The notes beneath the pieces are model-generated. The model searched no databases and was not told the DNA's origin. It saw nothing but the letters and a program-made list of their open reading frames with translations. From Moraxellaceae bacterium (GTDB taxonomy: Bacteria; Pseudomonadota; Gammaproteobacteria; Burkholderiales; Rhodocyclaceae), in NCBI GenBank assembly GCA_031119205.1, contig JAVHYF010000010.1, forward strand, positions 49,371-113,370: a stretch of DNA of 64,000 nt, written 5' to 3'. Position numbers and translations under genes: made by a program. Within the stretch, counting starts at the first letter, position 1, and each line of letters opens with the position of its first letter. Shown here one piece after another: positions 1 to 64,000 of the stretch.

Positions 1-302
1 TGATGGCGACTTTCCTGCGCCAGGAGTTCACCCGTAGCTGGCTGTCCAGGGTTGCGGCCTTCGTGGCGTTACCGGCGCTCAAGCGTTTCAAACGCCGTGT
101 GGACCATCGTCGCTACAATGGCGCCTGTCTGCTCGGACTGCGTGGCGTGGTGGTGAAGAGCCACGGTTCTGCCGATGCGATGGCTTTCACGATGGCCTTG
201 CGCCGGGCTGCCGAGGCTGCACGCAACCAGCTCATCGCGCGTATCGAACATCGCATGAACGATTACATGGCCCAGCATCGGGCCGTCGCTGAGACCGCAT
301 GA
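1..302 (+). CDS. plsX: Phosphate acyltransferase PlsX, C-terminal part (gene starts before the window)
   Basis: Motif [21 protein letters not shown]; stop overlaps the fabH start. Confidence 0.93.
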
Positions 303-1264
303 TCTTTTCCCGAATCGTTGGTACGGGCGGCTATGTGCCTGGCGCGCCGGTGTCGAACAATGATCTCGTCTCGCGTGGCATCGACACGTCCGACGAGTGG
401 ATCGTCGAGCGCACCGGTATCCGTGCGCGCTACCTGGCCGGGAAGGACGTGCGCACCAGTGCGCTGGCGGCTGAGGCGGCGCGACGTGCTCTCGATGCAG
501 CGGGTGTCGCTGCGTCAGATATCGACCTGGTGGTGCTCGCATCGACGACGCCGGACATGGTTTTCCCGAGCACGGCCTGCCTGGTGCAGAACGAGCTGGG
601 TATTCCGGCCGGAGCTACTGCTTTCGATGTGCAGGCCGTGTGCAGTGGTTTCGTGTATGCACTGACGGTTGCGGACAAGTTCATCCGCTCCGGTTCGCAC
701 AAGCGCGCGCTAATCATCGGTGCCGAGACGCTGTCGCGCATCGTGGACTGGAAGGATCGCTCGACCTGTGTCCTGTTCGGTGATGGTGCCGGCGCGGTGG
801 TGCTGGCGGCTGATGACAAGCCCGGCATCCTTTCCTCTGCATTGCATGCGGATGGCTCCCAGCACCAGATACTCAATACCTCCGGGCAGATCGCTGGTGG
901 TGAGATCGTGGGGTCGCCCTTCCTGCGTATGGATGGTCAGGCGGTCTTCAAGCAGGCAGTGAAGGTGCTCGGCGATGTCGGTCAGGAAGTGCTGGATCTG
1001 GCTGGTGTGACGCTGGACGAACTCGACTGGCTGATTCCGCACCAGGCCAATATCCGCATCATGCAATCGGTGGCAAAGCGCCTGAAGGTCCCGGCCGAGC
1101 GTATGGTCGTCACCGTGGATGTGCATGGCAATACTTCGGCGGCCTCCGTGCCGCTGGCGCTCGACGTCGCCGTGCGCGACGGTCGCATCCGCCCGGGTCA
1201 GCTGGTGATGCTGCAGGGGGTTGGTGGCGGTTTCACCTGGGGCGCTGTGCTGGCTCGCGTCTGA
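299..1264 (+). CDS. fabH: 3-oxoacyl-ACP synthase III
   Basis: AVCSGF catalytic Cys, PHQANIRI His, HGNTSAAS Asn, GGGFTWG. Confidence 0.97.
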
Positions 1265-1287
1265 GCGTCGGTGCGCTCGTCACAAGG

Positions 1288-2223
1288 ATGTCTGATATGA
1301 AATTCGCATTTGTCTTCCCGGGCCAGGGCTCGCAGGCGGTCGGCATGATGTCGGCTTATGCTGACTTCGCTGTCGTGCGCGAAACCTTCGATGAGGCCTC
1401 GTCCGCGCTCGGTTTTGATTTGTGGGCGATGGTGGCGGATGGCCCTGCCGAATTGCTGGCCCAGACTGTGAATACCCAGCCGATCATGCTTACCGCGGGT
1501 GTCGCGGTGTGGCGCGCCTGGCAATCGCTCGGCGCTCCTGCCCCGGCAGTGGTGGCAGGGCACAGTCTTGGCGAATACGCTGCGCTGGTTGCTGCCGGCG
1601 CGATCGATTTCAAGGATGCCGTGCCGCTCGTGCGTTTCCGCGCACAGGCCATGCAGGAAGCCGTGCCGGCCGGTGAAGGCGGGATGGCTGCAATCCTGAA
1701 TCTGGCGCCGGAAGAGGTAGCAGCTGCGTGTGCCGAGGCGGCCCAAGGCCAGATCGTTGGCGCGGCCAATCTGAATTCGCCGGTACAGATCGTGATCGCG
1801 GGCCATGCGGCTGCCGTAGAGCGTGCGATGGAAGCCTGCAAGGTGCGTGGTGCCAAGCGTGCCGTGCCGCTGCCGGTCAGTGCGCCTTTCCATTGCGAGT
1901 TGATGCGTCCGGCTGCGGAACGTCTGGCAGCGCGTCTTGCCGAAGTGGAGTTCCGCGCGCCCGCCATTCCGGTCTTGAACAACGTCGATGTGGCCGTCGA
2001 GAGCGATCCGGCCCGCATCCGTGATGCTTTGGTGCGCCAGGCTTACAGCCCGGTCCGCTGGATCGAGACGGTTCAGGCCATGCATGCGCAAGGCGTCACA
2101 CGAGTGGCCGAATGCGGCCCGGGCAAGGTGCTGGCGGGTCTGGTCAAGCGCATCGAAGCTTCGCTGGAAGTCGATGCGCTGACCGATGCCGACTCAGTCC
2201 GCCGTCTGCGCGAAGCGCTGTAA
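1288..2223 (+). CDS. fabD: Malonyl-CoA:ACP transacylase
   Basis: FPGQGSQ, GHSLGEY nucleophile, VSAPFHC. Confidence 0.97.
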   Translation: MSDMKFAFVFPGQGSQAVGMMSAYADFAVVRETFDEASSALGFDLWAMVADGPAELLAQTVNTQPIMLTAGVAVWRAWQSLGAPAPAVVAGHSLGEYAALVAAGAIDFKDAVPLVRFRAQAMQEAVPAGEGGMAAILNLAPEEVAAACAEAAQGQIVGAANLNSPVQIVIAGHAAAVERAMEACKVRGAKRAVPLPVSAPFHCELMRPAAERLAARLAEVEFRAPAIPVLNNVDVAVESDPARIRDALVRQAYSPVRWIETVQAMHAQGVTRVAECGPGKVLAGLVKRIEASLEVDALTDADSVRRLREAL

Positions 2224-2242
2224 CAAGAACAGGGAGAATGCG

Positions 2243-2992
2243 ATGCAAACGAGTCTGCAGGGTCAGGTAGCGCTGGTGACCGGCGCAAGCCGCGGTATCG
2301 GGCGTGAGATTGCACTGGTACTGGGTCGTGCCGGCGCGACGGTGATCGGCACCGCCACCAGCGAAAGTGGCGCGGCCGCAATTTCGGCTGCGCTGACCGA
2401 GGCAGGTGTGGCGGGCCGTGGCCTGATGCTGAACGTGACTGACGCCGAGGCTTGCGAGGCAGCGATTGGCGGCATCGAGAAAGAGTTCGGTTCGGTCGGC
2501 GTGCTGGTGAACAATGCAGGCATCACGCGCGACAACATCGCGATGCGCATGAAGGACGACGAATGGGATGCGGTGATGGACACCAATCTCAAGGCCGTCT
2601 TCCGTATGTCGCGCCTCGTCATGCGCGGCATGATGAAGGCCCGCACCGGCCGCATCATCAACATCACTTCGGTGGTGGGTAGCTCCGGCAATCCGGGCCA
2701 GGCCAACTACGCGGCAGCCAAGGCTGGTGTGGGCGGCATGACCCGCGCGCTGGCCCGCGAGCTGGGCAGCCGCAACATCACGGTCAATTGCGTGGCGCCC
2801 GGCTTCATCGACACCGATATGACCCGCGAACTGCCGGACGCCCAGCGCGACGCGCTGCAAGGCCAGATCGCGCTGGGCCGCCTGGGCCGTCCGGAGGAGA
2901 TTGCCGCCGTGGTTGCGTTCCTTGCGTCACCGGCGGCAAGCTACGTGACCGGCGCCACCTTGCACGTCAACGGCGGTATGTACATGGTCTGA
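2243..2992 (+). CDS. fabG: 3-oxoacyl-ACP reductase
   Basis: TGASRGIG, NNAGITRD, YAAAK; ATG 2243 follows the SD-like AGGGAG. Confidence 0.97.
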   Translation: MQTSLQGQVALVTGASRGIGREIALVLGRAGATVIGTATSESGAAAISAALTEAGVAGRGLMLNVTDAEACEAAIGGIEKEFGSVGVLVNNAGITRDNIAMRMKDDEWDAVMDTNLKAVFRMSRLVMRGMMKARTGRIINITSVVGSSGNPGQANYAAAKAGVGGMTRALARELGSRNITVNCVAPGFIDTDMTRELPDAQRDALQGQIALGRLGRPEEIAAVVAFLASPAASYVTGATLHVNGGMYMV

Positions 2993-3058
2993 GCGGCATG
3001 CCGCTCAGTATGTGAGTGAGCAGAAGCCCGGAGTTGCCTGAAGATGGCCTTGGGTTTC

Positions 3059-3067
3059 TGCTAGAAT
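3059..3067 (+). promoter_or_regulatory. Extended -10 promoter element upstream of acpP
   Basis: TG-C-TAGAAT ending 46 nt before the acpP ATG; no clear -35. Confidence 0.5.
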
Positions 3068-3113
3068 GCGAGAGTTTTTCTCGAACTATCCGATTACAGG
3101 GAAGGAGCGATTC

Positions 3114-3356
3114 ATGGAGAACGTTGAGCAGCGCGTACGTAAGATCGTCGCCGAGCAACTGGGTGTTAACGAGGCGGAGATCAAGAACGAGTCTTCGTTC
3201 GTGGACGATCTGGGCGCCGATTCGCTCGATACCGTCGAGCTGGTGATGGCTCTCGAAGAAGAATTCGAGTGCGAGATCCCCGACGAAGAAGCAGAAAAGA
3301 TCACCACCGTTCAGCAAGCCATTGACTACGTCACGGCGCATCTGAACAAGGCCTGA
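3114..3356 (+). CDS. acpP: Acyl carrier protein
   Basis: [20 protein letters not shown]; SD GAAGGAG before ATG 3114. Confidence 0.98.
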
Positions 3357-3396
3357 TCAGGCTGTTTCACCACGTCAAATTGCCAGGAGTCGAGCG

Positions 3397-4635
3397 TTGT
3401 CGCGTCGTCGCGTAGTCATCACTGGGTTGGGCATCATCTCGCCCGTTGGAAACACCGTCGCCACCGCATGGGACAACATCCTCAACGCTCGCTCCGGCAT
3501 CGCGCGCATCGCGCGCTTTGACGCCTCCTCGCTGACGACGCAGATCGCCGGCGAGGTCAAGGATTTCGACGTGGCGGCCTATCTTTCCACGAAAGAAGCG
3601 CGCCGCTACGACACCTTCATCCATTTCGGCCTGGCGGCCGCCATCGACGCCCTGAAGGATGCCGGCATCGAGGCGAATCCCGCGTTTGCCGAGCAGGTGG
3701 GGGTGTGCATCGGTTCTGGCATCGGCGGCCTGCCGATGATCGAAGCAACCGGTAACGACGTGGCTGCAGGCGGGCCACGCAAAATTTCGCCGTTCTTCGT
3801 GCCGGGTTCGATCATCAACATGATTTCCGGCATCCTGTCGATCAACTATGGCTTCAAGGGTCCGAACTTCGCGACCGTGAGTGCCTGCGCGACGGGTAAC
3901 CATTCCATCGGTGAAGCACAGCGGCTGATCGAGTACGGCGATGCCGATGTGATGGTCGCGGGTGGTGCCGAGTCCACCGTTTCCATGCTGGGCATGGGCG
4001 GTTTCTGCGCCGCAAAGGCTTTGTCGACCCGCAACGATGATCCGGCAACGGCCAGCCGTCCCTGGGACGTGGGTCGCGATGGTTTCGTGCTGGGTGAAGG
4101 CGCAGGCGTGGTGGTGCTGGAGGAGTACGAGCACGCGAAGGCTCGTGGCGCCAAGATCTATTGTGAAGTCGCTGGCTACGGTATGAGTTCGGATGCCTAC
4201 CACATCACTGCTCCCAGTGAAGGTGGCGAAGGCGCGTCCCGCAGCATCCTCAACGCGCTGCGTAACGGCAAGACTGCTGCCGACGAGATCGACTATGTGA
4301 ACGCGCATGGTACGTCCACGCCGCTGGGTGATATCGCCGAGACGCTGGCAGTCAAGCGCGCGTTCGGTGATGGTGCGAAGCGTCTCGCGATCAGTTCCAC
4401 CAAATCGATGACCGGCCACCTGCTTGGGGCTGCTGCCGGGATCGAGGCGGTTTTCACGGCGCTGGCCATCCGTGATCAGGTTGCGCCGCCGACTGCCAAC
4501 CTGCGCGAGATCGATCCGCAATGCGATCTGGATTACGTGCCGCTGGTGGCGCGCCCGATGCCGATCCGTGCAGCCTTGTCCAATTCCTTCGGTTTTGGCG
4601 GCACCAACAGCACGCTGGTGTTCCGCAAGATCTGA
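3397..4635 (+). CDS. fabF: 3-oxoacyl-ACP synthase II
   Basis: SACATG, NAHGTSTPLGD, KSMTGHLLGAA, NSFGFGGTN; TTG start. Confidence 0.97.
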   Translation: MSRRRVVITGLGIISPVGNTVATAWDNILNARSGIARIARFDASSLTTQIAGEVKDFDVAAYLSTKEARRYDTFIHFGLAAAIDALKDAGIEANPAFAEQVGVCIGSGIGGLPMIEATGNDVAAGGPRKISPFFVPGSIINMISGILSINYGFKGPNFATVSACATGNHSIGEAQRLIEYGDADVMVAGGAESTVSMLGMGGFCAAKALSTRNDDPATASRPWDVGRDGFVLGEGAGVVVLEEYEHAKARGAKIYCEVAGYGMSSDAYHITAPSEGGEGASRSILNALRNGKTAADEIDYVNAHGTSTPLGDIAETLAVKRAFGDGAKRLAISSTKSMTGHLLGAAAGIEAVFTALAIRDQVAPPTANLREIDPQCDLDYVPLVARPMPIRAALSNSFGFGGTNSTLVFRKI

Positions 4636-4641
4636 CGCAGC

Positions 4642-5121
4642 TTGGCTGTCAGCCGACACGCGCCGAATTTCCCGCCTCTGCGGGTGTCGGCGCGTTTTTC
4701 ATTGGGACTGCGACTGGCTGTTGTTGCTTCCCATTTGCTGCCATTGCTGGCGTGTCTGGGAAATGGCGTACCGCTCTGGGTGCGTATGGCAGTCGGTCTG
4801 GCGGTGTTGATGTCCGGCGTAATGGCGTGGCGCAAGGTGCGTGCGGCTGATGGCCTGCTGCTGGAATGGCTCAGTGGCCGACGTCTTCGGCTGCACCGTG
4901 GCAGCATCATTGAAGAAGCGAGGGTCGCACGGGCTTCGGTCGATCTGGGTGTGTGCCTGGTGCTGGTGTGGGAGTCTGCGGAGCGCACTGCCCGCTCAGG
5001 CCATGCGCGTTGCGTGCTGACCCGCGGCGGGGTAGGGGGCGATGCGTGGCGCGGTTTGCGTGCCCGGCTGCGCTGGGACGTGGCGTCTGACTCTTCCGCG
5101 GAAGGCGGGCGCGCGACCTGA
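4642..5121 (+). CDS. YgfX-like small inner-membrane protein
   Basis: Two N-terminal hydrophobic helices and C-terminal DAWRGLRARLRW resembling YgfX; lies next to nadB; start uncertain. Confidence 0.55.
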   Translation: MAVSRHAPNFPPLRVSARFSLGLRLAVVASHLLPLLACLGNGVPLWVRMAVGLAVLMSGVMAWRKVRAADGLLLEWLSGRRLRLHRGSIIEEARVARASVDLGVCLVLVWESAERTARSGHARCVLTRGGVGGDAWRGLRARLRWDVASDSSAEGGRAT

Positions 5122-5159
5122 GTTGTCCCTGCTTTCAGGCGTCCGGTCTTGCCGATGTG

Positions 5160-6770
5160 TCAGCCGAGCACCCAGCTCCGCTGCCGTCCTGGGCGGCGCG
5201 GGTTGCGCAATACGGTCGGGCGGCTCCGCTTGAGAGTCTGCGGATAATCGCGCGAGAAGTGCAGGCCGCGGCTTTCCTTGCGCCTGAGGGCGCTGCGCAC
5301 GATGAGGTCTGCCGTGACGACGAGATTGCGCAGTTCGATCAGGTCGTTGCTGACGCGGAAGTTGGCGTAGTACTCGTCGATCTCGCGCCGGAGCAGACGA
5401 ATACGATGCTGCGCCCGCTCCAGTCGTTTGTTGGTGCGCACAATGCCGACGTAGTCCCACATGAAGCGTCGCAGCTCTTCCCAGTTGTGAGCGATGACCA
5501 CTTCTTCGTCGGCATCCGAGACCCGGCTTTCGTCCCATGCGGGCAGCATGTCCGAGACCTTCCGGGGGTTGGCGATGATGTCCTGCGCCGCGGCTTTACT
5601 GAACACCACGCATTCCAGCAGTGAGTTGCTGGCGAGGCGGTTGGCGCCGTGCAGGCCGGTGTATGCGGTTTCGCCGATGGCATACAGGCCCGGCACGTCG
5701 GTGCGAGCCTTGAGGTCCACAGCCACGCCGCCGCAGGAATAGTGCGCGGCAGGCACCACCGGAATCGGCTGGTGGCTGATGTCGATGCCCAGTTCGGCGC
5801 AGCGCGCCAGGATGTTCGGAAAGTGCTCGTGCAGGAACTCGGGCGACTTGTGGCTGATATCGAGGAATACGCTGTCCAGGCCGCGCTTCTTCATCTCGAA
5901 GTCGATCGCGCGGGCCACGACGTCGCGCGGGGCCAACTCGGCGCGTGGGTCGTGCTGCGGCATGAAGCGTGTGCCGTCCGGCAGTTTCAGCAGGCCGCCC
6001 TCGCCGCGGACAGCTTCCGAGATCAGGAAGGATTTGGCTTGCGGGTGGTACAGACAGGTGGGGTGGAACTGGATGAACTCCATGTTCGCCACACTGCAGC
6101 CGGCACGCCAGGCCATGGCCACGCCGTCACCGGTCGCAGTATCCGGGTTGGTGGTGTACAGATAGACCTTGCCGGTTCCGCCCGTTGCCAGCACCGTGTG
6201 GGCGGCGGCAAACGGGTGGATGTGTCCTTTGTCGATATCCAGCAGATAGGCGCCCAGGCAGCCGGCGTCCGGCTTGCCGATCTTGTCGCCGACGATCAGG
6301 TCGACGGCGATGTGGCGCTCGAAGATGCGGATGTTCGGATGGCGGCGGACGCGGTCGATCAGTGTTTCCTGGACGGCCGCACCGGTAGCGTCCGCAACGT
6401 GCACGATGCGACGATGGCTGTGGCCCCCTTCGCGGGTCAGGTGCATGCCCCAGGGCGTATCGTCAGCCGGGGTGAACGGCACGCCTTGATCGCGCAGCCA
6501 CTGGATGGCGGCGTTGCCGTGTTCGACGACGAAGCGGGTGGCGGCCGGATCGCAGAGCTCCGCGCCAGCGACCATGGTGTCATCGAAGTGGGATTTGGTG
6601 GAGTCTGCTGGATCGATGACGGCAGCGATGCCGCCCTGGGCCCACGCGCTGGCGCTGTCTTCGATGTGACGTTTTGTGACGATCGCTACGCGCCGGCTGT
6701 CGGCCAGACGCAGGGCCAGCGACTGGCCGGCCAGTCCACTGCCAAGGATGAGGACATCGAACTGCTGCAC
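5160..6770 (-). CDS. nadB: L-aspartate oxidase
   Basis: GSGLAG FAD motif, [39 protein letters not shown]; divergent from rpoE. Confidence 0.97.
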
Positions 6771-6845
6771 GCTGTGGTGTTCCGGGGGAATCCGAGGGCC
6801 GCGGGACTATATCACGGGGCCCGACGAGCCCTTTGTCCAAAGGCT

Positions 6846-6872
6846 GAACTTCCGTTGCGGGCCGCAGTCACA
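6846..6872 (+). promoter_or_regulatory. Sigma-E (RpoE/AlgU) type promoter upstream of rpoE
   Basis: GAACTT (6846-6851), 16-nt spacer, TCACA (6868-6872), matching the GAACTT-N16-TCAAA type consensus. Confidence 0.7.
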
Positions 6873-6954
6873 GGGGCAGGCTATGAAATGCCTTCGGCTA
6901 TACTCGGGCGGTTTTCCCGGGGAAGCATCCCGACAAGAACAATCACCCTAGCCG

Positions 6955-7554
6955 ATGAGCGACAGAGCAATTGACCAGCAGTTGGTCGAGCGCGCGCAGC
7001 GCGGTGACCAGCAGGCGTTCGGCCTGCTGGTGGCCAAGTACCAGCGCAAGCTTGCCCGCCTGTTATCACGCATGATCCGGGACCCTGCCGAGGTCGAGGA
7101 CGTGGCGCAGGAAGCCTTCATCAAGGCTTACCGTGCCTTGCCGTCATTCCGGGGAGACAGCGCGTTTTATACGTGGCTGTACCGGATTGGCGTAAATACG
7201 GCGAAGAACTATCTGGTGTCGCAGGGGCGCAGGGCTCCGACGACAACGGAAATCGCTTCGGAGGAGGCCGAAACCTTCGATGACGGCGATCAGCTGCGTG
7301 ACATCGACACGCCGGAACGTCTGCTTGTAACCAAGCAGATCGGCGAGACGGTCAACGCGGCGATGGAGGCTCTGCCTGAAGACTTGCGTACGGCGATCAT
7401 GCTGCGCGAGCTGGAGGGCCTGAGTTACGAAGAGATTGCGACGGTGATGGATTGTCCGATCGGCACGGTGCGTTCGCGCATCTTCCGTGCGCGAGAGGCG
7501 ATTGCAGAGCGCTTGAAGCCTTTGCTGGATGTGTCCCCTGATCAGCGGTGGTAA
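6955..7554 (+). CDS. rpoE: ECF sigma factor RpoE
   Basis: DVAQEAFIKAYRAL, FYTWLYRIGVNTAKNYL, CPIGTVRSRIFRAREAI. Confidence 0.97.
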   Translation: MSDRAIDQQLVERAQRGDQQAFGLLVAKYQRKLARLLSRMIRDPAEVEDVAQEAFIKAYRALPSFRGDSAFYTWLYRIGVNTAKNYLVSQGRRAPTTTEIASEEAETFDDGDQLRDIDTPERLLVTKQIGETVNAAMEALPEDLRTAIMLRELEGLSYEEIATVMDCPIGTVRSRIFRAREAIAERLKPLLDVSPDQRW

Positions 7555-7569
7555 CGAGGTGGTAAGGAA

Positions 7570-8109
7570 ATGAACGAACAACTGTCAGCCTGGCTCGATG
7601 GCGAACTGGATGCCGACTCCCTGGCGCGGACGACGGCGGGTCTGCGCCGTCAGCCTGAGGAGCGACGCACTTGTGAAACCTACTGGTTGATCGGCGACAC
7701 GCTGCGCGATGAGCCTGTGCTGTCGGCTGGCTTCAGTGCGCGCGTGATGGAAGCGTTGAAGAACGAACCCGTGGTGCTGGCGCCTGCAGCATTGCCGCAG
7801 CAACGCAAGATTGAGCCGAATCGCTGGATGGCCATGGCCGCTGCAAGCTGCGCGGTTCTCGTGGTGGCGTGGGCCGGCTTCTCGCTCGGCCCGGACGCTG
7901 CCGCACCCGCTGCGACGCCGATGCTGGCTGCGTCGCCGGCTCCGGGTGCTCAGGCCCGCCTGGTGGCAGCGCCCGCCCGCGATGTCATGCTGAGTGGTGA
8001 CCGAGCCTATCTGATTGCCCACCAGGCCTATGCCGGCGGTGCCCCGATGGCTGAGGTGGCTGGCTACGTCCGTACCGTATCCGACGAGTCTTCAGGGATC
8101 GCTCGATGA
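7570..8109 (+). CDS. rseA: Anti-sigma-E factor RseA/MucA
   Basis: EQLSAWLDGEL and YWLIGDTLR N-terminal motifs, one TM helix, YLIAHQ; position after rpoE. Confidence 0.9.
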   Translation: MNEQLSAWLDGELDADSLARTTAGLRRQPEERRTCETYWLIGDTLRDEPVLSAGFSARVMEALKNEPVVLAPAALPQQRKIEPNRWMAMAAASCAVLVVAWAGFSLGPDAAAPAATPMLAASPAPGAQARLVAAPARDVMLSGDRAYLIAHQAYAGGAPMAEVAGYVRTVSDESSGIAR

Positions 8110-9107
8110 CCGGTGTGCGCTGGCTGGCCGCACTGATGCTGGTGTGCGGCGCACAGGCTTTTGCCGCTGAGCCTTCCCATTCGCAGTCTGCTGCAGAGGC
8201 ATTGTCGCTCCTGCAGCGCATGAGCCAGGCAGCGAGAGGGCTCAACTACAGCGGTGTGTTCGTGTACCAGGTCAATGGTCGCACCGAGACATCCCGCATC
8301 ACGCACTTCTCGGATGCGACCGGCGAGCAGGAAAAGCTGGAAACGCTCGATGGCCCGGTGCGTGAAGTGATCCGCATCAAGGACGAAGTGCGCTGCTATC
8401 TGCCCAACGACAAGATGGTGGTGCTGGATCGCGCAGGTTCGGTGCGTTTTCCTGGCCGTGTGATTTCCATGGTCAGCGCTTTGCCCGAGCACTACGAAAT
8501 GCGTGTGGGTTCTCCGGTACGCATTGCCGGGCGCGATGCAGTGCAGTTGTCGCTGTTCCCGCGCGACGAGTTCCGCTACGGCTACAAGCTGTGGGCTGAC
8601 AAGGAGACCGGCTTGCTGTTGCGCGCGCGCCTGGTCAATGCCAAGGGCGATGTTCTGGAGCACTTCGGCTTCTCGGAAATCTCGCTGAACATCACGCCGG
8701 ACAAGGAAAAGGTACGGTCGCGCTATGCCGACCAGACTGACTGGGTCGTGGTCAATGCGCGAGGTGGCGATGTACGGCCGGACGACGTGCAGTGGACCTT
8801 CAAGGGCGTACCGCCGGGCTTCCGCCAGGTCTCGTCGATCCGTCGTCCCTTGCGCAAGGACGGTGCCGAGGCCTATCACGCAGTATTCTCCGATGGTCTT
8901 GCGAGCATTTCGGTTTTCGTCGAGCCGGCCGTGGAGTCCCGCGGCGTGACGCCGCAACCCAGCAACAGCGGACCGATCGGTATCTACAAGCGCATGTACG
9001 CCAGCCAGATGATCACCGCCATTGGAGAAGTGCCGATGGCTGCCCTGCAGGCCGCGGCAGATGGCGTCAGCCAGCGCGGCAGCAAGCCGGCGCGCAGCGT
9101 CCGTTGA
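8106..9107 (+). CDS. rseB: Periplasmic sigma-E regulator RseB/MucB
   Basis: Signal peptide, LNYSGVFVY, LETLDGPVREVIR, RYGYKLWADKETGLLL, FSDGLASISVFVE. Confidence 0.92.
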   Translation: MTGVRWLAALMLVCGAQAFAAEPSHSQSAAEALSLLQRMSQAARGLNYSGVFVYQVNGRTETSRITHFSDATGEQEKLETLDGPVREVIRIKDEVRCYLPNDKMVVLDRAGSVRFPGRVISMVSALPEHYEMRVGSPVRIAGRDAVQLSLFPRDEFRYGYKLWADKETGLLLRARLVNAKGDVLEHFGFSEISLNITPDKEKVRSRYADQTDWVVVNARGGDVRPDDVQWTFKGVPPGFRQVSSIRRPLRKDGAEAYHAVFSDGLASISVFVEPAVESRGVTPQPSNSGPIGIYKRMYASQMITAIGEVPMAALQAAADGVSQRGSKPARSVR

Positions 9108-9117
9108 TGGAATCCTG

Positions 9118-9498
9118 ATGCAGCTGGAGGCAGTCGTATCGAGGGTGGATGGCGAGCACACCTATGTGCGGGTCATCGAGGCCGGTGACAGTGCCCTCGA
9201 TCAGCTCTTCGGCCTCCAGGGCGTCGAGTACGCGGTGCTCAGCGAAGAGGCGGTCCAGCCTGGCGAAAAGGTGTTGATCCACATGCCGGAAGGCGCGCCG
9301 CGCAGCAGTCTGGCAAAGACCTGGCTGTTGCCTGTGGTGGCGCTGCTGGCCGGCGCGACTCTTGGGACCTGGGCGGCTGACTCCGACACCGGGACCCTTC
9401 TCGGCGGATTGCTGGGGCTGGGGTTTGCACTCACGGTCTGGCGGCTGGGGAAGGCGGAGCGCCGTCGCATGGCCCCGCGCATCATCGCGCTGCGCTAA
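9118..9498 (+). CDS. rseC: RseC/MucC-family membrane protein lacking the Cys motif
   Basis: Operon position; VQPGEKVLIHMPEG and LLPVVALLAG resemble RseC; two TM helices; no Cys in the ORF. Confidence 0.7.
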   Translation: MQLEAVVSRVDGEHTYVRVIEAGDSALDQLFGLQGVEYAVLSEEAVQPGEKVLIHMPEGAPRSSLAKTWLLPVVALLAGATLGTWAADSDTGTLLGGLLGLGFALTVWRLGKAERRRMAPRIIALR

Positions 9499-9507
9499 GC
9501 TGCGCGA

Positions 9508-10932
9508 ATGATCCCGCATTCCCTGTTGCGCTGCCTGGTCGGCGCGCTCTGCTCGTTCTGTTTCCTGTCGTTCGCGCTGGCGCGCGAACTGCCTGACTTC
9601 GCGAGTCTCGTGGAGCGCCAGGGCGCGGTGGTGGTGAATATCACGGCCAACCGAGCGACATCGGCCGCTGCTGCGACACCACTGCAGCAGGAGGACATGG
9701 GTTCTGTGCCTGAGTGGTGGCGGCGCTTCGCGCCACGCCAACCCGATCAGGCGCCGGAAGATGAGGATGAGTCCGTGGGCTCCGGTCTCATCGTGGGGGC
9801 GGACGGGTACATCATCACCAATGCCCACGTTGTAGCCGGTGCAGACGAGATTCTCGTGCGCCTGCAGGACAAGCGCGAGTTTGCGGCTCGCCTCATCGGC
9901 AGTGACCGACGTACCGATATTGCCCTGCTCAGGATCGAGGCCAATGGCCTGCCGCGCGCGGTACTGGGCGATCCATCGAAGCTTCGCGTGGGCGACTGGG
10001 TGCTCGCGATCGGCTCGCCTTTCGGGTTCGACAATTCGGTGACGGCCGGCATCGTCAGCGCCAAGGGGCGTTCATTTCCGGACGATTCCCTGGTTCCGTT
10101 CATCCAGACCGATGTGGCGGTGAATCCGGGGAATTCGGGCGGCCCGCTGTTCAACCTGCGTGGCGAAGTCATCGGGATCAACTCGCAGATCTACAGCCGT
10201 ACAGGTGGTTTCATGGGGTTGTCGTTCTCCATCCCGATCGACGTCGCGATGGACGTGCAGGCTCAGTTGCGTGAGCGTGGCAAGGTGCGCCGAGGGCGTA
10301 TCGGGGTCCTGATCCAGGAGGTCACCCGCGACATTTCCGACAGTTTCGACCTCGACCGGCCTCGCGGGGCGCTCGTCGGCGCGGTGGAGCCGGGGAGTCC
10401 GGCCGATCAGGCCGGCATCAAGGTCAGCGACATCATCCTGCGCTTCGACGGCAAGCCGGTAGAGACCTCCAGCGAGCTGCCGCGCATCGTCGGCGCAACC
10501 CAGCCGGGTAAGAAGGCCAGCCTGCAGGTGTGGCGCCAGCGCGGCTTGATCGAGGTGTCGCTTGGCGTGGCGGAATTGCCGGAAGAGGAGGCTGCACGGC
10601 AGGCGCCGGCGAGCAAACCGGCCGACGTGCGCGGCGGCAACCGCCTGGGCCTTCTGACCCAGGATCTGAGCCCTGAGCAGCGCAAGCAGCTCAAGCTGGA
10701 GCGCGGGGCTTCCATCCGGCGGGCCAGCGGCGCTGCCGCCCGTGCGGATCTGCGCCAGGGTGATGTGGTGGTGGCGATTGTCAGTCGCGGGCAGGTGCAG
10801 GACGTGCGCAATGCCGAGCATTTCAACCGGCTGGTCGATGCCCAGCAGGCCGGCGCCGCGGTGAGCCTGCAAGTGAGGCGCGGGGATACCCTGAGCTTTG
10901 TCGGCCTGAGGATTGCCGCCCGTTCGCCGTAA
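9508..10932 (+). CDS. Do/DegP-family serine protease with two PDZ domains (MucD-like)
   Basis: Signal peptide; triad NAHVV, TDIALL, GNSGGPL; PDZ repeats. Confidence 0.93.
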   Translation: MIPHSLLRCLVGALCSFCFLSFALARELPDFASLVERQGAVVVNITANRATSAAAATPLQQEDMGSVPEWWRRFAPRQPDQAPEDEDESVGSGLIVGADGYIITNAHVVAGADEILVRLQDKREFAARLIGSDRRTDIALLRIEANGLPRAVLGDPSKLRVGDWVLAIGSPFGFDNSVTAGIVSAKGRSFPDDSLVPFIQTDVAVNPGNSGGPLFNLRGEVIGINSQIYSRTGGFMGLSFSIPIDVAMDVQAQLRERGKVRRGRIGVLIQEVTRDISDSFDLDRPRGALVGAVEPGSPADQAGIKVSDIILRFDGKPVETSSELPRIVGATQPGKKASLQVWRQRGLIEVSLGVAELPEEEAARQAPASKPADVRGGNRLGLLTQDLSPEQRKQLKLERGASIRRASGAAARADLRQGDVVVAIVSRGQVQDVRNAEHFNRLVDAQQAGAAVSLQVRRGDTLSFVGLRIAARSP

Positions 10933-10966
10933 GCCCGGCATGCTGGGGCTTGCGGGTTGCTTCAGC

Positions 10967-10972
10967 TATAAT
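10967..10972 (+). promoter_or_regulatory. -10 element upstream of lepA
   Basis: Consensus TATAAT 60 nt before ATG 11033; no good -35. Confidence 0.5.
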
Positions 10973-10997
10973 CCGCGCCTACTTTTCTGAATCCACG

Positions 10998-11020
10998 AAG
11001 GGTGCCGCGGCACCCTTTTT
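10998..11020 (+). terminator. Terminator-like hairpin in the lepA leader
   Basis: Perfect 20-bp palindrome AAGGGTGCCGCGGCACCCTT followed by a T-run. Confidence 0.55.
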
Positions 11021-11032
11021 GTTGTGCCACGC

Positions 11033-12829
11033 ATGCAACACATCCGCAATTTCTCGATCATCGCCCACATCGACCACGGCAAGTCCACGCTGGCGGATCG
11101 TCTCATCCAGACCTGCGGCGGCCTGTCCGAACGCGAGATGGAGGCGCAAGTGCTCGATTCAATGGATCTGGAGCGCGAGCGCGGCATCACCATCAAGGCT
11201 CAGACCGCCGCGCTGCAGTACCGGGCGCGCGATGGCAAGGTCTACAACCTGAACCTCATCGACACCCCGGGGCACGTCGACTTCTCGTACGAAGTCAGTC
11301 GTTCGCTGTCGGCTTGCGAAGGTGCCTTGCTGGTGGTGGATGCCTCGCAAGGTGTCGAGGCGCAGACCGTTGCCAACTGCTACACCGCCATCGAACTCGG
11401 TGTCGAAGTCGTGCCGGTGCTGAACAAGATGGATCTGCCATCGGCGGATCCGGATACGGCGCGTCAGGAAGTCGAGGACGTGATCGGCATCGACGCGACC
11501 GATGCGATTCCCTGTTCCGCCAAGACCGGCATGGGCGTGGAGGATATCCTCGAGGCCGTCATCGCCAAGGTGCCCGCGCCGCGCGGCAACGCCGATGGTC
11601 CGTTGAAGGCGCTGATCATCGATTCCTGGTTCGACAACTATGTCGGCGTGGTGATGCTGGTGCGCGTGGTCGACGGTGTGATGCGGCCCAAGGACAAACT
11701 GCTCTTCATGAGCACCGGCGCACAGCACCTGTGCGAGCAGACCGGCGTGTTCAGCCCGAAGTCCGTACAGCGCGAATCGCTGAATGCCGGCGAAGTAGGC
11801 TTTGTCATTGCCGGCATCAAGGAGCTGAACTCGGCCAAGGTGGGTGACACCATCACCCTGGCGGGCAAGCCCGCCCCCGAGCCGCTGGAAGGTTTCAAGG
11901 AGATCAAGCCGCAGGTGTTCGCCGGTCTGTATCCGGTGGAGGCCAGCGAGTATGACCAGCTGCGTGACTCGCTTGAGAAGCTGAAGCTCAACGACGCCTC
12001 GCTGCAGTACGAACCGGAAGTTTCGCAGGCACTGGGCTTCGGCTTCCGCTGTGGCTTCCTTGGCCTGCTGCACATGGAGATCGTGCAGGAGCGCCTGGAG
12101 CGCGAATTCGACATGGATCTCATCACCACTGCGCCGACGGTGGTGTACGAGGTGGTGCTGAATAACGGCGACGTGGTGAAGGTCGAGAATCCCGCCAAGT
12201 TGCCCGAGGTGAGCAAGATGGCTGAGGTGCGCGAGCCGATCATTACGGCCACCATCTTCGTGCCGCAGGACTACCTTGGCCCGGTCATTACGCTGTGCAA
12301 CCAGAAGCGCGGCAACCAGGTGGACATGCACTACCACGGCCGTCAGGTGAAGCTCGTCTATGACATGCCGATGGCTGAAGTGGTCATGGACTTCTTCGAC
12401 AAGCTGAAGTCGGTGTCGCGTGGTTACGCCTCGCTGGACTACGACTTCAAGGAATACCGCGCCGCCGACGTGGTGAAGCTGGACCTGCTGGTGAGCAGCG
12501 AGAAGGTTGATGCGCTGTCGGTGATAGTGCACCGCGCCAGCGCGCAATACCGTGGTCGCGAACTGGCGGCCAAGCTGCGCGAGCTGATCCCGCGCCAGAT
12601 GTTCGATGTGGCGGTGCAGGCTGCGATTGGCTCACACATCATCGCGCGTGAGACCATCAAGGCGCTGCGCAAGAACGTGCTGGCCAAGTGCTACGGCGGC
12701 GACATCTCGCGCAAGAAGAAGCTGCTGGAGAAGCAGAAAGAAGGCAAGCGCCGCATGAAGCAGGTCGGCAACGTGGAGATTCCTCAGGAAGCCTTCCTGG
12801 CCGTGCTGCGCGTGGACGACTCCAAGTAA
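11033..12829 (+). CDS. lepA: Elongation factor 4
   Basis: [39 protein letters not shown]. Confidence 0.98.
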
Positions 12830-12863
12830 CAACAGCCCCGATAACTCATAACTGGAAGACGCA

Positions 12864-13682
12864 GTGGACTTCGCCCTGATCCTCTTCGTACTGAGCGTGC
12901 TGACCGGCATGCTCTGGTTCTATGACGTACTGGTGGCGCGCAAGAAGCGCGGCAAGCAGACGCCTGACCCTTGGTGGGTGGAATATGGTGCGAGCTTCTT
13001 CCCGGTGATCCTGCCGATCTTCATGCTGCGCTCGTTCTGGGTAGAGCCGTTCCGTATTCCGTCCGGTTCGATGATCCCGACCCTGTTGGTCGGCGACTTC
13101 ATCCTGGTGAACAAGTACCAGTACGGTGTGCGCCTGCCGGTGATCAACAAGAAGGTCATCGAGGTTGGCGATCCGCAGCGCGGAGACGTGATGGTCTTCC
13201 GCTACCCGCACGACATGCGTCAGGACTACATCAAGCGCGTGATCGGTCTGCCGGGTGACAAGGTGGAGTACATCAACAAACGGCTCACCATCAACGGGCA
13301 GCCCGTCGAGACGCGGGAGGATGGCGATTACCTGCATCCGGAGCGTCTGTACTACTCGCAGAAGTTCATCGAGAAGATCGGCGAGCAGGAGCACGCTGTC
13401 CTCAATGACAAGGACGCGCTGCCGTTCATTCCGGAAGGGCAGCGGATCGCCCACGCCAATCAGGCGAACTGCACGCACACTGGTGAAGGCATGAGCTGCA
13501 CGGTGCCGGCCGGACATTACTTCGTGATGGGCGACAACCGCGACCAGAGCGCCGACTCCCGGGTTTGGGGCTTCGTGCCCGAACAGAATATCGTGGGCAA
13601 GGCGTTCTTCATCTGGTTCCACGCCGACAGCATCCTGCCGCCGAAGGGCATCAAGTTCGACCGGCTGGGCAAGTTCAACTAG
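12864..13682 (+). CDS. lepB: Signal peptidase I
   Basis: IPSGSMIPTL Ser, DYIKRVIGLPGD Lys, MGDNRDQSADSR; GTG start. Confidence 0.97.
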   Translation: MDFALILFVLSVLTGMLWFYDVLVARKKRGKQTPDPWWVEYGASFFPVILPIFMLRSFWVEPFRIPSGSMIPTLLVGDFILVNKYQYGVRLPVINKKVIEVGDPQRGDVMVFRYPHDMRQDYIKRVIGLPGDKVEYINKRLTINGQPVETREDGDYLHPERLYYSQKFIEKIGEQEHAVLNDKDALPFIPEGQRIAHANQANCTHTGEGMSCTVPAGHYFVMGDNRDQSADSRVWGFVPEQNIVGKAFFIWFHADSILPPKGIKFDRLGKFN

Positions 13683-13708
13683 TCCGCTTTTCTGGCCAGG
13701 GAGGTTTC

Positions 13709-14062
13709 ATGAAGCGACAAAGTGGTTTGACCCTGATCTCGACCTTGCTGGTCGGTATCTTCCTGGTGGCTGTGCTGCTGCTGGGGCTGAAGTTGGTGCC
13801 GGTGTTCAACGAGTACTTTTCTGTCAAGAAAGCCCTGAACAGTGTGGTGCGCGACGTGCCGCCGGATTCAGGGATCGGTGAATTCAGGAAGGCTTTCGAT
13901 CGCTTTGCTGCCATTGACGATATCTCGTCCGTCCGAGGGCAGGACTTGATTATCAATCGAGCTGCCGGCAGCGTAGACATCAGTGTCGAGTACGAACGTA
14001 GGGTTGCGTTGGTTGCGAATGCCAGTCTGGTGCTTGCGTTTGACGTTTCGTCTAACAAGTAG
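13709..14062 (+). CDS. DUF4845-family protein with prepilin-like N-terminus
   Basis: MKRQSGLTLISTLL N-terminus; usual lepB-DUF4845-rnc position; SD GGGAGG. Confidence 0.8.
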   Translation: MKRQSGLTLISTLLVGIFLVAVLLLGLKLVPVFNEYFSVKKALNSVVRDVPPDSGIGEFRKAFDRFAAIDDISSVRGQDLIINRAAGSVDISVEYERRVALVANASLVLAFDVSSNK

Positions 14063-14088
14063 GCAGTCCTGCACGTTGGCTGGTAGCC

Positions 14089-14760
14089 GTGCATAGGCGC
14101 GTGATCGAGAATCGGCTTGGCCACGTTTTTGGCCGCGCCGCGTTGCTTGAACAGGCGCTGACGCACCGCAGTTTCAGCGCCGATCACAACGAGCGCCTGG
14201 AGTTTCTCGGCGACGGCATCCTCAACATGGTGATCGCCGAAGCCTTGTATGTCCGCTTTGCGGATCTGCGCGAGGGCGAACTATCCCGGCTCCGCGCACA
14301 GCTGGTCAGGCAGGATGCCTTGCAGAAAATTGCCGAGCGCCTTGGCGTGGGGGAGTGCCTGCGCCTGGGCGATGGCGAGTTGAAAAGCGGTGGACATCGT
14401 CGCCCCTCCATTCTTGCGGATGCGGTGGAAGCGCTGTTTGGCGCGGTCTATCTTGATGCAGGGTTCGACGCCGCACGCTCAGTCATCCTCCGCTTGTACA
14501 CCGACAGCCTGGCGTCGCTTGATCCGGCCAGGCAGCTGAAAGACCCTAAAACGACGCTGCAGGAGCTGTTGCAGGCCCGTCGTCTGCCCTTGCCGCAGTA
14601 CAGCCTCGTGGAAGTGCGCGGCGAGGCCCATGCACAGGAATTCGAAGTCAGTTGTCAGATCGCGCTGTTGAAGGAAGCCCCTCGTGGTGTCGGCGTGAGC
14701 CGGCGCGCGGCGGAGCAGGCGGCGGCCGAGGCAGCGTTGGCAGCACTGGAAACAAAATGA
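14089..14760 (+). CDS. rnc: Ribonuclease III
   Basis: [13 protein letters not shown] signature; C-terminal dsRBD ([12 protein letters not shown]). Confidence 0.97.
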
Positions 14761-15656
14761 GTAATCCCGCATCACCCGCATCACGTACAGGTTTCATCGC
14801 CATCGTCGGTCGCCCCAACGTTGGCAAGTCCACCCTGCTCAACCGTCTGGTCGGGCAGAAGATCAGCATCGTCTCCCGTAAGCCGCAGACCACGCGGCAT
14901 CGCATCACCGGCGTGCTGACCGAGGGGGCGAACCAGTTCGTGTTCGTCGACACGCCGGGCTTCCAGACGCGGCATCGCAACGCCCTCAATCGCACGATGA
15001 ACCGCACGGTCACCCAGGTGCTCGCGGAAGTCGATATCGTGCTGTTCGTCATCGAGGCGGATCGTTTCGGTGAAGAGGACCGCAAGGTCATGGAGCTGAT
15101 TCCGGACAGCGCGCGCGTCGTGCTGGCGATCAACAAGATCGACCTGGAAGAGGACAAGGCGAAGCTGTTGCCTTTCCTGCAGAAGATGGCCGCCGAGCGT
15201 GAGTTCGCCGAGATCGTGCCGATCAGCGCCCAGCGTGGCCACAACGCCAACCATCTGCTTGAGGCGCTCGGCAAATACTTGCCGGAAGGCGAGCATATGT
15301 ACGGCGAGGACGACATCACCGACCGCAGCGAGCGTTTCCTCGCGGCCGAATTCCTGCGCGAAAAGCTCTTCCGTCTACTGGGTGAAGAGCTGCCCTACGG
15401 CATGACGGTGGAGATCGAGAAGTTCGAGACCGAAGGCGCGCTGCGCCGCATTTTCGCAGCCATCATCGTCGACCGTGACAGCCACAAGGGCATCGTCATC
15501 GGCAAGGGCGGCGAACACCTCAAGCGCATTTCCACCGAGGCGCGCATCGAACTCGAGAAGCTCTTCGACGGCAAGGTCTATCTCGAAGTGTGGGTCAAGG
15601 TGAAGAGTGGCTGGGCAGATGACGAGCGAGCGCTCAAGAGTCTTGGCTACGATTGA
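14757..15656 (+). CDS. era: GTPase Era
   Basis: [19 protein letters not shown] domain; ATG overlaps the rnc stop. Confidence 0.97.
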
Positions 15657-15674
15657 TTTCCTGACCAAGCGCGC

Positions 15675-16397
15675 ATGAGCGCCCGCCAGCGCATCGAAGA
15701 ACAACCTGCCTACGTGCTGCACAGCACGTCCTGGCGCGAAACGAGCCTGATCGTCGAGGTGTTCACTCGCGCGCACGGCCGCCTGCCGCTCGTGGCCAAG
15801 GGGGCCCGTCGCCCGGCGTCGCCGTTACGCGGTCTGCTGATGGCCTTCCAGCCGCTTTCCATAGGCTGGAGCGGGCGCGGGGAAGTCAAGACGCTGATGG
15901 ATGCGCAGTGGCGTGGCGGCCAGCCACTTCTTGGCGGTGCAGCGCTGTTGTCGGCTTACTACCTGAATGAGCTGCTGCTGCGTCTTTTGCCACGCGAGGA
16001 TGCGCATCCGCGTTTGTTCGACGCTTACGCCGAGACCCTGCGGCAGCTCGCTGGCCCTGCGAGCATCCCCCCCTTGCTGCGCGGCTTCGAACTCCAGTTG
16101 CTCGGCGAACTGGGCTATGCGCCTTCGTTCGATGTCCTCGCTGATGGCGGGCAGTCTGTGCAGGAAGACGGGCGCTACCTCTTTATAATCGAGCGCGGTC
16201 TCGTCGAAGCGACGGCCGGGCTTGAAGAGGCTCCCGTACTGCCTGGTCACGCCTTGCTGGCGATGGCTCGCGGCGATTTCTCAGCAGTCGAGACCCAGCA
16301 GGTCGCGCGTCCGCTGATGCGGCGTTTGCTGCAACACTATCTTGGCGCGCAGGGGCTGGAGTCCCGCCGCATTTTCATGGAGCTACAAGAGCTGTGA
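15675..16397 (+). CDS. recO: DNA repair protein RecO
   Basis: AYVLHSTSWRETSLIVEVFTR, YYLNELLLRLL, FELQLL.ELGY. Confidence 0.95.
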   Translation: MSARQRIEEQPAYVLHSTSWRETSLIVEVFTRAHGRLPLVAKGARRPASPLRGLLMAFQPLSIGWSGRGEVKTLMDAQWRGGQPLLGGAALLSAYYLNELLLRLLPREDAHPRLFDAYAETLRQLAGPASIPPLLRGFELQLLGELGYAPSFDVLADGGQSVQEDGRYLFIIERGLVEATAGLEEAPVLPGHALLAMARGDFSAVETQQVARPLMRRLLQHYLGAQGLESRRIFMELQEL

Positions 16398-17143
16398 TCG
16401 AACTGGGCGTCAACATCGACCATGTGGCCACGCTACGCCAGGCCCGTCGCACTTATGAGCCGGACCCCGTGTGGGCGGCAGTGGAAGCGCATCTCGGTGG
16501 CGCCGACGGCATCACCGTTCACCTGCGTGAAGACCGTCGCCACATCCAGGATCACGATGTGCGCCGCCTGCGCGACCAGACCCAGATCAAGCTGAATTTC
16601 GAAATGGGTGCGACCGAGGAGATGGTCGGCATCGCGGTCGGGCTGAAGCCGGAAATGGCCATGCTGGTGCCGGAAGGGCGGCAGGAAGTCACGACCGAAG
16701 GCGGCCTGGACATCGTGTCGCAGGAGTCGCGCTTGCGTGACATCGTGGCGCGCCTTGCCGATGCTGGCATCATGACCAGCGTGTTCATCGACGCCGACCT
16801 GCCGCAGGTCGAGGCTGCACACCGGATCGGTGCGCGCGTGTGCGAGATCCATACCGGCCCCTACGCTGCTGCCTTCCATGAAAAGGGGCGCGATGCGCGC
16901 AGCCCGGCCGTGCTGGCGGAGCTGGACAAGATCCGTCATGCGGGTGCCGCCATCGTGGATCTCGGCATGCGCTTCAACGCCGGTCATGCGCTGAACTATT
17001 TCAATGTGCAACCGGTGGCAGCCTTGCCCGAGGTGCGCGAACTCCACATCGGTCACGCCATCGTCAGCCGTTCGGTGTTTGTCGGTCTGCGTGAGGCCGT
17101 GCGAGAGATGAAGCGCCTGATGCGCGAGGCTGCCGCGCAATGA
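16394..17143 (+). CDS. pdxJ: Pyridoxine 5-phosphate synthase
   Basis: LGVNIDHVATLRQAR, HLREDRRHIQ, NAGHALNY, ELHIGHAIV. Confidence 0.97.
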   Translation: MIELGVNIDHVATLRQARRTYEPDPVWAAVEAHLGGADGITVHLREDRRHIQDHDVRRLRDQTQIKLNFEMGATEEMVGIAVGLKPEMAMLVPEGRQEVTTEGGLDIVSQESRLRDIVARLADAGIMTSVFIDADLPQVEAAHRIGARVCEIHTGPYAAAFHEKGRDARSPAVLAELDKIRHAGAAIVDLGMRFNAGHALNYFNVQPVAALPEVRELHIGHAIVSRSVFVGLREAVREMKRLMREAAAQ

Positions 17144-17517
17144 TCTTCGGCATCGGCACCGACATCGTGTCGGTGGCGCGCATGCGCCAGGCGCTGGAGC
17201 GCCATGGTAAGGGCTTCGCCGAACACATCCTCACGGATGCCGAATCAGAAGAAATGACGCGTGCGCCCGACGCTGCGCGGTTCCTCGCCAAGCGCTTTGC
17301 TGCGAAGGAGGCCTTCGCCAAGGCCTATGGCACCGGCCTGCGGGCGCCACTGACCCTGCACGCCGTGGCGGTTGGCCACGATGAGCTGGGCAAACCCTGT
17401 TATGTGCTGAACGACGTGATGCAGGCCTCGATGGCCGAGCGCGCGCTGAGCAGCCACCTTTCGATCAGCGACGAGAAGGAATATGTCGTCGCTTTTGCCA
17501 TTCTGGAATCCCGATGA
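17140..17517 (+). CDS. acpS: Holo-ACP synthase
   Basis: IFGIGTDIV, LAKRFAAKEAFAKA, HLSISDE. Confidence 0.96.
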   Translation: MIFGIGTDIVSVARMRQALERHGKGFAEHILTDAESEEMTRAPDAARFLAKRFAAKEAFAKAYGTGLRAPLTLHAVAVGHDELGKPCYVLNDVMQASMAERALSSHLSISDEKEYVVAFAILESR

Positions 17518-18563
17518 ACGCCGATCCTGTTTCCCTGCCGCTGGGCCCCGTGATGTGCGACGTGGTAGGTACTGTGCTGACGGATGCCGAGCGTGAAGTG
17601 CTGCGCCATCCTCTGGTGGGCGGCGTCATCCTGTTCTCCCGCAACTACGAGAACCCGGTGCAGGTGGCTGCGTTGTGCGCCGAAATCCATGCCTTGCGCT
17701 CGCCGCAACTGGTCATCGCAGTGGATCATGAAGGCGGACGCGTCCAGCGTTTTCGCAGCGGTTTCACGCGCCTTCCCACCATGCGTGCGCTGGGTGAGTT
17801 GTGGGCGAAGGATGAACAGGCTGCGTGCGCACGTGCGCGGGAAGTCGGCCTGGTGCTGGCCGGGGAGTTGATGGCCCTGGGGCTGGATCTTTCCTTCACG
17901 CCGGTCCTCGATCTGGACTTCGGCACCAGCGGCGTGATCGGTGATCGCGCGTTCCATCGCGATCCGCAGATCGTGGCCGAACTGGCTACCGCGCTCACTG
18001 ATGGCCTCAACGAGGCGGGCATGGGGGCGGTCGGCAAGCACTTCCCCGGACACGGTTTCGTGGCGGCGGATTCGCATGTCGCGATCCCGGTGGACGAGCG
18101 CGATTTCGACACGATCTGGGCCGACGACGTGCAGCCCTATCAGCACACGCTGGGCCAGCGGCTGGCCGGCATCATGCCTGCGCACGTCATCTACCCGCAG
18201 GTGGATGAGCGACCGGCAGGTTTCTCTCCTTTCTGGTTGCAGGACGTGTTGCGCGGCCGGCTCGGTTTTGACGGCGTGATCTTCAGCGACGACCTCACGA
18301 TGGAAGGGGCCACCGTGGCCGGTGACATCGTGGCACGCGCGGATGCCGCGTTGAGCGCGGGTTGCGACATGGTGCTGGTATGCAATCGGCCGGACGAGAC
18401 GGCGCGCCTGCTGGCGGGTTGGCAGCCGGCGTTTCCTGCGGTCAGCGCAGCGCGCATCGAGCGCCTGCTGCCGCGGCGCGAGGAGCGCGACTTCCTTGCG
18501 GGCAACACGGCCTATCTGGATGCCCAGCGCGTCGTGGCCGACTGGGTCGCCTCCCTGGCCTGA
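17514..18563 (+). CDS. nagZ: Beta-N-acetylhexosaminidase (GH3)
   Basis: AVDHEGGRVQRF, KHFPGHG, DSH, FSDDLTM. Confidence 0.96.
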   Translation: MNADPVSLPLGPVMCDVVGTVLTDAEREVLRHPLVGGVILFSRNYENPVQVAALCAEIHALRSPQLVIAVDHEGGRVQRFRSGFTRLPTMRALGELWAKDEQAACARAREVGLVLAGELMALGLDLSFTPVLDLDFGTSGVIGDRAFHRDPQIVAELATALTDGLNEAGMGAVGKHFPGHGFVAADSHVAIPVDERDFDTIWADDVQPYQHTLGQRLAGIMPAHVIYPQVDERPAGFSPFWLQDVLRGRLGFDGVIFSDDLTMEGATVAGDIVARADAALSAGCDMVLVCNRPDETARLLAGWQPAFPAVSAARIERLLPRREERDFLAGNTAYLDAQRVVADWVASLA

Positions 18564-18577
18564 GGCTGCAGCGGCTC

Positions 18578-20377
18578 GTGAGCTTCGATGCCAAGGCCTT
18601 CCTGGCCACCCTGACCGAGCAGCCCGGCGTCTACCGCATGATCGGCGAGGGCGACGAGGTGCTCTACGTCGGCAAGGCGAAGAACCTCAAACGGCGCGTC
18701 ACCAGCTATTTCCAGCGTACGCCGTCGTCCCCGCGCATCGGGCTGATGGTGCAGAAGGTGCTGCGGGTGGACATCACCGCGACGCGTTCGGAAACCGAGG
18801 CGCTGATCCTCGAGAACAATCTGATCAAGTCGCTGCGGCCGCGCTACAACATCCTGTTCCGCGACGACAAGAGCTACCCCTACATCGCGCTGACCGCGGG
18901 TGATTTCCCGCGCGTCACGTACTACCGTGGTGCGTTCGAGAAGGGCGTGCGCTACTTCGGCCCGTACCCGAACAGCTGGGCGGCGCGCGAGACCATCCAG
19001 TTGCTGCAGCGTCTGTTCCAGCTGCGCACCTGCGAGGATTCGGTGTTCGCGCATCGCGCGCGGCCCTGCCTGCTGCACCAGATCAAGCGCTGCACGGCGC
19101 CTTGCGTGGGGCTGATCTCGGCGGAAGCCTATGCCGAGGACATCCAGTTGGCGAATCTCTTCCTGTCCGGGCGCACCAACGACATCGTCGATGCACTGAG
19201 CGGCAAGATGAACGAGGCCTCCGAGCGGCTGGCCTTCGAGCAGGCCGCGATGTTCCGTGATCAGCTGCGCTCGGTGCAGACCGTTCTCCATAAGCAGTAC
19301 GTGGATTCCGGCAAGGACGAGGATGTGGACATCGTCGTGGCGGTGGAGCAGGGCGCACTGGTGTGCGTGAATCTCGCCATGGTGCGTGGCGGTCGTCACC
19401 TGGGCGACCGGCCGCAGTTCCCGCAGGGTGGTGAAGGCATGAGCGCGGCGGATGCCTTGCTGGCCTTCGTCGAGCAGCACTATCTGGAGCACCCGGCACC
19501 GGCGCGCCTGGTTGTTGCCGGAGCGGAACTCGACGCGGTGCGTGCAGTGCTGGATGAAGCCTGCGAGAAGGCGCCGGGTGTCATCGCTGCACGCTTCGCC
19601 AGCGAGAAGGCGTGGGTCGAGATGGCCGAGCAGAACGCCCAGCTCGCCATCACCGCACGCCTGCGCGATACCAGCCGGGCCGGCGAACAACTCGATGCCC
19701 TGCAGGCCGCGATGGGATTGAGCGAGCGCCCGGTGCGCATCGAATGCTTCGACATCAGCCACACCCAGGGTGAGGCCACGGTCGCGTCCTGCGTGGTGTG
19801 GGAAGGTGAGGGCATGAAGAAAGGCGAGTACCGCCGCTTCAACATCGCCGGCATCGAACCCGGTGATGACTACGCCGCCATGCGTCAGGCACTGACCCGT
19901 CGTTACGAGAAGGTCGCGGCTGGTGACGGCATGCGACCGGACGTGATCCTCATCGACGGTGGCAAGGGGCAGGTCGGCGTAGCGCACGAAGTGTTGACCG
20001 AACTGGGCCTGGAAAGCATCTGCATGGTCGGCGTGGCCAAAGGCGAGGAGCGCAAGGCCGGTATGGAGCAGTTGATCTGGGCGGACGGTCGCGAGCCGGT
20101 GCGCCTGGGTGGTGACCATCCGGCACTGCACCTGATCCAGATCGTGCGCGACGAAGCCCACCGTTTTGCCATCACCGGCATGCGGGCGCGGCGCGCCAAA
20201 TCGCGCATCGGCTCGAAGCTGGACGACATCCCCGGGATCGGCCCGACACGACGCAAGAAACTGATCGAGACTTTCGGCGGTCTGGACGGCGTACGTGCGG
20301 CAACTGTGGATGATCTGTGCAGAGTAGAGGGGATCAACCGTAAAATCGCCGAGCAAATCTATAACGCCCTGCACTGA
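18578..20377 (+). CDS. uvrC: Excinuclease ABC subunit C
   Basis: GIY-YIG region PGVYRM/LYVGKAKNLKRRV, RIECFDISH, IDGGKGQ, RDEAHRFAI, HhH tail; GTG start at 18578 inferred. Confidence 0.96.
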   Translation: MSFDAKAFLATLTEQPGVYRMIGEGDEVLYVGKAKNLKRRVTSYFQRTPSSPRIGLMVQKVLRVDITATRSETEALILENNLIKSLRPRYNILFRDDKSYPYIALTAGDFPRVTYYRGAFEKGVRYFGPYPNSWAARETIQLLQRLFQLRTCEDSVFAHRARPCLLHQIKRCTAPCVGLISAEAYAEDIQLANLFLSGRTNDIVDALSGKMNEASERLAFEQAAMFRDQLRSVQTVLHKQYVDSGKDEDVDIVVAVEQGALVCVNLAMVRGGRHLGDRPQFPQGGEGMSAADALLAFVEQHYLEHPAPARLVVAGAELDAVRAVLDEACEKAPGVIAARFASEKAWVEMAEQNAQLAITARLRDTSRAGEQLDALQAAMGLSERPVRIECFDISHTQGEATVASCVVWEGEGMKKGEYRRFNIAGIEPGDDYAAMRQALTRRYEKVAAGDGMRPDVILIDGGKGQVGVAHEVLTELGLESICMVGVAKGEERKAGMEQLIWADGREPVRLGGDHPALHLIQIVRDEAHRFAITGMRARRAKSRIGSKLDDIPGIGPTRRKKLIETFGGLDGVRAATVDDLCRVEGINRKIAEQIYNALH

Positions 20378-20398
20378 CCCCCTGGCTTTTGCCCGTAC

Positions 20399-20962
20399 AT
20401 GAAGAATCTACCCAACCTGCTGACCTGGGCGCGCATCGTCCTGATCCCCCTCGTGATGGGGGTGTTCTACCTGCCGGACAGCTGGCTCTCGCCCTTCATG
20501 CAGAACCTTACGGCCTGCGTGATCTTCACTGTGGCGGCGGTCACCGACTGGTTGGACGGCTATCTGGCGCGCCGCATGGAAGTCACCTCGGCCTTCGGCG
20601 CCTTCCTGGATCCCGTCGCCGACAAGCTGATGGTGGGCGCCGCGCTGGTGATGCTGGTCCAGCTGGACCGCTGCGACGCCATCATCGCCTTCATCATCAT
20701 CGGTCGCGAGATCACCATCTCCGCCTTGCGCGAATGGATGGCCAAGGTCGGCGCCAGCAAGAGCGTGGCGGTGTCCTACGTGGGCAAGCTGAAGACCGCG
20801 GCGCAGATGGTGGCGATTCCGATGCTGCTGTTCCACAACGACCTGCTGGGCCTGCGGATCGCCCTGATCGGGCAGATCCTGATCGTACTGGCGGCGGCCC
20901 TGACCATCTGGTCGATGGTGTATTACCTGCGCCGCGCCGCGCCCGAACTGGCCCGCCATTGA
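20399..20962 (+). CDS. pgsA: CDP-diacylglycerol--glycerol-3-phosphate 3-phosphatidyltransferase
   Basis: TDWLDGYLAR, GAFLDPVADKL, GREITISALRE. Confidence 0.96.
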   Translation: MKNLPNLLTWARIVLIPLVMGVFYLPDSWLSPFMQNLTACVIFTVAAVTDWLDGYLARRMEVTSAFGAFLDPVADKLMVGAALVMLVQLDRCDAIIAFIIIGREITISALREWMAKVGASKSVAVSYVGKLKTAAQMVAIPMLLFHNDLLGLRIALIGQILIVLAAALTIWSMVYYLRRAAPELARH

Positions 20963-20980
20963 CTCAGGTTTTCCGGGGTC

Positions 20981-21010
20981 TTGCGTAAAACCCGGAAGTG
21001 TGAGTAAAAT
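20981..21010 (+). promoter_or_regulatory. Sigma70-type promoter for rpsO
   Basis: TTGCGT (20981-20986), 18-nt spacer, TAAAAT (21005-21010). Confidence 0.55.
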
Positions 21011-21051
21011 CGCGTGCTTACGTGAGTTGAAACGACTAACTAGAGACACAG

Positions 21052-21321
21052 ATGGCTATCACCACCGCACAAAAGGCACAGATCGTTGCCGATTACCAGC
21101 AAGGCCAGGGTGACACCGGTTCGCCGGAAGTCCAGGTCGCGCTGCTGACCTCCCGCATCAATGGTCTGACCGACCACTTCAAGGCCAACACCAAGGACCA
21201 CCACTCCCGTCGTGGCCTGCTGAAGATGGTCAGCCAGCGTCGCAAGCTGCTGGACTACCTGAAGCGCAAGAGCTACGACCGTTACCGCGGTCTGATCGAG
21301 CGCCTGGGTCTGCGCAAGTAA
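21052..21321 (+). CDS. rpsO: 30S ribosomal protein S15
   Basis: [36 protein letters not shown]. Confidence 0.98.
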
Positions 21322-21394
21322 TTCGTGGTCATGGGCGCTTGTGTAGCGCAGGCCCTGCCAGCAGGCGGGGTCGCAGCAATCCGCCAGTGACCGC

Positions 21395-21437
21395 AAACAA
21401 AGCCGGTTCGCCTTCGTGGCCACCGGCTTTGTTTTTG
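21395..21437 (+). terminator. Intrinsic terminator after rpsO
   Basis: AAACAAAGCCGGT / ACCGGCTTTGTTT inverted repeat plus T-run. Confidence 0.75.
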
Positions 21438-21632
21438 TTGTTCTGCAGTTCGAGTAGTTACCCGTAATTGCCTTACCCGCATTTCGTTTTTTGCTTCTCC
21501 CCGGCGATCGGGATCCGGTTGGTGCCGGATCGGCCCTTGGGCCCCCAGCCGCGCCAGCGCGCTCGATAGATCACAGCGCGTGCATCACCGCCGTCCGTCG
21601 GTACGGGCGCGCGTCCGCTGAAAGGAATCCAC

Positions 21633-23747
21633 ATGCCTACCGCAATCAAGAAATCGTTCCAGTACGGTAACCAGACCGTTACCTTTGAAACCGGCGAAGT
21701 CGCTCGCCAGGCTGGCGGTGCTGTCATCGTCACCGTCGACGACACCGTCGTGCTGGCCACCGTCGTGGCTGCCAAGGATCCGAAGCCGGGCCAGGACTTC
21801 TTCCCGCTCACCGTCGACTACGTCGAGAAGTTCTATGCGGCTGGCCGCATCCCCGGTGGTTTCTTCAAGCGTGAAGGCCGTGCGACCGAAAAGGAAACGC
21901 TGACCTCCCGCCTGATCGACCGTCCGATCCGCCCGCTCTTCCCGGAAGGCTTCTTCAACGAAGTGCAGGTCGTGGCGACCGTCATGTCGCTGAACCCGGA
22001 AGTCGATGGTGACATTCCCGCCATGCTGGCCGTGTCGGCTGCCTTGGCTGTGTCCGGCGTGCCTTTCAACGGCCCGATCGGTGCTGCGCGCATCGGCTAC
22101 AAGGATGGTCAGTACCTGCTGAACCCGACCGTTTCCGAACTGGCCGACAGCCAGATGAACCTGGTCGTGGCCGGTACGCAAGCCGGCGTGCTGATGGTGG
22201 AATCCGAAGCCCAGCAACTGTCCGAGGAAGTCATGCTTGGCGCCGTGGTGTTTGGCCACCAGCAGATGCAGGCCGCCATCAACGCCATCCTGGAACTGGT
22301 GGAACAAGCCGGCAAGTCGGAGTGGGAGTGGACTGCGCCTGCCAAGAACGAAGCCCTGATCGCCCGTGTGCGTGATCTGGTGCAAGCCGATCTGCAGGCC
22401 GCTTTTGGCCTGACCGTGAAGCAGCAGCGTAGCCAGGCGCTGAAGGATGCGACCAAGAAGGCCGTGGCCGCTATTGCCACCGGCGAAGAAGGCGCGCCGA
22501 GCGACGCCGACGTCAAGGACATCCTGTTCGCGCTGGAAGCCGAGATCGTCCGCAGCCGCATCCTGGCAGGTGAAGCCCGTATCGATGGCCGCGACACCCG
22601 TACCGTGCGCCCGATCAGCATCCGCACCGGCGTGCTGCCGCGTGTTCACGGCTCCGCACTGTTCACCCGTGGCGAAACCCAGGCTCTGGTGGTCACCACG
22701 CTGGGTACTGGCCGCGACGAGCAGATCATCGACGCCATCGCCGGCGAGTACAAAGAGAACTTCATGCTCCACTACAACATGCCTCCGTACGCCACCGGCG
22801 AAACGGGCCGCATGGGCGCGCCGAAGCGTCGTGAAGTGGGCCACGGCCGTCTGGCCAAGCGCGCGCTGGCCGCGATGCTGCCGAAGGCTGCCGATTTCGG
22901 CTACACCATCCGTATCGTGTCGGAGATCACTGAATCCAACGGTTCCAGCTCGATGGCTTCCGTCTGCGGTGGCTCGCTGTCGATGATGGACGCCGGCGTG
23001 CCGCTGGGCGACCACGTCGCCGGCATTGCCATGGGCCTGATCAAGGACGGTGGCCGCTTCGCCGTGCTGACCGATATCCTGGGTGACGAAGACCACCTGG
23101 GCGACATGGACTTCAAGGTGGCCGGTACCGCCAACGGCATTACCGCGCTGCAGATGGACCTGAAGATCGACTCGATCAGCCCGGCTATCATGAACATCGC
23201 GCTGGATCAGGCCAAGGAAGGTCGCCTGCACATCCTGGGCTTCATGCGTGAAGCCATCAGCGGTGCGCGTACCGAGCTGTCCACCTTCGCGCCGCGCATG
23301 TTCACGATGAAGATCAACCCGGAGAAGATCCGCGACGTGATCGGCAAGGGCGGTGCGGTGATCCGTGCGCTGACCGAAGAGACCGGCTGCGTGATCGACA
23401 TCCAGGACGACGGCACCATCACCATCGCTTCGAACGACCAGAACAAGGCTGACGAAGCCAAGCGCCGCATCGAAGAGATCACCGTCGAAGTGGAAGTCGG
23501 CCGCATCTACGAAGGTACGGTCGTGCGTCTGGCCGAGTACGGCGCGTTCGTGAACATCCTGCCGGGCCGTGACGGCCTGCTGCACGTGTCGCAGATCGCC
23601 AAGGAGCGCGTGAACAACGTGGGCGACTACCTCAAGGAAGGTCAGGTCGTGCGCGTGAAGGTGCTGGAAGTGGACGAGAAGGGCAAGATGAAGCTGTCCA
23701 TGAAGGCCCTGCTGGAAGACACCCCGGCCGAGCCGGCTGCGCAGTAA
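21633..23747 (+). CDS. pnp: Polyribonucleotide nucleotidyltransferase
   Basis: [42 protein letters not shown] and S1 domains. Confidence 0.98.
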
Positions 23748-23767
23748 GCGCGGTTCGCTTCAAACAG

Positions 23768-23795
23768 AAAAGCCCACCGGAAGGTGGGCTTTTTG
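23768..23795. terminator. Bidirectional intrinsic terminator
   Basis: AAAAGCCCACC-GGAA-GGTGGGCTTTT between convergent genes. Confidence 0.85.
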
Positions 23796-23812
23796 TTGGC
23801 TTCTTGTCTCGC

Positions 23813-24280
23813 TCAGAACAACGCGCGGCCCATGATTGCGACGGCTACGGTGAGGGTGCCAAGCGCGAGATTGAGGGCCACCAGTTTGCGGATGCTGCCG
23901 AGCGCCGCGGCCGCGACGGGCCAGTCCTGCGCTGCAACGCCGCGCTTGAGGCGCGTGAACAACGCGAAGCGGATGTGGCCGTAGATCAGCATCATCACGA
24001 TGCCGACGCCTGCCATCAGGTGGATCGACATCGGAGGGCGGCCACCGCTGCCCATCATGAGGCTCATCAGCCAGATGCCGCTGATCAGCAATACCGGTAC
24101 CGCGATGCTGACCATCGCAAAGAAGCGCGCGAGGATGGCGCACATCAACGGCAGACGTTGCGGCGGTTCGAGGAGTTGCGTCACGGCAGGACGCACAGCG
24201 AAATGCATGATGGCCATGCCGCCAATCCAGATGATGGCGGCGGCGATGTGCAGGAAGACCAGCAGGCTGGGCAGGTACAT
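23813..24280 (-). CDS. CopD/DUF4149-like four-helix membrane protein
   Basis: FLHIAAAIIWIGGM, HLMAGVGIVM, IRKLVALNLALG; start placed at MYLPSLL. Confidence 0.7.
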   Translation of the reverse strand: MYLPSLLVFLHIAAAIIWIGGMAIMHFAVRPAVTQLLEPPQRLPLMCAILARFFAMVSIAVPVLLISGIWLMSLMMGSGGRPPMSIHLMAGVGIVMMLIYGHIRFALFTRLKRGVAAQDWPVAAAALGSIRKLVALNLALGTLTVAVAIMGRALF

Positions 24281-24396
24281 GGCGATGGTGTCGTTGTTGT
24301 TGGAGGCGCCATTGTGCACCTTGCGGTTATCGGCATGCATCGCTGCCGTCGGGGAGGAGACTGACTCTGCTATCGTGCGCAGCCTCTACAGGAACC

Positions 24397-24855
24397 ATGA
24401 CCATGCAGATCCAGAACGCCCCCGGTACTTCGATCTCGGCCTTCGCCGCCGAGTGGCAATGCCTGCAGAACAACTACGAGCAGTACGAGCGCCTGTGCCT
24501 GTGGGTGAAGCTCGCCGCGGTCGTGCTGGGTTTGGCGATGCTGTGGTGGGCGTCTTGGCTAGGCGTGTTCGTGGTGCTGGTGTTGTGGCTGCAGGAGGCC
24601 ATCCTGCGGACCTCGCAGGCGCGGCTGGGTGAGCGCATCCTGCGGGTCGAGGCAGCGCTGCGAGGGCAGGCTGCCGCGCCGGAAAGCAGCGTGGCCAGCG
24701 CATTCCAGTTGCATTCGGAATGGCTGGCCACGAGGTCTGGCACGCGCGGTCTGGCTCGCGAGTATCTAGGCCACGCAATGCGGCCGACCGTCGGATATCC
24801 CTATGTCGTTCTCGTCATCCTGACAGGGTTGATCACGCTCACCAGCTGGTCGTGA
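24397..24855 (+). CDS. Hypothetical membrane protein
   Basis: 152-aa ORF filling the gap, with hydrophobic segments; no recognised family. Confidence 0.6.
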   Translation: MTMQIQNAPGTSISAFAAEWQCLQNNYEQYERLCLWVKLAAVVLGLAMLWWASWLGVFVVLVLWLQEAILRTSQARLGERILRVEAALRGQAAAPESSVASAFQLHSEWLATRSGTRGLAREYLGHAMRPTVGYPYVVLVILTGLITLTSWS

Positions 24856-24863
24856 GGCGGCTC

Positions 24864-25514
24864 TCAGCCCGGCGCACGTTCGGCCACGAAGATCTCCACA
24901 CGGCGATTCTTCGCACGGCCCGATTCGCTGCCATTGTCAGCGACCGGTTCACGCGAACCGCGGCCGTCGATGGCGACGCGCCCACCCGAGACACCGCGAT
25001 CACCCAGGTAGTCACGAACGCTGGCGGCGCGGTTCACAGAAAGCGGATTGTTGATCGCGTCCGATCCCGTGCTGTCGGTGTGGCCGATGATGCGCACGTT
25101 GGTGGCCGGATTGTTCTTCAGGCTGTCGGCAAACTTGTCCAGCACCGGACGGAAGTTGCTCTTGATGTCGGCGCGGCCGACATCGAAGGACACGTCGCTC
25201 GGGATATCCAGCTTCAGTTGGTTGTCGGCGGTCTGCGTCACATTCACACCGGTGCCGGCGGTGGCCTGTTCCATGGCGCGTTTCTGTTGCTCCATGCGGT
25301 TGGACCAGATGTAGCCACCCAGTGCGCCGACGGCGGCACCGATGGCCGCGTCACGGCCGACCTTGTCGCTGCCGGTCAGGCCGCCGATGGCGGCACCGGA
25401 TGCGGCACCGACACCTGCGCCGATGGCTGTGCCGCGTTGTGTCTCGCTCATGTTGGCGCAGCCGGAGATGACGAGCAGGCCGGACAGGCCGATACAAAAG
25501 GCTTGTTTGATCAT
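24864..25514 (-). CDS. OmpA-family lipoprotein with glycine zipper (YiaD-like)
   Basis: Lipobox ISGC, GAGVGAASGAAIG zipper, GHTDSTGS, LSVNRA, NRRVEI. Confidence 0.9.
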   Translation of the reverse strand: MIKQAFCIGLSGLLVISGCANMSETQRGTAIGAGVGAASGAAIGGLTGSDKVGRDAAIGAAVGALGGYIWSNRMEQQKRAMEQATAGTGVNVTQTADNQLKLDIPSDVSFDVGRADIKSNFRPVLDKFADSLKNNPATNVRIIGHTDSTGSDAINNPLSVNRAASVRDYLGDRGVSGGRVAIDGRGSREPVADNGSESGRAKNRRVEIFVAERAPG

Positions 25515-25603
25515 GTTTGAACTCCGTTTCTTATTGATCGGTGATCAGGGGGAATCGAACCGCAGCGGCCTCTTGCGATGTCGCTGCGGTCTGCGACTAA
25601 CGC

Positions 25604-26044
25604 TCATTCCGCAGGAAAGTTGAGCATCAGCGACGGAGGGTTGGAGGACTGGACGGGCGGAACGTTCAAGGTTCCGGTGCGACGCTCCCCTTCGTAGTCC
25701 GCGTCCACCTGGTAACGGCCTGCGGGCAGTTTCAGCAGGCAGATCGGGCCAGTGCTTTGCCAACTGGCTGGCTGTGGCAGCGTTCCGCCGGACACGGTGA
25801 GCTGAACGTCACTGAGGTAGCCACCTTCCTTGCCTGCCGTCAGCATGATCTTGGCATTTGCCGCACCGGCTGATGCCATCGCGTCACGGCTCTCCAGCCC
25901 GACGCCCGAGCAGAAGTGCTGTACGCCCTGGGTGCTGGCCCAGTCTGCGTGTGCCAGGGACGACGCGGAGCAGATGACGGCCAGCAGGCCACCCTTGATC
26001 AGGGCGCTGCAATCTCGCCTGGCCGGAGTCGGGTTGTTGCGCAT
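25604..26044 (-). CDS. Exported hypothetical protein (carboxypeptidase-regulatory-like beta-sandwich)
   Basis: Signal peptide ending SLAHA; CSGVGLESRDAM, GPICLLKLPAGRYQV; start placed at MRNNPT. Confidence 0.6.
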   Translation of the reverse strand: MRNNPTPARRDCSALIKGGLLAVICSASSLAHADWASTQGVQHFCSGVGLESRDAMASAGAANAKIMLTAGKEGGYLSDVQLTVSGGTLPQPASWQSTGPICLLKLPAGRYQVDADYEGERRTGTLNVPPVQSSNPPSLMLNFPAE

Positions 26045-26194
26045 GACAATCCTCCTTGCTTGCGCGACCGGTATCCGCGAGGTGGGCCCGGTTCGCTTAC
26101 AGGAGAATTGTTTGCGGTGCGGCGCTTGCAAGGCGCCGGATGACACTGAGTTTCTCGTCAGACGAATCTGTCAGTGCCGGCCGTAGCCGAGGAT

Positions 26195-26782
26195 TCAGCC
26201 TGCAGGAGGCGGCGCGGGAGGTGTGGCAGGCGGGGTAGTGGCAGCGTCGGTGATGCGCCGGCGCGGCACCAGGTTGCCGTCCAGCAGGCGCTCGATGCGC
26301 GCGAAGACCTCCAGGCGGGAGAAGGGCTTCTTCATGAAATCGTCGGCGCCGATGCGGGTGCCGAAGAACTGCTCTGTCGCCTGTTCGTTGCCGCTCATCA
26401 TCACGATGGGAATGTTGCGGGTGGCCGGGTCCCGACGCATCAGGCGCAGCGCCGCAAAACCGTTCATGCCGGGCAGCACGATGTCGAGGAAGATCAGGTC
26501 GGGTTGCTGGCTACGCGCTATCTCGATGCCCTGTTCGGCATCCGGCGCGTCCAGCGTGACGTAACCGACAGAGCGGAGGATCTTCGCCAGTGCGGCAATG
26601 ATGGTCGGCGAGTCGTCGATGATGAGGGCACGGGTGCCCTCGCGCGCATTCACGCGCTCGCGGGTGCGCCGCTCCATCTGCGTGGCAGGGCCTGCCGGCG
26701 ACTCCGCCGGGCTGGTGGCCGGCGTTGGTGCGAGCTCGTTGCTCTGACCCAGCAGATTCTTGAGTTTGTCGAAGATACTCAT
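26195..26782 (-). CDS. Single-domain response regulator (PilH-like) with N-terminal extension
   Basis: LIIDDS, FLDIVLPGMNG phospho-Asp, FMKKPF; start placed at MSIFDKL. Confidence 0.85.
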   Translation of the reverse strand: MSIFDKLKNLLGQSNELAPTPATSPAESPAGPATQMERRTRERVNAREGTRALIIDDSPTIIAALAKILRSVGYVTLDAPDAEQGIEIARSQQPDLIFLDIVLPGMNGFAALRLMRRDPATRNIPIVMMSGNEQATEQFFGTRIGADDFMKKPFSRLEVFARIERLLDGNLVPRRRITDAATTPPATPPAPPPAG

Positions 26783-26876
26783 CTGCGCCAGCCTCCCTGG
26801 CTTTCCTGCAATGCGTCGTGTGTGGCAGAAACGTGGCAATTGCGGCGAGTGTGCCTTGCCATCTCGTAGGTGACGC

Positions 26877-28658
26877 TTATTTTGCCCAACTGTCCTTCAG
26901 TGTGGTCGTGCGGTTGAACACGATGCGGCCAGCCCCATGATCCTTGAGGTCGGCCACGAAATAGCCGTGGCGTTCGAACTGGAAGCTGGTGCCGGCGGTA
27001 GCAGCGGCGAGTCCGGGCTCCACGTAGGCGGTGACGACCTGCTTGGATTGCGGGTTCAGCGCTTCGAGGAAGTCGCGCCCGCCGGCATCCGGGTGGGCTT
27101 CGCTGAACAGGCGGTCGTACAGGCGGACCTCGGCGGACGCGCCCTCGCTGGCACTTACCCAGGTAATGACGCCCTTGACCTTCACGCTGTCGGCGCCGGG
27201 CGTGCCGCTCTTGGTGTCGGGCACGATCTCGGCCAGCACGGTGGTGATGTTGCCCGCCGCATCCTTCTCGCAGCCATTGCACTTGATCACGTAGCCGTAC
27301 TTCAGGCGACTCATGTTGCCGGGGTAGAGCCGGTGATAGCCCTTCGGCGGCACTTCCATGAAGTCCTCGCGCTCGATCCAGATTTCGGGCGTGAGGTTGA
27401 ATTGGCGACGGCCCATCTCCTCGTGGTGCGGATGCACCGGTGCGCTGCAGGGTTCGACGTGGCCGGTACCGAAGACCTCGTCCCAGTTGCTGAGCTTCAG
27501 CTTCACCGGATCCAGCACGACCATGGCGCGGGCGGCCTTGCTGTCGAGGTCGTCACGTAGTGCGATTTCGAGGCTGCTGTAGTCGATGAGGCTGCTGGAT
27601 TTCGTCGTGCCGGTGCGCTCGCAGAACAGTTGCAGCGCTTCCGGCGTGTAGCCGCGGCGGCGCAGGCCGACAATGGTCGGCATGCGCGGATCGTCCCAGC
27701 CATCCACGTGTTTGTCGTCCACCAGTTGCTTGAGCTTGCGCTTGCTGGTGATGACGTAGGTGACGTTGAGGCGTGCGAACTCGTACTGGTGCGGCAGGGG
27801 TTTCGCCAGCAGACCGCCTTCGGCGAGGCGCTCCAGCAACCAGTCGTAGAACGGGCGCTGGTCTTCGAATTCCAGCGTGCAGATGGAGTGGGTGATCTGC
27901 TCCAGCGCGTCCTCGATCGGGTGCGCGAAGGTGTACATCGGGTACACGCACCACTTGTCGCCGGTGCGATGGTGCTCGGCATGGCGGATACGGTAGATGG
28001 CGGGGTCGCGCAGGTTGATGTTGGGCGACGCCATGTCGATCTTCGCGCGCAGGATCAGGCTGCCGTCCGGGTGGCGGCCAGAGCGCATCTCGGCGAACAG
28101 GCGCAGGCTGTCTTCGGTCGGGCGATTGCGCCAGGGCGAGTTGGTGCCCGCTTCGGTCAGGGTGCCGCGGTTGGCACGCATTTCTTCTGCGCTCTGCTGG
28201 TCCACGTAGGCGTGACCTTTTTCGATCAGGTACTGCGCAGCGCGGTACATGAAGTCGAAGTAGTCGCTGGCGAAATACAGGTGAGCGCTGTCGTTGGCCT
28301 CCCAGCCGAATCCCAGCCACTTCACCGCGTCGAGGATGGAGTCGACGTACTCCTGCTCTTCCTTCTCCGGGTTGGTGTCGTCGAAACGCATGTGGCACAC
28401 GCCACCGAAGTCGCGTGCCAGGCCGAAGTTCAGGCAGATGCTCTTGGCGTGGCCGATGTGCAGGTAACCGTTGGGTTCCGGCGGGAAGCGGGTGCGGATC
28501 TTCGCCGGGTCTGCCTGGCCGGTGGCCTGGTGCGTGGCATCACCGGGTGAGCCCGCCCAGCGGCGGCTGGCATAGGTGCCGGCTTCGAGGTCACGCTCGA
28601 TGATGTTCGTCAGGAAGTTGCCAGCCTGCGCTGGCGCGGTGTCCTTGGGGGTGCTCAC
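26877..28658 (-). CDS. glnS: Glutamine--tRNA ligase
   Basis: TRFPPEPNGYLHIGHAKS, RFDDTNPEKE, ITSKRKL, FQFERHGYF. Confidence 0.96.
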   Translation of the reverse strand: MSTPKDTAPAQAGNFLTNIIERDLEAGTYASRRWAGSPGDATHQATGQADPAKIRTRFPPEPNGYLHIGHAKSICLNFGLARDFGGVCHMRFDDTNPEKEEQEYVDSILDAVKWLGFGWEANDSAHLYFASDYFDFMYRAAQYLIEKGHAYVDQQSAEEMRANRGTLTEAGTNSPWRNRPTEDSLRLFAEMRSGRHPDGSLILRAKIDMASPNINLRDPAIYRIRHAEHHRTGDKWCVYPMYTFAHPIEDALEQITHSICTLEFEDQRPFYDWLLERLAEGGLLAKPLPHQYEFARLNVTYVITSKRKLKQLVDDKHVDGWDDPRMPTIVGLRRRGYTPEALQLFCERTGTTKSSSLIDYSSLEIALRDDLDSKAARAMVVLDPVKLKLSNWDEVFGTGHVEPCSAPVHPHHEEMGRRQFNLTPEIWIEREDFMEVPPKGYHRLYPGNMSRLKYGYVIKCNGCEKDAAGNITTVLAEIVPDTKSGTPGADSVKVKGVITWVSASEGASAEVRLYDRLFSEAHPDAGGRDFLEALNPQSKQVVTAYVEPGLAAATAGTSFQFERHGYFVADLKDHGAGRIVFNRTTTLKDSWAK

Positions 28659-28775
28659 GGTGGTTCCGGTCCGGTACGGGAGGGCGCCGGGGCGCCCGGA
28701 ATGCGGGGTGAAAGCGGGAATTCTAGCGGGAATGCGCCTGCCCGACGCGGGGCAGGCGTTGCCACCCGGCGGGGC

Positions 28776-29606
28776 TTACAGGGCCACCAGGGTCTGTCGG
28801 CCCCACCAGCTCTGCTCGGGCGTCAGGGTGATGGCCTGGCCGATGGCGCCGGCTTCCACGCACAGATAGCGGCGGAAGCCGTCGGGCGGCAGATCGGCGA
28901 TGCTGGGCGTGCGCGTCTCCCACGGGTTCCACACCACGGCGTCGGCGAAGTTCTCGGCGTTGATGCCCAGTGCGCGTCGCGGCTCGCGCAACAGCAAGGG
29001 ACGCTGCAGGTCGAAGTAGATGCGGTCCAGCTCGCGGTCGACGATCAGCTCGGTGCCGGTTTCCGTGCAGTCTTCCTGCTTCAGCACGTTGTCGAAGTAG
29101 CGCAGGCCACGCAGGCCTTCGAGGCTTGCTTCCTCCACCTCTCGGACAGCGAGATAGGTATGCAGGGCCGCGGTGAAACTGAACGCGCTGTCGTCGGTGT
29201 TCAGTACCTCCAGCTCCATGTCCAGGCGCTGGCCGGTGATGCTGACGGTCAGCTCGCACTGGAAGGCATGTGGCCAGGACTCGCGCGTCGTTTCGCTATC
29301 GACCAGGCGCAGCACGGCCATGGCGTAGTCCTCGCCCTTGCGCTCGGTGATGCATTCCCAGTCCAGGTTGCGGGCGAAGCCGTGCTGGGGCAGGGGGCCG
29401 CGGCGGGAAAACTGCGGGAAGCAGATCGGCACACCACCCCGCACCGGTTCGCCAGGCGCAAAGTTGGCGCGGTCAGACAGGTACAGGCGTTCCTGGCCGC
29501 CTGCCGGCTTCCATGACAGTACCTGCGCGCCCTGCAGCAGGACGGTTGCTTCGGCGCCGTCCGGCGCGACGATGCGTACGGCAGGCAATCCCTTGAAATC
29601 GATCAT
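28776..29606 (-). CDS. yeaD: D-hexose-6-phosphate mutarotase (aldose 1-epimerase family)
   Basis: RGGVPICFPQF, HGFAR, ALHTYL, VVWNPW, LCVEAG. Confidence 0.9.
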   Translation of the reverse strand: MIDFKGLPAVRIVAPDGAEATVLLQGAQVLSWKPAGGQERLYLSDRANFAPGEPVRGGVPICFPQFSRRGPLPQHGFARNLDWECITERKGEDYAMAVLRLVDSETTRESWPHAFQCELTVSITGQRLDMELEVLNTDDSAFSFTAALHTYLAVREVEEASLEGLRGLRYFDNVLKQEDCTETGTELIVDRELDRIYFDLQRPLLLREPRRALGINAENFADAVVWNPWETRTPSIADLPPDGFRRYLCVEAGAIGQAITLTPEQSWWGRQTLVAL

Positions 29607-30178
29607 GGTCTGAGTTCCCGATGGCGGAAGCAGGTCGTGAGGTGATCATTCACCATGCCGACGGCCTGCATGTGTGCGTAGATGATGGTGCTGCCGACGA
29701 AGCGGAAGCCAGCGCGCTTCAGCTCATTCGAAAGCAGGTCGGAAACCGGCGTGCTGGCCGGTACCTGGCTGGTGCTTTTCCAGCGGTTCTGGATGGGCTT
29801 GCCGTCCACGAAGCCCCACATCCAGTCGGCGAAACTGCCGTGGCGTGCCTGAAGTTCGAGGAAGGCGCGGGCGTTGCCGATGGTGGCGGTGATCTTGGCG
29901 CGGTTGCGCACGATGCCGGCGTCCTGCATCAGTTTTTCGATGTGGCGGTCGCTCCACTTCGCGATCTCGTTGGCATCGAATCCGGCAAAGGCACGCCGGT
30001 AGTTCTCGCGCTTGCGCAGGATGGTGATCCACGACAGCCCGGCCTGCGCACCCTCCAGCGTGAGGAACTCGAAAAGCTTGCCGTCGTCGTGAACCGGCAC
30101 AGCCCATTCCTCGTCGTGGTAGGCGACGTAGAGTGGATCTTCGCCGGGCCAGGTGCAGCGTCTGGGAGAGGTACTCAC
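29603..30178 (-). CDS. tag: DNA-3-methyladenine glycosylase I
   Basis: RCTW, YHDEEW, LEGAQAGLSWITIL, GIVRNRAKI, VGMVNDHLTTC; GTG 30178 or TTG 30187 start. Confidence 0.93.
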   Translation of the reverse strand: MSTSPRRCTWPGEDPLYVAYHDEEWAVPVHDDGKLFEFLTLEGAQAGLSWITILRKRENYRRAFAGFDANEIAKWSDRHIEKLMQDAGIVRNRAKITATIGNARAFLELQARHGSFADWMWGFVDGKPIQNRWKSTSQVPASTPVSDLLSNELKRAGFRFVGSTIIYAHMQAVGMVNDHLTTCFRHRELRP

Positions 30179-30183
30179 CGTGC

Positions 30184-30501
30184 TCAATCGTTCAGTTCTT
30201 CGACGACAGGGGTGAGCACTCTCAGCTGCGGCAGGCCTGCCATCCTGCCGATGAGTTGCATGACGCCGCTGCGCACGTGCGGCGAGGCCAGGTGGCGATC
30301 CAGTGCGGCCTGGTCTTGCCACAGCTCGATGGTGTTCATGCGAGTGGGGTGGTCGCGGTCGGCATAGACGTCGTAGCGCAGGCAGCCTTCTTCCATGCGG
30401 CTGAGGTTGGCAACTTCGGCCATCACGGCATGTACCTCCTCGATATGGGCAGGCAGGGCTTCGGCAATGATGATGACGTGTATGGCGCGTGGTGGATTCA
30501 T
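30184..30501 (-). CDS. Antibiotic-biosynthesis-monooxygenase (ABM) family protein
   Basis: SRMEEGCLRYDV, ELWQDQAALDRHLASPH. Confidence 0.8.
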   Translation of the reverse strand: MNPPRAIHVIIIAEALPAHIEEVHAVMAEVANLSRMEEGCLRYDVYADRDHPTRMNTIELWQDQAALDRHLASPHVRSGVMQLIGRMAGLPQLRVLTPVVEELND

Positions 30502-30729
30502 TCAGATCAAGAAGCCTGCATCTACCGGCGGTCACCGCCTGCTGCGATACAGCATTCTACCTATGCCGGTGGTCGCGGAGGGTCGCAGATGTTGCCTGCA
30601 TCGATTGTTCATCCTTTCCTACACGCGATCGCGACGACGCTGATGTGAGCGGTGCGACGTGCTCGCTAGAGTAACCGTGACGGTCTTGCAAGTGGCTGTC
30701 GATTCCCAAACTCTGCAAGGAGAGAAACC

Positions 30730-31065
30730 ATGAGAACCCCTTCTCATCGCATCCTCACTGGCGCTGTTGCCGGCGCTTTCATCCTCGCCCAGTCCGTGGC
30801 CTTCGCTGCGGGTGGTTTCAAGCCGATCAGCCAGGATCAGGCTGAAGCGATCCAGGGCGGTCAGTCCAAGGAAGAGGTCATTGCCGCTCTGGGACAGCCC
30901 GAGTACGTCCAGAACCTGCGTGTCGTCGACGGTGGTCAGTCCTTGGTATACGAAGTGATGCCCGAAGCGAACATTGCGGGTCAGGAAAGCAAGCTCTACG
31001 TCGATATCGACGCAGCTGGCCAGGTCGTCAACTCCACGATCATGGTTACGGATGACACCGAATAA
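30730..31065 (+). CDS. Exported protein with SmpA/BamE-like motif, no lipobox
   Basis: SD AAGGAG, signal peptide ending VAFA, IQGGQSKEEVIAALGQP. Confidence 0.6.
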   Translation: MRTPSHRILTGAVAGAFILAQSVAFAAGGFKPISQDQAEAIQGGQSKEEVIAALGQPEYVQNLRVVDGGQSLVYEVMPEANIAGQESKLYVDIDAAGQVVNSTIMVTDDTE

Positions 31066-31103
31066 GTCGTGCTGGTGCCATCACGCATCGAGAACTCGCC
31101 CCG

Positions 31104-33800
31104 TCAAGGGGCTCTCTCCTGCAGGGCGAGTTCTCCAAGCCATACCGACTTGTCCTCCGTATCCCGTCTGGTCTTGAAGCCAAGGGCTTCGACGAACCGC
31201 AGCATCCGTTCATTGCTTGCCAGGAATACGCCCTTCATCGTCACCAAGCCTCGTTCGCGAGCGCTCTCGATGATCAGCGCCATCAACTGGCGGCCCAGGC
31301 CACTGTGCTGGTATTCGTCAGCAACGACGATGGCGAATTCACAACTGTCACCATCCGGATTGGTCGCGTAGCGCGACACGCCGATCTGGAATTCCCTCCC
31401 GTTGCGTTCGATCGTCGCCACGAAGGCCATCTCGCGGTCGTAATCGATCTGCGTCAGCTTGGCGAGCAGGCTTTGCGGCAGCTCACGCAGTGCGTTCATG
31501 AAGCGGAAGTACTTGGTCTCCGGCGATAGCCGCCGTACGAACTCCTGCTCCAGTTCGGCGTCCTCCGGTTTCAGCGGTCGCAACAGCACAGGGCTGCCGT
31601 CGCGCAGGCGAGCGTGGCGCACCATGTTGGCCGGGTAAGGGTGGATGGCCATGTGGTCGTAGCGGCCTGCCTGCTTAGGCACGCTGCCGATCTCGATCCG
31701 CGCGTCGATCACGATTGCCTCGATATCGTCTACGAGCAGAGGATTAAGCTCGACGGCACGCACCCAGGGGAGTTCGCAAACGATCTCCGACACGTTCTCC
31801 AGCAAATCCTCCACTGCTTTGACGTTGGCGGCGGGCAGGCCATCGAGTGCCTGCATGCGGCGGGCGGCGCGGGTCTGGTAGAGCAGGTCGTTGGCCAGGA
31901 AGGCGTTGAGCGGTGGCAGCCCCACTGCGCGGTCCGGCCAGTACTGCGGATCGAGACTGCGTTCACCAACACCGATCACCGGACCGAACACCGGGTCGCG
32001 CCACACCCGCAGCATCAGCTGGCGTACGTTCAAGGAATGTTTGGTGGACTCCACCACGATGCCGTCGTGCAAGGCCTCGGGCATACTGCGTGTGATATCC
32101 GCGTTCATCTCCGCCCACGCCAGGCTGACTGCCACCGCGCTGTGCAGGTTGTGGCGCGGCCGGACCGCATTCGAACCCAGCACGGGCAGGGGCGCGTTCG
32201 GGCGTAGTGTGACCGGGAAGCCGAGGGCAGCAGCCACCGTTTCTGCCTCATCGGCATGATGAGCCAGGTGCATGGGCACCGTGGGAATGTGGAAGGCGGC
32301 CAGCAAGGCCATCGACTCCAGCCGCGTCAGCGTCGTGCGACGGGCCTTCAGCGCAGTGTCGATGATCAGGCGCGCGGCCTCCAGCAGCGGCGGCCGCTCT
32401 TCCACGATGGGGGCGGCGACCTGCGTCAGCAACTGCTGGTTGCGGTAGTAGGCGCTTAGATTGGAGAACAGCTCCACCGCATTTTCCGGCGTGCGCAACG
32501 ACGGAATGCCGGCGGTCTGCAGCAGGTCGCGTGCTGTGCGGGCCTGTTCGTCACCCAGCCAGCAGGTAAGGATCGGCTTCTCGGTATGGCGGGCCAGTGC
32601 GATCACGCGCTCAGCTACTTCGACGGGACGTGTCATGGCCTGCGGGCTGAGCAGGCACAGCACGCCGTCCACACCGCTGTCGGTCAGCAGTTCGGCCAGC
32701 GCCTGCGCATAGCGTTCAGGGTCGGAGTCGCCGACCAGGTCCACCGGGTTGTCGCGCGACCATTCCGGCGGAAGGATGCGGTCCAGCCGCACCAGGGTTT
32801 CGGTCGACAGGTCGGCCAGCGGAATGCCGAGATCGCCCGCGCAATCCGCTGCCAGCACCCCGGGGCCGCCACCATTCGTGACGATGGCCAGGCGGTTGCC
32901 ACGCGGGCGGAAATGCGCGAACAGTGCCTTGCTGGCGGCATACAGCTGCGACAGGTTCTCCAGGCGGATCACCCCTGCGCGGCGAAGGGCAGCGTCGAAC
33001 ACCGCGTCGTCACCACCGGTCACCCGCGTGTGCGACTGCGCGGCCCGCAGGCCTACGGGATGTCGACCACTCTTCAGCACCATCACCGGCTTGGCACGGG
33101 CGGCTGCACGCAAGGCTGACAGGAAGCGGCGTGCATCGCGCACGCCCTCGATGTAGAGCAGGATGGACTCGCAGCGGCTGTCCCACACCATGTAGTCCAG
33201 CACCTCGCCGAAGTCGATGTCGCTGGCGACGCCCAGCGCGACGATGCTGGAGAAGCCCACCTGGTTGGGGCGGGCGTAGTCGAGGATGGCCGCACACAGC
33301 GCGCCGGACTGCGAAATGAAGCCGATGCTGCCGGGCAGCGGCTTGCCCAGCGCGAAGGTGGCGTTGAGTCCCAGAGCAGGGCGGGCCAGCCCCAGGCTGT
33401 TGGGGCCCAGCAGGCGCAGGCCGTGGCGCTTGGCATTGCGCACGGTCTCCATTTCCAGCTGGGCACCCGCGGCGCCCGTCTCGCCGAAGCCGGCCGACAG
33501 CACGACCGCTGCCTTGACGCCGGCCTTGCCGCACTCGGTGACGATGTCCGGCACGGTGCGGGCTGGTGTGGCGATGATGGCCAGATCCACCGGGCGGGGC
33601 ACGTCGCCGATGCGCCGACGACAGGTGATCCCCAGCACCGTGCGATGCTTGGGATTGACCGCATGCAGCGCCCCCTGGAAGCCGGCATCCAGCATGTTCT
33701 GCACCAGCACCCTGCCGAGCGCACCCTCACGCTCGGTGGCGCCGATGATCGCCACGCTGCGGGGTTCGAACAGTGATGAGAGGTAGTGCTTTTCGTCCAT
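31104..33800 (-). CDS. pat: Acyl-CoA synthetase-like/GNAT fusion, Pat/PatZ-type protein lysine acetyltransferase
   Basis: CoA-binding domain (FEPRSVAIIGA, RLLGPNSLG, SQSGAL, NPVDL), ATP-grasp-like region, C-terminal GNAT (TQIDYDREMAF, YQHSGLG). Confidence 0.88.
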   Translation of the reverse strand: MDEKHYLSSLFEPRSVAIIGATEREGALGRVLVQNMLDAGFQGALHAVNPKHRTVLGITCRRRIGDVPRPVDLAIIATPARTVPDIVTECGKAGVKAAVVLSAGFGETGAAGAQLEMETVRNAKRHGLRLLGPNSLGLARPALGLNATFALGKPLPGSIGFISQSGALCAAILDYARPNQVGFSSIVALGVASDIDFGEVLDYMVWDSRCESILLYIEGVRDARRFLSALRAAARAKPVMVLKSGRHPVGLRAAQSHTRVTGGDDAVFDAALRRAGVIRLENLSQLYAASKALFAHFRPRGNRLAIVTNGGGPGVLAADCAGDLGIPLADLSTETLVRLDRILPPEWSRDNPVDLVGDSDPERYAQALAELLTDSGVDGVLCLLSPQAMTRPVEVAERVIALARHTEKPILTCWLGDEQARTARDLLQTAGIPSLRTPENAVELFSNLSAYYRNQQLLTQVAAPIVEERPPLLEAARLIIDTALKARRTTLTRLESMALLAAFHIPTVPMHLAHHADEAETVAAALGFPVTLRPNAPLPVLGSNAVRPRHNLHSAVAVSLAWAEMNADITRSMPEALHDGIVVESTKHSLNVRQLMLRVWRDPVFGPVIGVGERSLDPQYWPDRAVGLPPLNAFLANDLLYQTRAARRMQALDGLPAANVKAVEDLLENVSEIVCELPWVRAVELNPLLVDDIEAIVIDARIEIGSVPKQAGRYDHMAIHPYPANMVRHARLRDGSPVLLRPLKPEDAELEQEFVRRLSPETKYFRFMNALRELPQSLLAKLTQIDYDREMAFVATIERNGREFQIGVSRYATNPDGDSCEFAIVVADEYQHSGLGRQLMALIIESARERGLVTMKGVFLASNERMLRFVEALGFKTRRDTEDKSVWLGELALQERAP

Positions 33801-34060
33801 GTCGCCTGCGCAAACCCGGTCAGCCTTCCCATCCTGCCGACCGCAGCTTGCAGGCTGCTGACCGGCACCTTGCGCACAGTGTAGCGACCGGCGGGCCCGA
33901 GGTTTTGCCGTGGGTCGACTTTCCGCCGTTCAGGGCGATACCGGACGGATCATGGTTCAGCGCAACAGCACATGCAAATCAATGTTTCCTGAACCATTCC
34001 GCGCAGAGGCTGGCGGCTGCTTGCCGGCAGCGTGTAATCTGACCGGTCAAGGAGCCCGCC

Positions 34061-34831
34061 ATGACCTCGATTTCCGGCCAGCCCGCTGGCAAAGACGACT
34101 TTTCCACCCTCGCGCAGGGCTACGTCCTGTTCCGCCCGCGCTATCCGCAATCGCTGTACGACTACCTGCTCGCCTGGGTGCCACATCGCCGATTGGCGTG
34201 GGACGCTGGCTGCGGTAGCGGCCAGGCCACGCTGGACCTGGCGGGGCGCTTCGAGCGCGTGATCGGCAGCGATTTTTCCGCCGCACAGATCGCCGCCGCG
34301 CCGCCTTGCCAGAAGGTCGAGTGGCGCGTGGCGCCTGCGGAGCAGAGCGGGCTGGACACCGAGAGCGTGGACCTCATCACCTGCGCGCAGTCCCTGCACT
34401 GGTTTCCGCTGGAGGCTTTCTACGCCGAGGCGCGCCGCGTGCTGGTGCCCGGTGGTGTGATTGCGGCGTGGACCTATGGCGTGGTGGAGATGGACGATCC
34501 GGAGATCGACGTCCTCGTGCAGCGTTTCCGCACCGAGACGCTTGGCGGCCTGTGGAACCCGGAACGCCGCCATGTCGACACCCAGTACCGCGAACTCTCC
34601 TTCCCCTTCGAGGAAATCCAGGTGCCGCCCTACACGCTGAGCGTGAACTGGACGCTCGCGCAGTTGATGGGTTACCTGCGCAGCTGGTCGGCCACCGGCC
34701 GCTACGTCGGCATGTACAACACCGACCCGGTGGAAGCTCTGGCCCGTGAACTGCTGCCGTTGTGGGGGCACCCGCAGGAAGCGCGTGGCGTCAGCTGGCC
34801 GCTGACGGCGCGGATCGGGCGGAAAGTCTGA
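34061..34831 (+). CDS. Class I SAM-dependent methyltransferase
   Basis: AWDAGCGSGQA, VDLITCAQSLHWF, LMGYLRSWSA. Confidence 0.9.
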   Translation: MTSISGQPAGKDDFSTLAQGYVLFRPRYPQSLYDYLLAWVPHRRLAWDAGCGSGQATLDLAGRFERVIGSDFSAAQIAAAPPCQKVEWRVAPAEQSGLDTESVDLITCAQSLHWFPLEAFYAEARRVLVPGGVIAAWTYGVVEMDDPEIDVLVQRFRTETLGGLWNPERRHVDTQYRELSFPFEEIQVPPYTLSVNWTLAQLMGYLRSWSATGRYVGMYNTDPVEALARELLPLWGHPQEARGVSWPLTARIGRKV

Positions 34832-34854
34832 TGTACCACCGGGGCTGAAAATGG

Positions 34855-34947
34855 TGTTGGGCTTCGCTTCGCTCAACCCAACCTACCGACTTCTGTGTGA
34901 TGCCTCGCTGTGGACGTAGGTTGGGTTGAGCGAAGCGAAGCCCGACA
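34855..34947. repeat. Inverted pair of GTAG-type REP elements
   Basis: 34855-34886 is the reverse complement (1 mismatch) of GTAGGTTGGGTTGAGCGAAGCGAAGCCCGACA at 34916-34947. Confidence 0.85.
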
Positions 34948-35052
34948 CTTTCCGCACTCGCAATCTTCCGGCACCGCGCGTGGGATGGGATGACACGCAG
35001 CCTGAGCGGTAAAATCGCGCGCTTCGCTTGCCGCGCCATCCCGGCTGTTCCC

Positions 35053-38000
35053 GTGCCTGATCTGCCCGATCTACTCAATCTCGTCCTTTCCGCCGACCGT
35101 CCCCGCCTGCGTCGCCAGTTGCGTGAGCTGAAGCGGCCGGCGCGTGCGCTGACTGATCTTCCTGACGCTTTGCGCGAGAAGTTCGAGCGCTCCATCGCGG
35201 CCCGCGCGACGCGCCGCGAGAACCTGCCCAAGCCCACCTTTCCGGACGAGCTGCCGGTCAACCAGCGGCGAGCTGAGATTGCCGACGCGATCCGCCAGCA
35301 CCAGGTGGTCATCGTCTGTGGCGAGACCGGCTCCGGCAAGACCACCCAACTGCCCAAGATCTGTCTGGCACTCGGCCGTGGTGAGACCGGCCTGATCGGC
35401 CACACCCAGCCGAGGCGGCTTGCCGCGCGCGCCACCGCCACCCGCATCGCGGAAGAGCTGAAGAGCGAGCTGGGCACGACTGTCGGTTTCAAGATCCGCT
35501 TCACGGATCACACCAGCGCGCAGAGCTACATCAAGCTTATGACCGACGGCATCCTGCTGGCCGAGACCCAGGGTGATCCGCTGCTGGCGGCCTACGACAC
35601 GCTGATCATCGACGAGGCGCACGAGCGCAGCCTCAACATCGACTTCCTGCTCGGCTACCTGCGCACGCTGCTGCCGAAGCGGCCGGACATGAAGGTCATC
35701 ATCACCTCGGCGACGCTGGATGCGGAGCGCTTCGCGAAGCACTTCGGTACGCCGGAGAAGCCTGCGCCAGTCATCGAGGTATCCGGTCGTTTGTATCCGA
35801 TCGAGATGCGCTATCGGCCGATCGAGGATGAGGATGCTTCACGGGATGCCGCGCAGAAGTCCGCGGCTGACCGACGCCTGCAACGCCGCGACGACCGCAG
35901 CGACGCGCGTCGCGCACAGTCCGCCAAGAAGGAACTGAACGACGCCATCGCCGATGCCGTGGCCGAGTTGCAGCGCGAAGGCCCTGGCGATGTGCTGGTC
36001 TTCCTGCCGGGCGAGCGTGAGATCCGTGAGGCGGCGGAGGCGCTGCGCAAGGATCATCCGCAGGGCGCGGAAATCCTGCCGCTGTTCGCACGCCAGTCGG
36101 CGCAGGAGCAGGCGCGCGTGTTCGGCCGCAGCAGCGGTCGCCGCGTGGTACTGGCCACCAACGTGGCCGAGACCTCGCTCACCGTGCCGGGCATCCGCTA
36201 CGTGGTGGACACCGGCCTCGCGCGCCTCAACCGTTACTCCCATCGCAACAAGGTGGAGTTGCTGCAGATCGAGAAGATCGCGCAGAGTGCGGCACGTCAG
36301 CGCGCCGGCCGTTGCGGCCGCGTGCAGGACGGCGTGTGCATCCGCCTGTACGGCGAGGACGACTTCAACGCACGGCTGTCGCACACCGAGCCCGAGATCC
36401 TGCGTTCCTCGCTGGCCGGCGTCATCCTGCGCATGAAGGGCCTGCGCCTCGGTGCGGTGGAGGACTTCCCCTTCATCGATGCGCCCAGCCCGCGGATGAT
36501 CAACGACGGCTACCAGTTGCTGCAGGAACTGGGCGCGGTCGATGACGACAACGAGCTGACTGACGTCGGCCGCGAACTGGCCAAGCTGCCGCTGGACCCG
36601 AAGATCGGCCGCATGATCCTCGCTGCGCGTGAGCGCGGCTGCGTGCGTGAGGTGCTGGTCATCGCCGCTGCGCTGTCCACGCAGGACCCGCGCGAACGTC
36701 CGCCCGAGCAACCCGGCACCGCCGACCAGGCGCACGCGAAGTTCCGCCTCGCACTGGAAGAGAAAGGCGAGCCGCGCAGCGAGTTCCTGTGGTTCTGGAA
36801 CCTGTGGCAGGAGTTCGACAAGGTCTGGAAACACGAGAGCTCCAGCAAGCAGAAGGCCTGGTGCAAGCAGCACTTCCTGTCCTGGCTGCGCCTGCGCGAA
36901 TGGCGTGACGTGCATGGGCAACTGCATGCGCTGTGCGCCGAGCACGGCTGGAAGGAGAACGACAAGCCGGCCAGCTACGAGGACATCCACAAGGCGCTGT
37001 TGTCCGGCCTGCTGGGCCACATCGGCCTGAAGATCGAGGATGCGACCGGGCCGAACGTCGGGGCTTTCCAGGGCGCGCGCGGCATCAAGTTCTGGCCGCA
37101 TCCCGGCAGCTACATGAGCAAGCGCGTCGGCAAGTGGCTGATGGCGGCGGAGCTGATCGATACCACGCGCCTGTATGCGCGCTGCATCGCGAAAATCGAG
37201 CCCGAGTGGCTGGAGGAAGTCGGCGCACACATGCTGCGCAAGAGCGTGTACGAGCCGCACTGGGAGAAGGGTAAGGGCGCCGTGCGCGCCTGGGAGCGCG
37301 CGGTTCTGCACGGCATCACCCTGTATGCGCGGCGGGCCTGCGCCTACGACCACATCGACCCGGCGATGTGCCGCGAGCTGTTCATCCGCGACGGCCTGGT
37401 GCAGGGCGAGATCGAGGAGTCCTCCGCGAAGGGCATGCCTTTCTTCCAGCACAACCGCCGGTTGATCGCCGAGATCGAGCGCCTGGAGCAGAAGATGCGC
37501 CGGCCCGACCTGCTGGTGGACGAGCATCTGATCTACGCCTTCTACGACGCGCAGATTCCGGCGGACGTGACGGACCTGCGTGCTTTCGAGGCCTGGCGCA
37601 AACAGACCGAGCGTGCGAACGGCAAGACGCTGCATCTCGAACGCGAACAGCTGATGCGCCACGAGGCCGCTGGCGTGAACAGCGAGAACTTCCCCGGCAC
37701 GCTGGAAGTGATGGGGCAGAAGTTGAAGCTCAGCTACGTGCACGAGCCTGCCGCGCCGGATGACGGCGTGACGCTGGCCGTGCCGCTGGCGATGCTCAAC
37801 CAGGTGAGCGCCAATCGCTGCGAATGGCTGGTGCCTGGTTTGCTGGAAGAGAAGGTCACCGCGCTGCTGAAAACCGTGCCGCAGAAGCATCGCCACCGCC
37901 TGCAACCCATCGGTGAGAGTTCGCGTGCCTTCCTCGCAGAAGTGGAAGAGGGCCAGCACAACCGCGACGAACCGCTGCTGAAATGCCTGCAGCACTTCGT

Positions 38001-39210
38001 CGAGAACCGCGTGTCGCTGAAGCTGGAGTTGGCTGCCTTCCGCCTGGAGAACATCAACCCGCACTGCTTCATGAACTTCCGCGTCATCGACGAGCATGGC
38101 CGCGTGATGATGCAGTCGCGCAATCTGCCGGAGCTGCGCGTCAAGCTGAAGGAACAGGTAGCCGCTGCGTTCCGCAATGCGCAGGTGGAAGGTTCGATGG
38201 GCGCGCAACTGGCGGCGCTGAATGTCGCTGGCCGCGCTGCACCGTCAGCCGATGACGCACCGGTCGCAGGCGCGCCGGCTGGCAAAGCGAGCGAGGTGGT
38301 TCAACGGGCCCAACCGGCGGCATCGAAAGAGAAGACGGTCAGCGAAGCACCTACTCAACTCAACGGCATCACCAACTGGAGCTTCGGCGAACTGCCCGAG
38401 CTGCTGGAAGTGAAGGTCGGCAATCGCAATCTGATCGGCTTCCCGGCCCTGCATGACGATGGCGATTCGGTAAGCCTGCGTCCCTTCGACACCGAAGAGG
38501 AAGCCGCGAAGGTGCATCGCAAGGGCCTCGCGCGGCTGTTCGCGCTGGCGCTGAAGGATCAGCTCAAGTCCATCGAGAAGCTGCCCGGCCTGCGCGAGCT
38601 GGCCCTGCAGTTCATTCCCTTCGGTACCGAGGCCGAACTGAAGGCGCAGCTCGTCGAAGCCACGCTGGGCCGCACCTGCCTGCTCGACCCGCTGCCCAAG
38701 GACGCCGCCGCGTTCACGCAGCGCGCCCAGGACGCCAAGCCGCGCATGAGCCTGGTGGCGCAGGAGCTGATGCGACTCGCCGGCCAGTTGATGACCGAAT
38801 ACGCCAGCCTGCAGAAACGTCTGACCGGCCTGAAGACCTTCCCGGATGCGGTCGCGGATATCCAGGCCCACACCGGCAAGCTGATGCCGAAGAACTTCCT
38901 CGTCGCGCATCCCTACGAGCGCCTGACCCACTTCACGCGCTACCTCAAGGGCGCTGGCGTGCGCCTCGACAAACTCCGCAACAACGTCGAACGCGACGCG
39001 CAACTGATGAGCGAGTGGAAGTCGCTGGCCCAGCCCTGGGAGCGCGAATGGATCGCCAAGCAGAAGGCCGGCGTGCATGACGAATCGCTGGAGGAATTCC
39101 GCTGGATGCTGGAGGAGCTACGCATCGGCCTGTTCGCGCAAGAACTGAAGACGCCGATGCCGGTGAGCGTCAAGCGGTTGCAGAAGATCTGGGAAAGCCG
39201 TCCGCGCTAG
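35053..39210 (+). CDS. hrpA: ATP-dependent RNA helicase HrpA
   Basis: GETGSGKTTQ, DEAH, SAT, QRAGRCGR, DUF3418-type tail ending RWMLEELRIGLFAQEL; GTG start at 35053 inferred. Confidence 0.95.
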   Translation: MPDLPDLLNLVLSADRPRLRRQLRELKRPARALTDLPDALREKFERSIAARATRRENLPKPTFPDELPVNQRRAEIADAIRQHQVVIVCGETGSGKTTQLPKICLALGRGETGLIGHTQPRRLAARATATRIAEELKSELGTTVGFKIRFTDHTSAQSYIKLMTDGILLAETQGDPLLAAYDTLIIDEAHERSLNIDFLLGYLRTLLPKRPDMKVIITSATLDAERFAKHFGTPEKPAPVIEVSGRLYPIEMRYRPIEDEDASRDAAQKSAADRRLQRRDDRSDARRAQSAKKELNDAIADAVAELQREGPGDVLVFLPGEREIREAAEALRKDHPQGAEILPLFARQSAQEQARVFGRSSGRRVVLATNVAETSLTVPGIRYVVDTGLARLNRYSHRNKVELLQIEKIAQSAARQRAGRCGRVQDGVCIRLYGEDDFNARLSHTEPEILRSSLAGVILRMKGLRLGAVEDFPFIDAPSPRMINDGYQLLQELGAVDDDNELTDVGRELAKLPLDPKIGRMILAARERGCVREVLVIAAALSTQDPRERPPEQPGTADQAHAKFRLALEEKGEPRSEFLWFWNLWQEFDKVWKHESSSKQKAWCKQHFLSWLRLREWRDVHGQLHALCAEHGWKENDKPASYEDIHKALLSGLLGHIGLKIEDATGPNVGAFQGARGIKFWPHPGSYMSKRVGKWLMAAELIDTTRLYARCIAKIEPEWLEEVGAHMLRKSVYEPHWEKGKGAVRAWERAVLHGITLYARRACAYDHIDPAMCRELFIRDGLVQGEIEESSAKGMPFFQHNRRLIAEIERLEQKMRRPDLLVDEHLIYAFYDAQIPADVTDLRAFEAWRKQTERANGKTLHLEREQLMRHEAAGVNSENFPGTLEVMGQKLKLSYVHEPAAPDDGVTLAVPLAMLNQVSANRCEWLVPGLLEEKVTALLKTVPQKHRHRLQPIGESSRAFLAEVEEGQHNRDEPLLKCLQHFVENRVSLKLELAAFRLENINPHCFMNFRVIDEHGRVMMQSRNLPELRVKLKEQVAAAFRNAQVEGSMGAQLAALNVAGRAAPSADDAPVAGAPAGKASEVVQRAQPAASKEKTVSEAPTQLNGITNWSFGELPELLEVKVGNRNLIGFPALHDDGDSVSLRPFDTEEEAAKVHRKGLARLFALALKDQLKSIEKLPGLRELALQFIPFGTEAELKAQLVEATLGRTCLLDPLPKDAAAFTQRAQDAKPRMSLVAQELMRLAGQLMTEYASLQKRLTGLKTFPDAVADIQAHTGKLMPKNFLVAHPYERLTHFTRYLKGAGVRLDKLRNNVERDAQLMSEWKSLAQPWEREWIAKQKAGVHDESLEEFRWMLEELRIGLFAQELKTPMPVSVKRLQKIWESRPR

Positions 39211-39320
39211 GACGCGTGCATTCGTCGGCCCGCTGGAGTGCCGGGCCAGCCTCCCTCATGAAGCTGTGCTAGCGTCGCGGCGCAGGCCGACGATGGCCGC
39301 ACAACAGGGAGCGACAAAGA

Positions 39321-40175
39321 ATGGATAACCGTGGAAAGCTGCTGGGCATCGTGATGTTGCTGGTGCTGGGCCTCGTACTGCTGATCGGCACGGCAGGCAC
39401 CATCGGCACCGGCAACGTCGGCATCCGCCAGACGCTGGGAATCATCTCGCAGGACGAAGTCACGCCCGGCGTGTACCTCAAGTGGCCGTTGATCTCCACG
39501 GTGCGCGAATTCACCGCCAAGGAGGTGGTGATCGACCTGCAGGACCTGACGCCGAAGGCCAAGGACAACCTCAGCCTGCGCGACATGGACATCAGCATCT
39601 ATTACAGGGCGGACGAAGGGCAGATCGCCGAGCTGCAATCGAAGTATTCCGGCCAGTCGCAGTACGACCCGGAGACGAAGCAGTGGTTGCCGGCCTTCGG
39701 CCTGCTGCATCGCGTGGTGCGTAACGCTGCCTACGAGGAAGTCGCCAAGGTGGACTCGCTGGTCATGCATACGCGCCGCGATTCGATTGCCGGCGCCATC
39801 CGTGACAACGTGCAGGCCGAGCTTGAGAAGAACGACCCCAAGGTCTTCCAGGTGACCCGCGTGGTGATCCGTTCGGTGGCGACCGACCCGTCGATCGAGG
39901 AATCGATCCGCAATGCCGTGGCCAACCAGAAGAAGCTGGAGGCGATGACGATCCAGACCGAGATCGCCAAGAAGGAATCCGAGATCCGCGTCACGGAGGC
40001 CGAAGGCATCTCGCGTGCCAACAAGATCATCGCCGACAGCCTGACGCGTGAATACCTGCAGCACGAGGCCAACCAGGCCCTGCTGAAGTTCGCGGAGAAG
40101 GGCAACACCAACACCGTGGTGGTGCCGGCCAACATGAGCGTGGCGCCGTTGCTCAACATTCCGTCCAAGCATTGA
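39321..40175 (+). CDS. SPFH/Band 7 domain membrane protein
   Basis: N-terminal TM, GNVGIRQTLG, VRNAAYEEVA, coiled-coil tail EIAKKESEIRVTEAEG; SD CAGGGAG. Confidence 0.85.
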   Translation: MDNRGKLLGIVMLLVLGLVLLIGTAGTIGTGNVGIRQTLGIISQDEVTPGVYLKWPLISTVREFTAKEVVIDLQDLTPKAKDNLSLRDMDISIYYRADEGQIAELQSKYSGQSQYDPETKQWLPAFGLLHRVVRNAAYEEVAKVDSLVMHTRRDSIAGAIRDNVQAELEKNDPKVFQVTRVVIRSVATDPSIEESIRNAVANQKKLEAMTIQTEIAKKESEIRVTEAEGISRANKIIADSLTREYLQHEANQALLKFAEKGNTNTVVVPANMSVAPLLNIPSKH

Positions 40176-40215
40176 CCAGCGCGAAGGATCGGTCTGCTTT
40201 TGGGGTAGAATGCAC

Positions 40216-40316
40216 GGCGGCGGGTCTCCCCGCATTGCAGCGTGGGAATCTGGTCAGGTCCGGAAGGAAGCAGCCATAACCACTCACTGTAAGTGCCGGG
40301 GGTCAGGCTCGCCGCC
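40216..40316 (+). ncRNA. ffs: Signal recognition particle RNA (4.5S)
   Basis: Conserved domain IV GGTCAGGTCCGGAAGGAAGCAGCC; ends pair (GGCGGCGGG/CTCGCCGCC); TAGAAT at 40206-40211. Confidence 0.95.
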
Positions 40317-40324
40317 TCGAACAA

Positions 40325-40350
40325 AAAACGCAGCCCTCGGGCTGCGTTTT
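40325..40350 (+). terminator. Intrinsic terminator after ffs
   Basis: AAAACGCAGCCC-TC-GGGCTGCGTTTT. Confidence 0.75.
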
Positions 40351-40457
40351 GCTTTTGCGCAGCCTTGGGCTGCGTTCCGTTTTCCGGCCCGCGTTTGCTG
40401 ATGGAGAACTTCTGCAAGCACCGGGTCGCGTCACCGTTGCATCGAAGGAGTTACCGC

Positions 40458-41252
40458 ATGACGACCGAAGACCAGATCCGTTTCAAGGACGGCTCCGCCT
40501 ACGAACGCTACATGGGCAAGTGGAGCCAGCTGGCGGGAGAGTACTTCCTCGACTGGCTGGCCCCGCAGGCGGGATTGCGGTGGTTGGACGTGGGTTGCGG
40601 CAACGGCGCCTTCACGGAAATGTTCATCGAACGCTGCGCGCCTGCCGGTGTGCATGGCATCGATCCATCCGAGCAGCAACTCGCCTTCGCGCGCACGCGA
40701 CCTGCGCTGCACGCCGCTGATTTCCGCCAGGGCGACGCGATGGCCTTGCCCTATGCCGACAACAGCTTCGATGTTGCCGTCATGCCGCTGGTGATCTTTT
40801 TCGTGCCCGACCCCGCCCGTGGGGTGGCGGAGATGGCGCGTGTCGTATCTCCTGGCGGGTCGGTCTCGGCCTATGGCTGGGACATGACCGGTGGCGGCTT
40901 TCCGTATGAAGTGTTGCTCGCCGAATTGCGCAGCATGGGTTTCACGGTGCCGACGCCGCCGAGCCCTGAGGCCTCGCGGATCGATGTACTGCAGGGTCTA
41001 TGGGCCGGCGCGGGTCTGGAAGCGGTCGAGACCTGCGAGATCACCGTACAGAGAAGCTTCCAGGGATTCGAGGATTTCTGGGCGACCGCGCTCGGCGCAC
41101 CCAGCGTCGGGCTGATCCTCGCGAAGATGTCACCGGCCGATACGGACGTATTGCGATCGCGGGTCAAGGCGAATTTGCCTGCCGAGAATGCGGCCGGCCA
41201 GATCACCTGCACGGCTCGCGCCAACGCAGTGAAGGGCTTCGTCCCGCGGTAG
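40458..41252 (+). CDS. Class I SAM-dependent methyltransferase
   Basis: YERYMGKWS, WLDVGCGNG, GIDPSEQQL, GDAMALPY; SD GAAGGAG. Confidence 0.9.
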   Translation: MTTEDQIRFKDGSAYERYMGKWSQLAGEYFLDWLAPQAGLRWLDVGCGNGAFTEMFIERCAPAGVHGIDPSEQQLAFARTRPALHAADFRQGDAMALPYADNSFDVAVMPLVIFFVPDPARGVAEMARVVSPGGSVSAYGWDMTGGGFPYEVLLAELRSMGFTVPTPPSPEASRIDVLQGLWAGAGLEAVETCEITVQRSFQGFEDFWATALGAPSVGLILAKMSPADTDVLRSRVKANLPAENAAGQITCTARANAVKGFVPR

Positions 41253-41260
41253 CGGGTGCC

Positions 41261-41695
41261 TCAGGCCTGCAGGGAGCGTCGCCGCACGCACTCCACATAC
41301 GCCACGGCATCCAGCGGCTTGCCCTCGCGCTGGGCCCTCCAGATCGTCTCACCCAGGCACTCCAGCACGTCATGCAGGGCATCGTGCTGTTCGCCACCGT
41401 GCCGCTGTATCGCCATCTCGAAGGCAGCCCGGATGCCGGGGGGCTGGTCGATGCTCAATTGCTCTTCGATGGCGAGATGCAGCGAGAGGTGCAGGAAGGG
41501 ATTGATTTTGCCGTCTTCCGGCGAGAAGTCGCGATGCAACGCATCCTCGTCGGCCAGCAGCGCATGGAATTCCGGATGCAGCAGGATGATGCGCACACCG
41601 ATGTCCTCCATCGGCGTCAGAGGCGTCTTGTCGTTGTACTTGCGCCAGGCGTCGGCGAAGAAGGCGCGGGCCTGGTCGCGGCTGGGGTTATACAT
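41261..41695 (-). CDS. DUF1841-family protein
   Basis: MYNPSRDQARAFF, ILLHPEFH, NPFLHLSLHLAIEEQLSIDQPPGI. Confidence 0.85.
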   Translation of the reverse strand: MYNPSRDQARAFFADAWRKYNDKTPLTPMEDIGVRIILLHPEFHALLADEDALHRDFSPEDGKINPFLHLSLHLAIEEQLSIDQPPGIRAAFEMAIQRHGGEQHDALHDVLECLGETIWRAQREGKPLDAVAYVECVRRRSLQA

Positions 41696-42245
41696 CGCGG
41701 GGGACCTCCGACAGGGCGTGCGCGGGCTCATTGGCCGCCTTGGCCAGGCGCTTGTCGCGCATCAGCCGCCAGATGGTGGTGCAGTTGACGATGGCGATCA
41801 CGATCTCCAGCGCGGTGCCGCCGTAGGAGCCGGTGACGATGTTGTTGGCCAGCCACAGCAGGGTGCCGACCAGCATCAGCATGCGCATCGGGATGCCTTG
41901 CAGCAGGAACAGCGCGAGCGTGCCGGTGCAGGACGCGATCAGCGGCAGCCAGTCGGTCCAGGTCTTCACGAGTGCGAGGCCCAGCGCGATGTTGACCGCG
42001 ACGATGGTCAGCGCCACCCATAGCGAACGGGTGTAGAGCGACAGCACCGAGCGCACCACCGACACGATGGAGCTGGCGGTGGCGGTGTAGTTGCCCAGCA
42101 TGTAGAAGTGCAGCGCATAGGCGATGCACTCGCCGGTCATGTAGAGCTTGAAGCGGCGATCGTTCTTCTGCAGGAAGGAGCCGACGCCGAGGATGAAGGC
42201 GGCGTAGCCCAGGATCTGGGCGAAGGAGAATGCGTCGTGCAGCAT
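41688..42245 (-). CDS. YgjV-like inner membrane protein
   Basis: AQILGYAAF, HFYMLGNYTA, WLANNIVTGSYGG; multiple TM helices. Confidence 0.75.
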   Translation of the reverse strand: MLHDAFSFAQILGYAAFILGVGSFLQKNDRRFKLYMTGECIAYALHFYMLGNYTATASSIVSVVRSVLSLYTRSLWVALTIVAVNIALGLALVKTWTDWLPLIASCTGTLALFLLQGIPMRMLMLVGTLLWLANNIVTGSYGGTALEIVIAIVNCTTIWRLMRDKRLAKAANEPAHALSEVPRDV

Positions 42246-42279
42246 GAAGTCTGTTGTTGATGCGCGGTAGTGGAGCGGG

Positions 42280-43521
42280 TCAGGCGGGTGCGGCGGGAGC
42301 AGGTGGGGTGGAGACGAGTTTCTCGCGCCGGGTGAGGTCGGGGAAGAGCTTCATCCAGATGGCGACGACGGCTAGTGTGCCGAGCCCGCCGACCACCACG
42401 GAGGGGACAACGCCCCACCAGGCGGCGGTAGCGCCGGACTCGAATTCGCCGAGCTGGTTGGATGCGCCGATAAAGATGGAATTCACCGCGCTGACGCGGC
42501 CACGCATCTCGTTGGGCGTTTCAAGTTGCACCAGCGACTGGCGGATGACCACGCTGTTCATGTCCGCCGCGCCGGAGATCAGCAGCACGAACAGCGACAG
42601 CAGGAAGGACGTGGACAGCGCAAACACCAGCATGCACACGCCGAAGACCGCCACCGAGGCGAACATCACCTTGCCGACGCGGCGTTCGATGGGGTTGTGC
42701 ACCAGCCACAGCGACATGGCGAGCGCACCGACTGCTGGCGCCGAGCGCAACAGGCCGAGGCCCCAGGGACCGACGTGCAGGATCTCCTTGGCGAAGATGG
42801 GCAGCAGCGCGGTGGCGCCGCCGAGCAGCACGGCGAAGAGGTCTAGGGATATGGCGCCCAGCACCGCCTTGCGCTGCCAGATGAAGGTCATGCCGGCGAA
42901 GATGCTGGTCAGCGTGACCGGCTCGCGCGTGGTGGTGGGCGTGTGGTCGTAGCGGACGCTGGCGAACAGCATGGCGGCAGCGAGAAACATGACGCCGGCC
43001 ACGAGATACACGACCTGCGCGCCCGCCACGTAGATGAAGCCGCCGATGGCCGGGCCGACGATGATGCCGGCCTGCGCGCCGGACGAATTGAACGCCAGCG
43101 CGCGCGGCAGCACTGCGGCCGGTACCAGCAGTGGCGACAGCGCCTGTTGCGCCGGCATCTGGAAGGCCTTGGCGATGCCCAGCAGCACGGAGGCGACGAG
43201 GATGGTCTCGCGGTTGATCCAGCCACCCAGCGTGGCCCACACCAGGCCTAGCGAAATCAGCACCTCGGCGGCGACGCACAGCGACAGGATGCGGCGGCGG
43301 TCGTAGCGGTCAGCCACCTGGCCGACGACGAGGATGAGCGCGAGCGAGGGGAGGAACTGGCACAGGCCGACGAGACCCAGGTCCCAGGCGCTGTTGGTGA
43401 GGTCGTACATCTGCCAGCCCACCGCCACCATCATCATCTGGTTGCCCATCGTGGTCGCCACGCGACCGAACCAGAAACGCAGGAATGAGGGGTACTGAAA
43501 GACGGGATTGCGACCTTGCAT
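42280..43521 (-). CDS. MFS transporter (EntS/H+ antiporter-like)
   Basis: VAVGWQMYDLTNSAWDLGLVGL, GQVADRYDRRR, SLDLFAVLLGGATALLP, MRGRV; start placed at MQGRNP. Confidence 0.9.
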   Translation of the reverse strand: MQGRNPVFQYPSFLRFWFGRVATTMGNQMMMVAVGWQMYDLTNSAWDLGLVGLCQFLPSLALILVVGQVADRYDRRRILSLCVAAEVLISLGLVWATLGGWINRETILVASVLLGIAKAFQMPAQQALSPLLVPAAVLPRALAFNSSGAQAGIIVGPAIGGFIYVAGAQVVYLVAGVMFLAAAMLFASVRYDHTPTTTREPVTLTSIFAGMTFIWQRKAVLGAISLDLFAVLLGGATALLPIFAKEILHVGPWGLGLLRSAPAVGALAMSLWLVHNPIERRVGKVMFASVAVFGVCMLVFALSTSFLLSLFVLLISGAADMNSVVIRQSLVQLETPNEMRGRVSAVNSIFIGASNQLGEFESGATAAWWGVVPSVVVGGLGTLAVVAIWMKLFPDLTRREKLVSTPPAPAAPA

Positions 43522-43528
43522 CCCGCAA

Positions 43529-44419
43529 TTATCGCCCGAAAGGATCGTCCTCGTCCGGGGGGCGAGAGTCTTGCGGGAGTTGCCGAACCCTTGTTTCGTC
43601 GGACGTTCTTGCGTCAGGGGCGTTGGCTGATGTGTGGCGGGCTGTGTCTCGCGGTGGGACAGGATTCGGGGCACGGTTGGCCGCAGCGTTCGGGGCACGC
43701 GACGGATCGAACGCCGGCTCGTATTCGCCGCAGGCTTCCATGCGCGCCCTTTCTCGGCGGAAGTAGGCCTGCAGCGTCTGCTCCGGCTCGTCGCGCCAGG
43801 TCTCGCCCAGTGTGTCCAGCGCCTGGATGCGGTCGATGCGGAAGCTGCGGAAGTCGTTGCGCAACTCGCACCAGGCCACCAGCGTCCACGCCCGGCCCCA
43901 GTACAGCGTGCCCAGCGGCCGCACCAGGCGCTCGCTGCTGTCGCCGCCTTCGGTTTCGTACTGCAGGCGCAGCTTGCGGCGCATCTCGGTGGCGGCCATC
44001 ACGCTGTCCAGCATGTGGCGCGTCATGTCGTCGAAGCCGTAGGTCGGCGCGTAGAGCTGAAGGCGCTCGGCCGCTGCGCGTTCCGCCGCCGGCAACACGC
44101 TCATGATCTTGCCCAGCGCGTTCTCCGCGGCCTGTGCCTGGATGCTGCCGATGCGATCGCGCGCGATGCGCACCACCGCCACCAGCGCCTGCGCCTCGGC
44201 GCGGCTGAACATCAGCGGCGGCAACTCGTAGCCGGCGCCCATGCGGTAGCCGACGCCTGCCTCGCCTTCGAGCGGCACGCCCTGGGCGATCAGGTCCGCG
44301 ACGTCGCGGTAGATGGTCCGCTCGCTGACTTCCAGCCGTTCCGCCAGGTATGCGGCGGTCGACAGGCGGCGGCCGCGCACCAGCTCGACGATGCGGAACA
44401 GGCGGTCGGCACGTCTCAT
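43529..44419 (-). CDS. YafY-family HTH-WYL transcriptional regulator
   Basis: MRRADRLFRIV, LEVSERTIYRDV HTH, LPPLMFS, WTLVAWCELRNDFRSFRIDRI WYL domain; about 60-aa low-complexity tail. Confidence 0.92.
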   Translation of the reverse strand: MRRADRLFRIVELVRGRRLSTAAYLAERLEVSERTIYRDVADLIAQGVPLEGEAGVGYRMGAGYELPPLMFSRAEAQALVAVVRIARDRIGSIQAQAAENALGKIMSVLPAAERAAAERLQLYAPTYGFDDMTRHMLDSVMAATEMRRKLRLQYETEGGDSSERLVRPLGTLYWGRAWTLVAWCELRNDFRSFRIDRIQALDTLGETWRDEPEQTLQAYFRRERARMEACGEYEPAFDPSRAPNAAANRAPNPVPPRDTARHTSANAPDARTSDETRVRQLPQDSRPPDEDDPFGR

Positions 44420-44435
44420 CGCTGCACCCCGGTGC

Positions 44436-44732
44436 TCAACGGTTTTCCTGCTTGAGGTACCAGGCACCTGCCGGCATGCCGTCCAGCAGCGGGAGCACGG
44501 CGGCAAAGGCCTCGGGTGGCGCGCTCGCCAGCGAGGCCGCATGCGCTTCCGCGCTCTCCCAGCGCTCGACTACGATGAAGCGGGCCGGGCGCTCGCAGTC
44601 CTGCAGCAGCTCGCAGCCGAGATTGCCGGCAGACGCGCGGATGAAGGGCAGTACGGTGGTGGCGAAGAAGCTGCGCAGCGCCTGTTCCTGGCCTTCGCGC
44701 GCGCTGAATTCGCCGATGCGGTGCAGGGACAT
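44436..44732 (-). CDS. ABM-family monooxygenase
   Basis: GNLGCELLQD, FIVVERWESAEAHAAS. Confidence 0.8.
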   Translation of the reverse strand: MSLHRIGEFSAREGQEQALRSFFATTVLPFIRASAGNLGCELLQDCERPARFIVVERWESAEAHAASLASAPPEAFAAVLPLLDGMPAGAWYLKQENR

Positions 44733-44746
44733 GGCTGTTTTCTCCT

Positions 44747-45334
44747 TCATCGTGAATGTACGGGAGGCCGTTTGCGCCGGTAATGCAGCTGCACCAGCCC
44801 GCCCGCGAGTTGGCGGGAGGATAGCAATTCCAGGTGGGTCATCGTCTCGTCGGCCTGCAGTAACGGAATGCCCTTGCCGAGGATCACCGGCACGATGCTG
44901 ACGATGTAGTCGGTGATCAGCCCCTCTGCGCGGAAGCTGCGGGCCAGCGCCGCGCCACCCATCAGCCACACGCGCTGCTGGCCGGCCGCGTGGGCAGCCG
45001 CCAGCACGCTGCGCGGACTGGCGGCGCTGACCCGCACGCTGGCCTGCGGCGGGTTCAGCGGCTTGTGACTCATCACCCAGCAGGGCGTGTCGCCATAGGG
45101 CCAGGGTGTGTCCGGGCCGAGCAGGGCGAGGGATTGCTCATACGTGTGGCGACCCATGATCAGCGCGTCGATGCCGGCGAAGAATTCGCCGAAGCCGAAG
45201 TCTTCGCCATCCGGGTCGATGGGCGGCAGCCAGTCGGTGCCGCCGTCCTCGGCGGCGATGAAGCCGTCGAGGCTGCAGGCGACGTAGTAGCAGACGCTGC
45301 TCACGGCGGCGGGTGCGCTGGTGGCGGGCGTCAT
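44747..45334 (-). CDS. Dihydrofolate reductase-like (RibD C-terminal) protein
   Basis: YYVACSLDGFIA, LIMGRHTYE, VWLMGG, PVILGKGIPL. Confidence 0.88.
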   Translation of the reverse strand: MTPATSAPAAVSSVCYYVACSLDGFIAAEDGGTDWLPPIDPDGEDFGFGEFFAGIDALIMGRHTYEQSLALLGPDTPWPYGDTPCWVMSHKPLNPPQASVRVSAASPRSVLAAAHAAGQQRVWLMGGAALARSFRAEGLITDYIVSIVPVILGKGIPLLQADETMTHLELLSSRQLAGGLVQLHYRRKRPPVHSR

Positions 45335-45341
45335 CGGCCGG

Positions 45342-45722
45342 TCAGCGATCAGCATGCAGACCGACACGATTGCCCTCGCTGTCCTGGATGACTGCAAAGA
45401 CGCCCATGTCGTCGGGCAGTTCGGTACGTGGCGTCAGCAGCTTGCCGCCAGCGGCCGTCACGCGGGCCAGCACCGGGTCCAGCGCCGGGCTGGCGTTGAG
45501 ATACACCGTCGTTCCGTCCAGCGAAGGCTTGTTCTGGCTGGTGACAAGGGCGCCGCCGATGCCTTCCTGCGAGAAGCTGACGAACACCATGTCGGTGCCG
45601 GCGAAGTTCATGCGCTCCAGCGGGCGGGCGAGCAGGGTCTGGTAGAACTGGTGCGCACGGCCCAGGTCGGTGACCGGGATTTCGAACCAGTTGATGGCGT
45701 TGTTCTGGTTGGGGCTGGACAT
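45342..45722 (-). CDS. VOC/glyoxalase-family protein
   Basis: INWFEIPVTD, GTTVYL, AGGKLL, DSEGNRVGLH; SD AGGAG. Confidence 0.9.
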   Translation of the reverse strand: MSSPNQNNAINWFEIPVTDLGRAHQFYQTLLARPLERMNFAGTDMVFVSFSQEGIGGALVTSQNKPSLDGTTVYLNASPALDPVLARVTAAGGKLLTPRTELPDDMGVFAVIQDSEGNRVGLHADR

Positions 45723-45771
45723 GATCGACTCCTATCGGGGGTGAAGGAGCCGCCATGCTGCGCGTGCGCTG

Positions 45772-45789
45772 CTGACAGCATTCTGTCAG
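45772..45789. promoter_or_regulatory. Palindromic candidate operator upstream of the VOC-to-YafY cluster
   Basis: Perfect CTGACAG-N4-CTGTCAG, 49 nt upstream of the VOC start. Confidence 0.6.
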
Positions 45790-45805
45790 GAGGCTGGCGG
45801 GAGAT

Positions 45806-45841
45806 CAGATTGCAGGCCAGATTGCAGGCCGGATTGCAGAC
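45806..45841. repeat. Three tandem 12-bp repeats
   Basis: CAGATTGCAGGC, CAGATTGCAGGC, CGGATTGCAGAC. Confidence 0.85.
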
Positions 45842-45886
45842 GTATGGCTGCTGCGGCTGCCATGCCGTTTTCCAGCGTGCGCGGCG

Positions 45887-46846
45887 TCAGTTCCCGCCAG
45901 TGCTGGTCGCAGCGGGCAGGGGCGCGGCCGGCACCGTACCCAGCGGCAGCGCAGGTATGGCGGCCGTCAGCGTACTGTTCGTGCTGACCTGCTGGATCGC
46001 ATGCCGCCATTGTTCGCCGGCCACCATGCCCGCATTGGCGTGACGCGCGCCAGGGACGATCAGCAATTCCTTCGGCCCTTTGGCGAGCTCGAAAAGTTGC
46101 TGGCTCATCGCGACCGGCACCATGCCATCCCGTTCACCGTGGATGAACAGCGTTGGCACACTCACCTTGGCGATCTTGTCGCGCGAGGAAAAGTGCTGGG
46201 TCAGGATGAAGGACACCGGCAACCAGCCATAGCCGCGCACTTCCGCCATGTCCGCCATCGAGGTGAAGCTGCTCTCCACGATCAGTGCGCCGGCATCCGG
46301 CACGCGGCTGGCGAGGTCGATCGCTACCGCGCCACCGAGCGAGTGGCCGTAGATGACCCGGCGCGAGGCCTGCGGTGCCAGCCTCGCCAGCTCCTTCCAC
46401 GCGGCCTGCGCGTCGGCGTAGAGCGCCGGTTCGTCGGGTACGCCCGGGCTGCTGCGGCCGAAGCCACGATAGTCGATGGCCAGCACCGAGTAACCGAGCG
46501 TCGCCAGCCGCTCCACGATGCCCAGGTTGTAGCCCATGTTGCCGGCGTTACCGTGCAGGAACAGCAGGGCAGGCGCGTCCGCCTCGCGCGCCGGCATCCA
46601 CCAGCCATGCACCTTGCCGTCCTTGAAGCTGCCGGCTGCCGGCGTGTCGATCCACACGTCCTGGTAGCTCAGGCCGGCGTTGTCCGGCGTGCGCTCCAGT
46701 TGCGCACTGGGGCGATAGATCAGGCCACGCTGCCAGCCATCGACGCTCTGGCAGGCCGTAGCGCCCAGCAGAATGAAAACGGCCGCGCACAGCGCGCCCA
46801 AAACGGCACGGGGGCGGAAGGAACGGGGAAAGGGGCTGCGCAACAT
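45887..46846 (-). CDS. Alpha/beta hydrolase (ABHD13/Bem46-like), possible lipoprotein
   Basis: LFLHGNAGN, DYRGFG, YGHSLGGAVA, IHGERD, GARH; LGATAC possible lipobox; start placed at MLRSPF. Confidence 0.85.
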   Translation of the reverse strand: MLRSPFPRSFRPRAVLGALCAAVFILLGATACQSVDGWQRGLIYRPSAQLERTPDNAGLSYQDVWIDTPAAGSFKDGKVHGWWMPAREADAPALLFLHGNAGNMGYNLGIVERLATLGYSVLAIDYRGFGRSSPGVPDEPALYADAQAAWKELARLAPQASRRVIYGHSLGGAVAIDLASRVPDAGALIVESSFTSMADMAEVRGYGWLPVSFILTQHFSSRDKIAKVSVPTLFIHGERDGMVPVAMSQQLFELAKGPKELLIVPGARHANAGMVAGEQWRHAIQQVSTNSTLTAAIPALPLGTVPAAPLPAATSTGGN

Positions 46847-46978
46847 CGGGCAATTGAGCCGCATCGCGTTGAAAGGTTCAATCCGTACTCCTGCGGAGCC
46901 GGCAATACGGAGATCGACGTAGCGCCCGCCACCGCGCCACCATTGAGCGAGCGCGCCGAGCGTGGCACCCTCGCCGCC

Positions 46979-49291
46979 ATGAAAAAAGAAACCCACAAGG
47001 CCGCCGCCACCCACGAGCAAGGCAGCGCCCCCGACGCTACGGGGCCGGTCGCCGGTGGCTGGGGCGCGCTGCGCGCCGTCGGCCATACCCTGGCGGAGCA
47101 CGGCGCGGCGCGCGGCGTGCTGACCCTGCGCAACGTAAACCAGCCCACCGGCTTCGACTGCCCCGGCTGCGCCTGGCCGGACCCGGCGCACGCCTCCAGC
47201 TTCGAGTTCTGCGAAAACGGCGTGAAGGCGGTGATGAACGAAGCCACCAGCCGTCGCGCGACGCCCGATGTGCTGGCCGCACGCACGGTCAGCGAATGGC
47301 GGCAGCGCGACGACATCGAGCTGGAGGCGCTCGGCCGCCTCACCGAGCCGATGCGCTACGACGCGACGACCGACCGTTACGTCGCGGCGGGCTGGGACGA
47401 AGCCTTCGCCGACATCGCCACCACGCTGAAAGGCCTCGCGTCGCCGGACGAAGCGCTGTTCTACACCTCCGGCCGCACCTCGAACGAAGCTGCCTTCCTG
47501 TACCAGTTGTTCGTGCGCGCCTTCGGCACCAACAACCTCCCGGATTGCTCGAACATGTGTCATGAGCCCTCCGGCGTCGGCCTCAAGGCCACCATCGGGG
47601 TCGGCAAGGGCACGGTGACGCTGGAGGACTTCGATCATGCCGATGCCATCTTCATCTTCGGCCAGAATCCCGGCACCAATCACCCACGCATGCTGGGCAC
47701 GCTGCGCGAAGCCAGCAAGCGTGGCGCGGAGATCGTCGTCTTCAACCCGCTGCGCGAGCGTGGGCTGGAGCGTTTCACCGATCCGAAGGCCACCGGCGAG
47801 ATGCTGTCGGGTGGCAGCACGCGCATCGCCTCGCATTACTTCCAGCCGAAGATCGGCGGCGACATCGCCGTGGTGCTGGGCATCGCGCATTGCGTCTTGA
47901 AGCGCGCACGCAGCGAGCCGGGTCTGATCGACGGGGACTTCATCCGCACGCATACCACCGGCTTTGATGCCTGGCGTACGCACGTGGAGTCGCTGGACCC
48001 GGCCCAGCTTGCCGATGAGGCCGGGCTGGAATGGACGAGCATCGAGGCAGCGGCAGATCTGTACATGAAGAGCGGCGCCACGATCCTCACCTGGGGCATG
48101 GGCATCACCCAGCATCCGCGCGCGGTGCAGACCATCCAGCAGTTTTCGGCGCTGATGTGCCTGCGCGGCAACATCGGCCGTGCCGGGGCCGGCCTGTGTC
48201 CGGTGCGCGGCCACTCCAACGTGCAGGGCGACCGCACGATGGGCATCTACGAGAAGCCGGCGCCGGCCTTCCTCGACCGCATGGAGGCCGCCACCGGCAT
48301 CCGCATGCCGCGAGCGCATGGCCACGACACGGTGGACGCCATCCGCGCGATGGAGGATGGGCGCGCAAAATTCTTCTTCGCGCTGGGCGGCAACTTCGCC
48401 GCTGCGACGCCGGACACCGAACGCACCTGGGCGGCGCTGGCCGCCTGCGAGATGACGGTGCATGTGTCCACCAAGCCGAACCGCAGCCACTTCGTGACCG
48501 GCCGCAAGGCGTGGATCCTGCCGACCCTCGGACGCACCGAGCGTGACGAGGTGGACGGTGTGCCGCAGAGCGTGTCGGTGGAAGATTCCATGAGCATGGT
48601 GCACCTGTCCGCCGGCATGAACCGGCCGGCTTCGCCGCACCTGTTGTCCGAGCCGGCTATCGTCGCGCGACTGGCCGCCGCCACCTTGCCGCCGGGGCCG
48701 GTGGACTGGCTGGCGCTGGCACGCGACTACCGCCGCATCCGTGCGCTGATCGAGCAGGCTATCGACGGTTTTGCGGACTTCAACGCGCGGGTGGAGAAGC
48801 CGCTGGGCTTCCACCTGCGCAATGCCGCCCGCGAGCGGGAATGGCTCACTGCCAGCGGGCTGGCCGAATTCCGCATCGCGCCCCTGACCGCCGATACGGC
48901 TTACCGCCGTGCACTGAGCCAGGATGCGCAGGTCTTCCACCTGATGACGGTGCGCAGCCACGACCAGTACAACACCACGATCTACGGCCTGGACGACCGT
49001 TACCGCGACGTCCGTGGCGAGCGCCGCGTGCTGTTCATCCACGCCGACGACATCGCCGCGCTGGGCCTGCGACCCGATGACCGCGTGGATATCGAGAGTG
49101 CCTACGCGGAAGGGCCGCTGCGACGGGCGCCGGGCTTCCGCCTGCAGCCGCACGACATCCCGCGTGGCTGCCTGGCCGCCTACTTCCCGGAGACGAATGC
49201 GCTGGTGGCGCTGGACAACGTGGCGGTGGGTGCCGGCACGCCGGCATCCAAGTCGATTCCCGTGCGGCTGGTGCCTGCGGTGCGCGCATGA
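46979..49291 (+). CDS. FdhF/YdeP-family molybdopterin oxidoreductase
   Basis: GFDCPGCAWPD, EFCENG, YTSGRTSNE, DCSNMCHE, RGHSNVQG, TVRSHDQYNTTIYG. Confidence 0.93.
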   Translation: MKKETHKAAATHEQGSAPDATGPVAGGWGALRAVGHTLAEHGAARGVLTLRNVNQPTGFDCPGCAWPDPAHASSFEFCENGVKAVMNEATSRRATPDVLAARTVSEWRQRDDIELEALGRLTEPMRYDATTDRYVAAGWDEAFADIATTLKGLASPDEALFYTSGRTSNEAAFLYQLFVRAFGTNNLPDCSNMCHEPSGVGLKATIGVGKGTVTLEDFDHADAIFIFGQNPGTNHPRMLGTLREASKRGAEIVVFNPLRERGLERFTDPKATGEMLSGGSTRIASHYFQPKIGGDIAVVLGIAHCVLKRARSEPGLIDGDFIRTHTTGFDAWRTHVESLDPAQLADEAGLEWTSIEAAADLYMKSGATILTWGMGITQHPRAVQTIQQFSALMCLRGNIGRAGAGLCPVRGHSNVQGDRTMGIYEKPAPAFLDRMEAATGIRMPRAHGHDTVDAIRAMEDGRAKFFFALGGNFAAATPDTERTWAALAACEMTVHVSTKPNRSHFVTGRKAWILPTLGRTERDEVDGVPQSVSVEDSMSMVHLSAGMNRPASPHLLSEPAIVARLAAATLPPGPVDWLALARDYRRIRALIEQAIDGFADFNARVEKPLGFHLRNAAREREWLTASGLAEFRIAPLTADTAYRRALSQDAQVFHLMTVRSHDQYNTTIYGLDDRYRDVRGERRVLFIHADDIAALGLRPDDRVDIESAYAEGPLRRAPGFRLQPHDIPRGCLAAYFPETNALVALDNVAVGAGTPASKSIPVRLVPAVRA

Positions 49292-50301
49292 ACGCGCTGC
49301 AATGCACCCTGCTGCAGGCGCTCGCGGAGCAGGGCGCGCGTTCGCTGGCGGCGCTGGCGAAGCAGCTCGACCTGTCGATGAGCGTGCTGTTGCGCGAGTT
49401 GGATGCGCTCGGTGATCACAGCGATGACGGGCTCGGCTGGATCGCACTGGACCAGTACGGCGCGGAGTTGAGCCTGCAGCGCAAGGCGTCACTCACCCCT
49501 GCCGGCGAGGCCGCCGCGCGCATGCTGTTGCCGCGCGCGGACGAGGCCTTGTGGCAGGTGGACGCATTGCGCCACGACGGCGCCGTGCAGGCGTGCAGCG
49601 AGACGTTGATGGCCGAGGTGCCGGTGGGCATCGTACTGAACGGTGAGTCCTTCGCGGTGATGATGGCGACACCGACCGACCTGGAGGATTTCGCGGTCGG
49701 CCTGTTATCCAGCGAGGGCATCGTTGCCGCGCTGTCGGAGATCCGCGCCATCGAAGTCCATGCGCAGGCTTCCGGCATCAATCTCTACCTGAGCGTGGAT
49801 GAAACCAGCCACCAGCGTGCCGCCGAGCGCAGCCGCACGCTGGCTGGCCCCAGTGGTTGCGGGCTGTGCGGCGCGCGCAATCTGGGCAGCGCGCTGCGGC
49901 CGCCACGCAGGGTGGCGTCACCGGATGTGGGGGTGGAGACGATCCAGCAGGCGCGCGCGCAACTGGAGGCGCAGCAGGGCCTCAATGCGCAGACCGGCGC
50001 GGCGCATGCAGCTTTGTTGTTCGATGCTGCCGGCAGTCTGATCGCCGCCCGCGAGGACGTCGGCCGCCACAACGCACTCGACAAGGCGATCGGCGCCTGC
50101 CTGCGCGCGGGCAGCATGCCGAAGCTGGCACTGCTCAGCTCGCGCGCCTCGGTTGAGCTGGTGCAGAAATGCATGATGGCGAACGTGCCGGCACTGGCTA
50201 CGGTGTCGGCACCGACCGCCGCTGCGGTCGACCTCGCGCGCGCCTGCGGCATGCAGCTGTGGGCCTTCGTGCGTGAAGGGCGGGCGACGCGCTACGCCTG
50301 A
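49288..50301 (+). CDS. fdhD: Sulfurtransferase FdhD with N-terminal HTH-like extension
   Basis: EVPV, MATPTDLEDFAVG, SGCGLCG, REDVGRHNALDK, SSRASVELVQK; about 80 extra N-terminal residues. Confidence 0.88.
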   Translation: MNALQCTLLQALAEQGARSLAALAKQLDLSMSVLLRELDALGDHSDDGLGWIALDQYGAELSLQRKASLTPAGEAAARMLLPRADEALWQVDALRHDGAVQACSETLMAEVPVGIVLNGESFAVMMATPTDLEDFAVGLLSSEGIVAALSEIRAIEVHAQASGINLYLSVDETSHQRAAERSRTLAGPSGCGLCGARNLGSALRPPRRVASPDVGVETIQQARAQLEAQQGLNAQTGAAHAALLFDAAGSLIAAREDVGRHNALDKAIGACLRAGSMPKLALLSSRASVELVQKCMMANVPALATVSAPTAAAVDLARACGMQLWAFVREGRATRYA

Positions 50302-50307
50302 AACAGC

Positions 50308-50748
50308 TCAGGCGGTGGCGTGGCTGACCGCCCACCACACCGCGAGATAGCGTGCCGTCTTGCCGGTTGCCACCAGCAGCAGGAAGCGCCAGAAGGGTAC
50401 GCGCAACACGCCGGCCACGAAGGTCAGCGGATCACCGATTACCGGCACCCAGGCCAGCAGCAGGCTCCAGTCGCCCCAGCGCTGATAGTGCCGCGTGGCC
50501 TTGTCCAGTTGCGCAGCCTTGACCGGAAACCAGCGGCGCTCGCGGTAATGCAGCAGGAAGCGGCCCAGCGCCCAGTTAATGACCGAGCCCAGCGTGTTGC
50601 CCACCGCGGCGACCATCACCAGCAGCGCAGGCGTGATGTCGCCGTGGGCGAGCAGCGCCGCCAGCACTGCCTCGGACGAAGTCGGCAGCAGGGTCGCTGC
50701 GATCAGGGCTGCGAAGAACAGGCCGAGCAGGGCGCTGACAGTGTTCAT
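50308..50748 (-). CDS. yqaA: YqaA/DedA-family membrane protein
   Basis: AATLLPTSSEA, GNTLGSVINWALG, SLLLAWVPVIGDPLT, GKTARY. Confidence 0.88.
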   Translation of the reverse strand: MNTVSALLGLFFAALIAATLLPTSSEAVLAALLAHGDITPALLVMVAAVGNTLGSVINWALGRFLLHYRERRWFPVKAAQLDKATRHYQRWGDWSLLLAWVPVIGDPLTFVAGVLRVPFWRFLLLVATGKTARYLAVWWAVSHATA

Positions 50749-50771
50749 GTAGCAGGCGTGAGTACAGCGTG

Positions 50772-50805
50772 AAAAAGCCGGTGCGTTCTGCTTCTGCATC
50801 GGCTT
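50772..50805 (-). terminator. Intrinsic terminator after the Gfo/Idh/MocA gene
   Basis: Minus strand AAGCCGATGC / GCACCGGCTT stem plus T-run. Confidence 0.55.
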
Positions 50806-50819
50806 GTGGTGGTGTTGCG

Positions 50820-51800
50820 TCAGCTGCGGCCGTAGATGCGCAGGATCAGTTCCGTAGTCTGGCGTGCCTGTTGCGGCGTCACCAGTGGCGGACGGCCGTC
50901 GCGTACGGCTTCCTCTAAGTCGCGCAGGATGGCTTCGTGGCGCGAGGTGTCGGCGACTGCTGCACTGCTGGCACCCTTGTCGTCGTAGATATCGGTGGTG
51001 TTGGCCGGGTTGGGAATGCCGTCGATTTCCCAGGTGACGATGCGGTCGTCCAGGGTCACGAAACTTCCCCTCTCGCAGTGCACCTCCAACCGCGCCGCGA
51101 AGCCCGGGCGTGCGGCGGTCGAGCCGATGATGGTGCCGATCATGCCGTTGGCGTAGCGCAGCAGGGCCGCGCCATGGTCTTCGGTCTCGATGTCGTGGGC
51201 GAAGGTGCCCAGCTCGCTGACCACCTTGTCCGGCATGCCGAACAGCCACAGGTAGTAGTCGATGTTGTGGCAGGCCTGCTGGATGAACGGGCCGCCGCCA
51301 TCCAGCGCCCAGCCGCCGCGGTAGGCGCCGCTGTCGTAATAGGCCTGGTCCCGCCAGAACTTGGCAGCGAGGTCGGCTGCATACACGCGCCCGAATGCAC
51401 CAGCCTCCATCAGGCGCTTGATGGCGAGATTGTCCGGATTCGTGCGGCGCTGGTAGGCAGTCGCCAGCGTGACGCCCGCGGCCTCGCAGGCGGCGATCAT
51501 GCGATCCATGTTGGACAGTGTGATGTCCAGCGGCTTCTCGGTCAGCACGTGCTTGCCGAGTGCGGCAGCTTCGGTGGCGCCTTCGTGATGGAGGCCGTTT
51601 GGCGTAGTGAGGATGACGGCGTCGAAGTCGATGGCGCTTGCGGCCGCCGTGATCGTCGGCCAGCAGGGCATGTCGGGTGCCACGGCAGGACGGCGCCCGC
51701 TGCGTGAGACGCAGCCCACCACTTCGCTGCCGGGAATGTTTGCGATGGCGCCGATGTAGGTGCGGCTGATGTTGCCGGTGCCGACGAGGAGGTATTTCAT
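50820..51800 (-). CDS. Gfo/Idh/MocA-family oxidoreductase
   Basis: VGTGNIS, TPNGLH, HVLTEKP, YQRR, GGGPFIQQACHNID, ETED. Confidence 0.92.
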   Translation of the reverse strand: MKYLLVGTGNISRTYIGAIANIPGSEVVGCVSRSGRRPAVAPDMPCWPTITAAASAIDFDAVILTTPNGLHHEGATEAAALGKHVLTEKPLDITLSNMDRMIAACEAAGVTLATAYQRRTNPDNLAIKRLMEAGAFGRVYAADLAAKFWRDQAYYDSGAYRGGWALDGGGPFIQQACHNIDYYLWLFGMPDKVVSELGTFAHDIETEDHGAALLRYANGMIGTIIGSTAARPGFAARLEVHCERGSFVTLDDRIVTWEIDGIPNPANTTDIYDDKGASSAAVADTSRHEAILRDLEEAVRDGRPPLVTPQQARQTTELILRIYGRS

Positions 51801-51840
51801 GGCCTGAAGGGGAGCGTGCTTGTTGCGCAGGGAGGGGCGT

Positions 51841-52956
51841 TCAGTACACCAGGTCCGTGACCATGCTGATCGCGTTGCCCATGTGACGTTGCATGGCTTC
51901 GGATGGCAGTGTGTAGAGCGCGGCCACGGTGACGATGACGGCGACAAGGCCCGCGGTCAACAAGGTGCTGCTGGGTGCGGCTGGCGGGGCGCCGTAACGG
52001 TTGTGTCGGGGGGAGCCGTCCTTGAACAGCAGGTATGCCATGAAGGCCAGGTTGACGTAAGGCACCAGTCCCAGCAATGCCGCATAACCGTTGCGGCCGA
52101 TGTCGTGCAGGCGACGTACGAGAAGCGGCGCAAGGATGTAGATGCCGCCCCCGGCCGCTGCCAGCAAACCGATGATGGCGCCGAATTCCCCCAGGCTGGC
52201 CCCCGCGAGCAGCACGAGCGCGGCGGCGGACAGCACAAGCAAGGTGTTCGCGAACAAGTGGCCGCGTCCTATGCGACCGGCACCGAAGCGCTTCTCGATC
52301 GCTTCGTCCAGAAGATCTTCGTCGCCGGGAGAGATCGTCATCGCGACCGGCACTTGCGAATCCAGGATGCTGATGTCCGGCAAGCGCATGCGCGTCGCGG
52401 CTGCCATCTCTTCCTTTTCCAGTTGCCGCTGGGCCGTTTCGTAAGCCTCCATGTCGAAGCCGCAGCTACGGCAGAGCTTGCGCCTCGTCTGCCGGTCGCC
52501 ACATTTCTGGCACATGATCTTTTCGGTCTGGGGCCTCGTCACCGGTTTGGGTGCCGGCGTCGGCACGGCAGGAATGGCCGGCAGGGCGTCCGCAGCCTCG
52601 TCGAGCATCGCGGCGAGCGGACGGGCTGGCGTGTAGATGTCGGTCTTTTCGGGGTCGAAGCCCGGAGCGGGTTCGATTGCGCGGATGCCCGGGTCAGGAG
52701 CAGTCGTCGGCCGCGCCACGACAGTCATTTCCTGCACCTTGGCCCGCATGCCGATCTTGCGCAGTTCGCTGAGGTAGCGCGCGGCGTTGGCCTTGTCCAG
52801 GCCTTTGCGCAGCACCACGGCCTGGCCGGAGAAGATGGTTTCCAGCTGCGCGGGTTTCAGCCCCAGCCGTTGGGCTGCAGTCTGGCTGACCTCGTCGCGG
52901 TTGAAACCGTCCAGCAATTCACCGCGGAAGATGATCCGGTATTGAGTATCGGGCAT
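51841..52956 (-). CDS. DUF805 membrane protein with N-terminal soluble domain and Zn ribbon
   Basis: YRIIFRGEL N-domain, CQKC/CRSC, GRIGR, VRRLHDIGRNG, GSPRHNRYG; start placed at MPDTQY. Confidence 0.8.
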   Translation of the reverse strand: MPDTQYRIIFRGELLDGFNRDEVSQTAAQRLGLKPAQLETIFSGQAVVLRKGLDKANAARYLSELRKIGMRAKVQEMTVVARPTTAPDPGIRAIEPAPGFDPEKTDIYTPARPLAAMLDEAADALPAIPAVPTPAPKPVTRPQTEKIMCQKCGDRQTRRKLCRSCGFDMEAYETAQRQLEKEEMAAATRMRLPDISILDSQVPVAMTISPGDEDLLDEAIEKRFGAGRIGRGHLFANTLLVLSAAALVLLAGASLGEFGAIIGLLAAAGGGIYILAPLLVRRLHDIGRNGYAALLGLVPYVNLAFMAYLLFKDGSPRHNRYGAPPAAPSSTLLTAGLVAVIVTVAALYTLPSEAMQRHMGNAISMVTDLVY

Positions 52957-53258
52957 GCCCAGCCACGCTTTTTGATCGGGAATGGAACGCAGTTTATCCA
53001 AAACGGATGTTGCGCTGCTTCCAGCATGGTCGAGCCGCCACGTTAAAGTCGGAAATAGCGTGTCTGGCGTGCGATTCTCCACGTGGCCGCGCCTTGCGAT
53101 AAGGCTTTTTGCCCACACATTGGTGGAAAGCTGCCGCATTGCACGATAAGCACGTAAGCGTTTCGTCAGCTTTACGGCTAAGCTTGCGGTTAACCCCAAG
53201 ACCTGGACAGACTCCGGGTACTTGCCCAATTCATCTGCCTGGTTGTCCTGATTCAACG

Positions 53259-54905
53259 ATGCACACGGTGCTTGATTACCTGCGCCGCTACGCCGATCTG
53301 GTCCTGGAACGCTATCGCGATCCGTACCACGGCACGCCGCTTTTCTTCGATGGTTTCGATACCTTCACCGGCCGCCCGGTCGTGTGGAAGAACGTCGACG
53401 GCACCCCCTGGGAGCCGTCCAACCTGGCGTCACAGCAGAATTTCTTCCGCTTCCTGGTATGCCTCAGCCGGCTGACTGGCGAGGAGCGTTATGCCCAGGC
53501 CGCCCGTGATGCGATCCGCTGGCACTTCGATCATGCCAACAAGGGTGGCTTGCTGACATGGGGTGGCCACTCGTTCATAGACCTGCGCACCCTGCGTGCG
53601 GTAGGGCCCGAGAACAAGCACCAGGTGCATGAACTCAAGCACCACTACCCATACTACGAACTGATGAACGAGGTGGATCCGGCGGCTACGGCGCGTCTGA
53701 TCAAGGGCCTCTGGAATGCGCACATCGACAACTGGGACAGCCTGGAGCTGACCCGCCATGGTCAGTACGGCCGGTCGCTGGATGAGCAGGGGGTGTGGAA
53801 TGCAGCCCAGCGTGCTGACCTCGACCTGCTGCGCGAGGCCCGCGGGTTGTCGTTCGTCAATATCGGCAGCGACCTGATCTATGCCGCGTGCATGTTGCGC
53901 AAATTGCAGGATGACGAGCAGGCACTGTCCTGGGGAGAGTTCCTGGCCTGGCAGTACGTGCGCAGCCGGCATCCCGTCACCGGCCTCGGGGTCTATCAGT
54001 TCAACCGGCCTGAGAAGCGCGAGGAGCCGCCGACCGACGAGAACGCCCATAATTTCACCTGGTCGTTCTTCGGCGATCGCGCGCAGCGCCAGTTCGGCCC
54101 CGAGTATGGCGAAGTCGCCCAGGAGGCCTGGGTGCTCTTCAAGATGGACGAAGAGGCGCTCAACGGGCCGGAGGGCATCTACGGGGAGAGCGCGCTGGCA
54201 CAGATGCTGATGGCGCGCGAGCTGGGCGAGTCCGGCCGCCGGCTCCGCGACTGGACGCTCGACGGCCTCGATGCCTGGGCACGCCATGCCTACATTCCGG
54301 AGACGAACGAGATCAAACCCATGTTCGCAGATGGCCGCGATCTGACGGGTGAGGTCTTCCAGCGTTTCGGCTACTACGGTCCCAAGGGCAAGGAATTCGT
54401 ACGCCGTCCCATCACCGGCATGGTGTTCCTGTCCTATGCCACGGCGTGGGCGGTCAGTGGCCGCGCCTCACTGTGGCCGACCGTGTGCGCCATGGCACGC
54501 AACTTCGGACTGGGCGACTGGGATGCGGCCAACCCCGGACAACCACGCAACGTGGCTGTCCCGCAGCAGGTGGATGCATTGTTGCTGAGTGCCGTGATGG
54601 AGGTGCATCGCGCCACCGGAGTCGCGATCTATCTGGAACTGGCACAGAAACTCGGTGAGCGGATGTTCGCGGAGCGCGCGCACCGCGGCGCCATGGTGGC
54701 CAGCGAACGTCACACCTATTGTCGTCTCGACGATCCGGAGCCGCTGGCGCTTGCACTGATGCTGGCGCGCTTGCAGGGTTGCGATGAAGGCCTGCCGGTG
54801 CTGCGTGGGTATGGCGGTTACATACACGGTGACGCCATGCTGGAAGATGGCTCCTGCCGCAATATCCAGGACATCAAGGCCATCTACACGCAGACGCAGC
54901 CCTGA
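53259..54905 (+). CDS. PL2-family pectate lyase without signal peptide (PelW-like)
   Basis: LASQQN, WGGH, HELKHHYPYY, TRHG, GVYQF, RAQRQFG; no N-terminal hydrophobic stretch. Confidence 0.85.
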   Translation: MHTVLDYLRRYADLVLERYRDPYHGTPLFFDGFDTFTGRPVVWKNVDGTPWEPSNLASQQNFFRFLVCLSRLTGEERYAQAARDAIRWHFDHANKGGLLTWGGHSFIDLRTLRAVGPENKHQVHELKHHYPYYELMNEVDPAATARLIKGLWNAHIDNWDSLELTRHGQYGRSLDEQGVWNAAQRADLDLLREARGLSFVNIGSDLIYAACMLRKLQDDEQALSWGEFLAWQYVRSRHPVTGLGVYQFNRPEKREEPPTDENAHNFTWSFFGDRAQRQFGPEYGEVAQEAWVLFKMDEEALNGPEGIYGESALAQMLMARELGESGRRLRDWTLDGLDAWARHAYIPETNEIKPMFADGRDLTGEVFQRFGYYGPKGKEFVRRPITGMVFLSYATAWAVSGRASLWPTVCAMARNFGLGDWDAANPGQPRNVAVPQQVDALLLSAVMEVHRATGVAIYLELAQKLGERMFAERAHRGAMVASERHTYCRLDDPEPLALALMLARLQGCDEGLPVLRGYGGYIHGDAMLEDGSCRNIQDIKAIYTQTQP

Positions 54906-55037
54906 TTATTTCGGGTGCCAATGTGTTTGTACGCTGGTTTCAGCGGCCAAAAATCACCATTTTCGAACGAACGATCTGAAATCCGTTTGGCGGCGTGACG
55001 TGATTGACGCTTCTGTCGAATTGTGTCGCGCTGCAAA

Positions 55038-55066
55038 TTGACTTGAGTTCCGCGGGCAACCAATCT
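55038..55066 (+). promoter_or_regulatory. Candidate promoter for the first PL3 lyase
   Basis: TTGACT-N17-CAATCT; same layout as 58969-58997. Confidence 0.55.
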
Positions 55067-55190
55067 CCAGCCTGACCACGCAGAAGCAGTTAGTACCGAA
55101 GAGCATTTCGTGCGGCCAGGAGGAGGTCAGGCTGTCACCGAAAGTGCCGTCGTGGTCAGACACCAATCGTGGTTCTTTTGGAGACATCTC

Positions 55191-56171
55191 ATGAAACTCA
55201 AGCTCGTCGTCGGTGGCCTGCTGGCCGCCATGGCTTTCAGCAGCCAAGCAGCAACTGACTACCCGTCCGGCTACACCAAGTGTGCCCAGAACACCGGCGC
55301 TACCTGCTCGTTCAGCGGCACCCGTTCGGTCGCCCTGGGCAAGTCCGGCAACTTCGTCTACGGCACCTTCACCAACAGTGTTGCCTGCTCCAGCAGCAAC
55401 TTCCCCAGCAATAGCTTCCCGGGCTCGGCATGGTGCTCGTACGCTGGTTCGACTTCGTCGTCCAGCAGCTCCTCGTCCAGCTCCAGCAGCTCCTCCTCTT
55501 CGTCGAGCTCCAGCTCCTCGTCGTCGAGCAGCTCGTCCGGCACGGGCAGCAGCAGCGGTGGTATCACCGGTGCGACCTGCTCCTCGACCGGCAACCAGTC
55601 CATGTCCTCGACCATCACCGTCAGCAGCGGCACCTATGACGGCGGTTGCAAGACCTTCAACCCGTCTTCTTCGATGGGCTCCGGTGACCAGGACGAAGGT
55701 CAGGATCCGGCCTTCATCATCTCCGGCGGCGCAACCCTGAAGAACGCCATCCTGGGCAACAACGGCGTGGACGGTGTGCACTTCAAGGGCAACGGCACGC
55801 TGCAGAACTTCCGCTGGAGCAACATCGGTGAAGACGCCTTCACGCTGAAGGAGTCGGGCACGATCTACATCACCGGCGTGTCGGGCTACAACGGTGAAGA
55901 CAAGTTCGGCCAGGTGAATGCCGCCGGTACCATCAACATCTCCAACTGCATCGTCGACAACGTTGCCAAGGTGATCCGTCAGAACGGTGGCACCACGTTC
56001 AAGATGACCGTGAACATCGACCGTTGCCAACTGTCGAACCTGGGCGAAGGCGTGTTCCGTTCGGACAGCTCCAGCTCGGTCGGCAAGCTGACCAACAGCC
56101 GCCTGCGTAACTCGGGCTCGCTGTGCATCGGCAAGATGAGCTGCTCGCAGTCGGGCAACACCAACTACTAA
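55191..56171 (+). CDS. Secreted PL3 pectate lyase: 4-Cys module, poly-Ser linker, catalytic domain
   Basis: Signal peptide ending SSQA; DQDEGQDP, DGVH, WSNIGEDA, EDKFGQVN, KVIRQNG; SD GGAG. Confidence 0.88.
   Translation: MKLKLVVGGLLAAMAFSSQAATDYPSGYTKCAQNTGATCSFSGTRSVALGKSGNFVYGTFTNSVACSSSNFPSNSFPGSAWCSYAGSTSSSSSSSSSSSSSSSSSSSSSSSSSSSSGTGSSSGGITGATCSSTGNQSMSSTITVSSGTYDGGCKTFNPSSSMGSGDQDEGQDPAFIISGGATLKNAILGNNGVDGVHFKGNGTLQNFRWSNIGEDAFTLKESGTIYITGVSGYNGEDKFGQVNAAGTINISNCIVDNVAKVIRQNGGTTFKMTVNIDRCQLSNLGEGVFRSDSSSSVGKLTNSRLRNSGSLCIGKMSCSQSGNTNY
55449..55556 (+). repeat. Poly-serine linker coding tract
   Basis: Run of mixed TCG/TCC/TCT/AGC codons. Confidence 0.9.
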
Positions 56172-56280
56172 GATTCACAGTAGTTGAGTCGTGACCGCGC
56201 CGCTCTGGCGGCGCGGCTCTGCGACAGCAGTCCTCAAGTTTTACTGCAGTATTTGTTGTTTCCTGGTTAGTTGTTTATTG

Positions 56281-56316
56281 AACGCACGGCTCTCGGGCCG
56301 TGCGTTTTTCTTTGTT
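56281..56316 (+). terminator. Intrinsic terminator after the PL3 gene
   Basis: AACGCACGGC / GCCGTGCGTT stem plus TTTCTTTGTT. Confidence 0.75.
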
Positions 56317-56680
56317 GCTGCGTGTGCTGAGTGAGGCAGAGGCGCGCGCGAGAACTGACTGAGCGTGGATGGCCCACAACCGGGCTGTTCAGGAGGCAGG
56401 TGAAGCTTCTTCGCGCGGACGGCGATTCGCTTTCTGCTCGTTCTCTCGCGATCTGGCCACAGTTGCGATTACTGGCGCGCAGGAGACCCATCGCTTGAAG
56501 TGCGCGATGGTTGAAGGGGCATGTGTGGGAGCGGCCTGTCTGCAGAAGCAGGCCTTGCCTTGCGCCACCGCAGTGGCGCGTGAGCCGCGCATGCTCGTCC
56601 CGCTGAATGAGTACCCGTGCAGCTTACGGGCTGCGCCAACGCCAGCATGGCGCCGGTGAGGCGTTGCCGCCTCGCCGTGC

Positions 56681-58840
56681 TTACTGTGCGGGGATTGCGT
56701 CGTCGGGAACCAGACGCACGTTGCGCTCGCCGACCAGCATCAGGCTACGGGTTGCTGGATTGAACGCCAGACTGCGGAAATGTCTTTGCGTGTGGGTGGC
56801 GATGGCCTGCCAGGTCACTCCGCTGTCCTCGCTGCGCAGCAGGACACCACCACGGCCGGTGAGCAGGAGGTTGCGGGTGCCGGGTTCCACGGCACTGCTG
56901 CGCAACTCCTCCTGCGTACCGCTTTCCACGCGCTGCCAGCTCTGGCCCTGATCGGTCGAGCGCATGATCAGGCCACCTTCGCCGAAAGCGACGAGCGCCT
57001 GCGTCTTCGGGTCGGTGAGCATGCGTCGCAAGCCATGTTCGCCACCGCTCCCGACGCTCTGCCAGCTACGCCCCTGGTCGGTGGAGCGCAGGATGGTGCC
57101 GCGCTGGCCCACTGCGAAGACGTGCTTCGATGCCGGATCGAAGTGGCTTCCGTAGAGGCCCTGGTCGGTGCCGCTCGCGACAAGCTGCCACTGTTTGCTA
57201 CGCGGTTCGCCGCGGACGATGACGCCAGTGTTTCCGGTGATCACGACGCTGCCATCGTCCAGCGCGCTACCGTGCCATAGCTCGCGGCTGCCGGCATCGA
57301 CGCGTTGCTCCTGCCAGCTCTTGCCGTCGTCGGTGGACACCTTCAGGCCACCGAAGACCTCGACCGCGACGGTCGTCTTGTGAGCCGGATCGGGGACCAG
57401 ATGCACCAGTGCTTCGCCTTTCTCGAAAGGCACTGCGAGCGTGACCTGCCAGCTGCGTCCTTGATCCGTAGAGCGCAGGATCGTGCCGGGTGGGCCGGCT
57501 GCCAGCAGGGCTTTCCCGCCCGGACTGGTCACAAGCGCGCGGTAGCTCGGCGGCGTGTTTTCGTTGGGGTAACGCAGGCGCAGCGCCTCCCAGTCGTTGC
57601 CGTCATTGCCGGCGAGATACATCGTGCCGACCTGACCTGCCGTGACGAAACTCTTGCCGTCGGGCGTCGCGATGACTTCGCGCTGGTAGTCGGACAGGCG
57701 CGGCGACAACGCTGCCCAGGTCTTGCCTGCATCCTGCGATGCGTGGAGATGGCCCCCGTCGCCGAGCAGGGCAACCGTGCCTCGCTTCGGATCGTAGAGC
57801 ATGTCCTGGAAATTGCCGGTGCCGCCTGCTGCCATGGCCGCCACCCAGTTGCGGCCGCCGTCGGATGAGCGCAGCAGGGTGCCGTGGTGGCCGGTGGCGA
57901 TCAGGCTCTTGCTGCGCGGATCGAAGTGCACGCGGCTCAGGTAGTTCTTGCTGCCGTGAAAGGGGGCGTCGATCAGGCGCCAGCTCTCGCCGTCGTCCGC
58001 CGATACGGCAACCTCACCGGTGTGGCCAGTCAGTACGATGGTCTTGTGCTCGGGATCCCGGATGCTGTCCGTGAAGAAGGCCAGCGTCGGCAGTTGCAGC
58101 AGGTTCCAGTTGTCGCCCTTGTCCCGCGATACGTAGAAGCGTCCGCGTGCGCTGGTGGCGATCAGTGTGTCGCCGTGGCGGTAGAACGCGGTGATCGGTG
58201 TGTCGATGCCCAGCGAGACGACGGCCCAGTTCTCGCCACCATCCTCGGAGCGGCCCAGCATGCCATCCGGTCCGCCCAGCCACAGGCGCTGGCTGGCGGG
58301 GTCTGCGTACACGCTCTCCAGCTTCAGTGGCTGGCCGGCCTTCTGCGAACTCCAGGTCTTGCCGTCGTCTCGGGAATGCAGGATGACGCCTTGTGTGCCG
58401 ACTGCGATCCAGCTCTTCGTACGTGCATCGTAGGTCAGAGCCAGGAGGTCGGACTCCATCGCGTCATGCTTGCTCTGTGCCCAGGTGCGGCCCTGGTCTT
58501 CCGATCGCAGGATGGTGCCGGCGGCACCGACGATGATGATCACTTCGCCGTTGTTGGCGCCGCGCGTGAGGTCTGCGGTGGCAGGGGAATCCGCCTGTTG
58601 CCATTGCTGGTTGTCGGTGGATCGCAGGATGGTGCCGTCACTTCCCCAGGCGATGGAAATGGCACCGTCATTGATCGACAGGCCGCGAGCGAGGCTGGGA
58701 TTGATCACCTCTGCACGATAGGTGGGGGTTGCGCGCGGTGCTTCGGCGCCGCGGCAGCCTGCGAGGGCAAGGCCCGATAACAGGGCGGCAGTCAGGGCCC
58801 ATGTGCGCATGCGCAGGCGCCCGGTGGTGCGCTGGTTCAT
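56681..58840 (-). CDS. Asp-box (BNR/YCF48-like) beta-propeller lipoprotein
   Basis: Lipobox LALAGC; 15 GxxGxIxRSxDxGxxW-type repeats plus terminal GERNVR; SD GGAGG before ATG 58840. Confidence 0.85.
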   Translation of the reverse strand: MNQRTTGRLRMRTWALTAALLSGLALAGCRGAEAPRATPTYRAEVINPSLARGLSINDGAISIAWGSDGTILRSTDNQQWQQADSPATADLTRGANNGEVIIIVGAAGTILRSEDQGRTWAQSKHDAMESDLLALTYDARTKSWIAVGTQGVILHSRDDGKTWSSQKAGQPLKLESVYADPASQRLWLGGPDGMLGRSEDGGENWAVVSLGIDTPITAFYRHGDTLIATSARGRFYVSRDKGDNWNLLQLPTLAFFTDSIRDPEHKTIVLTGHTGEVAVSADDGESWRLIDAPFHGSKNYLSRVHFDPRSKSLIATGHHGTLLRSSDGGRNWVAAMAAGGTGNFQDMLYDPKRGTVALLGDGGHLHASQDAGKTWAALSPRLSDYQREVIATPDGKSFVTAGQVGTMYLAGNDGNDWEALRLRYPNENTPPSYRALVTSPGGKALLAAGPPGTILRSTDQGRSWQVTLAVPFEKGEALVHLVPDPAHKTTVAVEVFGGLKVSTDDGKSWQEQRVDAGSRELWHGSALDDGSVVITGNTGVIVRGEPRSKQWQLVASGTDQGLYGSHFDPASKHVFAVGQRGTILRSTDQGRSWQSVGSGGEHGLRRMLTDPKTQALVAFGEGGLIMRSTDQGQSWQRVESGTQEELRSSAVEPGTRNLLLTGRGGVLLRSEDSGVTWQAIATHTQRHFRSLAFNPATRSLMLVGERNVRLVPDDAIPAQ

Positions 58841-58968
58841 CGTGTCTCCTCCGAAGTTCCGGCTGATTGCACGCGCGTCATGGCGGCGTGTCGTGTGATC
58901 GATGGATTGTGCCTGCAACGCAGCGCAGCAAGTGCACCGCAGGGCAGGGATGGTTAGTGCCTTGCGGC

Positions 58969-58997
58969 TTGACCTTTCAGGTTTGTCAGACCAATCT
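58969..58997 (+). promoter_or_regulatory. Candidate promoter for the PL1 lyase with overlapping palindrome
   Basis: TTGACC-N17-CAATCT; near-palindrome TTTGTCAGACCAA at 58982-58994. Confidence 0.55.
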
Positions 58998-59109
58998 GCC
59001 GGAGGCGGAATCATGCGGGCTGGACACAGCCAGATGCCTGTAAATCACGGCGTTTCTGCAGATTTTGTCGAATCGCATCACCATAAAAAAACTACTGAGG
59101 AGACATTTC

Positions 59110-60570
59110 ATGAGATCCACGCAGCTTGCGTTGGGCGGCGTATTGCTTGCCGCCCTGACTTGCGTCGCAACGTCAGCCACAGCCGCCAACCGGCCGGCCG
59201 GTTACGTCACCCTGTGTACCGAGAACAAGACCTGCTCGGTGGCGCAGACCACCAACGTGGCCTTCGGCCGCGCCGACAAGTTCTTCTACAAGAGCCTCGC
59301 CGGCAGCTTCGTCTGCAACGAGGCGACCTTCGGTGGCCGCACCGCTGGTGGTGTCAATGAATGCTCGGTGCCGGGCAGCTCCGGCGGCTCGTCGAGCAGT
59401 TCGTCCAGTTCCTCTTCGTCCAGCTCTTCTTCCTCAAGTTCCTCGTCGAGCTCGTCCTCCAGCTCCAGCAGTTCTTCGAGCTCATCATCGTCGAGCAGTT
59501 CGTCTTCCAGCAGCACGTCGAGTTCCTCGTCCTCCAGTACTTCGTCCTCGAGTGGCACGGGTTCGTCGTCGTCGAGCAGCTCGTCTTCCGGTAACGGTTC
59601 GTCGAGTGGCAATGCTGCGGGCGTGGAAGGCTTCGCTTCGCTGAACCGCGACGGCCGCAACGGCACGAACGGTGGTGCAGGCGGACCGGAAGTGGTGGTC
59701 ACCAACTTCCAGCAGTTCGTGGCTGCGGTGAGCGACCACTCCCCGCGCGTGGTGCGCGTGTCCGGCACGATCCGCGCGGAAGGTGGTGCGGTGATGGTGA
59801 ACGTCGGCTCCAACAAGAGCATCCTGGGTAGCGGCACCAACGCGACCATCGATGGCTTCGGTCTGAACATCAGCGGCTGGTGGCCGGAGCATGTGACGCA
59901 GTTCAAGTCCGACTGGTGCGAGGCCAAGCATGCCGGCCTGTTCACGTACACGCAGAACGTGATCGTGCGCAACCTGACGATCCAGAACTACGGTGACGAT
60001 GGCATCAACGTGGCCTGCTGGTCGCACCACATCTGGCTGGACCACAACACCATCCTGCCGGGTGCGGATGGCGCGCTGGACATCAAGCGCGGGTCGGACT
60101 GGGTGACGGTGTCGTGGAACAAGATCATGAACACCGACAAGACCATGCTGCTGGGTCACGATGACAGCAACTCGGCGCAGGACACCGGCAAGCTGCACGT
60201 CACCTACCATCACAACTGGTTGCAGAACACCACGCAGCGCCACCCGCGTGTGCGCTTCGGCCAGGCCCACGTGTACAACAACTGGGCGGACGGGACGAAG
60301 AACTACTTCATCGGCTCCAGCCTGCAGTCGGACATCTATGCCGATGGCAACTACCTCAACATGAACGGCTTCGCCACGCAGGAGCAGGGCAGCGCTTCAG
60401 GCAAGCTGACCTGGGATGCCAGCAACCTGATCATCAAAGCCAAGGCACCGGAAGTGAACACGGGTGATGCCTTCAACCCGCGTAGCTATTACAGCTACAC
60501 GCTGGATCCGGCGGCCAACATCCCGGCGATCCTGACGGCAGGCGCAGGCGCAGGGAAAATCGCGCCCTGA
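59110..60570 (+). CDS. Secreted PL1 pectate lyase: 4-Cys module, long poly-Ser linker, catalytic domain
   Basis: Signal peptide ending SATA; GTNGGAGG, NVIVRNL, IWLDHN, DGALDIKRGSD, RHPRVRFG; SD GAGGAG. Confidence 0.92.
   Translation: MRSTQLALGGVLLAALTCVATSATAANRPAGYVTLCTENKTCSVAQTTNVAFGRADKFFYKSLAGSFVCNEATFGGRTAGGVNECSVPGSSGGSSSSSSSSSSSSSSSSSSSSSSSSSSSSSSSSSSSSSSSSSSTSSSSSSSTSSSSGTGSSSSSSSSSGNGSSSGNAAGVEGFASLNRDGRNGTNGGAGGPEVVVTNFQQFVAAVSDHSPRVVRVSGTIRAEGGAVMVNVGSNKSILGSGTNATIDGFGLNISGWWPEHVTQFKSDWCEAKHAGLFTYTQNVIVRNLTIQNYGDDGINVACWSHHIWLDHNTILPGADGALDIKRGSDWVTVSWNKIMNTDKTMLLGHDDSNSAQDTGKLHVTYHHNWLQNTTQRHPRVRFGQAHVYNNWADGTKNYFIGSSLQSDIYADGNYLNMNGFATQEQGSASGKLTWDASNLIIKAKAPEVNTGDAFNPRSYYSYTLDPAANIPAILTAGAGAGKIAP
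59377..59607 (+). repeat. Poly-serine linker coding tract (about 77 codons)
   Basis: Mixed TCG/TCC/TCT/TCA/AGC/AGT codons. Confidence 0.9.
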
Positions 60571-60592
60571 TACCGACCTGCAGTACAGCAAC

Positions 60593-60626
60593 AAAAAAGA
60601 ACCCGCCATCTGGCGGGTTCTTTTTT
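60593..60626. terminator. Bidirectional intrinsic terminator
   Basis: AAAAAAGAACCCGCCA-TC-TGGCGGGTTCTTTTTT between convergent genes. Confidence 0.88.
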
Positions 60627-60629
60627 GGT

Positions 60630-62720
60630 TCAGCGCCTGGCTGGTGCGAGCTCGATGCGTAGCAGGCGCTCGCCGTAGGCCAGCACGATGTTGCCGTCAT
60701 CCAGTTCGAAGAGCCCCTTCAGATGTCCGGTGGTGCGCGTCGGCAGCCGCTGCCAGCTCAGGCCGCCATCGTCCGAGCGCAGCAGGACGCCGGAGCGACC
60801 CGGCACGAGGATAACGGCCTTGTGCGTCACCAGCGGCTTGCGCAGGCCTTCGTCCGTCCCGCTGCCCGGCCATGCCCAGCTCGCGCCGCCGTCTGTCGAG
60901 CGGAGCAGTGCGCCTTTGTCGCCGGTGACGATCAGCGCCTTGTGGCTGGCGCTGTAGCTGATGTGGCGCAGCGTCGCTTCGGTGCCGCTGTCGAGGCGTC
61001 GCCAGTTGCTGCCGTCTTCCGAGCGCAGGATGGCGCCGGCCGCGCCGACGGCGAAGAAGGCCTTCAGATCGGGGATGAAACTCACGCCGTGAAGCGCCGC
61101 CTTCACGCCGCTGTCGGCGGCTTTCCATTGACGGCCATCAGGGCTGGTCTGGATGACGCCATCGCGCCCGACTGCGACGAAGCGGCCATTGAGCCGGCTG
61201 GCATCCGCGTCGTACAGGTGCGGCTCGGTGCGTGCATCGGTGGGCAGCCAGGTGCGTCCGCCGTCCACCGAGCGCATCACCGTGCCCGGACTGGCCAGGG
61301 CCAGCAGCACGCCGTTGCGCCTGTCCTCGACGAGCTTCTGGAAATTGCCTTGTGCCGCGCGATTGATCTCCAGGCGCCGGCTCCACACCGAGGCATCACC
61401 TTCGGCGCGGATGATCGTGCCGGGTGGTCCGCCCGCGACGACGGCGCCGGATTTCGGGTCCTGCACGGCGCTCAGCAGATACACGTCATGCCCCAGCCCG
61501 ATGGGCTGCGGCGTCCACTGGCGGCCGTTGTCGGTTGAGCGCATGACCCAGCCATTGGCACCTACGCTCACCAGAGTGCGGCCGTCGGCGGCGAGGCTGA
61601 TGTCGTGCACGTAGGAATGGATGGCTTGCTGCAGGGTGCTCCAGCTGTTGCCGCCATCGGTCGAACGCATGATCGCGCCGAACTGGCCGAGGGCCAGCAT
61701 GGTTTGATCGCGGACCAGCAGCACGTTGAGCCGGTCCTGCGTCGCGATGGAGATGCGTGTCCAGCTCTGGCCGCCGTCCTGCGAACGACGGATCGCGCCG
61801 GTCTCTCCGGCAGCGAAGACATTCCCGTTGGGTGCGAAAACCAGTTGCTGCACGTACTGGCCGGTGCCGGTTGCATTCTTCTGCCAGCTGCGCCCGCCAT
61901 CGGTGGAGCGAAGCACATCGCCCTGCGCGGTGCCGATCAGCAGCAGTTTGCGCGCGGGATCGAAAGCCACCGCGCCGAGGTAGGCAGTGGCGCCGGTGTC
62001 GATGCGTTGCCAGCTCTGTCCGTCATCGTTGCTGGCGAGCACCTGTCCGTCGCCGCCCAGTGCGAGCGTGCGGCGGAATGCGGGCAGATGGATCAGCCCG
62101 GTCATCGTTGCCGTGCTGCCGCTCTTGACGGCGCGCCAGCGCTTGCCGTCGTCGCTGGAGCGCAGCAGCGTTCCCTCGTCGCCAGCCGCCAGCCAGGTAC
62201 CGCCGGGCAGGGCCAGGATGTGGCCAAGTGGCTTGGTGGCAGGGGCGTCGACGCGGCTCCAGCTGGCGCCCTGGTCGGTCGAACGCAGCAGGCTGTTTTC
62301 GCCGACGGCGATCCAGCTCCGGCTGCGAGGGGATTGGGCCAGCATGCGTGCCCGCGTATCCGGTGGGGTGGCCTGAAGCTTCCAGCTTGAACCTGCATCA
62401 GTCGAGCGCAATACGCCGCCGGCGGCGCCAGCGGCGAGCAGGGTGCCGGTGCTCTCGTCGCGCGCGAACTGCAGTATCGCTTCGGACACGGGCGCGTCCG
62501 GCAAGCTGGCCTGCCAATGCAGGCCATCGTCACCGCTGCGCAGGATGCTGCCGTCGGTTCCGCCCAGCAGGAGCGGGCCGGGAGCGGGCAGCGCCATCTG
62601 GGTGAACAGCACGGCATTGACGACCGTGCGTCCGGCGAACGGGGTTTCCGTTGCGCGTGACGGCAGCGTGTGAAGGGCAAGGCAGCACAGCGCCAGCTGC
62701 GCAAACAATCGCTTCGACAT
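60630..62720 (-). CDS. Asp-box (BNR/YCF48-like) beta-propeller protein, exported
   Basis: Signal-like N-terminus MSKRLFAQLALCCLALHTLPSRA; 15 Asp-box repeats plus terminal GERLLR; alternative start at 62729. Confidence 0.85.
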   Translation of the reverse strand: MSKRLFAQLALCCLALHTLPSRATETPFAGRTVVNAVLFTQMALPAPGPLLLGGTDGSILRSGDDGLHWQASLPDAPVSEAILQFARDESTGTLLAAGAAGGVLRSTDAGSSWKLQATPPDTRARMLAQSPRSRSWIAVGENSLLRSTDQGASWSRVDAPATKPLGHILALPGGTWLAAGDEGTLLRSSDDGKRWRAVKSGSTATMTGLIHLPAFRRTLALGGDGQVLASNDDGQSWQRIDTGATAYLGAVAFDPARKLLLIGTAQGDVLRSTDGGRSWQKNATGTGQYVQQLVFAPNGNVFAAGETGAIRRSQDGGQSWTRISIATQDRLNVLLVRDQTMLALGQFGAIMRSTDGGNSWSTLQQAIHSYVHDISLAADGRTLVSVGANGWVMRSTDNGRQWTPQPIGLGHDVYLLSAVQDPKSGAVVAGGPPGTIIRAEGDASVWSRRLEINRAAQGNFQKLVEDRRNGVLLALASPGTVMRSVDGGRTWLPTDARTEPHLYDADASRLNGRFVAVGRDGVIQTSPDGRQWKAADSGVKAALHGVSFIPDLKAFFAVGAAGAILRSEDGSNWRRLDSGTEATLRHISYSASHKALIVTGDKGALLRSTDGGASWAWPGSGTDEGLRKPLVTHKAVILVPGRSGVLLRSDDGGLSWQRLPTRTTGHLKGLFELDDGNIVLAYGERLLRIELAPARR

Positions 62721-62795
62721 CCTGGGCATCCGGGAAAGACAGCGGGGGGTGGATACAAGGCGGCAGGCACATCATCCGCCAGGGACGGGCCTGCG

Positions 62796-62833
62796 AAAAG
62801 AAAACCCCCGGATCACGAGGACACGGGGGTTCT
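62796..62833 (-). terminator. Terminator-like hairpin between the second PL3 gene and the propeller gene
   Basis: AACCCCCG / CGGGGGTT stem followed on the minus strand by TTCTTTTC. Confidence 0.6.
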
Positions 62834-62875
62834 GTGCTGCAGACGGAGCGGCCAGGCCGCTCCGGTGTCACGGCA

Positions 62876-64000
62876 TCAGTATGCCTTCACGTCGCCCGTG
62901 CTGACGTCGCACGAAGCAGAGTTCCACTTCTCACCGATGGTGGAAGAGGAGCCGCCGCCCTTCTGCACGCCCTTGTACTCGACGCAAACCTTCGGGCTGC
63001 CCGACTTGTAGCCCTTGATCAGCAGGTTGCGGATCGTGGCACGGTCGCCGTAGTTGCTGTTCACGCCGATGACCGACGAGGACACCTTTTCCAGCTTGGT
63101 GTTGTTGATGTTGAAGAAGCGCGGACCGCCGTTGCCGGTGCAGTCGCCGCAAGAACGCGACAGCTTGCCGATCGAGCCGGTGGTGGTGAAGTCGTTCACG
63201 TTCAGGGTCGAGTTGATGCCGTTGTTCTGGAACACCTTGTCGTCCGCGTTGGCTGCCGTGCCGCCCTTGATGTTCATCACGGTGCCGACCTGACCGTTGC
63301 CGATCGAGGCTGCGTCTTCACACACTTCTTCCCAGGTCACGTTCTCCAGGTTGCAGGTGCCGCCCTGAACGTTGGTGCCCAGGCCGCTGCCGAGGCTGCC
63401 CCAGCCGCAGTGGATACCGTCGGCGCCACCGCCAGCAGCGATCACCGCGTTCTTCACGGTGCCGTTGATGATGGTCAGCACGGCGGGTTGGGTTTCGCTG
63501 CCGCCCGCGCAGGACAGGCCCAGCTTCTTGCCGCCGCAGTCCACCGTGGTACCGTGGATCAGCGCGCCCGGCTCACAGGTGTTGACCGGACCGGACCAGC
63601 CGGGGATCGGCGTCGTGCCGTTGCCGGACGAGCCCGAGCTGCTCGACGAAGAGCTGGAGCTGCTGGAGGAGGACGAGCTGCTGCTAGACGAAGAGCTGGA
63701 CGAAGAGCTGCTCGACGACGAAGAGGAGGAAGACGACGAAGAGCTGCTGCTCGACGACGAGGAGCCGCCCGAGCTGCTCGAGGCCGTGGAGCACTCGTTC
63801 ACGCCACCGCCGATACGGCCACCGAAGGTGGACTCGGAGCAGGTGAAGCTGCCCGACAGCGTCTTGTAGATGAACTGGTCAGCGCGGCCGAAAGCCACGT
63901 TCGTGTTGGCCGGAACCGAGCAGGTGCCCTTGTTTTCGGCGCAGATGGTGACCCAGCCCTTGGGGCGGTTCGCGGCGAAGGCCGATGCGGCCATGGTCGC
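62876..64000 (-). CDS. Secreted PL3 pectate lyase (PelI-like), 5-prime end outside the window
   Basis: ADGIHC, VTWEEVCEDAA, DDKVFQNN, GKLSRSCGDCTGNGGPR; 4-Cys module and poly-Ser linker; frame is open to the window edge. Confidence 0.88.
   Translation of the reverse strand, partial: ATMAASAFAANRPKGWVTICAENKGTCSVPANTNVAFGRADQFIYKTLSGSFTCSESTFGGRIGGGVNECSTASSSSGGSSSSSSSSSSSSSSSSSSSSSSSSSSSSSSSSSSSSSSSSSSSGSSGNGTTPIPGWSGPVNTCEPGALIHGTTVDCGGKKLGLSCAGGSETQPAVLTIINGTVKNAVIAAGGGADGIHCGWGSLGSGLGTNVQGGTCNLENVTWEEVCEDAASIGNGQVGTVMNIKGGTAANADDKVFQNNGINSTLNVNDFTTTGSIGKLSRSCGDCTGNGGPRFFNINNTKLEKVSSSVIGVNSNYGDRATIRNLLIKGYKSGSPKVCVEYKGVQKGGGSSSTIGEKWNSASCDVSTGDVKAY
63626..63782 (-). repeat. Poly-serine linker coding tract
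   Basis: Mixed TCG/TCC/TCT/AGC codons on the minus strand. Confidence 0.9.

Follow-up and report, generated by a model that had tools for sequence, protein, structure and literature searches.

The window analysed in this study, a stretch of 64,000 nucleotides from a leaf-litter Uliginosibacterium, ends in a cluster in which pectate lyase genes are interspersed with genes for large Asp-box propeller proteins. The cluster is flanked by a PL2 pectate lyase gene (53259..54905, forward strand; Pfam PF06917, E 5e-191), whose product begins with MHTVLDY, has no signal peptide and scores 390 bits against the NCBIfam PelW model, below the equivalog cut-off of 1000; it is probably a PelW-like, cytoplasmic exo-lyase, and it lies outside the conserved two-gene pair described below. 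The secreted PL3 pectate lyase gene PL3a follows on the forward strand (55191..56171; PF03211, E 2e-41), with a terminator-like hairpin of 12 pairs and a T run at its 3' side (56280..56307, forward strand). Convergent with it is the gene of propeller A (56681..58840, reverse strand; about 719 residues; Pfam PSII_BNR at 124.7 bits, BNR and Sortilin-Vps10), which is transcribed divergently from PL1a, a secreted PL1 pectate lyase gene (approximately 59110..60570, forward strand; PF00544, E 2e-30). The gene of propeller B (60630..62729, reverse strand; 696-699 residues), identified by Pfam profile match, AF2 model and Asp-box repeats, is located 146 bp downstream of PL3b, a further secreted PL3 pectate lyase gene on the same strand (62876..64000, the window end; PF03211, E 5e-43), which encodes 386 residues in full and has its first 12 codons past the window end. 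The gap between these two genes holds two hairpins (62804..62862, reverse strand) and, after the second of them, a T run; from their sequence, the hairpins may act in transcription termination or attenuation, so that co-transcription of PL3b and propeller B is not assured.

This order of genes had been proposed in an earlier note on the same DNA and was borne out by Pfam. Signal reading and coordinates likewise agreed with its description of propeller A as carrying a lipobox and being divergent from PL1a, and of propeller B as Sec-exported and following the second PL3 gene: the signal peptide of propeller A ends in the lipobox LAGC, marking a lipoprotein, and that of propeller B is of the Sec type. 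Past the window end, the cluster goes on with PL1b and PL3c, giving a total of seven lyases and two propellers, and a third propeller paralog is found elsewhere in the host genome with no lyase close by. The host genome contains 17 PL3 matches and about 20 PL1 genes, and also encodes a GspD type II secretin and KduI. Public sequencing runs that contain the cluster sequence are of metagenomic DNA only.

By profile and catalytic motifs, PL3a, PL3b and the partner lyases at other loci are PL3 pectate lyases. PL3a and PL3b scored 142-182 bits against PF03211 (cut-off 25) and the partner lyases elsewhere 66-245 bits, and the basic catalytic residues (the Lys of DK..Q.N and the Lys and Arg of GK..R) were present in all 20 propeller-adjacent PL3s aligned. 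In PL3a, a signal peptide and a type-I four-Cys module at the N-terminus are joined to the catalytic domain by a poly-Ser linker, and the secreted PL1a has a type-II four-Cys module and a poly-Ser linker; several partner PL3s have no N-terminal module of their own. The catalytic domain of PL3b is about 55% identical (E 1e-55 to 3e-57) to those of PelI and Pel3, the PL3 endo-pectate lyases of Dickeya and Pectobacterium, and shares their conserved Lys/Arg motifs, whereas the enterobacterial enzymes carry an N-terminal FnIII domain where the four-Cys domain and poly-Ser linker are found here. We know of no propeller partner reported for PelI or Pel3. In one PL3 clade, two acidic motif positions are replaced by His (DGIH to HGIS and CEDA to CEHA); this subclade may have another metal or substrate preference and is of interest for enzyme discovery.

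Propellers A and B are paralogs that align along their whole length at 31% identity (E 2e-70). The Asp-box periodicity of propeller A is 42 residues, and propeller B has 15 Asp-boxes at a spacing of about 42 residues. The AF2 model of propeller B (pLDDT 94.4, pTM 0.92) and the repeat count indicate tandem eight-bladed Asp-box propellers with 16 blades, and the best matches of the VIA aligner to this model were single eight-bladed propellers, over model residues 11-333. Apart from the GH74 structures considered below, fold searches gave only generic tandem or eight-bladed propellers and uncharacterised proteins, and matches in the ESM Atlas were 'YCF48-related' clusters only. Among 86 homologs, the conserved residues were either repeat positions (G-8, G-5 and the LRSxDxGxxW Asp-box) or arginines, of which R630 (99%), R691 (95%) and R688 (93%) form a cluster in the C-terminal propeller. 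As far as their sequences go, the propellers look non-catalytic, and the arginine cluster would fit protein binding and pectate binding alike. The dN/dS between the propellers of the host genome (G000) and those of its near copy (G009) was 0.10-0.15, representing purifying selection, and an arms race was rejected on this ground. No complementary pattern was found in the net charge and pI of the partners, and no natural PL3-propeller fusion among the 120 homologs listed.

Distant homology of the propellers to the photosystem II assembly factor Ycf48 (HCF136) is evident, as they scored 124.7 and 126.6 bits against PSII_BNR (cut-off 27) and matched PDB Ycf48 chains at E 1e-11 to 2e-15, while their 120-131 bits against NCBIfam PRK13684 fall below the Ycf48 equivalog threshold of 326. 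Like Ycf48, they are extracytoplasmic Asp-box propellers, often lipoproteins, and the arginine patch through which Ycf48 binds its partner protein has a counterpart in their conserved arginine cluster. However, Ycf48 belongs to oxygenic phototrophs and, with about 330 residues, forms only one propeller of seven blades, whereas the proteins studied here come from heterotrophs, are made up of two eight-bladed propellers in tandem with about 700 residues in all, and are encoded beside PL3 lyases. More than 1000 homologs are present in public data, and the only annotation given to this family of about 700 residues is 'YCF48-related' or 'photosystem II assembly factor-like'.

The distribution of the propellers was investigated in Uliginosibacterium and close relatives, in which 26 full-length propeller genes were counted after excluding G009. 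A PL3 gene was located within 600 bp of the propeller in 15 of the 26 and within 3.5 kb in a further seven, and was absent nearby in four, whereas at the PL3 density of the host only about 1% of genes would have a PL3 at 600 bp or less by chance. PL3 and double propellers are present together in the same 10 of the 11 genus genomes, the remaining one (G006) having neither, and in U. gangwonense (DSM 18521) the single PL3 is adjacent to the single propeller. Outside the genus, PL3 occurred within 2.2 kb of the propeller in 9/12 sampled contigs, one of them a Polyangiaceae MAG, and three contigs had no PL3 near the propeller; on L050, L053 (Polyangiaceae) and L070, the two genes form lone PL3-to-propeller pairs among unrelated flanking genes. 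Starting from PL3 instead, a propeller adjoins 10 of 12 loci of the His-variant clade. These counts overstate the number of independent events, since common ancestry links many of the loci sampled.

The two families also follow each other in their phylogeny. Five propeller clades were recognised, each with a cognate PL3 clade, and the clade of propeller A has that of PL3a as its counterpart; on sequence grounds, PL3a is the putative cognate partner of propeller A and PL3b that of propeller B. With 24 pairs, the Mantel correlation between propellers and PL3s reached 0.78, and with 32 pairs 0.67; none of 5000 permutations gave a value as high. A genome may hold up to 4-5 PL3-propeller modules, and adjacency is kept even where the propellers of paralogous modules share no more than about 30% identity. 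The pairing is thus conserved far above chance and spans phyla, and the families co-diversify clade for clade. The co-occurrence of propeller homologs with lyase genes, which the earlier note had put forward as a check, is therefore clearly positive for PL3 (in the genus, in the outside contigs and in the Polyangiaceae MAG). Its suggestion of an undescribed lyase partner holds in the PL3 part, given the PL3-propeller adjacency in most loci and the mirrored trees. The PL1 part does not, as PL1 adjoins a propeller only in the host and its near copy (loosely at three further loci), making the PL1 sandwich peculiar to the host species and its nearest relative; the conserved propeller partner is PL3, not PL1.

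The pairing is not reciprocal throughout. In the host genome, 15 of the 17 PL3 genes, including close PL3a paralogs, have no propeller, indicating that the propeller is not generally required for PL3 folding or secretion. The propeller family is rare, as no double propeller was found at E ≤ 1e-50 in 400 other genomes sampled across the class. Propeller relatives without PL3 sit near a secreted GH50-like glycanase (E 1e-57 to beta-agarases). A 622-residue ORF adjoining the PL3-less propeller on L034 had no Pfam match and is unlike the unknown neighbours elsewhere, and an LTXXQ/Spy-like identity of a neighbour of about 270 residues was dropped, as it relied on a single match at E 0.04.

With reference to these observations, the co-diversifying pair, which recurs across the genus, in metagenomes and in a myxobacterial genome, suggests that pectin-degrading enzymes have a helper protein not described so far. 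Both partners are marked for export by signal sequences, some of the propellers as lipoproteins, and we consider that the pair probably constitutes a two-gene module of an exported PL3 lyase and an exported, non-catalytic cognate propeller accessory. The propeller most likely serves PL3 lyases as a cognate accessory in the envelope, without catalysis of its own, by a mechanism that we infer as follows. In the periplasm or at the cell surface, the propeller would partner its own PL3, binding the lyase (which it would hold, anchor or regulate) and/or the polyanionic substrate, and this binding would go through the conserved arginine cluster of the C-terminal propeller. That the propeller is a direct protein partner of PL3 is a serious possibility, to which we give slightly less than an even chance. 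A more specific form of it is offered tentatively: much in the way that Ycf48 lies over the D1 site where metal will later bind, the arginine cluster of a clade-specific partner might dock on the acidic metal/substrate cleft in the beta-helix of its own PL3, so that the lyase would stay masked, held or anchored in the envelope until it is let go. A secretion or pilus-linked role for the propeller is very unlikely.

The gene logic of such a module is familiar from other secreted enzymes. In LipA-Lif (lipase and foldase) and AprA-AprI (protease and periplasmic inhibitor), the gene of a secreted enzyme is followed by that of an exported, enzyme-specific partner, and these too are cognate pairs whose partner is sometimes membrane-anchored. 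They belong to unrelated protein families, however, and the putative propeller partner is far larger; most PL3 paralogs here do without one.

Other explanations have to be weighed against this accessory role. A non-catalytic glycan binder acting in trans, either lectin-like or a cell-surface glycan-binding protein, which captures pectate or oligogalacturonides for the lyase without touching it, would also suit the conserved arginine cluster, pectate being a polyanion, and the lipoprotein nature of some propellers, which resembles that of surface glycan-binding proteins; the several partner PL3s devoid of an N-terminal module and the PL3-less relatives near the GH50-like glycanase can be read in the same way. 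Yet binding of one and the same polymer by all of them would hardly account for a one-to-one clade pairing with several modules in a genome, the 86 homologs have no conserved aromatic platform beyond the structural Asp-box Trp, and Ycf48, the sole characterised relative of the family, binds protein (PMC10403576). We therefore hold the glycan binder to be rather unlikely, though the strongest of the competitors set out here. The absence of any functional link is disfavoured and has a low probability: a single genus and its Rhodocyclaceae relatives supplied most of the sampled loci, the host is rich in PL3 genes as a lineage with greatly expanded PL3 would be, and a terminator-like site separates PL3b from propeller B, so the genes might be neighbours by common descent. 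Such descent fits poorly with an adjacency that survives the strong divergence between paralogous modules and recurs among unrelated flanking genes in other lineages including Polyangiaceae, and equally with the only PL3 of U. gangwonense adjoining its only propeller, the coinciding phyletic patterns and the mirrored trees.

It is similarly improbable that the propeller is itself carbohydrate-active. Such an enzyme would be remotely akin to the GH74 hydrolases or would belong to a new family of hydrolases or lyases, and it would act synergistically with PL3, either on pectin or on a pectin-masking polymer. The GH74 xyloglucanases are likewise secreted tandem Asp-box propellers of about 700-750 residues encoded among plant-cell-wall-degrading genes, as the propellers here adjoin polysaccharide lyases, and GH74 structures were among the top Foldseek matches (E about 1e-20); phmmer found Xgh74A of C. 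thermocellum at E 1e-8, and the scores against the NCBIfam 'F510_1955 family glycosylhydrolase' (176.8 and 174.6 bits) lie at the cut-off of 175. These structural matches, however, were weak (TM about 0.55, rmsd about 9 Å, 13-17% identity) and no better than those to unrelated WD40 tandems, and the phmmer match was confined to the repeat blades. The F510_1955 score sums 5-6 repeat matches to a 246-position model in a protein of about 700 residues, for which reason it was rejected as a full-length equivalog. In GH74, two seven-bladed propellers enclose a cleft that holds the catalytic Asp pair; here the repeat count gives 16 blades rather than 14, in line with the VIA preference for eight-bladed propellers, and the 86 homologs have no invariant Asp, Glu, His, Lys or Tyr outside the Asp-box repeat, as judged by homolog alignment. 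The GH74 likeness of the propellers was consequently abandoned, with 8+8 blades in place of 7+7 and no catalytic-type pair conserved in the homologs aligned, and of the scaffold, binder, chaperone and enzyme roles listed in the earlier note, that of enzyme is the least supported.

Few plant-cell-wall enzymes have been studied as thoroughly as pectate lyases, yet we know of no dedicated protein partner for them; no description of the PL3-propeller pairing was found in the literature searched. A conserved, co-diversifying PL3 partner would provide the first functional context for the 'YCF48-related' proteins of about 700 residues in heterotrophs, and could cast light on the retention, targeting or regulation of some lyases in the cell envelope. 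With one PL3 and one propeller, U. gangwonense DSM 18521 offers a simple genetic test system. If the proposed docking on PL3 is true, secreted polysaccharide lyases would have enzyme-specific periplasmic partners of a new class, and Ycf48-like proteins their first function outside photosynthesis.

In this study, ORF listing and Pfam scans bore out the gene order behind the earlier note, which had claimed that pectate lyases interleaved with paired propellers form a candidate undescribed pectin-degradation system. The order comprises PL3a (55191-56171, + strand), propeller A (56681-58840, - strand), PL1a (about 59110-60570, + strand), propeller B (60630-62729, - strand) and PL3b (62876 to the window end, - strand), next to a PL2 gene (53259-54905, + strand; PF06917, E 5e-191) which, as the note had it, lacks a signal peptide. 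The window covers positions 49371-113370 of contig C36 in a 4.6 Mb assembly from a leaf-litter metagenome, assigned to the genus Uliginosibacterium and closest to Uliginosibacterium sp. H1. With the rest of the contig fetched, PL3b has a full length of 386 residues, and a second PL1 (PL1b) and a third PL3 extend the cluster past the window end, which brings it to seven lyases and two propellers. The export signals proposed for the propellers were also confirmed: the signal peptide of propeller A ends in the lipobox LAGC, and that of propeller B is of the Sec type.

With reference to the 60 relatives searched, full-length double propellers were detected in 10 of the 11 genomes from the genus and extend to one neighbouring genus, with more than one paralog in most cases; they were not found in the other searched genomes of the family, the order or 400 drawn across the class. 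The phyletic pattern of PL3 in the genus is that of the propellers, as the sole member without propellers (genome G006) also lacks PL3, while U. gangwonense carries exactly one PL3 and one propeller, adjoining each other. Lyases were mapped at 20 fetched loci holding 26 full-length propeller genes, the sp. H1 genome being omitted as a near copy of the host genome. PL3 was noticed within 600 bp of 15 propeller genes, mostly as PL3→propeller on the same strand, and within 3.5 kb of seven others, with none near the remaining four; chance proximity, calculated from 17 PL3 genes per 4.6 Mb, is about 1%. The suggested co-occurrence of propeller homologs and lyases therefore stood for PL3 (22/26 within 3.5 kb) but not for PL1, whose adjacency to a propeller is confined to the host species and its closest relative, apart from a looser association at three more loci. 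The conserved partner of the propellers is PL3.

The two partners also diversify together. A tree of 44 PL3 catalytic domains, including all PL3s of the host genome as background, and a tree of 32 propellers each display five matching groups. PL3b matches propeller B, and PL3a matches propeller A; a large clade of His-variant PL3s has a propeller clade to itself; two further clades make up a fourth, adjoining pair; and the short PL3s of the fifth group always lie at a distance of 2-3 kb from a propeller of the lipoprotein type. In both loci checked of this last group, the gap holds a gene for a TPR protein of ~595 residues with a GT9-like tail (L035:8342-10129, L038:10580-12364). Pairwise distances among the propellers track those among their lyases (Mantel r 0.78 with 24 pairs; 0.67 for 32 pairs with ML distances; as high in 0 of 5000 permutations), indicating that each module duplicates and diverges as a unit. 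Divergence is faster in propellers than in their own lyases (typical p-distance in close pairs 0.15-0.45 vs 0.04-0.16) and are under purifying selection (dN/dS 0.10-0.15, host vs sp. H1). Between window positions 53259-64000 and the sp. H1 locus L026, dS is uneven, at 0.21-0.26 for PL3a, PL3b and PL1b and 0.67-0.90 for both propellers and PL2; the pattern suggests that lyase paralogs have undergone gene conversion or that exchange took place recently, though poly-Ser tracts may distort the estimates.

Outside the genus, 12 metagenomic or MAG homologs of 27-35% identity were looked up, and PL3 was found within 2.2 kb in nine of the contigs. Loci L050 and L070 harbor a lone PL3→propeller pair amid unrelated metabolic genes, and a Polyangiaceae MAG (L053) shows the same pair with a 47 bp gap among housekeeping genes. 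At L052, L054, L047 and L069, the propeller is convergent with PL3 and one or two helical proteins of ~175-315 residues with an N-terminal membrane anchor. This helical family (L046:10279-11094, L047:11324-12166, L052:7323-8808, L054:7153-7917, L069:3009-4479), absent from the host genome on searching, is encoded between PL3 and the propeller in lineages other than Uliginosibacterium and has no more than a slight resemblance to LTXXQ (E 0.04). No PL3 lies nearby in L046, L048 and L068. A carboxylesterase gene stands two genes from the propeller in L046, with the helical protein gene between them; in L048, L068 and also L047, that place is taken by a GH50-like glycanase (L048:11505-13421, L047:14171-16120, L068:8404-10302), a secreted protein of ~640 residues homologous to GH50 beta-agarases (E 1e-57) and with no Pfam match. 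An ICMT-like membrane methyltransferase gene separates it from the propeller, whose stop codon it overlaps in L047 and L048. Pilin-like (N_methyl) or prepilin peptidase genes directly adjoin some propeller genes (L007:8195-9320, on host contig C18; L049:5778-6865; L070:7423-7977), a possible sign of a connection with type II secretion or with pili.

The His-variant PL3s (L033:8555-9475, L050:4993-5907, and L055-L066 in alignment A4) form a well conserved subclade with clade-specific insertions, in which two acidic motif residues are replaced by His (DGIH to HGIS, CEDA to CEHA), a change that may signal an altered preference for metal or substrate. When this distinctive subclade served as query, with one genome per species and no selection on the propeller, 10 of 12 loci had an adjoining propeller; the other two are the locus of Viridibacterium curvum and, in one MAG, a third copy.

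The host genome encodes 17 PL3 matches and about 20 PL1 genes, besides the type II secretin GspD and KduI. This very large expansion often takes the form of tandem arrays, such as four consecutive PL1 genes on contig C45 and three PL3 genes on C73. All secreted lyases share a common build of signal peptide, four-Cys module of ~60 residues (of which there are two kinds), poly-Ser linker and catalytic domain. Both kinds of module, with the long linker, are common to PL1 and PL3 (window 55270-55460, 59180-59370, 63780-63970) and occur on several dozen ORFs genome-wide; the four-Cys region of full-length lyases has no Pfam match, and its role may be carbohydrate binding or targeting, as a module type so far undescribed. 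PelI and Pel3 share about 55% identity with PL3b (E 1e-55 to 3e-57), and the PL3 Lys/Arg motifs are kept in all aligned partner lyases.

Propellers A and B are full-length paralogs (31% identity, E 2e-70), and a third paralog sits on contig C18, where its neighbours are molybdopterin, pilin-like and housekeeping genes and no lyase lies close by. Public homologs are named 'YCF48-related protein' or 'photosystem II stability/assembly factor-like uncharacterized protein', and Ycf48 proteins are the only solved structural relatives by sequence (E 1e-11 to 2e-15); a GH74 xyloglucanase gave a weak propeller match in the repeat blades (E 1e-8). For mature propeller B, an AlphaFold2 model based on 86 homologs reached very high confidence (pLDDT 94.4, pTM 0.92), and Foldseek related it to tandem propellers in general. 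GH74 structures (TM about 0.55, rmsd about 9 Å, 13-17% identity) matched it no better than unrelated WD40 tandems did. Together with the sequence, in which 15 Asp-boxes recur about every 42 residues and are complemented by a closing blade, model and search indicate a predicted 8+8 tandem, in contrast to the 7+7 blades of GH74 and the single seven-bladed Ycf48.

Our data show that PL3 lyase and double propeller, both exported, are encoded by a conserved gene pair and co-diversify; the propeller would be a non-catalytic cognate accessory with a periplasmic or cell-surface location. We favour, tentatively, the reading that it binds its own lyase directly, as holdase, anchor or regulator, because pairing is one-to-one and clade-specific with several modules per genome, lipoprotein forms exist, and Ycf48 binds protein by way of an arginine patch (PMC10403576). 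The second-ranked alternative, possible but rather doubtful, is that the C-terminal arginine cluster binds pectate or oligogalacturonides; across the 86 homologs, conservation falls on the repeat positions (two Gly; Asp-box LRSxDxGxxW) and otherwise on an N-terminal V-x-N and on arginines of the C-terminal propeller (R630 99%, R691 95%, R688 93%, R588 80%). An enzymatic role is unlikely, as these homologs have no invariant acid/base pair outside the repeats; this conservation pattern argues that the propellers are probably binding proteins rather than enzymes. Whether the propeller binds lyase or pectate, any obligatory role is opposed by the 15 of 17 host PL3s without a propeller, the propellers without PL3, and hairpins with a T run between PL3b and propeller B.

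A full-text search of the literature found no description of PL3-double propeller pairing, nor relevant work on Ycf48 in non-photosynthetic bacteria, so the pairing appears undescribed, in line with the earlier note. For Uliginosibacterium and pectin, the sole paper returned mentions the genus just among its references. A secreted enzyme with a dedicated accessory is of a known kind; what is new in that role is the accessory family and its architecture.
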